NCBI GenBank assembly: GCA_964016885.1
Contig: OZ024747.1
Coordinates: 1,178,001-1,242,000 of the forward strand
Direction of reading: 5' to 3'
DNA: 64,000 nucleotides
Source: Eledone cirrhosa
Lineage: Eukaryota
Under the pieces are notes generated by a model, which did no database searches, was not told where the DNA came from, and was given only the letters and a program-made list of their open reading frames with translations. The number at the start of each line of letters is the position of its first letter. Position 1 is the first letter of the stretch. This document shows, in pieces, positions 1 to 64,000 of this stretch. The position numbers and the translations under genes are program-made.

Positions 1-249
1 TCCTTCTATCCCCCTCTTTTACCATCTCTTCCCTCCAATTTCTAGATATCTGTATCAACCACCTTTACTACACCTTTTCAGCCTCCATCTTCTACAAACC
101 CACTAACACCCACACCAAACACTCCATACGCTATCCCAATTCCTCCATCAGCTCTGCAGCCAAAACCATGATTTTCATATCCAGTTTCCTATGGTCTGTC
201 GCTTCATCCAGCAAATATACTGCCCCAACACCTTCATCCAAGCAGCCTC
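1..249 (+). mobile_element. Decayed Penelope-like retroelement RT/thumb remnant
   Basis: Translates as LQFLDICI...SIFYKPTNTH...SIRY, then after a frameshift SQFLHQLCSQNHDF...MVCRFIQQIYCP. This matches the PLE pattern FLD..Y.KPT..H / SIPYSQ.LR..RLCS. Confidence 0.6.
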
Positions 250-476
250 ATATCATCATCATTTTACATCCTTTTCCCTGCTGGCAAGGGTGGGATGGGT
301 CCTATTCAGCACAGCATCTCTCCACTTGTCACAGTCCTTTGTCATCTCCTCCATGAGCTTCAGCGATCTGCTCTCACCACCTCCGCCCATGTTTTTCGTG
401 GTCTACCTCTACCGCATCTTCCTTCTACTAGGATTTCTTGGTACTACTTTACCCAACAGTCATCCTCCATGCACAT
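250..476 (-). mobile_element. RTE-clade LINE 3' fragment (short-UTR family)
   Basis: Reverse complement is homologous to 23141-23371 (GRGRP.KTWAEVVR.D motif) and ends in a (GAT)n tail. Confidence 0.75.
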
Positions 477-769
477 CATATGTCCATATCATATATATAC
501 ACACACATAGTAAAGTGGTTGTGTAAGTGTCACAATAAAAAGCACCCAGCCCTCACTGAAAAGTGGTCATATAGGTGTCACAACAAAAAGCAGCCATCCA
601 AACTGTAAATGTGGTTGGTGTTAGGAAAGGCATCCAACCATAGAAATCAAGCCAAAATCAGTTTTGTATGAGCAAAACATGGTCATCCAACCTGGATCTA
701 TCACAACAAGAGATGACGTTAAATGATGATGATGATGATTATATATATATTTATTTTCACGGAGATATA

Positions 770-870
770 TATCTCTGCATCCTCCAAAGTGACATCGAGC
801 ATCTGGAGATCTTCCTTAATCACATCCAACCATCTGATGCAGGGTCTACTGTGGCACCCCTTCCAATCTG
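770..870 (-). mobile_element. RTE-like LINE C-terminal remnant
   Basis: Minus strand reads SRPCIRWLDVIKEDLQMLDVTLEDA, the RP..RW.D.+..D motif of RTE ORF ends. Confidence 0.55.
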
Positions 871-960
871 CAGCTGAAGATAATGCCAAAGAACAAATAT
901 GTTCTTAGATTAAATGGTCAAATGCTGGTCCTGTTGCCAAGATAAACAATGAGCTACAAA

Positions 961-3900
961 TGTGTTGGTACCATTACTAATGAAGAGAGTGTTGGCACCA
1001 TTACCAATGAAGACAGTGTTGGTACTATTACCAATGAAGACAGTGTTGGTACTATTACCAATGAAGAGAGTGTTGGTACTATTTCCAATGAAGACAGTGT
1101 TGGTACCATTACCAATGAAGACAGTGTTGGTACTATTACCAATGAAGACAGTGTTGGTACTATTACTAATGAAGACAGTGTTGGTACCATTACCAATGAA
1201 GACAGTGTTGGTACTATTACCAATGAAGACAGTGTTGGTACCATTACCAATGAAGAGAGTGTTGGTACTATTTCCAATGAAGACAGTGTTGGTACTATTA
1301 CCAATGAAGAGAGTGTTGGTACTATTTCCAATGAAGACAGTGTTGGTACCATTACCAATGAAGACAGTGTTGGTACTATTACCAATGAAGACAGTGTTGG
1401 TACTATTACTAATGAAGACAGTGTTGGTACCATTACCAATGAAGACAGTGTTGGTACTATTACCAATGAAGACAGTGTTGGTACCATTACCAATGAAGAC
1501 AGTGTTGGTACCATTACCAATGAAGAGAGTGTTGGTACCATTACCAATGAAGACAGTGTTGGTACCATTACCAATGAAGACAGTGTTGGTACTATTACCA
1601 ATGAAGACAGTGTTGGTACCATTACCAATGAAGAGAGTGTTGGTACCATTACCAATGAAGAGAGTGTTGGTACCATTACCAATGAAGAGAGTGTTGGTAC
1701 CATTACCAATGAAGACAGTGTTGGTACTATTACCAATGAAGACAGTGTTGGTACCATTACCAATGAAGAGAGTGTTGGTACTATTACCAATGAAGACAGT
1801 GTTGGTACCATTACCAATGAAGACAGTGTTGGTACTATTACCAATGAAGAGAGTGTTGGTACCATTACCAATGAAGACAGTGTTGGTACTATTACCAATG
1901 AAGACAGTGTTGGTACCATTACCAATGAAGAGAGTGTTGGTACTATTACCAATGAAGACAGTGTTGGTACCATTACCAATGAAGACAGTGTTGGTACTAT
2001 TACCAATGAAGACAGTGTTGGTACCATTACCAATGAAGACAGTGTTGGTACTATTACCAATGAAGACAGTGTTGGTACCATTACCAATGAAGACAGTGTT
2101 GGTACCATTACTAATGAAGAGAGCGTTGGTACTATTACCAGTGAAGACAGTGTTGGTACTATTACCAATGAAGAGAGTGTTGGTACCATTACCAATGAAG
2201 ACAGTGTTGGTACTATTACCAATGAAGACAGTGTTGGTACTATTACCCATGAAGACAGTGTTGGTACCATTACCAATGAAGACAGTGTTGGTACCATTAC
2301 CAATGAAGACAGTGTTGGTACCATTACCCATGAAGACAGTGTTGGTACCATTACCAATGAAGACAGTGTTGGTACCATTACCAATGAAGACAGTGTTGGT
2401 ACCATTACCAATGAAGACAGTGTTGGTACTATTACCAGTGAAGACAGTGTTGGTACTATTACTAATGAAGACAGTGTTGGTACTATTACCAATGAAGACA
2501 GTGTTGGTACTATTACCAATGAAGACAGTGTTGGTACTATTACCAGTGAAGACAGTGTTGGTACTATTACTAATGAAGACAGTGTTGGTACCATTACCAA
2601 TGAAGACAGTGTTGGTACTATTACCAGTGAAGACAGTGTTGGTACTATTACCAATGAAGACAGTGTTGGTACCATTACCAATGAAGACAGTGTTGGTACC
2701 ATTACCAATGAAGAGAGTGTTGGTACCATTACCAATGAAGAGAGTGTTGGTACCATTACCAATGAAGACAGTGTTGGTACTATTACCAATGAAGACAGTG
2801 TTGGTACCATTACCAATGAAGAGAGTGTTGGTACTATTACCAATGAAGACAGTGTTGGTACCATTACCAATGAAGACAGTGTTGGTACTATTACCAATGA
2901 AGAGAGTGTTGGTACCATTACCAATGAAGACAGTGTTGGTACTATTACCAATGAAGACAGTGTTGGTACCATTACCAATGAAGAGAGTGTTGGTACTATT
3001 ACCAATGAAGACAGTGTTGGTACCATTACCAATGAAGACAGTGTTGGTACTATTACCAATGAAGACAGTGTTGGTACCATTACCAATGAAGACAGTGTTG
3101 GTACTATTACCAATGAAGACAGTGTTGGTACCATTACCAATGAAGACAGTGTTGGTACCATTACTAATGAAGAGAGCGTTGGTACTATTACCAGTGAAGA
3201 CAGTGTTGGTACTATTACCAATGAAGAGAGTGTTGGTACCATTACCAATGAAGACAGTGTTGGTACCATTACCAATGAAGACAGTGTTGGTACTATTACC
3301 AGTGAAGACAGTGTTGGTACTATTACTAATGAAGACAGTGTTGGTACTATTACCAATGAAGACAGTGTTGGTACTATTACCAATGAAGACAGTGTTGGTA
3401 CTATTACCAGTGAAGACAGTGTTGGTACTATTACTAATGAAGACAGTGTTGGTACCATTACCAATGAAGACAGTGTTGGTACTATTACCAGTGAAGACAG
3501 TGTTGGTACTATTACTAATGAAGACAGTGTTGGTACCATTACCAATGAAGACAGTGTTGGTACTATTACCAGTGAAGACAGTGTTGGTACTATTACTAAT
3601 GAAGACAGTGTTGGTACCATTACCAATGAAGACAGTGTTGGTACTATTACCAATGAAGACAGTGTTGGTACCATTACCAATGAAGACAGTGTTGGTACCA
3701 TTACCCATGAAGACAGTGTTGGTACCATTACCAATGAAGACAGTGTTGGTACCATTACCAATGAAGAGAGTGTTGGTACTATTACCAATGAAGAGAGTGT
3801 TGGTACTATTACCAATGAAGAGAGTGTTGGTACTATTACCAATGAAGACAGTGTTGGTACCATTACCAATGAAGACAGTGTTGGTACCATTACCAGTGAA

Positions 3901-6900
3901 GACAGTTTGGTACTATTACCAATGAAGACAGTGTTGGTACCATTACCAATGAAGACAGTGTTGGTACCATTACCAATGAAGACAGTGTTGGTACTATTAC
4001 CAATGAAGACAGTGTTGGTACTATTACCAATGAAGACAGTGTTGGTACCATTACCAATGAAGAGAGTGTTGGTACCATTACCAATGAAGACAGTGTTGGT
4101 ACTATTACCAATGAAGACAGTGTTGGTACCATTACCAATGAAGAGAGTGTTGGTACCATTACCAATGAAGACAGTGTTGGTACCATTACCAGTGAAGACA
4201 GTGTTGGTACTATTACCAATGAAGACAGTGTTGGTACCATTACCAATGAAGACAGTGTTGGTACCATTACCAATGAAGACAGTGTTGGTACTATTACCAA
4301 TGAAGACAGCGTTGGTACTATTACCAATGAAGACAGCGTTGGTACCATTACCAATGAAGAGAGTGTTGGTACCATTACCAGTGAAGACAGTGTTGGTACT
4401 ATTACCAATGAAGAGAGTGTTGGTACTATTACCAATGAAGACAGTGTTGGTACCATTACCAATGAAGAGAGTGTTGGTACCATTACCAATGAAGACAGTG
4501 TTGGTACCATTACCAATGAAGAGAGTGTTGGTACTATTACCAATGAAGACAGTGTTGGTACCATTACCAATGAAGAGCGTGTTGGTACTATTACCAATGA
4601 AGACAGTGTTGGTACTATTACCAATGAAGAGAGTGTTGGTACTATTACCAATGAAGAGAGTGTTGGTACCATTACCAATGAAGACAGTGTTGGTACTATT
4701 ACCAATGAAGAGAGTGTTTGTACTATTACCAATGAAGAGAGTGTTGGTACCATTACCAATGAAGACAGTGTTGGTACCATTACCAATGAAGACAGTGTTG
4801 GTACCATTACCAATGAAGACAGTGTTGGTACTATTACCAATGAAGACAGTGTTGGTACTATTACCAATGAAGACAGTGTTGGTACTATTACCAATGAAGA
4901 CAGTGTTGGTACCATTACCAGTGAAGACAGTGTTGGTACTATTACCAGTGAAGACAGTGTTGGTACCATTACCAATGAAGACAGTGTTGGTACCATTACC
5001 AATGAAGACAGTGTTGGTACTATTACCAATGAAGACAGTGTTGGTACCATTACCAGTGAAGACAGTGTTGGTACCATTACCAATGAAGACAGTGTTGGTA
5101 CTATTACCAATGAAGACAGTGTTGGTACCATTACCAATGAAGACAGTGTTGGTACCATTACCCATGAAGACAGTGTTGGTACCATTACCAATGAAGACAG
5201 TGTTGGTACCATTACCAGTGAAGACAGTGTTGGTACCATTACCAATGAAGAGTGTTGGTACTATTACCAATGAAGACAGTGTTGGTACCATTACCAATGA
5301 AGACAGTGTTGGTACCATTACCCATGAAGACAGTGTTGGTACCATTACCAATGAAGACAGTGTTGGTACCATTACCAATGAAGACAGTGTTGGTACTATT
5401 ACCAATGAAGACAGTGTTGGTACTATTACCAATGAAGACAGTGTTGGTACTATTACCAATGAAGACAGTGTTGGTACCATTACCAGTGAAGACAGTGTTG
5501 GTACTATTACCAGTGAAGACAGTGTTGGTACCATTACCAATGAAGACAGTGTTGGTACCATTACCAATGAAGACAGTGTTGGTACTATTACCAATGAAGA
5601 CAGTGTTGGTACCATTACCAGTGAAGACAGTGTTGGTACCATTACCAATGAAGACAGTGTTGGTACTATTACCAATGAAGACAGTGTTGGTACCATTACC
5701 AATGAAGACAGTGTTGGTACCATTACCCATGAAGACAGTGTTGGTACCATTACCAATGAAGACAGTGTTGGTACCATTACCAGTGAAGACAGTGTTGGTA
5801 CCATTACCAATGAAGAGTGTTGGTACTATTACCAATGAAGACAGTGTTGGTACCATTACCAATGAAGACAGTGTTGGTACCATTACCCATGAAGACAGTG
5901 TTGGTACCATTACCAATGAAGACAGTGTTGGTACCATTACAAATGAAGAGAGTGTTGGTACCATTACCAGTGAAGACAGTGTTGGTACTATTACCAATGA
6001 AGACAGTGTTGGTACTATTACCAATGAAGACAGTGTTGGTACCATTACCAATGAAGACAGTGTTGGTACCATTACCAATGAAGACAGTGTTGGTACTATT
6101 ACCAATGAAGACAGTGTTGGTACCATTACCCATGAAGACAGTGTTGGTACCATTACCAATGAAGACAGTGTTGGCACCATTACAAATGAAGAGAGTGTTG
6201 GTACTATTACCAATGAAGACAGTGTTGGTACCATTACCAATGAAGAGAGTGTTGGTACCATTACCAATGAAGACAGTGTTGGTACCATTACGAATGAAGA
6301 GAGTGTTGGTACCATTACCAGTGAAGACAGTGTTGGTACTATTACCAATGAAGACAGTGTTGGTACCATTACCAATGAAGACAGTGTTGGTACCATTACG
6401 AATGAAGAGAGTGTTGGTACCATTACCAGTGAAGACAGTGTTGGTACTATTACCAATGAAGACAGTGTTGGTACTATTACCAATGAAGACAGTGTTGGTA
6501 CCATTACCAATGAAGACAGTGTTGGTACCATTACCAATGAAGACAGTGTTGGTACCATTACCAATGAAGACAGTGTTGGTACCATTACGAATGAAGAGAG
6601 TGTTGGTACCATTACCAGTGAAGACAGTGTTGGTACTATTACCAATGAAGACAGTGTTGGTACTATTACCAATGAAGACAGTGTTGGTACTATTACCAAT
6701 GAAGACAGTGTTGGTACTATTACCAATGAAGAGAGTGTTGGTACTATTACCAGTGAAGAGAGTGTTGGTACTATTACCAATGAAGAGAGTGTTGGTACTA
6801 TTACCAGTGAAGACAGTGTTGGTACCATTACCAATGAAGAGAGTGTTGGTACTATTACTAATGAAGAGAGTGTTGGTACCATTACCAATGAAGAGAGTGT

Positions 6901-9900
6901 TGGTACTATTACCAGTGAAGACAGTGTTGGTACTATTACCAATGAAGAGAGTGTTGGTACTATTACTAATGAAGAGAGTGTTGGTACCATTACCAATGAA
7001 GACAGTGTTGGTACCATTACTAATGAAGAGAGTGTTGGTACCATTACCAATGAAGAGAGTGTTGGTACCATTACCAATGAAGACAGTGTTGGTACTATTA
7101 CCAATGAAGACAGTGTTGGTACCATTACCAGTGAAGACAGTGTTGGTACTATTACTAATGAAGAGAGTGTTGGTACTATTACTAATGAAGAGAGTGTTGG
7201 TACCATTACCAATGAAGACAGTGTTGGTACTATTACCAATGAAGACAGTGTTGGTACCATTACCAATGAAGAGAGTGTTGGTACTATTACTAATGAAGAG
7301 AGTGTTGGTACCATTACCAATGAAGACAGTGTTGGTACTATTACCAATGAAGACAGTGTTGGTACTATTACCAATGAAGAGAGTGTTGGTACTATTACCA
7401 ATGAAGAGTGTTGGTACCATTACCAATGAAGACAGTGTTGGTACCATTACCAATGAAGACAGTGTTGGTACTATTATCAATGAAGAGAGTGTTGGTACTA
7501 TTACCAATGAAGAGAGTGTTGGTACTATTACCAATGAAGAGAGTGTTGGTACCATTACCAATGAAGAGAGTGTTGGTACTATTACCAATGAAGAGAGTGT
7601 TGGTACTATTACCAATGAAGAGTGTTGGTACCATTACCAATGAAGACAGTGTTGGTACTATTACCAATGAAGAGAGTGTTGGTACTATTACCAATGAAGA
7701 GTGTTGGTACCATTACCAATGAAGACAGTGTTGGTACCATTACCAATGAAGACAGTGTTGGTACTATTACCAATGAAGAGAGTGTTGGTACTATTACCAA
7801 TGAAGAGAGTGTTGGTACTATTACCAATGAAGAGAGTGTTGGTACCATTACCAATGAAGAGAGTGTTGGTACTATTACCAATGAAGAGAGTGTTGGTACT
7901 ATTACTAATGAAGAGTGTTGGTACCATTACCAATGAAGACAGTGTTGGTACCATTACTAATGAAGAGAGTGTTGGTACCATTACCAATGAAGACAGTGTT
8001 GGTACTATTACAAATGAAGAGAGTGTTGGTACCATTACCAATGAAGACAGTGTTGGTACTATTACCAATGAAGACAGTGTTGGTACCATTACTAATGAAG
8101 AGAGTGTTGGTACCATTACCAATGAAGACAGTGTTGGTACTATTACAAATGAAGAGAGTGTTGGTACCATTACCAATGAAGGCAGTGTTGGTACTATTAC
8201 AAATGAAGAGAGTGTTGGTACCATTACCAATGAAGACAGTGTTGGTACTATTACCAATGAAGACAGTGTTGGTACTATTACAAATGAAGACAGTGTTGGT
8301 ACTATTACAAATGAAGAGAGTGTTGGTACCATTACCAATGAAGACAGTGTTGGTACCATTACCAATGAAGACAGTGTTGGTACTATTACAAATGAAGACA
8401 GTGTTGGTACCATTACCAATGAAGACAGTGTTGGTACTATTACCAATGAAGAGAGTGTTGGTACCATTACCAATGAAGACAGTGTTGGTACCATTACAAA
8501 TGAAGAGAGTGTTGGTACCATTACCAATGAAGACAGTGTTGGTACCATTACCAATGAAGACAGCGTTGGTACCATTACCAATGAAGACAGTGTTGGTACT
8601 ATTACAAATGAAGAGAGTGTTGGTACCATTACCAATGAAGACAGTGTTGGTACTATTACCAATGAAGACAGTGTTGGTACTATTACCAATGAAGAGAGTG
8701 TTGGTACCATTACCAATGAAGACAGTGTTGGTACCATTACCAATGAAGACAGTGTTGGTACTATTACCAATGAAGACAGTGTTGGTACTATTACCAATGA
8801 AGAGAGTGTTGGTACCATTACCAATGAAGAGAGTGTTGGTACTATTTCCAATGAAGACAGTGTTGGTACCATTACCAATGAAGACAGTGTTGGTACCATT
8901 ACCAATGAAGACAGCGTTGGTACCATTACCAATGAAGACAGTGTTGGTACTATTACAAATGAAGAGAGTGTTGGTACCATTACCAATGAAGACAGTGTTG
9001 GTACCATTACCAATGAAGACAGTGTTGGTACTATTACCAATGAAGAGAGTGTTGGTACCATTACCAATGAAGAGAGTGTTGGTACTATTACCAATGAAGA
9101 CAGTGTTGGTACCATTACCAATGAAGACAGTGTTGGTACCATTACCAATGAAGAGAGTGTTGGTACCATTACCAATGAAGACAGTGTTGGTACCATTACC
9201 AATGAAGACAGTGTTGGTACCATTACCAATGAAGAGAGTGTTGGTACTATTTCCAATGAAGACAGTGTTGGTACCATTACCAATGAAGACAGTGTTGGTA
9301 CCATTACCAATGAAGACAGTGTTGGTACCATTACCAATGAAGAGAGTGTTGGTACCATTACCAATGAAGACAGTGTTGGTACCATTACCAATGAAGACAG
9401 TGTTGGTACTATTACCAATGAAGAGAGTGTTGGTACCATTACCAATGAAGACAGTGTTGGTACTATTACCAATGAAGACAGTGTTGGTACCATTACCAAT
9501 GAAGACAGTGTTGGTACCATTACCAATGAAGACAGTGTTGGTACCATTACCAATGAAGACAGTGTTGGTACCATTACCAATGAAGACAGTGTTGGTACTA
9601 TTACCAATGAAGACAGTGTTGGTACCATTACCAATGAAGACAGTGTTGGTACCATTACCAATGAAGACAGTGTTGGTACCATTACCAATGAAGACAGTGT
9701 TGGTACCATTACCAATGAAGACAGTGTTGGTACTATTACCAATGAAGAGAGTGTTGGTACCATTACCAATGAAGACAGTGTTGGTACTATTACCAATGAA
9801 GACAGTGTTGGTACCATTACCAATGAAGACAGTGTTGGTACCATTACCAATGAAGACAGTGTTGGTACCATTACCAATGAAGACGGTGTTGGTACCATTA

Positions 9901-12900
9901 CCAATGAAGACAGTGTTGGTACTATTACCAATGAAGACAGTGTTGGTACCATTACCAATGAAGACAGTGTTGGTACTATTACCAATGAAGAGAGTGTTGG
10001 TACCATTACCAATGAAGACAGTGTTGGTACCATTACCAATGAAGACAGTGTTGGTACTATTACCAATGAAGAGAGTGTTGGTACCATTACCAATGAAGAG
10101 AGTGTTGGTACTATTTCCAATGAAGACAGTGTTGGTACCATTACCAATGAAGAGAGTGTTGGTACTATTACCAATGAAGACAGTGTTGGTACCATTACCA
10201 ATGAAGACAGTGTTGGTACCATTACCAATGAAGACAGTGTTGGTACCATTACCAATGAAGACAGTGTTGGTACCATTACCAATGAAGACAGTGTTGGTAC
10301 CATTACCAATGAAGACAGTGTTGGTACTATTACCAATGAAGAGAGTGTTGGTACCATTACCAATGAAGACAGTGTTGGTACCATTACCAATGAAGACAGT
10401 GTTGGTACTATTACCAATGAAGACAGTGTTGGTACTATTACCAATGAAGAGAGTGTTGGTACCATTACCAATGAAGACAGTGTTGGTACCATTACCAATG
10501 AAGACAGTGTTGGTACTATTACCAATGAAGACAGTGTTGGTACTATTACCAATGAAGAGAGTGTTGGTACCATTACCAATGAAGACAGTGTTGGTACCAT
10601 TACCAATGAAGACAGTGTTGGTACCATTACCAATGAAGACAGTGTTGGTACCATTACCAATGAAGACAGTGTTGGTACCATTACCAGTGAAGAGAGTGTT
10701 GGTACCATTACCAGTGAAAACAGTGTTGGTACCATTACCAATGAAGAGAGTGTTGGTACCATTACCAATGAAGACAGTGTTGGTACTATTACCAATGAAG
10801 AGAGTGTTGGTACCATTACCAATGAAGACAGTGTTGGTACTATTACCAATGAAGAGAGTGTTGGTACCATTACCAATGAAGACAGTGTTGGTACTATTAC
10901 CAATGAAGACAGTGTTGGTACTATTACCAATGAAGAGAGTGTTGGTACTATTACCAATGAAGACAGTGTTGGTACTATTACCAATGAAGAGAGTGTTGGT
11001 ACTATTACCAATGAAGACAGTGTTGGTACTATTACCAATGAAGACAGTGTTGGTACTATTACCAATGAAGAGAGTGTTGGTACCATTACCAATGAAGACA
11101 GTGTTGGTACTATTACCAATGAAGAGAGTGTTGGTACCATTACCAATGAAGACAGTGTTGGTAATATTACCAATGAAGACAGTGTTGGTACTATTACCAA
11201 TGAAGAGAGTGTTGGTACCATTACCAATGAAGAGAGTGTTGGTACTATTACCAATGAAGACAGTGTTGGTACCATTACCAATGAAGACAGTGTTGGTACC
11301 ATTACCAATGAAGACAGTGTTGGTACCATTACCAATGAAGACAGTGTTGGTACTATTACCAATGAAGACAGTGTTGGTACTATTACCAATGAAGAGAGTG
11401 TTGGTACCATTACCAATGAAGACAGTGTTGGTACTATTACCAATGAAGAGAGTGTTGGTACCATTACCAATGAAGACAGTGTTGGTACCATTACCAATGA
11501 AGACAGTGTTGGTACCATTACCAATGAAGACAGTGTTGGTACCATTACCAATGAAGACAGTGTTGGTACTATTACCAATGAAGAGAGTGTTGGTACCATT
11601 ACCAATGAAGACAGTGTTGGTACTATTACCAATGAAGAGAGTGTTGGTACCATTACCAATGAAGACAGTGTTGGTACTATTACCAATGAAGACAGCGTTG
11701 GTACCATTACCAATGAAGAGAGTGTTGGTACTATTACCAATGAAGACAGTGTTGGTACCATTACCAATGAAGACAGTGTTGGTACTATTTCCAATGAAGA
11801 GAGTGTTGGTACCATTACCAATGAAGAGAGTGTTGGTACTATTACCAATGAAGACAGTGTTGGTACCATTACCAATGAAGACAGTGTTGGTACCATTACC
11901 AATGAAGACAGTGTTGGTACTATTACCAGTGAAGACAGTGTTGGTACTATAACTAATGAAGACAGTGTTGGTACCATTACCAATGAAGAGAGTGTTGGTA
12001 CCATTACCAATGAAGACAGTGTTGGTACTATTACCAATGAAGACAGTGTTGGTACCATTACTAATGAAGAGTGTTGGTACTATTACCAATGAAGACAGTG
12101 TTGGTACCATTACCAATGAAGACAGTGTTGGTACCATTACCAATGAAGACAGTGTTGGTACCATTACCAATGAAGACAGTGTTGGTACTATTACCAATGA
12201 AGACAGTGTTGGTACCATTACTAATGAAGAGAGTGTTGGTACTATTACCAATGAAGACAGTGTTGGTACCATTACCAATGAAGACAGTGTTGGTACTATT
12301 ACCAATGAAGAGAGTGTTGGTACCATTACCAATGAAGACAGTGTTGGTACTATAACTAATGAAGACAGTGTTGGTACCATTACCAATGAAGACAGTGTTG
12401 GTACCATTACCCATGAAGACAGTGTTGGTACTATTACCAATGAAGACAGTGTTGGTACCATTACCAATGAAGACAGTGTTGGTACTATAACTAATGAAGA
12501 CAGTGTTGGTACCATTACCAATGAAGACAGTGTTGGTACTATTACCAATGAAGACAGTGTTGGTACCATTACCAATGAAGACAGTGTTGGTACCATTACC
12601 AATGAAGACAGTGTTGGTACTATAACTAATGAAGACAGTGTTGGTACCATTACCAATGAAGACAGTGTTGGTACTATTACCAATGAAGACAGTGTTGGTA
12701 CCATTACCAATGAAGACAGTGTTGGTACCATTACCAATGAAGACAGTGTTGGTACCATTACCAATGAAGACAGTGTTGGTACCATTACCAATGAAGACAG
12801 TGTTGGTACTATTACCAATGAAGACAGTGTTGGTACCATTACCAATGAAGACAGTGTTGGTACCATTACCAATGAAGACAGTGTTGGTACTATAACTAAT

Positions 12901-14419
12901 GAAGACAGTGTTGGTACTATTACCAATGAAGACAGTGTTGGTACCATTACCAATGAAGAGAGTGTTGGTACCATTACCAATGAAGACAGTGTTGGTACTA
13001 TTACCAATGAAGAGAGTGTTGGTACCATTACCAATGAAGACAGTGTTGGTACCATTACCAATGAAGAGAGTGTTGGTACCATTACCAATGAAGACAGTGT
13101 TGGTACTATAACTAATGAAGACAGTGTTGGTACCATTACCAATGAAGACAGTATTGGTACCATTACCAATGAAGACAGTGTTGGTACCATTACCAATGAA
13201 GACAGTGTTGGTACTATAACTAATGAAGACAGTGTTGGTACCATTACCAATGAAGACAGTGTTGGTACTATTACCAATGAAGACAGTGTTGGTACCATTA
13301 CCAATGAAGACAGTGTTGGTACCATTACCAATGAAGACAGTGTTGGTACTATAACTAATGAAGACAGTGTTGGTACCATTACCAATGAAGACAGTGTTGG
13401 TACTATTACCAATGAAGACAGTGTTGGTACCATTACTAATGAAGAGAGTGTTGGTACTATTACCAATGAAGACAGTGTTGGTACCATTACCAATGAAGAC
13501 AGTGTTGGTACCATTACCAATGAAGACAGTGTTGGTACCATTACTAATGAAGAGAGTGTTGGTACTATTACCAATGAAGACAGTGTTGGTACCATTACCA
13601 ATGAAGACAGTGTTGGTACCATTACCAATGAAGAGAGTGTTGGTACTATTACCAGTGAAGACAGTGTTGGTACCATTACCAATGAAGAGAGTGTTGGTAC
13701 TATTACCAGTGAAGAGTGTTGGTACTATTACCAGTGAAGACAGTGTTGGTACCATTACCAATGAAGAGAGTGTTGGTACTATTACCAGTGAAGAGAGTGT
13801 TGGTACCATTACCAATGAAGAGAGTGTTGGTACTATTACCAGTGAAGACAGTGTTGGCACCATTACCAATGAAGACAGTGTTGGTACTATTACCAATGAA
13901 GACAGTGTTGGTACCATTACCAATGAAGACAGTGTTGGTACTATTACCAGTGAAGACAGTGTTGGTACCATTACCAATGAAGACAGTGTTGGTACTATTA
14001 CCAGTGAAGAGAGTGTTGGTACTATTACCAGTGAAGACAGTGTTGGTACCATTACCAATGAAGAGAGTGTTGGTACTATTACCAATGAAGACAGCGTTGG
14101 TACTATTACCAATGAAGAGAGTGTTGCTACCATTACCAGTGAAGACAGTGTTGGTACTATTACTAATGAAGACAGTGTTGGTACTATTACCAATGAAGAG
14201 AGTGTTGGTACTATTACCAATGAAAACAGCGTTGGTACCATTACGAATGACGAGAGTGTTGGTACCATTACCAATGAAGAAAGTGTTGGTACCATTACCA
14301 ATGAAGACAGTGTTGGTACCATTACCAGTGAAGACAGTGTTGGTACTATTACTAATGAAGACAGTGTTGGTACCATTACCAGTGAAGACAGTGTTGGTAC
14401 CATTACCAATGAAGACAGC
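961..14419. repeat. 27-bp minisatellite, about 500 copies, unit GTGTTGGTAC(C/T)ATTACCAATGAAGA(C/G)A
   Basis: Direct reading. About nine 2-bp deletions shift the phase. It accounts for the giant SVGTITNED / VLVPLPMKT / GNGTNTVFI / VMVPTLSSL ORFs. Confidence 0.99.
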
Positions 14420-14886
14420 TAATTACCCTTACTGTAAGTCAGTGTTTACACCTTCATGAATTCTTGCTCATGATTTGAGCCATAAAGTTGGGTCCTTGAT
14501 AATGATCATGCACAATGATAATGATCATGCACAACCCGAATCTCCCAAAATGGAGTCAGACTCATTGTAAGAGCTTTATCTAACCATTTCATTAAAGCAA
14601 AAATCAGCATTGGCAGTAAAACTGGTAATTCAGTCTTCATTTTCTAGACTCAGCTTCAATGATACAAACCTATCAGCCATTCTCACAGGTGTTTCCAGGA
14701 GTCCTGTGGTAGGTAATGACTATAAACAGAGAAGAAATCCTTTCATTTATCTTCCAAAACCAGTCATCAGTGACAAATATAAAGACATAGATTGAAGATA
14801 TGGAATGCCAGGGAGTTTTGATTCTGTCAAAAATTTTCAGAAATAATGTTGTCCTCAAATAAGTTCATTAATTAAATTATGTCATT

Positions 14887-15073
14887 GGCGGTGGATTGGC
14901 AGTATCGGTAGAGGGTCGGACGCCATGCTTTGACGCATAGAATTATGGCCCTTGCCATTCTGAGTTCAAATCCCGCCGAGGTTAACTTTGCCTTTCATCC
15001 TTACAGGGTCGATAAAATAAAGTACCAGTAATACACTGGGTAATTTCCTGGTCTTGTGCCAAAAGTAGAAACA
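14887..15073 (+). mobile_element. tRNA-derived SINE with 20-bp target-site duplication
   Basis: A-box-like TGGCAGTATCGG, B-box GAGTTCAAATCCC and central GCCTTTCATCC..GGGTCGATAAAATAAAGTACCAG. TSD ATTAATTAAATTATGTCATT at 14867-14886 and 15074-15093. A second copy lies at 36875-37061. Confidence 0.9.
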
Positions 15074-15887
15074 ATTAATTAAATTATGTCATTAAAGCAA
15101 TCCAGATTAATGTTTCAAAGTGATAGTTAAATAATTTTTAATTAACTTCTTTTACATGCATATAATGATGATGAAGATGATGTATTCAAAATCGTTTTAA
15201 AAGTTATTTGTACCATATAAGCATAAGCTGTGTATAGCCATTTCTATAATTATATGTACATATGTCCCTTTAAATAGTTATTTCTCTAAAGTTACTCATA
15301 CATTTAATCCTATAAACCATTTGTACATATACATTTATGTATCATATATCCTAGCAATAAATTATTAAAATATCATTCTTATCTTTAATTACTTCCACAT
15401 ATCATCAACTATAAGGTTTCTCTTATGCAAACCATTAATTTATCAAAACATGCAATTTCCCAGTTTGTATAATTCTTCATATATCCAGCAAGTCTGGTAT
15501 ATAAAGTATACCAATCCTGGACTTGAAAAATTAAATATGTTCAAGGTTATTAGCATCAGTATTGATTATATTGATCCACTAGTTATATAAACTAATAGTT
15601 TAATCAACTTAGCAAGAAATATGAAAAATCCTTACAAAAAAGATCAAACTTTGATCACAGTCGTTTTTTTTTTTAATATAGCGTGTTTGAAAGAAAAGCT
15701 GTTCCCTATTTACACACATGTGTGTCTGTGTATCAATGTGTGTGTGTGTGTCAATGTGTGTATGCATGTGTCTGTACATGTGTGTATGTGTATCTATGTA
15801 TGTATGTATGTATGTATGAGAGAGAGACAATGTACATACACTGATGTTCGTAAGCATTAGTGTAATCAGCAATAATTTTCAATAAAT

Positions 15888-16085
15888 CTAACTAGTGCAA
15901 TCTTCTGCAGCAGAATGCGACACATTCTGCATGACTGTGTGCAGTCGCTGTAGTCTAGCATCAAGTTGGTCCTGTGATGTAGAAATAGCTGCACCTGGTT
16001 GACTGCGATGTTGTAGCTGGAACAACTGAATATATTCTTGTTCTGTATACTGAGCTCCTTTCTCAGCTATACCATCAATGATTGC
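15888..16085 (-). CDS. EXOC4: EXOC4/Sec8 terminal coding exon (AIIDGIAEKGAQYTEQEYIQLFQLQHRSQPG...EDCTS*)
   Basis: Polypyrimidine tract plus CAG acceptor, phase 0, TAG stop. Matches the EXOC4 C-terminus (G..YTE.EYI..L.L.HRSQ.G). Confidence 0.93.
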   Translation of the reverse strand, partial: AIIDGIAEKGAQYTEQEYIQLFQLQHRSQPGAAISTSQDQLDARLQRLHTVMQNVSHSAAEDCTS

Positions 16086-16489
16086 CTGAAGAGAAAGAAA
16101 GAGTTAATGGTGGCAGTGCTGCAAGTAGAGATTAGCATTCTTTATGTCAAATATTCATATCATTACATTCATCAACATTGCACATCAAATCTCTGTTACC
16201 AAGTTTAACCCTTCAACATTTACATTATATTTACTATTGTATTTTCACAGTAAAGGATTTATCTCACATAAGATCAAAGCTATGAGATTTTGATGTTATT
16301 TATTTTGAGAACAATACTTTAACATCAGTATGAGCAGCCAGTCACAGCCAGTTTGAAGAGAGGGAGGTAAGTCTGGGTGAATAAAGCCAGTTTAAATGGG
16401 TTAAAGTTATTGCTGACACCTTTACATATCAGTATTGTACATCAGAGACAACTCTATTAGTTTTAAATCTCTACCTACACCTTTCCTAT

Positions 16490-16797
16490 GGTGGCGGTGG
16501 TCATAGTGTTGTGGTAGTGGTGGTGGTACTGTTGTGGTGGTAGTGGTGGTTGTAGTGTTGTGGTAGTGGTGGTTGTAGTGTTGTGGTAGTGGTGGTTGTA
16601 GTGTTGTGGTGGTGGTACTGTTGTGGTGGTAGTGTTGTGGTAGTGGAGGTGGTACTGTTGTGGTAGTGGTGGTGGTAGTGTTGTGGTAGTCCTGGTGGCA
16701 CTGTTGTGGTAGTGGTGGTGTGGTGGTAGTGCTGTGGTAGTGGTGGTGGTACTGTTGTGGTAGTAGTGGTGGTAGTGTTGTGGTAGTGGTGGTGATA
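16490..16797. repeat. Degenerate (GGT/GTA/GTT) simple repeat in the last EXOC4 intron
   Basis: Direct reading. Confidence 0.9.
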
Positions 16798-17153
16798 GAG
16801 GTGTGAAAGAGGTTATAGTGTCCTTCAAAGTCAAAAGACACAGATTCCATGCGTCACAGCTCCAGTGAAGCAGAAACATAAGAAAACTAAATATTTAACA
16901 CACACACACACAATCACAGGCACACACACACACACACAGACACACAGATGCACACACAGACACACACACAGACAAAGCCCTACTTGTTAACAACACCCTC
17001 CCAATTATCCAACAGTTTTATTACCTTCAACACATGACTGATTATATTTCATAACTACACATTTTCTTCGGCAAACCATGGAAACATGCAAACATGGACA
17101 CTAAACAGTGATGATGATATATAGTCATATCATCATCATCATCATCAATATAT

Positions 17154-17344
17154 TATAAATAGTCCGAGCCCAACAGCTGAGCTCTTGCCATTTCAACAGC
17201 TAGTTGGAACTAGCTGTTGAAATGGCAAGAGCTCAGCTGTTGGGCCCAGACTATTTATACTCTAGCCATACTCTACTACCCCGAGTGTTGAGTACTCTGT
17301 TGAGTAATGGTCTAACTAGTTTCAAACTGAATCCTTCCTGGTTT
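17154..17344 (+). mobile_element. Hairpin-plus-tail element copy 1 (52-bp arms, 2-nt centre, ~85-nt tail)
   Basis: 17154-17205 is the reverse complement of 17208-17259 with 2 mismatches. The tail is homologous to 56438-56514. Confidence 0.8.
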
Positions 17345-17560
17345 ATATATCATCATCATCATTTTTACGTCCGCTTTTTCCCTGCTTGCAAGGGTGGGAT
17401 GGGAACTGATACTGGCTTGATTTCTACAGCTGGATGCCCTCCTAACACCAACCTCATTTACAGTGAATGCTGGGTGCTTTTTTACTATGGCACCTCCACG
17501 ACCACTTTGCAGTGGAATGATAGGGACCCCAGTCCCTATCATCTCATTTCTACAGCTGAG

Positions 17561-17686
17561 TAAACTGGAGCAATGTAAAATAAAGTGTCTTGCTCAAGGA
17601 AACAACATCACCCGGTCTGAGAATTGAACTCACAACCTTTCGATTGCAAGGTCAATGCTCTAACCACTAAGCCATTTGCCTCCACA
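17561..17686 (-). mobile_element. tRNA-derived CORE-like SINE fragment
   Basis: Minus strand shows a tRNA head (TGGCTTAGTGG...GAGTTCAATTC) followed by CCTTGAGCAAGACACTTTA. A related copy lies at 22830-22952. Confidence 0.7.
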
Positions 17687-17700
17687 TATATATATATAAT

Positions 17701-18232
17701 CATCATCATCATCATCATCATCGTTTAACGTCTATCTTCCATGCTTGCATGGGTTTAGACGGGAATTGTCCCACGTGAGGCAAGATTGGTTGTCTTGCTC
17801 GTACAGGACTGTCTGGCAGGTTTTCTATGGCTGGATGCCCTTCCTAACACCAACCACTTTTACAGTGTGGACTGGGAGGTTTTTACCGTATTACCTACAC
17901 GGCCACATTACAGCGTGGACTGTGTGTTTTTTTTTTTTGTCGTGACACCTACACGACCTCATTTATTTAGGACTGGATGTTGTGGTACCAACCATAACTT
18001 TACAGAGAAAGGGGTGGTGTAGATGGGGGTGGGGGTAGGAGTAGTGGGATGGGGGTGTATTGTTGGTTAGGAGGTGCCTACTGACTGTAGGTTTCGCTTT
18101 GTACTTAGGCAAGCCGGATCTTCTGTATTACTGAGTAGCGCCAAAGATCTCAGTCCTGTGACATTGTCTTGGAGAGGTGTAAGGTCGGAATTTATCAAAT
18201 CGTCCCAAGTTTTTCTGCGTCTGCTTACTCCA
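17701..18232 (-). mobile_element. RTE LINE 3' fragment (long 3' UTR family)
   Basis: Closely similar to 26176-26700; (GAT)n tail; flanked by (TA)n. Confidence 0.85.
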
Positions 18233-18242
18233 TATATATATA

Positions 18243-18275
<33 letters not shown>

Positions 18276-18448
18276 ATGGCCTGACTCAGTGTAATTCTGA
18301 TCAGACCGAATTGGGTCAAACCAGATCAGACTGGATTCGATCTAACCAGACTAGATTAGATTGGATTAATCTGGGTCAGACCAAACAGGATCGGTCACTC
18401 TGGTTGGGTTCAGTCAGGACAGGAGCAGACTGGATCAGATTTGATTTC

Positions 18449-19151
18449 AACAACAGTAACAACAAGAGTAACAACAAGAGTAACAACAACAACAACAACA
18501 GTAACAACAACAACAGTAACAACAACAACAGTAACAACAACAACAGTAACAACAACAGTAACAACAACAGTAACAACAACAACAGTAACAACAACAACAA
18601 CAGTAACAACAACAACAGTAACAACAGTAACAACAGTAACAACAACAACAACAACAGTAATAACAACAGTAACAACAACAGTAATAACAACAGTAACAAC
18701 AACAACAGTAACAACAACAGTAACAACAACAACAGTAACAACAACAACAGTAACAACAACAACAACAGTAACAACAACAACAGTAACAACAGTAACAACA
18801 ACAACAGTAACAACAACAACAGTAACAACAACAACAGTAACAACAACAACAGTAACAACAGTAACAACAACAACAGTAACAACAGTAACAACAACAACAG
18901 TAACAACAACAACAGTAACAACAACAACAACAGTAACAACAACAACAGTAACAACAGTAACAACAACAACAGTAACAACAGTAACAACAACAACAACAAC
19001 AGTAATAACAACAGTAACAACAACAGTAATAACAACAGTAACAACAACAACAGTAACAACAACAGTAACAACAACAACAGTAACAACAACAACAACAGTA
19101 ACAACAACAACAGTAACAACAGTAACAACAACAACAGTAACAACAGTAACA
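18449..19151. repeat. (AAC)n/AACAGT compound microsatellite
   Basis: Direct reading. Starts about 15 nt after an EXOC4 donor site. Confidence 0.98.
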
Positions 19152-19166
19152 AGATGAAATACTTAC

Positions 19167-19278
19167 ATCAGGACTGGTATATAACAATTCATAATACTGT
19201 CTGGCGTGGTCCAGATCTGACTCCCGTGACATGGTGATGTTAGTTAGGTTCTGCTGAATGGCAAATATGTTACGGCAC
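19167..19278 (-). CDS. EXOC4: EXOC4 exon ([37 protein letters not shown])
   Basis: CAG and GTAAGT boundaries, phase 2 to 0. Near-identical to the conserved EXOC4 motif [27 protein letters not shown]. Confidence 0.97.
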
Positions 19279-19290
19279 CTGTAATATATA

Positions 19291-22200
19291 GTGGTGGTAG
19301 TAGTGGTGGTGGTGGTAGTAGTGGTGGTGGTAGTGGTGGTGGTAGTAGTGGTGGTGGTAGTAGTGGTGGTGGTAGTAGTGGTGGTAGTAGTGGTGGTGGT
19401 GGTAGTAGTGGTGGTAGTAGTGGTGGTGGTGGTAGTAGTGGTGGTGGTGGTAGTGGTGGTGGTGGTAGTAGTGGTGGTGGTGGTGGTAGTGGTGGTGGTA
19501 GTAGTGGTGGTAGTAGTGGTGGTGGTGGTAGTAGTGGTGGTGGTGGTAGTGGTGGTGGTGGTAGTAGTGGTGGTGGTGGTGGTAGTGGTGGTGGTGGTAG
19601 TAGTGGTGGTGGTGGTAGTAGTAGTGGTGGTAGTGGTGGTGGTAGTGGTGGTGGTGGTAGTGGTGGTGGTGGTGGTAGTGGTGGTGGTGGTAGTGGTGGT
19701 GATGGTAGTGGTGGTGATGGTGGTAGTGGTGGTGGTAGTGGTGGTGGTGGTGGTGGTGGTGGTAGTAGTGGTGGTGGTAGTGGTGGCGGTGGTAGTAGTG
19801 GTGGTGGTAGTAGTGGTGGTAGTAGTGGTGGTGCTGGTAGTAGTGGTGGTGGTAGTGGTGGTGGTGGTAGTAGTGGTGGTGGTGGTAGTGGTGGTGGTGG
19901 TAGTGGTGGTGGTGGTGGTGATGGTAGTGGTGGTGATGGTGGTAGTGGTGGTGGTAGTGGTGGTGGTGGTAGTAGTGGTGGTGGTAGTAGTGGTGGTGGT
20001 AGTAGTGGTGGTAGTAGTGGTGGTGGTGGTAGTAGTGGTGGTAGTAGTGGTGGTGGTGGTAGTAGTGGTGGTGGTGGTAGTGGTGGTGGTGGTAGTAGTG
20101 GTGGTGGTGGTGGTAGTGGTGGTGGTAGTAGTGGTGGTAGTAGTGGTGGTGGTGGTAGTAGTGGTGGTGGTGGTAGTGGTGGTGGTGGTAGTAGTGGTGG
20201 TGGTGGTGGTAGTGGTGGTGGTGGTAGTAGTGGTGGTGGTGGTAGTAGTAGTGGTGGTAGTGGTGGTGGTAGTGGTGGTGGTGGTAGTGGTGGTGGTGGT
20301 GGTAGTGGTGGAGGTGGTAGTGGTGTTGATGGTAGTGGTGGTGATGGTGGTAGTGGTGGTGGTAGTGGTGGTGGTGGTGGTAGTAGTGGTGGTGGTAGTG
20401 GTGGCGGTGGTAGTAGTGGTGGTGGTAGTAGTGGTGGTAGTAGTGGTGGTGCTGGTAGTAGTGGTGGTGGTAGTGGTGGTGGTGGTAGTAGTGGTGGTGG
20501 TGGTAGTGGTGGTGGTGGTAGTGGTGGTGGTGGTGGTGATGGTAGTGGTGGTGATGGTGGTAGTGGTGGTGGTAGTGGTGGTGGTGGTGGTAGTGGTGGT
20601 GGTGGTAGTAGTGGTGGTGGTAGTGGTGGTGGTGGTAGTAGTGGTGGTGGTAGTGGTGGTGGTGGTGGTGGTAGTAGTGGTGGTGGTGGTGGTGGTAGTG
20701 GTGGTGGTGGTAGTGGTGATGGTAGTGGTGGTGATGGTGGTAGTGGTGGTGGTAGTGGTGGTGGTGGTGGTGGTGGTAGTGGTGGTGGTAGTGGTGGTGG
20801 TGGTGGTGATGGTAGTGGTGGTGGTGGTAGTGGTGGTGGTGGTAGTGGTGGTGGTGGTAGTGGTGGTGGTGGTGGTGGTGGTAGTGGTGGTGGTAGTGGT
20901 GGTGGTAGTGGTGGTGATGGTAGTGGTGGTGATGGTGGTAGTGGTGGTGGTAGTGGTGGTGGTAGTAGTGGTGGTGGTAGTGGTGGTGGTGGTAGTAGTG
21001 GTGGTGGTAGTGGTGGTGGTGGTAGTGGTGGTGGTGGTGGTAGTGGTGGTGGTGGTGGTAGTGGTGGTGGTGGTGGTAGTAGTGGTGGTGGTGGTATTGG
21101 TGGTGATGGTGGTAGTAGTGGTGGTGGTGGTAGTGGTGGTGGTGGTGGTGGTGGTAGTAGTGGTGGTGGTGGTAGTAGTAGTGGTGGTGGTAGTGGTGGT
21201 GGTGGTGGTAGTGGTGGTGGTGGTGGTAGTGGTGGTTGTGGTGGTGGTGGTGGTGGTGGTGACAGTAGTGGTGGTGGTATTAGTGGTGGTGGTGGTAGTG
21301 GTGGTTGTGGTGGTGGTGGTGGTATTAGTGGCGGTGGTGGTGGTGGTGGTGGTAGTATTGAGAGTGGTAGTAGTGGTGGTGGTAGTAGTGGTGGTGGTGG
21401 TAGTAGTGGTGGTGGTGATGATGGTAATGGTGGTGGTGGTGGTAGTGGTAGTAGTGGTGGTGGTGGTGGTGGTAGTAGTGGTGGTGGTGGTAGTGGTGGT
21501 GGTGGCGGTGGCGGTAGTAGTGGTGGTGGTAGTGATGGTGGTGGTAGTAGTGGTGGTGGTGGTCATGGTAATGGTGGTGGTAGTGGTAGTAGTGGTGGTG
21601 GTGGTGGTGGTGGTATTAGTGGTGGTGGTAGCAGTGGTGGTGGTGGTAGTGGTGGTGGTGGCGGTGGCGGTAGTAGTGGTGGTGGTAGTGATGGTGGTGA
21701 TAGTAGTGGTGGTGGTATTGGTGGTGGTAGTAGTGGTGGTGGTGGTGATGGTAATGGTGGTGGTAGTGGTAGTAGTGGTGGTGGTGGTGGTGGTGGTATT
21801 AGTGGTGGTGGTAGTGGTGGTGGTGGTGGTGGTGGTGGTAGTGGTGGTGGTGGTGGTAGTGGTGGTGGTGGTGGTAGTAGTGGTGGTGGTGGCGGTAGTA
21901 GTGGTGGTGGTGGCGGTAGTAGTGGTAGTGGTGGTGGTAGTGGTGGTGGTGGTGGTGGTGGTGGTATTAGTGGTGGTGGTAGCAGTGGTGGTGGTGGTAG
22001 TGGTAGTAGTGGTGGTGGTGGTGGTGGTGGTAGTGGTGGCGGTAGTAGTGGTGGTGGTAGTGGTGGTGGTAGTGGTGGTGGTGGTAGTGATGGTGGTGGT
22101 GGTGGTAGTGATGGTAGTAGTGATAGTGGTGGTGGTAGTAGTGGTGGTGGTAGTAGTAGTGGTGGTGGTAGTAGTAGTGGTGGTGGTAGTAGTAGTGGTG

Positions 22201-22362
22201 GTGGTAGTGGTGGTGGTGGTGGTAGTGGTGGTGGTGGTGGTGGTGGTGGTGGTGGTGGTAGTAGTGGTGGTAGTAGTGGTGGTGGTAGTAGTAGTGGTGG
22301 TGGTAGTAGTAGTGGTAGTGGCGGTGGTAGTGGTGGTGGTGGTGGTGGTGGTGGTGGTGGTG
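19291..22362. repeat. 3.1 kb (GGT/AGT)n trinucleotide tract filling almost a whole intron
   Basis: Direct reading. Source of the poly-V and poly-T ORFs. Confidence 0.99.
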
Positions 22363-22413
22363 TGCGATTGAGACAGACAGACAGGTAGACAGGTTAAGGT
22401 AAGTTGTACTAAC

Positions 22414-22509
22414 ATCTTCTTGATGCCATTCTCGTTGATCTTCTTCAGAAACTGGATACTGTTGATGAGGATGGAAGCCACCAGGTAACCAAGACTTTCA
22501 AAGATATAC
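22414..22509 (-). CDS. EXOC4: EXOC4 exon ([31 protein letters not shown])
   Basis: TAG acceptor and GTTAGT donor, phase 2 to 2. Matches EXOC4 YIFEGLGHL...GIKKM. Confidence 0.96.
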
Positions 22510-22829
22510 CTATAATTACACATGGATTAATCAGAATTATACCTGGGTTCATCAATGTCTGATGTTCTTTGTGATTGGCAGTGATGCTGTACTGATATAT
22601 ATCAACATACATATATATACATACGTACATACACAGGCCTATGTCTATGATTATGTGGACATATGTGTATGCATGCATGCAGGTGTGTACGTATATATTT
22701 GAAAGTGTTTAATACATACATATATATATCGACAGTCAATCGACTTTCGTCAAATCAGACCGAGGAAACAATGTTTCCATTGGTCTTTCCAATTGCTAAT
22801 ACTATCTATTGGTTGCAACTCCAGGTAGA

Positions 22830-22952
22830 AGGAGTAACATGAAATAAAGTCTCTTGCTCAAGGACATAACGCATCGCCTGGTCCGGGAAGTGATTGCACA
22901 ACCTCACGATTGCGAATCCAATTCTCTAACCACTCAGCCACATGCCTTCGCC
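22830..22952 (-). mobile_element. CORE-like SINE fragment
   Basis: Homologous to 17561-17686. Confidence 0.6.
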
Positions 22953-23140
22953 ATATATATATATATATATATGGCGAGCAATGAAGAAACAATACCTAAA
23001 CCTGCCAACTGGTGTATCGGATGGATAATCACATCATTAATGATTATGTAACAAATGCCAAAGAAATAGATATCACAGGATTATGTAATTAATAGAATGT
23101 AATGAAATTATAACATACTGCCTTGTTTTTTATATATATA

Positions 23141-23370
23141 TATGGAGGATGACCGATGGGTGAAGAAGTGCCAGGAAATGCCAGTTGAAGGAAGTCGTGG
23201 TAGAGGTAGACCACAAAAAACATGGGCGGAGGTGGTGAGAACAGACCTCAGATCGCTGAAGCTTACGGTGGAGATGACGAAGGACCGTGACAAGTGGAGA
23301 GATGCTGTGCTGAATAGGACCCGTCCCACCCTTGCAAGCAGGGAAGAGTGGACGTAAAATGATGATGATG

Positions 23371-23371
<1 letters not shown>
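23141..23371 (+). mobile_element. RTE LINE 3' fragment in (TA)n
   Basis: ORF MEDDRWVKKC...GRGRPQKTWAEVVRTD...DRDKWR followed by a (GAT)n tail. Confidence 0.85.
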
Positions 23372-23403
<32 letters not shown>

Positions 23404-23410
23404 AACTTAC

Positions 23411-23529
23411 TTGAATTTCTTTGGTTGTAAACTGAGTGAAAGTACTTCCTCAATGTTGGAGAGATCCTTGTTTAGTTTCAGAACATTGGAGTCTGGGTCA
23501 AGGTCATCTATTGGACCAGCATAGTTTGA
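23411..23529 (-). CDS. EXOC4: EXOC4 exon (SNYAGPIDDLDPDSNVLKLNKDLSNIEEVLSLSLQPKKF)
   Basis: CAG and GTAAGT boundaries, phase 0 to 2. Matches EXOC4 NYA...D..V.KLNKD.S.IEE..S.SLQ..KF. Missed by the ORF track. Confidence 0.95.
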
Positions 23530-23856
23530 CTGAAGTTACAATTAGCACTATGTAGAGTGTGTGTGTCAGTGTGTGTATGTGTGTGTGTATGTGTGTGTGT
23601 ATGTGTGTGTGTATGTGTGTGTGTATGTGTGTGTGTCTGTGTGTGTGTCTGTGTCTATGTCAGTGTGAGTGTTTATGTGTATGTGTTTATATGTGTATAA
23701 GTGTTTATATGTGTATGTGTGTATATGTGTGTTTATATGTGTATGTGTGCTTATATGTGTATGTGTGTGTATGTGTGTATATGTGTGAGTGTTTGTGAAG
23801 CTAGGCAGGTCAGGTGACTACATGCTCATCAATCTAATTTGGGCTTAGATTACAAT

Positions 23857-25091
23857 GGCTGGATACCCTAACACTGTACAGGGTGGCCTGGCTGGATACC
23901 CTAACACTGTACAGGGTGGCCTGGCTGGATACCCTAACACTGTACAGGGTGGCTTGGCTGGATACCCTAACACTGTACAGGGTGGCCTGGCTGGATACCC
24001 TAACACTGTACAGGGTGGCCTGGCTGGATACCCTAACACTGTACAGGGTGGCCTGGGTGGATACCCTAACACCAACCACTGTACAGGGTGGCCTGGCTGG
24101 ATACCCTAACACTGTACAGGGTGGCCTGGGTGGATACCCTAACACCAACCACTGTACAGGGTGGCCTGGCTGGATACCCTAACACTGTACAGGGTGGCCT
24201 GGCTGGATACCCTAACACTGTACAGGGTGGCCTGGGTGGATACCCTAACACCAACCACTGTACAGGGTGGCCTGGCTGGATACCCTAACACTGTACAGGG
24301 TGGCCTGGCTGGATACCCTAACACCAACCACTGTACAGGGTGGCCTGGCTGGATACCCTAACACTGTACAGGGTGGCCTGGCTGGATACCCTAACACTGT
24401 ACAGGGTGGCCTGGCTGGATACCCTAACACCAACCACTGTACAGGGTGGCCTGGCTGGATACCCTAACACTGTACAGGGTGGCCTGGCTGGATACCCTAA
24501 CACTGTACAGGGTGGCCTGGCTGGATACCCTAACACCAACCACTGTACAGGGTGGCTTGGCTGGATACCCTAACACTGTACAGGGTGGCCTGGCTGGATA
24601 CCCTAACACTGTACAGGGTGGCTTGGCTGGATACCCTAACACTGTACAGGGTGGCCTGGCTGGATACCCTAACACTGTACAGGGTGGCCTGGCTGGATAC
24701 CCTAACACTGTACAGGGTGGCCTGGCTGGATACCCTAACACCAACCACTGTACAGGGTGGCCTGGCTGGATACCCTAACACTGTACAGGGTGGCCTGGCT
24801 GGATACCCTAACACTGTACAGGGTGGCTTGGCTGGATACCCTAACACTGTACAGGGTGGCCTGGCTGGATACCCTAACACTGTACAGGGTGGCCTGGCTG
24901 GATACCCTAACACCAACCACTGTACAGGGTGGCCTGGCTGGATACCCTAACACTGTACAGGGTGGCCTGGCTGGATACCCTAACACCAACCACTGTACAG
25001 GGTGGCCTGGGTGGATACCCTAACACCAACCACTGTACAGGGTGGCCTGGCTGGATACCCTAACACCAACCACTGTACAGGGTGGCCTGGG
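23857..25091. repeat. 33-bp/40-bp two-variant minisatellite GGCTGGATACCCTAACAC(CAACCAC)TGTACAGGGTGGCCT
   Basis: Direct reading; about 35 units. Confidence 0.98.
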
Positions 25092-25335
25092 TGATTGTTA
25101 CAAAAGTCACACTGGTGCCACAACAAAAAAAGTGGTTATAGTTAGGAAAGTGATTCAGATGTAAAAATACGAAGCCACTTTTACAGGTGGATTGGTCTTT
25201 GGAGCATAGCTTAACAAAGGTTCTTGATGAAACATTTTTAGATAAATATACACACTTTAAAATAAACAGGTTAGTATTGTGTAGAAGAATGGTGAGTTTG
25301 AAGTTATGATGAAAAGGGTTAGACGTGTTAAATAC

Positions 25336-25450
25336 CTGCTTTGCAACTGGTAATAGGTAGTAGAAGCAGTGGACACGGACTTCCAGATGTAACAACAACA
25401 GACATATCTCAGCTAGATTCTGGAAATCAGTCACCAACGATTTCAAAGAC
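25336..25450 (-). CDS. EXOC4: EXOC4 exon (SLKSLVTDFQNLAEICLLLLHLEVRVHCFYYLLPVAKQ)
   Basis: AAG acceptor and GTATTT donor, phase 2 to 0. Contains the diagnostic LHLEVRVHCF motif. Confidence 0.96.
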
Positions 25451-25953
25451 CTTCACAATCATAGAATTATTAAAGATAATTAAAGAATAATTAAAATTTA
25501 ATATTTTAATTCTATTTAATAATCAAATACATTTTAATAATTAAATACAATTTATCATTTAAATACAATTTAATATTTTAATTCTATTTAATTAATAAGT
25601 GCCCCAGCATGGCCTCAGCTGGATGGCTGGAACAGGTAAGAGAGTAAGTACTATTTAATTAATAAATACAAATATATGAATAATAAAATTAACTTCTATT
25701 TGTTGTGACTTCATGCTGTCTTTAGGATGAATGACGTCAGTGGGTCCCACAGAGGGAGAGGGGATAGACAGAGAGAGGAGGGGACAGACAGAGAGGGGCG
25801 AGAGGGGATAGACAAAGAGGGAGGAGAGGGGATAGACAGAGAAATGGAGAGAGAGAGAGAGAGAGACAGACATATAGAGGGGAGTCATAGAAAGAGGGGG
25901 GAGGTATTATTACATAGTACATGGTTTGTTTTCTACACACATCAGATACTTAC

Positions 25954-25985
25954 GACAATGTTTTCTCAGACACTGGTGGAATGTT
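25954..25985 (-). CDS. EXOC4: EXOC4 32-nt micro-exon (NIPPVSEKTL)
   Basis: TTCTTTTCCAG acceptor and GTAAGT donor. Phase 0 to 2 is what the neighbours require. Matches LPPVSE in EXOC4. Confidence 0.88.
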
Positions 25986-26175
25986 CTGGAAAAGAACAAT
26001 TATTAATAACATCAATACTATTATAGAAATGTACAGAAATGCTAAAATAAGAATAAGCTGAAATAAATAATAAGTTATCTCCCTTGCGAATACTCTATGC
26101 AGAGTTACTCTCTCCTACATGATTATTCGGCCTGCTAGAAATAGCGCCAAATATTTAAATCTAGTATATATACTA

Positions 26176-29100
26176 CATCATCATCATCGTTTAACGTCTA
26201 TCTTCCACGCTTGCATGGGTTTAGACGGGAATTGTCCCACTTGAGGCAAGATTGGTTATCTCACTCATATAGGACTGTTTGGCAGGTTTTCTACGGCTGG
26301 ATGCCCTTCCTAACACCAACCACGTTTACAGTGTGGACTGGGAGGTTTTTACCGTGTTACCTACACGCCCACATTACAGTGTGGACTGTGTTTTTTTGTT
26401 GTGACACCTACACGACCTCATTTATTTAGGCCTGGATATTGTGGTCCAACATAACTTTACAGAGAAAGGGGTGGTGTAGATGGGGGTGGGGTAGGGGTAG
26501 TGGGATGGGGGCGTATATTTGGTTAAGAGGTGCCTACTGACTGTAGGTTTCGCTTTGTACTTAGGCAAGGCGGGTTTTCTGTATTACTGCGTAGCGCCAA
26601 AGATCTCGGTCCAGCGACATTGTGTTAGAGAGGTGCAAGTGTGTAAGGTCGGAATTTATCAAATCGTCCCAGGTTTTTCTGGGTCTGCCTACTCCGTGGC
26701 TACCGTCTATTTTTATCGCCCTGCACTTTTTTATACAACTGTCGTCTTTCATGCACATCACGTAATCATACCAACGTAGTCTTCTCTCGAATAAACAGCA
26801 TCTGATCCCTCTTATACCTAATTTCTCACTTAGTTCATTTATGCTTTGCCGTTCACGTATATTACTATTACACATCCAGCAGAGCATTCATGCTTCGTTC
26901 CTCTCCAGTCTGCGTATATCCTCTGCACACAATGCCCATGTTTCACTGCCATGTAACATAGCTGTTCGTATGCAAGCATCATACAGCCTGCCTTTAATTT
27001 TTAGAGAGAAACCTTTAGCGGCCAATAGTGGTATAAGCTCTCTGAACTTTTTCCATCCCGTTCTGTCTCTGGCTACTGTACTTTCTGAGCACCCTCCCCC
27101 ACTGCTGATTTTGTCACCCAGGTAATGAAAGGTGTCCACTATTTCTATAGAGCCCTCTGGGCAATAGAAGGAGCTAGTATCCTGTGGGCGCTAGCTACTT
27201 ATTTGACCAGAGCACCAGCCACATACAAAATCTACATTCTTAGATAGCTTACCCGTGATCCCACTACATCTTTTATGCACCCATACTTTGCATTTGGGAC
27301 ATAAAATGGAATTTCTGCCTACTCCTTTCCTACACACTGAGCATGGCCATTTCCCAGAGGGGACCTGTGCCCTATTCTCCTTCCTACATACTAGAACTTT
27401 AGTCTTAGACAAGTTAACTTTAAGGCCTTTTGATTCTAGGCCATGCTTCCATGTTTGGAATTTCTTCAGCTATGAGCGTTAGATCATCTGCATAGAGAAG
27501 TCCCATGGGCAGCCGGTCTTGAACTCCTCTATTATAGACTAAAGGGCAATAATAAATAGGAGGGGGCTAAGGACAGAGCCCTGATGAACACCAACTTTTA
27601 CGCTAAATTCTTCACTATATTCGTTGTTGATTCTAACCTTACTGACTGTTTCTTTATACATGGCTTGTATAGCTCTCACAAGTCATTCATCAACCCCTTG
27701 TTTTTTAAGGGCCTACCAGATAATGGCACGGGGGACTCTGTCAAAGGCTTTCTCCAAGTCAACAAAAGCTAAGTATAGGGGTTTACTTTTAGCTAGGTAC
27801 TTTTCCTTGTCGTACAAGAAAAAGGGCGTCTGGTACTTTTACCCGACACAAACCCAAACTGCATTTCGTCTAGATCAATTTGCTCTCTGATTAGTTGCGC
27901 TATAACTAATTCTGTGACCTTCATGATCTGGTTGATTAATTTAATGCCTCTATAGTTTCCTCTATCTAGTGCATCTCCTTTACCCTTGTAGCAGTTAATG
28001 ATGATGCTGCTTCGCCAGTCATTTGGTATGACATCGTTCTGTATGACTTGGTTTACTATCCGGGTGGCCATGGTGTATCCCACCATTCCAGATGCTTTCA
28101 GCATTTCAGCAACTATCTCTGAAGGCCCAGCTGCCTTGCCTGTCTTCATATCTTTGATTGCCTTACTTATTATACTACCTTCAACTTGCACTCCCTCTAT
28201 TGGATCGTTGTGGGGCAGAATGTCTTTGTCCCATTTATTCTCCTCATTTAGTAGCCTCTCGTAGTGAGACTTCCAAGCTACCTTCTTATCAGCGTCAGTG
28301 ATGGCAAGTACACCATCATCATTACGGACACACTTCTCCCTGACGATATCATGGTTTTCCTTGACACATTGCCTAGCAATCCTGAACACCTCACGTTTTT
28401 GGTCCTCGCATTTTAGAACATGCTTGAACTTTCTTTCCTCTGTTTCCCTTCTTGCAAAGTACACTTATCTCCTAGCTTCCCTCCTGGCCACTAGATAGTC
28501 TTCTCTACTTCCCCCATCCCGCCATACTTTCCAAGCCTGCTTTTTGGCCTTGATTGACTCCTCCACCTTACTGTTCCACCACCAAGTTACTCTCCTCCTG
28601 CCTATAAGTCTGCTCCAGCCATAGATTTCGTCTGTCGCCTTCAGCAGGTTAACTTTCAGGAATTCCCACTGTTCCTCTATATTGTACGACTCTAATTGCT
28701 CTTCTTTACTGTCAAAAGCATCAAGTAATATGCTTTTAAATTTGTTACTAGCGTAGGGTCCTTCAACTTCCATATTCTTCTCCTTATGGTAGTCCTCCTC
28801 TGTTGTTGTGTACGTCTCGTCCTGACTATGAGGTCGCTAACTATGAGGCTATGTTGGGAGGTGCATTCTTCATGGGGGAGGGATTTAGTGTTTACACTCT
28901 GTCACGTCTTCTGGTAAGGATATAATCTATCTGACTGGCGTGTTCCCCTGATCTATAGGTGATCAAGTGATTGTCTCATTTTTTGAAATTTGTGTTACAG
29001 ATAGTTAGGTTATTTGCATCACAGAATTCCAGGATTCTGGAGCCTTCCTCATTTCTAGTGCCAAACCCATAGCCTCCATGGATTGTCATAGCCATCACAA

Positions 29101-29630
29101 TGTTGTCCAACATGACCATTTAGGTCGCCAGCAATAATTATGTAGTCACTGTCGGTTATTTGGGAGGTAGTGAACATTAGCGACTCATAGAATCTGTCTT
29201 TTATAACGCCAGGCAGTCCGGGTTGGGGTGTATACGTGGATATTATTGTCACAGTAGTTCTATTTAGGACAGGTCTTATTTTAATTATTCTGTCGTTCAC
29301 TCTATTTACGTCTATTATCTTATTTACCCATTTTTCTGCTAGCATGATTCCTACCCCACCCAGCCCATTGTCATTTCCCACCCAGAAAAGTTTATACCAT
29401 CGTTTTTTATCCACAATGAATCTAGCAGACCCATCTCTCCACCTGGTCTCTTGAATACAACAAACATCAACTTCTTTACGTTCAAGCATCTCTACAACCT
29501 CGTTAGAGCGACCTTTTAAAGTGCCTACATTCATGGTACCAACTCTGAAGTTTTGGATTGTGTTTGGTGGGTGGGAAGGATGAGGTGCAGGGAGGAGTGA
29601 GGGAGATGGGGTTATGTTAGTCATCCGCGG
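26176..29630 (-). mobile_element. Near-full-length decayed RTE-clade LINE (APE endonuclease + RT + Cys-rich PHD-like finger)
   Basis: APE motifs (GTMNVGTL, CIQETRW, AGDLNGHVG), RT motifs (NYRGIKL, GVHQGSVLSPLLF, LLYADDL at ~27480-27500), CxxC...CxxC..WVHxxC...CxxC and MLHGSETW. Many stops and frameshifts; (GAT)n tail. A 5' UTR may extend to ~30150. Confidence 0.95.
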
Positions 29631-30439
29631 CCGAAATAAAGAGGAGGAGTCCTTGTATTCTCATCTGGCAACACGAGGTGAATTTTTCTTTATCTTTGGC
29701 ATTGTCATTGAGTGTCCAGATTTTTAAGACTCTCCAGAATTCTATAGTCCATCTAGCATATCGAAAAGCAACCAGGTCTAAACTTAAGGAGTGATAGCCG
29801 AGGTGGTGGTTTTGTGAAAGAGATTTGTAGGAGAAACATATTATAAGCCGCTTAATTATGATTGGACCAAATAATAATGGTGGCAAGTGGGGGCGGGATC
29901 TGGGGGAGTTAGCAAGAAGGTTATTTTATAATATAGTCCTAGAAATTTGGCCATAATTAAACAAGCATATAACAGTATTAAGAGTTTAAATACAAGTAGA
30001 AGATTTCTTTCGAGGGTCTGACAGAATTATGGGAGTTTAAAATACAAGAAGATTGTTTTGAAGGACTAGGAAACATGGAGAGACAAGAAATAGGATGAAT
30101 ACATTACATTTCTCAAAAACGAGCGACAAAGATTAGGGACCGACAAACTCTGAGATTCGTAGCTCACAAGTTTATTTTATACTTCATGTGAATAAAAGAT
30201 AATGTTACAGGCAGGAATAGTTTTTAATATCATTAAACTGTATTAGGCTTAACCTGGGTTTAAACAACAAGGTATACAATGTATTATATATATATATTGC
30301 AAATATTAACTCTTAACATCCTGTAATGATATAGCAGAAAATATTTAAAGATAAGTTTGTTAATTCAAATGTTTATAGTACTTGTGTTAATGGACAGATC
30401 ATTGTGAAAATTTGCAGTAAACCAAGAATATATTTTAAT

Positions 30440-32982
30440 TGTTAATGTGGTGTATACCTTGTTAATGTGGTGTATACCTTGTTAATGTGGTGTATATCTT
30501 GTTAATGTGGTGTATATGATGTTAATGTGGTGTATATCATGTTAATGTGGTGTATATCATGTTAATGTGGTGTACATCTTGTTAATGTGGTGTACATCTT
30601 GTTAATGTTGTGTACATCTTGTTAATGTGGTGTATATCATGTTAATATGGTGTATATCATGTTAATGTGGTGTATATCATGTTAATGTGGTGTATATCAT
30701 GTTAATGTGGTGTACATCTTGTTAATGTGGTGTATATCTTGTTAATGTGGTGTATATCATGTTAATGTGGTGTATGTCTTGTTAATGTGGTGTATGTCTT
30801 GTTAATGTGGTGTATATCTTGTTAATGTGGTGTATATCTTGTTAATGTGGTGTATATCATGTTAATGTGGTGTATATCATGTTAATGTGGTGTATATCAT
30901 GTTAATGTGGTGTATATCATGTTAATGTGGTGTACATCTTGTTAATGTGGTGTACATCTTGTTAATGTGGTGTACATCTTGTTAATGTGGTGTATATCAT
31001 GTTAATGTGGTGTATATCATGTTAATGTGGTGTATATCATGTTAATGTGGTGTATATCATGTTAATGTGGTGTATATCATGTTAATGTGGTGTACATCTT
31101 GTTAATGTGGTGTATATCTTGTTAATGTGGTGTATATCATGTTAATGTGGTGTATGTCTTGTTAATGTGGTGTATGTCTTGTTAATGTGGTGTATATCTT
31201 GTTAATGTGGTGTATATGATGTTAATGTGGTGTATATCATGTTAATGTGGTGTATATCATGTTAATGTGGTGTACATCTTGTTAATGTGGTGTACATCTT
31301 GTTAATGTGGTGTACATCTTGTTAATGTGGTGTACATCTTGTTAATGTGGTGTACATCTTGTTAATGTGGTGTACATCTTGTTAATGTGGTGTACATCTT
31401 GTTAATGTGGTGTATACCTTGTTAATGTGGTGTATATCATGTTAATGTGGTGTATATTATGTTAATGTGGTGTATACCTTGTTAATGTGGTGTATACCTT
31501 GTTAATGTGGTGTATATCGTGTTAATGCGGTGTATATCTTGTTAATGTGGTGTATATCTTGTTAATGTGGTGTATATCTTGTTAATGTGGTGTATATCTT
31601 GTTAATGTGGTGTATATGATGTTAATGTGGTGTATATCGTGTTAATGTGGTGTATATCTTGTTAATGTGGTGCATATCTTGTTAATGTGGTGTATATGAT
31701 GTTAATGTGGTGTATATCGTGTTAATGTGGTGTATAACTTGTTAATGTGGTGTATATCTTGTTAATGTGGTGTATATCTTGTTAATGTGGTGTATATGAT
31801 GTTAATGTGGTGTATATCGTGTTAATGTGGTGTATATCTTGTTAATGTGGTGTATATCTTGTTAATGTGGTGTATATGATGTTAATGTGGTGTATATCTT
31901 GTTAATGTGGTGTATATGATGTTAATGTGGTGTATATGATGTTAATGTGGTGTATACCTTGTTAATGTGGTGTATATGATGTTAATGTGGTGTATATGAT
32001 GTTAATGTAGTGTATACCTTGTTAATGTGGTGTATATGATGTTAATGTGGTGTATATGATGTTAATGTGGTGTATACCTTGTTAATGTGGTGTATATGAT
32101 GTTAATGTGGTGTATATGATGTTAATGTGGTGTATACCTTGTTAATGTGGTGTATATCTTGTTAATGTGGTGTATATCTTGTTAATGTGGTGTATATCTT
32201 GTTAATGTGGTGTATATCTTGTTAATGTGGTGTATATCTTGTTAATGTGGTGGATATCTTGTTAATATGGTGTATATGATGTTAATGTGGTGTATATGAT
32301 GTTAATGTGGTGTATATCTTGTTAATGTGGTGTATATGATGTTAATGTGGTGTATATGATGTTAATGTGGTGTATATGATGTTAATGTGGTGTATATGAT
32401 GTTAATGTGGTGTATATCTTGTTAATGTGGTGTATATCTTGTTAATGTGGTGTATATGATGTTAATGTGGTGTATATGATGTTAATGTGCTGTATATGAT
32501 GTTAATGTGGTGTATATGATGTTAATGTGGTGTATATCTTGTTAATGTGGTGTATATCTTGTTAATGTGGTGTATATGATGTTAATGTGGTGTATATGAT
32601 GTTAATGTGGTGTATATGATGTTAATGTGGTGTATATGATGTTAATGTGGTGTATATCATGTTAATGTGGTGTACATCTTGTTAATGTGGTGTACATCTT
32701 GTTAATGTGGTGTACATCTTGTTAATGTGGTGTATATCATGTTAATGTGGTGTATATCATGTTAATGTGGTGTATATCATGTTAATGTGGTGTATATCAT
32801 GTTAATGTGGTGTACATCTTCTTAATGTGGTGTATATCTTGTTAATGTGGTGTATATCATGTTAATGTGGTGTATATCATGTTAATGTGGTGTATACCTT
32901 GTTAATGTGGTGTATATCTTGTTAATGTGGTGTATATGATGTTAATGTGGTGTATATGATGTTAATGTGGTGTATATCTTGT
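30440..32982. repeat. 20-bp minisatellite GTTAATGTGGTGTATATC(A/T)T, about 127 copies
   Basis: Direct reading; stays in register with no indels. Confidence 0.99.
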
Positions 32983-33045
32983 CTCATCTCTCATTTGTGG
33001 GAATTGTATAAGAAAAGAGATAAACTATAGAGATGAATAACTTAC

Positions 33046-33096
33046 TGGGTCATTGTTAGTTTGGGTGGACGGTGTTCGACAGTGAGCAAACCATTC
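33046..33096 (-). CDS. EXOC4: EXOC4 51-nt exon (EWFAHCRTPSTQTNNDP)
   Basis: TTCTACTTGCAG acceptor and GTAAGT donor, phase 0 to 0. Begins with EW, as expected after HESL (HESLEW motif). Confidence 0.85.
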
Positions 33097-33230
33097 CTGC
33101 AAGTAGAATAAAGAAAGTTACTCTCTCTCTCTCTGTATGTGTGACGAGACACACAAACACACAGAATCAAAGAACAACAGGAAAGAAAGAGTCAGTCACA
33201 GAATCAGAGATACATTTATATACATTCATA

Positions 33231-33650
<420 letters not shown>

Positions 33651-34920
33651 TCATCATCATCATCATCATCATCAACGTTTAACGTCCGTGTTCCACGCTT
33701 GCATGGGTTTGGACGGGGGTAGTCCACTTGAGGCATGAGTGATTGTCTTGCTCGCATAGGACTGTCTGGCATGTTTTCTACAGTTGGATGCCCTTCCTAA
33801 CACCAACCACATTTACAGTGTGGGTCTGGGAGGTTTTTACCGTGTTGCCTACACGGCCACATTACAGCGTGGACTGTGTGTTTTTTTTGTCGTGACACCT
33901 ACACGATCTCATTTGTTTCGGCCTCGATGGCGCGGCACCAACATAACTTTACATAGAACGGGGTGGTGTGGATGGGGTGGGGGTGGTGTGGAGTAGGTTT
34001 TTACTATATATTTAGGTAAGGCGGGTCTTCTCTGTTACTGAGTACCGCCAAAGGTCTCGGTCCAGTGACATTGTCTTGGAGAGGTGTAAGTGTGTGATGT
34101 CGGAGTTTATCAGCTCGTCCCAGGTTTTTCTAGGTCTGCCTATTCCGTGACTACCGTCTATCTTTATTGCCCTGCACTTTGTTATACAGCTATCGACTTT
34201 CATGCGCATCACGTGTCATACCAACGTAGCCTTCTCTCGAGTAAACAACATCTGATCCCTCTTATCTCTAATTTTTTCCTTAGTTCGTTTATGCTTTGCC
34301 GTTCACGTATATTACTGTTACACATCCAGCGGAGCATGCAAGCTTCATTCCTCTCTAGTCTGCGTATATCCTCTGCACACAATGCCCAGGTCTCACTGCC
34401 ATGCAGCATTGCTGTTCGTATGCAGGCATCGTACAACCTGCCTTTCATTTTTAGTGAGAACCCTTTAGCAGCTAATAGTGGTATAAGCTCTCTGAACTTT
34501 TTCCAACCAGTTCTGACTCTAGCTACAGTACTTTCAGAGCACCCTCCCCCACTGCTGATTTTATCGCCCAGGTAACGGAAGCTGTCCACTATTTCTATAG
34601 AACCCTCTGCGCAATTGAAAGAGCTAGTATTTTGTGGGCACTTGCTGCTACTTATTGCACCAGAGCACCGGCCACATGTAAAATCTATGTTCTTAGTTAG
34701 CTTACCTGTGATCCCACTACATCTTTTATGCACCAAGTACTTTGCATTTAGGACATAAAATGGAGTTTCTACCTACGCCTTTCCTACACACCGCGCACGA
34801 CCATTTCCCAGAAGGGATCCGCCGCCTTGTTTGTCTTTCCGACAAACTAGTGACTTTGGTCTTAGCCAGGGTTGAATTTTAAGTCCTTTTGACTCTAGGC
34901 CGTGCTTCCATGTTTGGAGG
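33651..34920 (-). mobile_element. 5'-truncated RTE LINE
   Basis: ORFs VHKRCSGITGKL...MLHGSETW...RRLRW and GRPRKTWDELI; (GAT)n tail; flanked by (TA)n. Confidence 0.93.
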
Positions 34921-35130
34921 CACGGCCTATATATATAAATATATTTTATATATATATATAAATATATTTATATAAGTATATATATATAAATGTATCTGGT
35001 TGTGGAACCAACCAACCAACCAGAAATTTATAAATTTGTAAATTTATAAATATATAATAAATTAAATTGAAGTGAAAGCAACTGGTGCATGTGTTTCTTA
35101 TTGGCAACATGACCCTCCCAAAGTATAACA

Positions 35131-36548
<1,418 letters not shown>

Positions 36549-36738
36549 GTAGATAAATCTACCAAAATATACGGTAGTGTCCAATCCATATGAAGAACTC
36601 AATGTAATCCGAATATCATGAAAAGAGAAGATGTATTCAAAAGTTTTTTTTCGATGAAAAATACATGAAAACAGAGTCAAGATAAATTAATAAAAATAAT
36701 GAATAAAAACAAAGAAACAGTTCTTTATATTAAAAAAT

Positions 36739-36874
36739 TCATCATTTTACGATCGTTTCTAGGATATATATGTTAGTGTTGGTATGTATATCATATAGAT
36801 CTATGTAAAATTTTTACAAACTATCAGAGGGAATATACATACCTACACATATATATGCTGTCTTCAGAAATAAT
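36739..36874 (-). ncRNA. Type I hammerhead ribozyme (PLE terminal repeat, copy 1)
   Basis: CTGAAGA, long stem II, GAAA, palindromic CGATCG stem III, GTA cleavage triplet. Stem I ATTATTT pairs with AAATGAT. Confidence 0.75.
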
Positions 36875-37061
36875 TGTTTCTACTTTTGGCACAAGGCCAG
36901 TAATTATCCCAGTGCATTACTGGTACTTTATTTTATCGACCCCGTAAGGATGAAAGGCAAAGTTAACCTCGGCGGGATTTGAACTCAGATCATAAAGGGG
37001 CGTAACTCTATACGTGAAAGCATGGCGTCCGACCCTCTACCGATACTGCCAATCGACCACC
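36875..37061 (-). mobile_element. tRNA-derived SINE nested in the Penelope terminal repeat
   Basis: Same family as 14887-15073. 13-bp TSD CTTCAGAAATAAT at 36862-36874 and 37062-37074. Confidence 0.9.
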
Positions 37062-37080
37062 CTTCAGAAATAATGATATT

Positions 37081-37547
37081 CTGTCTTCAGAAATAATGAT
37101 ATTTGTTTATTGAAAAAAAAACCAACAAGGATTTAATATAATAGGTCTGTTTGGGAACAGGTTTTGAATTGACCAATAGAAAGGTAGTAAAGGTCAAGAT
37201 GGTAAAATAGTAGTAATAGAATTTTAATTTAGGGGTAGAGGAAGGTAGATTTCAGTTTTGGATGGAAAGAATATGATGAATAAAAGATTATTTTAGGGAT
37301 GAGAATAGGTCATATGCTGTCTTCAGAAATAATTATATTTGTTTATTGAAAAGAACCAACAAAGATTTAATATAATAGGTCTGTTTTGGAACAGGTTTTG
37401 AATTGACCAATAGAAAGGTAATAACTGGCCAAATGGTATAATAGTAGTAATGGAACTTTAATTTAGGGGTAGAAGAAGGCAGATTTCAGTTTTGAATGGA
37501 AAGAGTATGAAGAATGAAAAGATTATTTTAGGGATGAAAATAGGTCA
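37081..37547. repeat. Diverged tandem duplication (~235 bp x2) in the PLE 3' region
   Basis: CTGTCTTCAGAAATAAT...AATAGGTCA occurs twice, at ~37081 and ~37317. Confidence 0.85.
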
Positions 37548-39783
37548 GGTCGGTAAAAGGTACACGAAAATTGCTGTTATAAAAGAATAATGCAAATGTA
37601 AATATCTAAGGAGAATAAAATTTTACGATAAAGGTGTTAGTGAAAAATATCAAACTTATTTAAAATATAAGGAATTTACATCTATAAAAAGAAAATAAAT
37701 TAATTAAATTGATAGGTATATTTATATTGATAAAATTATATTAATGCATATAGATATGATAAATAAGAGTTATATGTAATTGAAGAGTGCTGTTAAAAAC
37801 GAAGGGAAAATAAAAAAATAATAATAATAAATATTGGGGGGGGGGTAAATTTATTAGTGAGAAATAACCAATATATATAGATTACAAGGAATATAGAATC
37901 ATAACCTGAAATTAAAATAGTTTATATGTATTCTTAATGGTATAAATTTTAGGAAAAGATAGCTGTAAAAGGGAAATAAAATTATGTAGTTCATTAGTAG
38001 TAGAATATTAATTATAGGTTAACTAATTTAAAAAAAGTGTTATTATAATAATTTCTAAAGTGTATATTAATTAGGTTTATAATATTTAAATGTTTTTCTC
38101 AGTTTATGATTACACGATATAATTAATTCCTGTCGCTTATTTAATAGGATATCCTTAGATTTCATTATTTCAAAAAGTTCCTGGGAACATAATCTACATT
38201 CATATCTATTATTTTGATAAGGGGTGGCCCTTTTGAGCACACTCCAGGTCAGGTCATAATCTATATTCCTCTTTCTATAATTATTAATTATTTCAGCTAA
38301 AGATGTTGTATTAGCTAATGCGGCATTTTTAAAACTGTGTTTGTGGGTATTAAATCTTACTTTAAATTGGTTAGAAGTAGCTCCTATATATGAATAAATT
38401 GAGTCCTTAGTGTTAACTTTACATTTATATACTGTTATTAATAAGGCAATTTCCTTTTAATGGGCAATTTGCTTTGTTTCTACAGTTACAACCTTTCGTG
38501 AATGCTGTATCAGAGGAGATAGTCAAATTAGGTGTGGAATTTTCACGATTTGTTGTATGTGAATGAGATGGTGGTTTGCTGTGGTTTATTTTAGTATTAT
38601 GGTTAGTTTGATGTATTGGTGGTATATTCATGGCTTTTTTTACATTTATATGCATTATAGGCACTTATATTTTGTTTTATGTTTTTGGTTGTTGAGTAGG
38701 AGAATTTAATCGTTGATCTATTTAAAATTTGATGGTATTTGTGGTTTGGCGGGAAGTTTTTCTCTAGGATAGTAAAAAAATTTTTAGGTATATTATCCTT
38801 AATTTGTAAATTAAATGGAGCATTATACCAAGTAACTCGTCTATTACGGTTTCGATGTTGTTTATTATTTTTATAGGATGTATCCTGATGTTTATTAAGA
38901 GAATTATTGTTAATGATTTTATTACACATATTTTTAGTTAGATTCATTGATTTAGGTGTTTTAGCTTGTTTATTAGGAATTTTATTATTAACATATATTG
39001 GAGTAGTAGGATGAATAGTTTTTTGAAAGTTACTATATTGTATATTAGAAGAGTTAGAGAAATTAAATTTTATGTTGGTATTTTGGGGTATAGTGTGAGT
39101 GGCATTTAGGTGTGTATGTTTCATTTGGTGTTTGTTGGTAATATTAGGTTGTATGTTTGTAGTGTTATTGGTACAAGGTATGTATACTAATTTATTTTTG
39201 TGGCCACTTCTAGCTAAAGCTTCATTATAGAAGGTTGCATTTTTATCAAATACATCCTGGTTAGACGAAAGGTTAGAAATTCTGAGTGAGATATTATATG
39301 CTAGGTTTTTAAGGATAGATTTAGGGTGATTAGATTGTGAGTGTATGTAATGTAAGTTTTGGTTAGGTTTATGGTAAGGTTGGTAGATACCCATAGATAA
39401 GTCTAATGTTATATCAAGGAAATTAACTACTTTACTTGTGTTTTCAAATGTAATATCTAGACTATAATAGTCTTTGAAGAAAGTTCTAATAAGTTTTTTA
39501 TTTTTTTCAATCTCTGATAGGCTAAGGTTATTGGAAAGAAGAAGACAGTCGTCACGATATAAACCACCTTTAAGGTGGGGAAAGGAAGCATTTATGTTAA
39601 ATAGAAGAAAGAGGCCTACAAGATCGGTAATTTGGGCAGAATCACTTGAGCCCATAGTAATGTCGAATAGATTACTATATGTGTTTCTGGTCCAGTACTC
39701 TTTTTGAAATTCCAGTAGTGTTAGTCTAGCATGTGTAATAATATTAATGTCATCCATAGTTAAGTTAGATCTATTTTTTGCAA

Positions 39784-39917
39784 TATTTCTGAAGACAGCA
39801 TATATATGTATAGGTATGTATATTCCCTCTGATAGTTTGTAAAAATTTTACATAGATCTATATGATATACATACCAATACTAACATATATATCCTAGAAA
39901 CGATCGTAAAATGATGA
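39784..39917 (+). ncRNA. Type I hammerhead ribozyme (inverted copy 2)
   Basis: CTGAAGA at 39789, GAAA at 39897-39900, CGATCG and GTA; predicted cut after 39908. Stem II includes GGTATGTATAT/ATATACATACC. Confidence 0.72.
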
Positions 39918-39990
39918 ATTTTTTAATATAAGGAACTGTTTCTTTGTTTTTATTCATTATTTTTATTAATTTATATATATATATAAATAA

Positions 39991-40029
<39 letters not shown>

Positions 40030-40033
<4 letters not shown>

Positions 40034-41067
40034 GCCGATGCTCAGGTGCAATAAGTAGCAAGTGCCCACAGGATACTAGCTCCTTCTATTGCCCAGATGG
40101 TTCTATAGAAATAGTGGACACTTTCCGTTACCTGGGTGACAAAATCAACAGTGGTGGAGGGTGCTCTGAAAGTACAGTAGCCAGAGTCAGAACGGGATGG
40201 TTAAAGTTCAGAGAGCTTATACCACTATTGGCCGCTAAAGGTTTCTCTCTAAAAATGAAAGGCAGGCTGTATGATGGCAGTGAGACGTGGGCATTGCGTG
40301 CAGAGGACCTGCTCAGACTGGAAAGGAACGAAGCATGCATGTTCCGTTGGATGTGTAATATGTGAATGGCAAAGCATAAACAAACTAAGTGAGAACTTAG
40401 GAATAAGAGGGATCAGATGCTGTTTACTCGAGAGAAGACTACGTTGATATGGCCATGTGATGCGCATGAAAGACGACAGCTGTATAAAAAAGTGCAGGGC
40501 AATCAAAATTGATGGTAGTTACGGAGTAGGTAGACCCAGAAAAACCTGGGACGATCTGATAAATTCCGACCTTACACACTTGCACCTCTCTAAGACAATG
40601 TCACTAAACCGAGATCTTTGGCACTACGCAGTAATACAGAAGACCCGCCTTGCCTATGTACAAAGTGAAACCTACAGTCAGTAGGCACCTCTTAAGCAAA
40701 TATACACCCCAATCCACTACCCCTACCCTATCCTCCCACTAACACCACCCTCTCTCTGTAAAGTTGGTACCACAACATCCAGTCCAAATAAATGAGATAA
40801 TGAGATTGAGATCGTATAGGTGTCACAACAAAAAAACACACAGTCCACGCTGTAATGTGGCCGTGTAGGTAACACGGTAAAAAGTTCCCAGTTCCACACT
40901 GTAAATGTGGTTGGTGTTAGGAAGGCCATCCAGCCATAGAAAACCTGCCAGATAGTCCTATATGAGCGAGACACGGTCACCCGACCAACCTTATCTCAAG
41001 TGGGACAACCCCTGTCTAACCCATGCTAGTGTGGAAGATGGACGTTAAACGAAGATGATGATGATGA
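40030..41067 (+). mobile_element. 5'-truncated RTE LINE (opposite orientation)
   Basis: FRYLGDKI..GGGCSE, GSETW and GRPRKTWDD motifs, family 3' UTR and (GAT)n tail. Confidence 0.93.
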
Positions 41068-41077
41068 TATATATATA

Positions 41078-41452
41078 TCATCATCATCACCGTTTTACGT
41101 TCGTTCTTCCATGCTAGCATGGGTTAGATGGGTTGTCCTGTTGTGGGCAGTGTCTGGTCGGCTGACCATGCCTTGCTCATACAGGAACTGATTTTGACTT
41201 GATTTGTACAGCTGGATGCCCTTCCTAACACCAACCTCATTTACAGTGTGTGCTAGGTGCTTTTTTCCATTGCGCCTACACGCCCATTTTACAGTGTGGG
41301 CTGGGTGCTTTTTTGCCATGGCACCTCCACGACCACCTTGCAGTGGAAGGGTGTGGGGGCATGTTGTCTATATGCTTCAGCTTGTACCCATGGGAGGTCA
41401 GGTACTCTGTATTACTGCGTGACGCCAGAGGTCACGGTCGTGTGTCATCGCC
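41078..41452 (-). mobile_element. RTE-related 3' end fragment, tail-to-tail with the previous copy
   Basis: (CAT)n tail on the plus strand and the shared GCTGGATGCCCTTCCTAACACCAAC motif; bounded by (TA)n. Confidence 0.65.
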
Positions 41453-41488
41453 TATATATATATATATATATATACATATAAAAATATG

Positions 41489-41532
<44 letters not shown>

Positions 41533-41541
41533 TATACATAT

Positions 41542-41931
41542 ATGTGTCTGATGGTAGCTAAGATGCTTCCATAGGCGGTGTGCCGATTGAGCACTCTATG
41601 CTCTTACAGAGCAGAGTATGATAGAATAGAAAACGAAAAATCAGTGATGCATCTGAAGTCTATTGTGTGTTACAATTGTTTCCCCGGCGGACAGCTCGAG
41701 ACGCGATCATTGTATGGATCTGTCTGATTCAAGACCCGCAGGTTCGACGGACACGTCTAATGATTTCGGAGCATATTCTCTGAAATCATTAGACGTGTCC
41801 GTCGAACCTGTGGGTCCAGAATCAGACAGATCCACACAATGTCGCGTCTCGAGCTGTCCGCCGGGGAAACAATTGTAACACGCAATAAATTGAGTTCAGA
41901 TGCATCACTGATTTTTCGTTTTCTATTCTAT
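41542..41931 (-). mobile_element. Hairpin-plus-tail element copy 3 (~150-bp arms at 41621-41931, tail 41542-41620)
   Basis: Long near-perfect inverted repeat with a ~6-nt loop. Reverse-complemented tail CATACTCTGCT...GAGCATAGAGTGCTC resembles the tails of copies 1 and 2. Flanked by (TA)n. Confidence 0.75.
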
Positions 41932-42350
41932 ATATATATATATAGAGAGAGAGAGAACCCAGATTTGCAGTTTGTGTAGAAAGTTAGATGTGGATGACAC
42001 ATGTCAACTCACATATCTGAGATGTTGAAGAAGAGTCAGGCTTCAATCACCTTCATCACACCTGAGCTGATTAATATTGAAACAATTGTAATATGTAAAT
42101 AAAGTTTCTACACAAGCAGTACACCCTGTAAAGTGGTAGTCTGGTGACATGTTAAAATGTACCCAGTACACCCTGTAAAGTGGTAGTGCTGGTGCCATGT
42201 TAAAATGTACCCAGTACACCCTGTAAAGTGGTTGATGATAGGAAGAGCATACAACCATGGAGAAGTTGTATGATATATATTATAGTGTGGGTAAGGCAAA
42301 AGCAGTCTTATAAAGCTCCAGTTATACAACAATGTTGTCTCTGTACTTAC

Positions 42351-42561
42351 CAAACTCTCGTGGACATTTGCTACTGTCCTCATTTGGGTGACATCAGTTA
42401 TGATTTCTTGCTGTGGTATCAAAGAATCAGCTGTGGACAAATTGCTGATGAGAATCATAGCTTCTTTCAGGTTCAGTGCCCTCATTTCTTCTTCAGAGCA
42501 AGCTATAAGGTTCAACTCTTGCCCAGCCGTTGGCTGTAAGCTTCTCCAGCTTGGAAGGGAC
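42351..42561 (-). CDS. EXOC4: EXOC4 exon (SLPSWRSLQ...LIPQQEIITDVTQMRTVANVHESL)
   Basis: CAG and GTAAGT boundaries, phase 2 to 0. Matches EXOC4 SLPNW...LIP..I..DV.....AN.HESL. Confidence 0.95.
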
Positions 42562-44159
42562 CTGTATTATTTCAATAATTAATTAGTTTAATGTTAGCAA
42601 CAGAATCAATGAGTAAAAGTTATAAAGTTCCCAAATGTGAGCAAAAACACCTCTCTGTCACTATTATATTTTGACTAAGGACCACATTATGTAGCTGGTA
42701 TCTTGACCAATATAAACTTGGTCATTTCATCTGTTCTGTTAAATATGTCTTTGAGAAACAGGGATTATATAATCCTCAATAGGGATCACATGTGCCAGTC
42801 ATCATCATCATCACGCTAGCCTGGATAGGACAGTACGCTTCTATTTAGTCATTGAACAGAGTGTAATATAAGGTTATTTCAAAATGTCACCAAATTAATT
42901 CTAAGATAAGGGCCACAATAGCCAATAAGGGAGTTTTTATATAAGATATCACTTCTTGGAGTAGTCAAAGTACCAGCCAAATCTCACCTCAACAAATGCC
43001 ACCTTCATTCTAAAATGGAGCACAAGAGTCATGTAGAGAGCTTCTATTTAACCACTACCCATGCTGTTCACTGCACTCAACAGTTAACTATATCGACCCC
43101 AGTACTTATTTTATTGGCCTATATTGGTGCCTGAGTTTCCTCAATTCTTCTCCATTTTGAAATGTCATCTTGTAATTATATGAATTACTGTATATACTCA
43201 AAAATAAGCTGACTCCACTATTTTATGTCTGAGAAATGGACAAATAGCCAAACCTTATTTACATAACATTTGAAGTTGGTGAAAATCATCAAAATATTGA
43301 GCATGAAAATAAGCCAACCCCCTTCTATCATCGATTTTTGGTCACATATTCCTCAGCTTATATTTAGTATATACAGCATATAGTTACCTATGGGATTAAA
43401 TCTGAAAGAGCAGAAAGAACTGATTAAAAAGTATGAGGATGCATACTGTGTATTCAGATTAAACCTGGGACCATTTAGTTGCCTGTACAAGTAAAATTAT
43501 ATAAGATGCTATAGACCAAATAAATTAATAATATTCTATATAAAAATATATAGAATGAATATAAGATTTCAATCTTATTAACTTCGAATGACCAAGATAT
43601 TTAGCCATCAATAGAGACTTCCTTGATAAAAGACAAATATATGAAACATTGATTTGAATCTCTTCTATAATATATATCTAGACTTGCCACAACATTTAGT
43701 ATGTCATATTCAATAGCTGTGAATTCTAAATTGAAAGAGAAGTTTGTGGTCAACAATTGAAACTGGGTAAATGCCACACACTGTTAATTATTTCAAAAAA
43801 TATAATACTTTTGCCTTTCTATCTTAATTATGAAAGTAATCAATAGGAGAAGTTTTAGTGAAATAACTTTCAACATAATAATATAAGACACACATTGAAC
43901 TCCTGTCATCATCATCACTGTTTGATATCTTGTCCAACCCACATTAGCATGGGTTAGACAAGTCAGATCAGATGACCATGTCTTACTCATAAACAACTGT
44001 TTCTGGCTTGGTTTCTATGGCTGGATGAAGAAATATCAGTCAAAGGAGTGAATTTAAATTTGAACAAATTAATAGAGCTGGTTTCAGGTGGGTTGGGTAT
44101 GACTGAACTGGTGCTTAAATGGTTAATGTATGAAGTGAGATTTAAAAACAACAACTTAC

Positions 44160-44241
44160 CTCAGAAATCGACTGATGTCTTCATCTTTGGCCCACATAGC
44201 ACTAATGATGCGTTTCTCATCTGAATCATACTGAACAATAC
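44160..44241 (-). CDS. EXOC4: EXOC4 exon (IVQYDSDEKRIISAMWAKDEDISRFL)
   Basis: CAG and GTAAGT boundaries, phase 1 to 2. Contains the ISA.WAKD.DISR motif. Missed by the ORF track. Confidence 0.96.
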
Positions 44242-44370
44242 CTGTAAAGAGAGATGTAATAGGTTGGTATGATGGTACATAAGATGGACAACACTGGAGT
44301 TGTGTTTGTTTTGCCATAAATAAACTGTTTCATTTATAATCTAAAAGAAAACTGGCCAAATTCTACTTAC

Positions 44371-44509
44371 CACGGTAGGCTGAGTGACATGTGTCACGGT
44401 ACTCCTCAAGTATTTTACATATCATGTTAAGGAACTGTTCAGCATAGTCTGGTAAATCATGCATGAGAGCCTGCAGTTCCTGAATGTTACGGTCCACGGT
44501 CACTGTACT
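44371..44509 (-). CDS. EXOC4: EXOC4 exon ([46 protein letters not shown])
   Basis: CAG and GTAAGT boundaries, phase 0 to 1. Matches LMHDL..Y..QFLNM.C..L.EY.DTC..AYRG. Confidence 0.97.
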
Positions 44510-44536
44510 CTGTAATAGTGAAACATAATAGTAACA

Positions 44537-45290
44537 TGTTGGTGGTGGTGGTGGGGGGGGGGGGGGGGGGGGGGGGTAGTGGCGCTGGAAGAGGGGGTAG
44601 TGGTGGTAGTAGTGATGGTGGAGGTGGTGGTGGTAGTGGTGGTAGTAGTTGTGATGGTGGTGGTAGTGGTAGTGGTGGAGTGGTGGTAGTGGTGGCGGTG
44701 GTGGTGGTGGTGGTGGTGGTAGTGGTGGTAGTGGTGGTAGTGGTGGTAGTGGTGGTAGTGGTGGTGGTGTTGGTGGTGGTAGTGGTGGTGGTGGTAGTGG
44801 TGGTGGTGGTAGTGGTGGTGGTGGTGATGGTAGTGGTGGTGGTGGTAGTGGTGGTAGTGGTGGTGGTGGTGGTAGTGGTGTGGTGGTGGTGGTGGTGGTA
44901 GTGGTGGTGGTGGTAGTGGTGGTAGTGGTGGTGGTGGTGGTAGTGGTGGTGGTGGTAGTGGTGGTGGTGGCAGTGGTGGTGGTGGTAGTGGTGGTAGTGG
45001 TAGTGGTGGTAGTAGTGGTGGTGGTGGTAGTGGTGTTGGTGGTAGTGGTGTTGGTGGTGGTGGTGGTGGTGGTAGTGGTGGTGGTGGTAGTGGTGGTAGT
45101 GGTGAAAGTGGTGGTGGTGGTGTTGGTGGTAGTGGTGTTGGTGGTAGTGGTGGTAGTGGTGGTGGTAGAAGTGGTGGTGGTGTGGTGGTAGTGGTGTGGT
45201 GGTGGTAGTGGTGGTGGTAGTGGTGGTGGTGTGGTGGAAGTGGTGGAAGTGGTGGTGGTGTGGTGGTGGTGGTAGTGGTAGTGGTGGTGA
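44537..45290. repeat. (GGT/AGT)n tract with a ~24-nt G run, filling most of an intron
   Basis: Direct reading. Confidence 0.97.
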
Positions 45291-45371
45291 TATACTGAGT
45301 CAGATGTAGAGAAGGTGTTCACCACAGATGATAACTGACCACAAACACCAACATATAATAAAGTATAATAC

Positions 45372-45445
45372 CTGCAGAAGAGGCCGAGGTACAGCAAGTT
45401 CCTTCTGGGTTTTGTGGTCAATGACATTACGAAGGGCATCAAAAC
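45372..45445 (-). CDS. EXOC4: EXOC4 exon ([24 protein letters not shown]), the most 5' exon in the window
   Basis: CAG acceptor and GTATTA donor, phase 1 to 0. The RPLLQ|ST junction matches EXOC4. Confidence 0.93.
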
Positions 45446-46453
45446 CTGAATACAAAAGAATGACAGTCTTAAACATGAGAGACAGACACATATACATCAT
45501 ATATATTTATACACACACATCACATCCACACATTTACATATACATGCATACAGACAGGTACACACACATATATATATACACACACATAATACATCACATT
45601 TACCAAGCATAAGTGGAATAGTAGTTCCCATAACCGTCAGTTATAGATGCAAGACGTGAATTTAACCAACTGTAGTAACAAAAAAAGCACTAGTTAATTA
45701 TTTAACAAACTGTAACAAACATACCACTAGTTTATTATTTAACCAACTGTACTAAATCAACATAGCACTGGTTATTTAACCCATGGTAACCACACAAAGT
45801 CATTTGGTCCTAAGTACAGATTTGTGACAATGGCAGAGCCATTAGGATATCACAATACTTTACAGTATTCCAACTCTTTCCACTCTCAAGTCAAATGTTA
45901 CTGACAATTTTGTCTTTCATCATTTTAAGGTCAATAAAAAAAGTACCAGTCTTGTACTGAGGTTGAGACCTCTCTCTTTTACCTTCTCTGTCTTCATACT
46001 TAGAGAGTGATGGGCACCCGCAGGTCTGTACTGCCCAAGATACACAGCAGATGTCACACTGTGGTACCCTATCATTTCACCAGATGTTACAGGTCCATAC
46101 TACCCAAGACACACATCACAACACTGTGGTACCCTACCACTTCACAAGTCCATACTACCCAAGACACACATCATAACACTGTGGTACTCTACCACTTCAC
46201 AAGTCCATACATACAAGTACAGATTCAAGAGGAGATCATGACCAGATGAGGTCCACTGTTACAGAAAGTTAATACTTACAAATATTTACCATTTTAGTGA
46301 TGTTTAATTAGGTGGAATTATTAATTACCAAAAGTTAATTTAGAAATAATTGGTTTTGTTATTTCATTTATTTTGTTTACATGTTAATTCGTTGTTTAAC
46401 TTCTTGTAATACATATATCACACATTAATACACACTAGGTAAGTACAAGCATT

Positions 46454-46508
<55 letters not shown>

Positions 46509-46682
46509 CCTACTTATAAATATATATACATACTTATAAGTATGTATATATATTTATATGTATATATATATATATGTATGTATATATATATGTATGTAAT
46601 ATATACATACTTATATATATACATATATATTTTCGAATGAGACAGTTCTAGTCCTGTAGAAGCCATTTCTATATCAAATTTG

Positions 46683-46729
<47 letters not shown>

Positions 46730-46942
46730 AATACAAATATCCCAGAGGTTACACTCAGTTACTCGACGTTAGTAGTGGAACGAATAGTTCTACCAGAAAT
46801 TAGGAACCACAAGTTAATTAGACTAATTACTTTTCTGAAGCGTTGTTATAAAAGTGATTTAAAGCAACAAGACAGCAACAAAACGCAGAACAACTTAATT
46901 TGAAATAGTAATTAAATGGTGTCTGTATATGATAATAATGAA

Positions 46943-49900
46943 ATTGTTGGTGAACACAGTGTGAAGCTAATGTTGGTGGTGAACACAGTGTGAAGCTATT
47001 GTTGGTGGTGAACACAGTGTGAAGCTAATGTTGGTGGTGAACACAGTGTGAAGCTATTGTTGGTGGTGAACACAGTGTGAAGCTAATGTTGATGGTGAAC
47101 ACAGTGTGAAGCTATTGTTGGTGGTGAACACAGTGGGAAGCTATTATTGGTGGTGAACACGGTGGGAAGCTATTGTTGGTGGTGAACACAGTGGGAAGCT
47201 ATTGTTGGTGGTGAACACAGTGGGAAGCTATTGTTGGTGGTGAACACAGTGGGAAGCTATTATTGGTGGTGAACACAGTGGGAAGCTATTGTTGGTGGTG
47301 AACACAGTGTGAAGCTATTGTTGGTGGTGAACACAGTGGGAAGCTATTGTTGGTGGTGAACACAGTGGGAAGCTATTATTGGTGGTGAACACAGTGGGAA
47401 GCTATTGTTGGTGGTGAACACAGTGTGAAGCTATTGTTGGTGGTGAACACAGTGGGAAGCTATTGTTGGTGGGGAACACAGTGGGAAGCTATTGTTGGTG
47501 GGGAACACAGTGGGAAGCTATTATTGGTGGTGAACACAGTGGGAAGCTATTGTTGGTGGTGAACACAGTGTGAAGCTAATGTTGGTGGTGAACACAGTGT
47601 GAAGCTATTGTTGGTGGTGAACACAGTGTGAAGCTATTGTTGGGGGTGAACACAGTGTGAAGCTAATGTTGGGGGTGAACACAGTGGGAAGCTATTGTTG
47701 GTGGTGAACACAGTGTGAAGCTAATGTTGGGGGTGAACACAGTGTGAAGCTAATGTTGGGGGTGAACACAGTGGGAAGCTATTGTTGGTGGTGAACACAG
47801 TGGGAAGCTATTGTTGGTGGTGAACACAGTGTGAAGCTAATGTTGGGGGTGAACACAGTGTGAAGCTATTGTTGGTGGTGAACACAGTGTGAAGCTATTG
47901 TTGGTGGTGAATACAGTGGGAAGCTATTGTTGGGGGTAAACACAGTGTGAAGCTATTGTTGGGGGTGAACACAGTGTAAAGCTATTGTTGGTGGTGAACA
48001 CAGTGTGAAGCTATTGTTGGTGGTGAACACAGTGTAAAGCTATTGTTGGGGGTGAACACAGTGTGAAGCTATTGTTGGGGGTGAACACAGTGTGAAGCTA
48101 TTGTTGGTGGTGAACACAGTGTAAAGCTATTGTTGGTGGTGAACACAGTGTGAAGCTATTGTTGGTGGTGAACACAGTGTAAAGCTATTGTTGGTGGTGA
48201 ACACAGTGTAAAGCTATTGTTGGTGGTGAACACAGTGTGAAGCTATTGTTGGTGGTGAACACAGTGTGAAGCTATTGTTGATGGTGAACACAGTGGGAAG
48301 CTATTGTTGGTGGTGAACACAGTGTAAAGCTATTGTTGGGGGTGAACACAGTGGGAAGCTATTGTTGGGGGTGAACACAGTGTGAAGCTATTGTTGGTGG
48401 TGAACACAGTGTGAAGCTATTGTTGGTGGTGAACACAGTGTAAAGCTATTGTTGGTGGTGAACACAGTGTGAAGCTATTGTTGGTGGTGAACACAGTGTG
48501 AAGCTATTGTTGGTGGTGAACACAGTGGGAAGCTATTGTTTGTGGTGAACACAGTGTGAAGCTATTATTGGTGGTGAACACAGTGGGAAGCTATAGTTTG
48601 TGGTGAACACAGTGTGAAGCTATTGTTGGTGGCGAACACAGTGGGAAGCTAATGTTGGTGGTGAACACAGTGTGAAGCTATTGTTGGTGGTGAACACAGT
48701 GGGAAGCTATTGTTGGTGGTGAACACAGTGTGAAGCTATTGTTGGTGGTGAACACAGTGGGAAGCTATTGTTGGTGGTGAACACAGTGGGAAGCTATTGT
48801 TGGTGGTGAACACAGTGTGAAGCTATTGTTGGTGGTGAACACAGTGTGAAGCTATTGTTGGTGGTGAACACAGTGGGAAGCTATTGTTGGTGGTGAACAC
48901 AGTGGGAAGCTATTGTTGGTGGTGAACACAGTGGGAAGCTATTGTTGGGTGTGAACACAGTGGGAAGCTATTGTTGGTGGTGAACACAGTGGGAAGCTAT
49001 TGTTGGTGGTGAACACAGTGTGAAGCTAATGTTGGTGGTGAACACAGTGTGAAGCTATTGTTGGTGGTGAACACAGTGTGAAGCTAATGTTGGTGGTGAA
49101 CACAGTGTGAAGCTATTGTTGGGGGTGAACACAGTGTGAAGCTATTGTTGGTGGTGAACACAGTGTGAAGCTATTGTTGGTGGTGAACACAGTGTAAAGC
49201 TATTGTTGGGGGTGAACACAGTGTGAAGCTATTGTTGGGGGTGAACACAGTGTGAAGCTATTGTTGGGGGTGAACACAGTGTAAAGCTATTGTTGGTGGT
49301 GAACACAGTGTGAAGCTATTGTTGGTGGTGAACACAGTGTAAAGCTATTGTTGGTGGTGAACACAGTGTAAAGCTATTGTTGGTGGTGAACACAGTGTGA
49401 AGCTATTGTTGGTGGTGAACACAGTGTGAAGCTATTGTTGATGGTGAACACAGTGGGAAGCTATTGTTGGTGGTGAACACAGTGTAAAGCTATTGTTGGG
49501 GGTGAACACAGTGGGAAGCTATTGTTGGGGGTGAACACAGTGTGAAGCTATTGTTGGTGGTGAACACAGTGTGAAGCTATTGTTGGTGGTGAACACAGTG
49601 TAAAGCTATTGTTGGTGGTGAACACAGTGTGAAGCTATTGTTGGTGGTGAACACAGTGTGAAGCTATTGTTGGTGGTGAACACAGTGGGAAGCTATTGTT
49701 TGTGGTGAACACAGTGTGAAGCTATTATTGGTGGTGAACACAGTGGGAAGCTATAGTTTGTGGTGAACACAGTGTGAAGCTATTGTTGGTGGCGAACACA
49801 GTGGGAAGCTAATGTTGGTGGTGAACACAGTGTGAAGCTATTGTTGGTGGTGAACACAGTGGGAAGCTATTGTTGGTGGTGAACACAGTGTGAAGCTATT

Positions 49901-52900
49901 GTTGGTGGTGAACACAGTGGGAAGCTATTGTTGGTGGTGAACACAGTGGGAAGCTATTGTTGGTGGTGAACACAGTGTGAAGCTATTGTTGGTGGTGAAC
50001 ACAGTGTGAAGCTATTGTTGGTGGTGAACACAGTGGGAAGCTATTGTTGGTGGTGAACACAGTGGGAAGCTATTGTTGGTGGTGAACACAGTGGGAAGCT
50101 ATTGTTGGGTGTGAACACAGTGGGAAGCTATTGTTGGTGGTGAACACAGTGGGAAGCTATTGTTGGTGGTGAACACAGTGGGAAGCTATTGTTGGGGGTG
50201 AACACAGTGGGAAGCTATTGTTGGTGGTGAACACAGTGTGAAGCTAATGTTGGTGGTGAACACAGTGTGAAGCTATTGTTGGTGGTGAACACAGTGTGAA
50301 GCTATTGTTGGGGGTGAACACAGTGGGAAGCTATTGTTGGTGGTGAACACAGTGTGAAGCTATTGTTGGGGGTGAACACAGTGGGAAGCTATTGTTGGGG
50401 GTGAACACAGTGTAAAGCTATTGTTGGTGGTGAACACAGTGTGAAGCTAATGTTGGTGGTGAACACAGTGGGAAGCTATTGTTGGTGGTGAACACAGTGT
50501 GAAGCTATTGTTGGTGGTGAACACAGTGTGAAGCTATTGTTGGTGGTGAACACAGTGGGAAGCTATTGTTTGTGGTGAACACAGTGTGAAGCTATTATTG
50601 GTGGTGAACACAGTGGGAAGCTATAGTTTGTGGTGAACACAGTGTGAAGCTATTGTTGGTGGCGAACACAGTGGGAAGCTAATGTTGGTGGTGAACACAG
50701 TGTGAAGCTATTGTTGGTGGTGAACACAGTGGGAAGCTATTGTTGGTGGTGAACACAGTGTGAAGCTATTGTTGGTGGTGAACACAGTGGGAAGCTATTG
50801 TTGGTGGTGAACACAGTGGGAAGCTATTGTTGGTGGTGAACACAGTGTGAAGCTATTGTTGGTGGTGAACACAGTGTGAAGCTATTGTTGGTGGTGAACA
50901 CAGTGGGAAGCTATTGTTGGTGGTGAACACAGTGGGAAGCTATTGTTGGTGGTGAACACAGTGGGAAGCTATTGTTGGGTGTGAACACAGTGGGAAGCTA
51001 TTGTTGGTGGTGAACACAGTGGGAAGCTATTGTTGGTGGTGAACACAGTGGGAAGCTATTGTTGGGGGTGAACACAGTGGGAAGCTATTGTTGGTGGTGA
51101 ACACAGTGTGAAGCTAATGTTGGTGGTGAACACAGTGTGAAGCTATTGTTGGTGGTGAACACAGTGTGAAGCTATTGTTGGGGGTGAACACAGTGGGAAG
51201 CTATTGTTGGTGGTGAACACAGTGTGAAGCTATTGTTGGGGGTGAACACAGTGGGAAGCTATTGTTGGGGGTGAACACAGTGTAAAGCTATTGTTGGTGG
51301 TGAACACAGTGTGAAGCTAATGTTGGTGGTGAACACAGTGGGAAGCTAATGTTGGTGGTGAACACAGTGTAAAGCTATTGTTGGTGGTGAACACAGTGTG
51401 AAGCTATTGTTGGTGGTGAACACAGTGTGAAGCTATTGTTGGTGGTGAATACAGTGGGAAGCTATTGTTGGGGGTGAACACAGTGTGAAGCTATTGTTGG
51501 GGGTGAACACAGTGTAAAGCTATTGTTGGTGGTGAACACAGTGTAAAGCTATTGTTGGTGGTGAACACAGTGTGAAGCTATTGTTGGTGGTGAACACAGT
51601 GTGAAGCTATTGTTGGTGGTGAACACAGTGGGAAGCTATTGTTGGTGGTGAACACAGTGGGAAGCTATTGTTGGTGGTGAACACTGTGGGAAGCTATTAT
51701 TGGTGGTGAACACAGTGGGAAGCTATTGTTGGTGGTGAACACTGTGGGAAGCTATTATTGGTGGTGAACACAGTGGGAAGCTATTGTTGGTGGTGAACAC
51801 AGTGGGAAGCTATTGTTGGTGGTGAACACAGTGGGAAGCTATTGTTGGTGGTGAACACAGTGGGAAGCTATTGTTGGTGGTGAACACTGTGGGAAGCTAT
51901 TGTTGGTGGTGAACACTGTGGGAAGCTATTATTGGTGGTGAACACTGTGGGAAGCTATTATTGGGGGTGAACACAGTGGGAAGCTATTGTTGGTGGTGAA
52001 CACAGTGGGAAGCTATTGTTGGGGGGTAAACACAGTGGGAAGCTATTGTTGGGGGGTGAACACAGTGGGAAACTATTGTTGGTGATGAACACAGTGGGAA
52101 GCTATTGTTGGTGGTGAACACAGTGGGAAGCAATTGTTGGGGGTAAACACAGTGGGAAGCTATTATTCGTGGTGAACACAGTGGGAAGCTATTGTTGGTG
52201 GTGAACACAGTGGGAAGCTATTATTGGTGGTGAACACAGTGGGAAGCTATTGTTGGTGGTGAACACAGTGGGAAGCTATTGTTGGTGGTGAACACAGTGG
52301 GAAGCTATTGTTGGTGGTGAACACAGTGTAAAGCTATTGTTGGTGGTGAACACAGTGGGAAGCTATTGTTGGTGGTGAACACAGTGGGAAGCTATTGTTG
52401 GTGGTGAACACAGTGGGAAGCTATTCTTGGTGGTGAACACAGTGTGAAGCTATTGTTGGTGGTGAACACAGTGTGAAGCTATTGTTGGTGGTGAACACAG
52501 TGTGAAGCTATTGTTGGTGGTAAACACAGTGGGAAGCTATTGTTGGTGGTGAACACAGTGTAAAGCTATTGTTGGTGGTGAACACAGTGTGAAGCTATTG
52601 TTGGTGGTGAACACAGTGTGAAGCTATTGTTGGTGGTGAACACAGTGTGAAGCTATTGTAGGTGGTGAACACAGTGTGAAGCTATTGTTGGTGGTGAACA
52701 CAGTGTGAAGCTATTGTTGGTGGTGAACACAGTGTGAAGCTATTGTTGGTGTTGAACACAGTGTGAAGCTATTGTTGGTGGTGAACACAGTGGGAAGCTA
52801 TTGTTGGTGGTGAACACAGTGTAAAGCTATTGTTGGTGGTGAACACAGTGGGAAGCTATTGTTGGTGGTGAACACAGTGTGAAGCTATTGTTGGTGGTAA

Positions 52901-55250
52901 ACACAGTGTAAAGCTATTGTTGGTGGTGAACACAGTGGGAAGCTATTGTTGGTGGTGAACACAGTGTAAAGCTATTGTTGGTGGTGAACACAGTGGGAAG
53001 CTATTGTTGGTGGTGAACACAGTGTAAAGCTATTGTTGGTGGTGAACACAGTGGGAAGCTATTGTTGGTGGTGAACACAGTGTAAAGCTATTGTTGGTGG
53101 TGAACACAGTGGGAAGCTATTGTTGCTGGTGAACACAGTGTGAAGCTATTGTTGGTGGTGAACACAGTGTGAAGCTATTGTTGGTGGTGAACACAGTGTG
53201 AAGCTATTGTTGGTGGTGAACACAGTGTGAAGCTATTGTTGGTGGTGAACACAGTGGGAAGCTATTGTTTGTGGTGAACACAGTGTGAAGCTATTGTTGG
53301 TGGTGAACACAGTGTGAAGCTATTGTTGGTGGTGAACACAGTGGGAAGCTATTGTTGGTGGTGAACACAGTGTAAAGCTATTGTTGGTGGTGAACACAGT
53401 GGGAAGCTATTGTTGGTGGTGAACACAGTGTGAAGCTATTGTTGGTGGTGAACACAGTGGGAAGCTATTGTTGGTGGTGAACACAGTGTAAAGCTATTGT
53501 TGGTGGTGAACACAGTGGGAAGCTATTGTTGGTGGTGAACACAGTGTAAAGCTATTGTTGGTGGTGAACACAGTGGGAAGCTATTGTTGGTGGTGAACAC
53601 AGTGTAAAGCTATTGTTGGTGGTGAACACAGTGGGAAGCTATTGATGGTGGTGAACACAGTGGGAAGCTATTGTTGGTGGTGAACACAGTGTAAAGCTAT
53701 TGTTGGTGGTGAACACAGTGTGAAGCTATTGTTGGTGGTGAACACAGTGTGAAGCTATTGTTGGTGGTGAACACTGTGTGAAGCTATTGTTGGTGGTGAA
53801 CACAGTGTGAAGCTATTGTTGGTGGTGAACACAGTGGGAAGCTATTGTTGGTGGTGAACACAGTGTAAAGCTATTGTTGGTGGTGAACACAGTGGGAAGC
53901 TATTGTTGGTGGTGAACACAGTGTGAAGCTATTGTTGGTGGTGAACACAGTGTGAAGCTATTGTTGGTGGTGAACACAGTGTGAAGCTATTGTTGGTGGT
54001 GAACACAGTGGGAAGCTATTGTTGGTGGTGAACACAGTGTAAAGCTATTGTTGGTGGTGAACACAGTGGGAAGCTATTGTTGGTGGTGAACACAGTGTGA
54101 AGCTATTGTTGGTGGTGAACACAGTGTAAAGCTATTGTTGGTGGTGAACACAGTGTGAAGCTATTGTTGGTGGTGAACACAGTGTAAAGCTATTGTTGGG
54201 GGTGAACACAGTGTAAAGCTATTGTTGGGGGTGAACACAGTGGGAAGCTATTGTTGGTGGTCAACACAGTGTGAAGCTATTATTGGGGGGTGAACACAGT
54301 GTAAAGCTATTGTTGGTGGTGAACACAGTGGGAAGCTATTGTTGGTGGTGAACACAGTGTGAAGCTTTGCTAGTGGTGAACACAGTGTGAAGCAATTGTT
54401 GGGGTTGAACACAGTGGGAAGCTTTTGTAGGGGGTGAACACAGTGTCAAGCTATTGCTAGTGGTGAACACAGTGTAAAGCTATTGTTGGTGGTGAACACA
54501 GTGTGAAGCTATTGTTGGTGGTGAACACAGTGTAAAGCTATTGCTAGTGGTGAACACAGTGTAAAGCTATTGTTGGTGGTGAACACAGTGTGAAGCTATT
54601 GTTGGTGGTGAACACAGTGTAAAGCTATTGCTAGTGGTGAACACAGTGGGAAGCTATTGTTGGTGGTGAACACAGTGTGAAGCTATTGTTGGTGGTGAAC
54701 ACAGTGGGAAGCTATTGTTGGTGGTGAACACAGTGTAAAGCTATTGTTGGTGGTGAACACAGTGGGAAGCTATTGTTGGTGGTGAACACAGTGTAAAGCT
54801 ATTGTTGGTGGCGAACACAGTGTAAAGGTATTGTTGGTGGTGAACACAGTGGGAAGCTATTGTTGGTGGTGAACACAGTGTGAAGCTATTATTGGTGGTG
54901 AACACAGTGGGAAGCTATTGTTGGTGGTGAACACAGTGTAAAGCTGTTGTTGGTGGTGAACACAGTGTGAAGCTATTGTTGGTGGTGAACACAGTGTGAA
55001 GCTATTGTTGGTGGTGAACACAGTGGGAAGCTATTGTTGGTAGTGAACACAGTGTGAAGCTATTGTTGGTGGTGAACACAGTGTAAAGCTATTATTGGTG
55101 GTGAACACAGTGGGAAGCTATTGTTGGTGGTGAACACAGTGTGAAGCTATTGTTGGTGGTGAACACAGTGTGAAGCTATTGTTGGTGGTGAACACAGTGT
55201 AAAGCTATTGTTGGTGGTGACCACAGTGGGAAGCTATTGTTGGTGGTGAT
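46943..55250. repeat. 29-bp minisatellite GTGAACACAGTG(T/G)GAAGCTATTGTTGGTG, about 286 copies
   Basis: Direct reading; period 29 (e.g. 46981 to 47010). Confidence 0.99.

Positions 55251-64000: not shown

What the first reader, a model, noticed from the sequence alone, without database searches (positions are those of the whole stretch)
17154..17344. Candidate undescribed mobile element family: perfect long hairpin + conserved tail, with both arms co-varying (copies at 17154 and 56320)
Seen: both copies are [52-57-bp near-perfect palindrome][tail ACTCTACTACCCnnAGTrTTGAGTACTyTGkTGmGTwATGGTC...TTCCT][TA]. The arm cores CAACAGCTGAGCTCTTGCCATTTCAACAGCTAGTT and CGACGGCTGAGCTCAAGCCGTTTCGACGGCTAATT differ at about 8 positions, yet every difference is mirrored in the opposite arm, and the outer arms are unrelated but still paired. 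The element is asymmetric: not a classic TIR MITE, with no tRNA head and no LINE tail. Inference: the arms are regenerated from each other during mobilisation (fold-back, rolling-hairpin or HUH-type replication) or selected as dsRNA. The tail may be the recognition or nicking site of an unknown transposase. I cannot exclude that a repeat library already lists it.
Basis: partly seen in the sequence, partly recalled or inferred. Interest (0 to 1): 0.75.

Follow-up and report, generated by a model that had tools for sequence, protein, structure and literature searches.

The report
Hydra-type Penelope retrotransposon hairpin stubs
The two hairpin-plus-tail pieces are short head-to-head stubs of the end repeat of two related Penelope-like jumping-gene families, a known layout, and they likely form when both cut DNA strands are copied off the element's RNA as far as its predicted start.

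Summary
In detail: 52-bp and 57-bp arms with 2 and 1 mismatches, and a shared tail. It is not a new class of element.

Copy 2's arm and tail are 100% identical to the end repeat (pseudo-LTR) of 3.6-3.8-kb elements encoding reverse transcriptase plus GIY-YIG endonuclease with Hydra-clade Penelope motifs. Copy 1 belongs to an older sister family. Each arm is the 3' half of a predicted hammerhead ribozyme, and the tail is the optional Penelope tail.

Many copies lack the hairpin. Arms differ between the two copies because the families differ. After insertion they decay independently (49 old hairpins: 23% arm-to-arm difference, none identical), so they are not maintained as dsRNA.

Both arms stop at a conserved TCAGT inside the ribozyme loop, 30 nt after a TATA-like box in the young family. 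They are likely two cDNAs, primed from both target strands, run to the RNA's 5' end and joined. This step is inferred; no RNA data were available.

The scan already reported such stubs in this genome and the run-off reading in other genomes. Verdict: new families of a known kind, modest interest.

The parts
17154..17205 (-). Copy 1 (family A, old): inverted arm without tail; ends in the TA run at the inner 3' end site
17208..17259 (+). Copy 1 direct arm = 3' half of the predicted hammerhead: stem II 3' strand 17209-17217, GAA 17219-17221, stem III 17222-17240, predicted cut after 17241, stem I 3' strand from 17242
   Evidence: sequence read against whole motifs in long copies; cleavage untested
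17260..17344 (+). Copy 1 optional tail, with the conserved stem-loop motif at 17270-17295, followed by TA
   Evidence: 10 of 81 letters differ from a typical family copy
56320..56376 (-). Copy 2 (family B, young): inverted arm without tail, ending at the inner site in a TA run
56381..56437 (+). Copy 2 direct arm = 3' half of the predicted hammerhead: GAA 56395-56397, stem III 56398-56416, predicted cut after 56417, stem I 3' strand 56418-56422
56438..56514 (+). Copy 2 optional tail (stem-loop motif 56443-56468); in full-length copies it runs on towards the ORF start
   Evidence: (L166)

Best explanation
Both pieces are short insertions of the pseudo-LTR of two related Hydra-clade Penelope-like retrotransposon families, joined head to head in TA microsatellites, and they likely arise when the element's enzyme cuts both target strands and copies its RNA from each cut end up to the RNA's predicted 5' end. 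Shown: family identity, two fixed 3' ends (with and without the tail), a sharp pile-up of 5' ends at a conserved TCAGT in hammerhead loop 2, and symmetric patched junctions. Inferred: (1) TCAGT, with a TATA-like box at -30 in family B, is the transcription start, so the mRNA begins inside the ribozyme and only the downstream repeat holds a whole one. (2) Reverse transcription starts at two internal sites about 60 and 135-140 nt from that start, one on each cut strand, as shown in vitro for an anole Penelope element. (3) Each cDNA runs off the RNA end. If it jumps to the RNA's 3' repeat, a long copy results; if not, the two run-off cDNAs are joined by microhomology, giving the hairpin with a one-sided tail. 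The arms match because they are written from the same family template at insertion; afterwards they decay as neutral DNA. Identity: about 0.97. Twin run-off mechanism: about 0.65.
For: Identity: window copy 2 arm+tail is 100% identical to 40 of 40 scored places. One such place (L163) is the 3' repeat of a repeat-ORF-repeat element; 8 of 10 long loci show that layout and 5 of 10 carry an inverted 5' copy. The ORF has RWR, SDKT, FDIESYY, YRDD, CNCx5C, YIG, CxxC before E, and LLNKK..CKH, matching by eye the Hydra rows of Craig et al.. Atlas look-alikes score 0.96-0.98, some clusters carrying RVT_1 (40-78% of members) or GIY-YIG (21-47%). Family A: endonuclease remnants lie 1.3-2.0 kb upstream in 2 of 10 long loci, and ORF residues 31-537 are collinear with the A 3' region in L174. 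Two 3' ends: of 30 loci chosen on upstream sequence only, 20 end at the inner site, 9 carry the full tail, 1 other. 45 of 54 A hairpins have the tail on one arm only; 24 of 26 B inverted arms end at the inner site. 5' wall: solo copies starting right after TA number 680 at TCAGT, 376 about 10 nt downstream and 14 about 35 nt upstream (reverse-strand counts). None of 108 A arms extends past -1. TATTTAAA starts at -30. Symmetry: tailed arm further in 13, untailed in 12, within one base in 19 of 44 A hairpins; 9, 7, 10 of 26 B hairpins. Junctions hold patchwork templated inserts (L068, L078, L079). Four head-to-head pairs with a TA spacer occur among 68 listed places, two perhaps one duplication. 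Both insertions of 2 nt or more in 40 long copies lie at +4 and +8. Independent decay.
Against: The transcription start is not measured. The TATA-like box is clear only in family B; A has a weak AT stretch there. The three count patterns do not cover the same subfamilies equally, and no control was run between -5 and -35. Palindromic centres make arm ends ambiguous by 1-4 nt. The A hairpin pattern allowed at most 12 letters between the arms, so long centres were unseen. Two of 34 B loci are long copies and one hairpin (L261) runs 12-19 letters upstream, past +1. A non-templated G at -1 (possible cap copy) appears in only 9 of 52 listed places (counted by eye). Minimum-energy folds do not give the hammerhead. 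Pfam and PDB searches gave no significant match for the ORF. Copy 1's arms are only 2 of 52 apart and share a haplotype found nowhere else, which independent decay alone does not explain.
Confidence: 0.68

Rival explanations
1. Same Penelope identity, but the hairpin forms by self-priming: one nascent strand (or an antisense template) folds back at a short palindrome and copies itself, as Arkhipova et al. 2013 proposed for palindromes at inverted junctions.
For: Perfect palindromic centres are common in family B (several with 5/5 extension). The published interpretation was read in passages of PMC3846280.
Against: Simple fold-back from the tailed strand predicts that the tailed arm always reaches further 5'; the untailed arm does so in 12 of 44 A and 7 of 26 B hairpins. 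There are TA-spaced head-to-head pairs, and hairpins whose arms differ at subfamily-type positions (L230, L028). The anole enzyme cuts and extends both strands (PMC11167929).
Confidence: 0.17
2. Twin priming is right, but the 5' wall is a reverse-transcriptase stall or processing site caused by the folded hammerhead stem II / loop 2, not the transcription start.
For: The wall lies inside a structured motif, and young B has a 5-bp hairpin ending at TCAGT. 5' truncation is general in Penelope elements.
Against: The wall is at the same motif in older B subfamilies and in A, whose loop sequences differ while TCAGT is kept. The spacing to TATTTAAA is -30. The wall lies about 40 nt upstream of the predicted ribozyme cut, so self-cleavage does not explain it.
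Confidence: 0.12
3. An independent non-autonomous hairpin element (HUH / rolling-hairpin / MITE-like) that replicates as DNA, or whose arms are kept paired by selection for dsRNA.
For: Uniform size, and 40 of 40 identical young copies. Copy 1's arms share a private haplotype.
Against: The same sequence is the end repeat of RT-encoding elements. Hairpins made from an identical arm have many different centres, so each was made afresh rather than copied as a unit. Old arms differ by 23%, 0 of 49 identical. Only 4 of 143 rare non-CpG changes are shared by both arms, against a shuffled mean of 1.6 and maximum of 8.
Confidence: 0.02

Closest known systems
[quoted passage not shown] 2021, PMC8557442), incl. 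Hydra-1_Obim
   Same: Single RT + C-terminal GIY-YIG ORF with DKT, CxCX5C, CxxC and CxH motifs; hammerhead in the end repeat; (TA)n target; 5'-truncated and inverted copies; optional tail. The tail stem-loop motif is also visible at the 3' end of the Hydra consensus listed just before Hydra-1_Obim, whose hammerhead matches the Hydra-2_Amil row (seen in supplement passages).
   Different: Not Hydra-1_Obim itself: its listed hammerhead and protein differ and the tail word is absent from the supplement. The unit is 3.6-3.8 kb rather than under 3 kb. RWR stands for RWK. The tail is about 77-85 nt rather than 30-40. The hammerhead has a long loop 2 and a 5-6-bp stem III, and family B has a U3-A8 core.
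Poseidon element PAc of Anolis (Frangieh et al. 2024, PMC11167929)
   Same: Two internal reverse-transcription start sites that bound the optional tail; both target strands cut and extended; AT-rich target.
   Different: Different clade. In the two of four parts read, the paper does not describe run-off cDNAs or hairpin stubs, and it says priming is not homology-directed, whereas here both 3' ends abut TA in a TA target.
Adineta vaga Penelope elements (Arkhipova et al. 2013, PMC3846280)
   Same: Adjacent inverted pLTR, palindrome at the inverted junction, optional tail, TATA + initiator motif in the pLTR.
   Different: Those authors read the palindromes as self-priming on an antisense template; the symmetry seen here favours two separate cDNAs.
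Minus-strand strong-stop DNA and R-region transfer of LTR retroelements (recalled, no call)
   Same: Priming near the RNA 5' end, run-off, then a jump to a repeated 3' region.
   Different: Analogy only: here the primer is cut target DNA on both strands, there is no tRNA primer or integrase, and the run-off product is integrated.

Membership tests
EN+ Penelope-like elements | Single ORF with RT and GIY-YIG endonuclease linked to the repeat | tested here: met
   Pfam and PDB gave no significant hit
EN+ Penelope-like elements | Partial tandem forming pseudo-LTRs; inverted 5'-truncated copy at the 5' end | tested here: met
   8 of 10 and 5 of 10 long loci
EN+ Penelope-like elements | Optional tail on one end only | tested here: met
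   longer than the published 30-40 bp
EN+ Penelope-like elements | Hammerhead motif in the pseudo-LTR | tested here: met
   A: CTGATGA core; B: TTGA(C/T)AA core. 79% of cells paired against 26-56% when slid, on 9 hand-picked copies. Minimum-energy folds differ.
EN+ Penelope-like elements | Ribozyme self-cleavage | not testable with these tools
   needs a bench assay
Hydra clade | DKT motif, CxCX5C linker, CxxC and CxH around the conserved E and N | tested here: met
   family B ORF against the definition and the alignment
Hydra clade | N-terminal RWK motif | tested here: inconclusive
   RWR in family B, a conservative variant
Hydra clade | (TA)n insertion preference | tested here: met
Hydra clade | Generally short (<3 kb) | tested here: not met
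   unit 3.6-3.8 kb because of a long repeat-rich 3' region; the paper gives this as a tendency, not a defining rule
Hydra clade | Placement in the clade on an RT tree; absence of the CCHH motif | not tested
   reference proteins were only read in the supplement, not aligned by a tool
MITE / Helentron / HUH hairpin elements | Inverted repeats at both termini or a fixed hairpin copied as a unit; DDE or HUH partner | tested here: not met
   variable centres, solo copies and an RT partner; Dfam and Repbase were not available

The most novel reading that the evidence does not exclude
These stubs are integrated twin 'strong-stop' cDNAs. They map a Penelope transcription start inside the hammerhead's own loop, so the mRNA's 5' copy of the ribozyme is incomplete by design, and the roughly 45 nt between start and cut site act like a retroviral R region for a template jump that builds pseudo-LTRs. 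Young families run on a hammerhead whose C3-G8 core pair has switched to U3-A8 through a C3-A8 intermediate.
Probability: 0.55. Interest if true: 0.55.

Novelty: new member of a known kind. Interest (0 to 1): 0.3.

Why it matters
As an element it is ordinary: two more families of a published clade, in a published layout. Its value is as a record of mechanism. How Penelope elements build pseudo-LTRs and inverted ends is still open (PMC8557442 and PMC11167929 say so), and a young family with at least 40 identical stubs and hundreds of solo copies gives precise start, stop and junction positions. These make one testable prediction: capped RNA ends at the TCAGT in the ribozyme loop. It also warns annotators that such hairpins mimic microRNA precursors (Rfam hits below threshold) and MITEs.

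Tried and rejected
Rfam on copy 1: only sub-threshold microRNA-like matches and no hammerhead, as expected for half a motif. Pfam: 0 families; PDB: nothing below E 0.6. RNA evidence: no RNA holder listed, so no reads were laid; this says nothing about expression. Empty insertion sites could not be sought (one assembly); no long target duplication is visible, the flanks being microsatellite. Minimum-energy folding did not recover the hammerhead. The first pair count used a mis-registered structure and is discarded; one search is the corrected one. The tail alignment included one wrongly placed row (L110) and was not used. General arm-to-arm homogenisation was tested and rejected (5 of 54 hairpins dropped for deleted arms, and L212 dropped as a duplicate of L210). 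Cap-derived G at -1 in hairpin centres (9 of 11) was rejected as evidence because the opposite arm can supply that G. Nematis or Naiad membership was considered and rejected: the endonuclease is C-terminal and the motifs match the Hydra rows. Literature: seven searches showed no paper describing these families or a Penelope strong-stop product; the library is incomplete, and Repbase, Dfam and the repeat library of PMC13282606 could not be seen (its one supplement lacks the motifs).

Full report
Observation. The copies align at 69% over 164 nt. The genome is 3.0 Gb in 1796 contigs; earlier scan notes and recalled repeat types suggest an octopus.

Two families, hairpin optional. The copy-1 arm and tail gave 3404 candidates, 40 scored, the best other copy at 90%: family A, old. 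The copy-2 arm and tail gave 1254 candidates and all 40 scored were 100% identical: family B, very young. An inverted arm is present in 26 of 30 B loci. Among 30 A loci, 11 have a full arm, 5 a partial or displaced one, and 14 none. Each set includes the window's own copy. Centres vary from copy to copy, so the hairpin is made afresh at each insertion.

Long copies identify the element. Walking upstream from B reached 3.6-3.8-kb units: end repeat, ORF, long 3' region, end repeat. [quoted passage not shown] In L163 the 3' repeat is 100% identical to window copy 2. [quoted passage not shown] These match the Hydra clade as defined in section 11 of Craig et al. 2021 (PMC8557442; read: passages, sections 10-11, supplement parts 2 and 58 and search hits). 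Pfam and PDB gave nothing significant. The Atlas gave look-alikes at 0.96-0.98, some with RVT_1 or GIY-YIG in part of their members. Family A has frameshifted remnants of a related ORF (about 41-65% identity over the main stretches) collinear with its 3' region in L133, L134 and L174. Hydra-1_Obim is a different family.

What the arm and tail are. Longer copies show that the arm is the 3' half of a type I hammerhead motif. A has a CTGATGA core; B has TTGA(C/T)AA, a U3-A8 version of the C3-G8 pair; one older copy has C3-A8. U3-A8 is a known natural variant, also in Penelope elements (passages of PMC3088659 and PMC4209133). On 9 hand-picked copies the topology pairs 79% of cells against 26-56% when slid, but minimum-energy folds differ and cleavage is untested. 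The tail is the sequence that leads towards the ORF start in full-length copies. Copies end either before it or after it: 20, 9 and 1 other among 30 loci chosen on upstream sequence. In 45 of 54 A hairpins only one arm has it. Frangieh et al. 2024 (PMC11167929, parts 1-2 of 4 read) showed in vitro that such a tail lies between two internal reverse-transcription starts and that both target strands are cut and extended.

Why the arms agree. In 49 old hairpins chosen on their centre only (from the first 100 listed rows of 262 matches), arms differ by 23% on average against 27% between hairpins, and none is identical. Rare non-CpG changes are not shared beyond chance (4 of 143; shuffled mean 1.6, maximum 8). 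Commoner variants are shared in excess (41 against 17), as expected when both arms come from one subfamily template. So the mirrored differences between copies 1 and 2 are mostly family differences. Copy 1 is an outlier: its tail is 10 of 81 from a typical copy, yet its arms are 2 of 52 apart and share a haplotype with no other exact match in the genome. A one-off arm-to-arm conversion or a lost private source would explain it; this is unresolved.

Mechanism. 5' ends pile up at a TCAGT inside hammerhead loop 2 that is kept in A and all B variants. Solo copies starting straight after TA number 680 there, 376 ten bases downstream and 14 thirty-five bases upstream (reverse-strand counts; subfamily coverage of the patterns is unequal). 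None of 108 A arms passes -1. In B, TATTTAAA begins at -30. I infer that this is the transcription start and that the stubs are cDNAs that ran off it. The two arms behave symmetrically at the join (13/12/19 in A, 9/7/10 in B), some joins hold templated patchwork or a TA spacer, and both larger insertions in 40 long copies sit at +4 and +8. This favours two cDNAs, one per cut strand, over the self-priming proposed by Arkhipova et al. 2013 (passages of PMC3846280). No RNA run was listed, so the start site is untested.

Novelty. The clade, the inverted end, the tail and the TA target are in print. I found no paper on these two families or on a Penelope run-off product. A 2026 octopus repeat annotation lists 190 Penelope-like families, 31 recently active, in a library I could not see (passages and supplement of PMC13282606). 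The scan had already reported such stubs in this genome and the run-off reading in other genomes; I reached both readings before those look-ups, and they are not independent support. Verdict: new families of a known kind; interest 0.3.

Noticed in passing
window 41545-41930: A third fold-back of an unrelated family: arms of about 165 nt, tail on one arm only, and the same tail stem-loop motif as A and B; no hammerhead core was seen in it.
   Followed up: partly
window 38073-39823, minus strand: 5'-truncated, frameshifted Hydra-type RT + GIY-YIG ORF of another family, 42-46% identical to the family B protein.
   Followed up: partly
window 17154-17259: Copy 1's arms share a haplotype with no other exact match in the genome although the copy looks old; candidate one-off arm-to-arm conversion. 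L220 looks similar.
   Followed up: partly
window 826 to about 14000: Long 27-bp tandem array, about 490 in-register matches at roughly 95% identity.
   Followed up: no
L169:492-590 and L123:8408-8505, minus strand: Older B-type hammerheads with a mismatched 3-8 core pair, a possible intermediate between A (C3-G8) and young B (U3-A8).
   Followed up: partly
L070:1270-1500: A solo B stub whose 5' side carries an inverted copy of about 200 nt of host DNA that also lies some 600 nt further away in the locus.
   Followed up: no
L121-L132: Several other Penelope-like ORFs of different families lie within 10 kb of B copies, in the same TA-rich patches.
   Followed up: no
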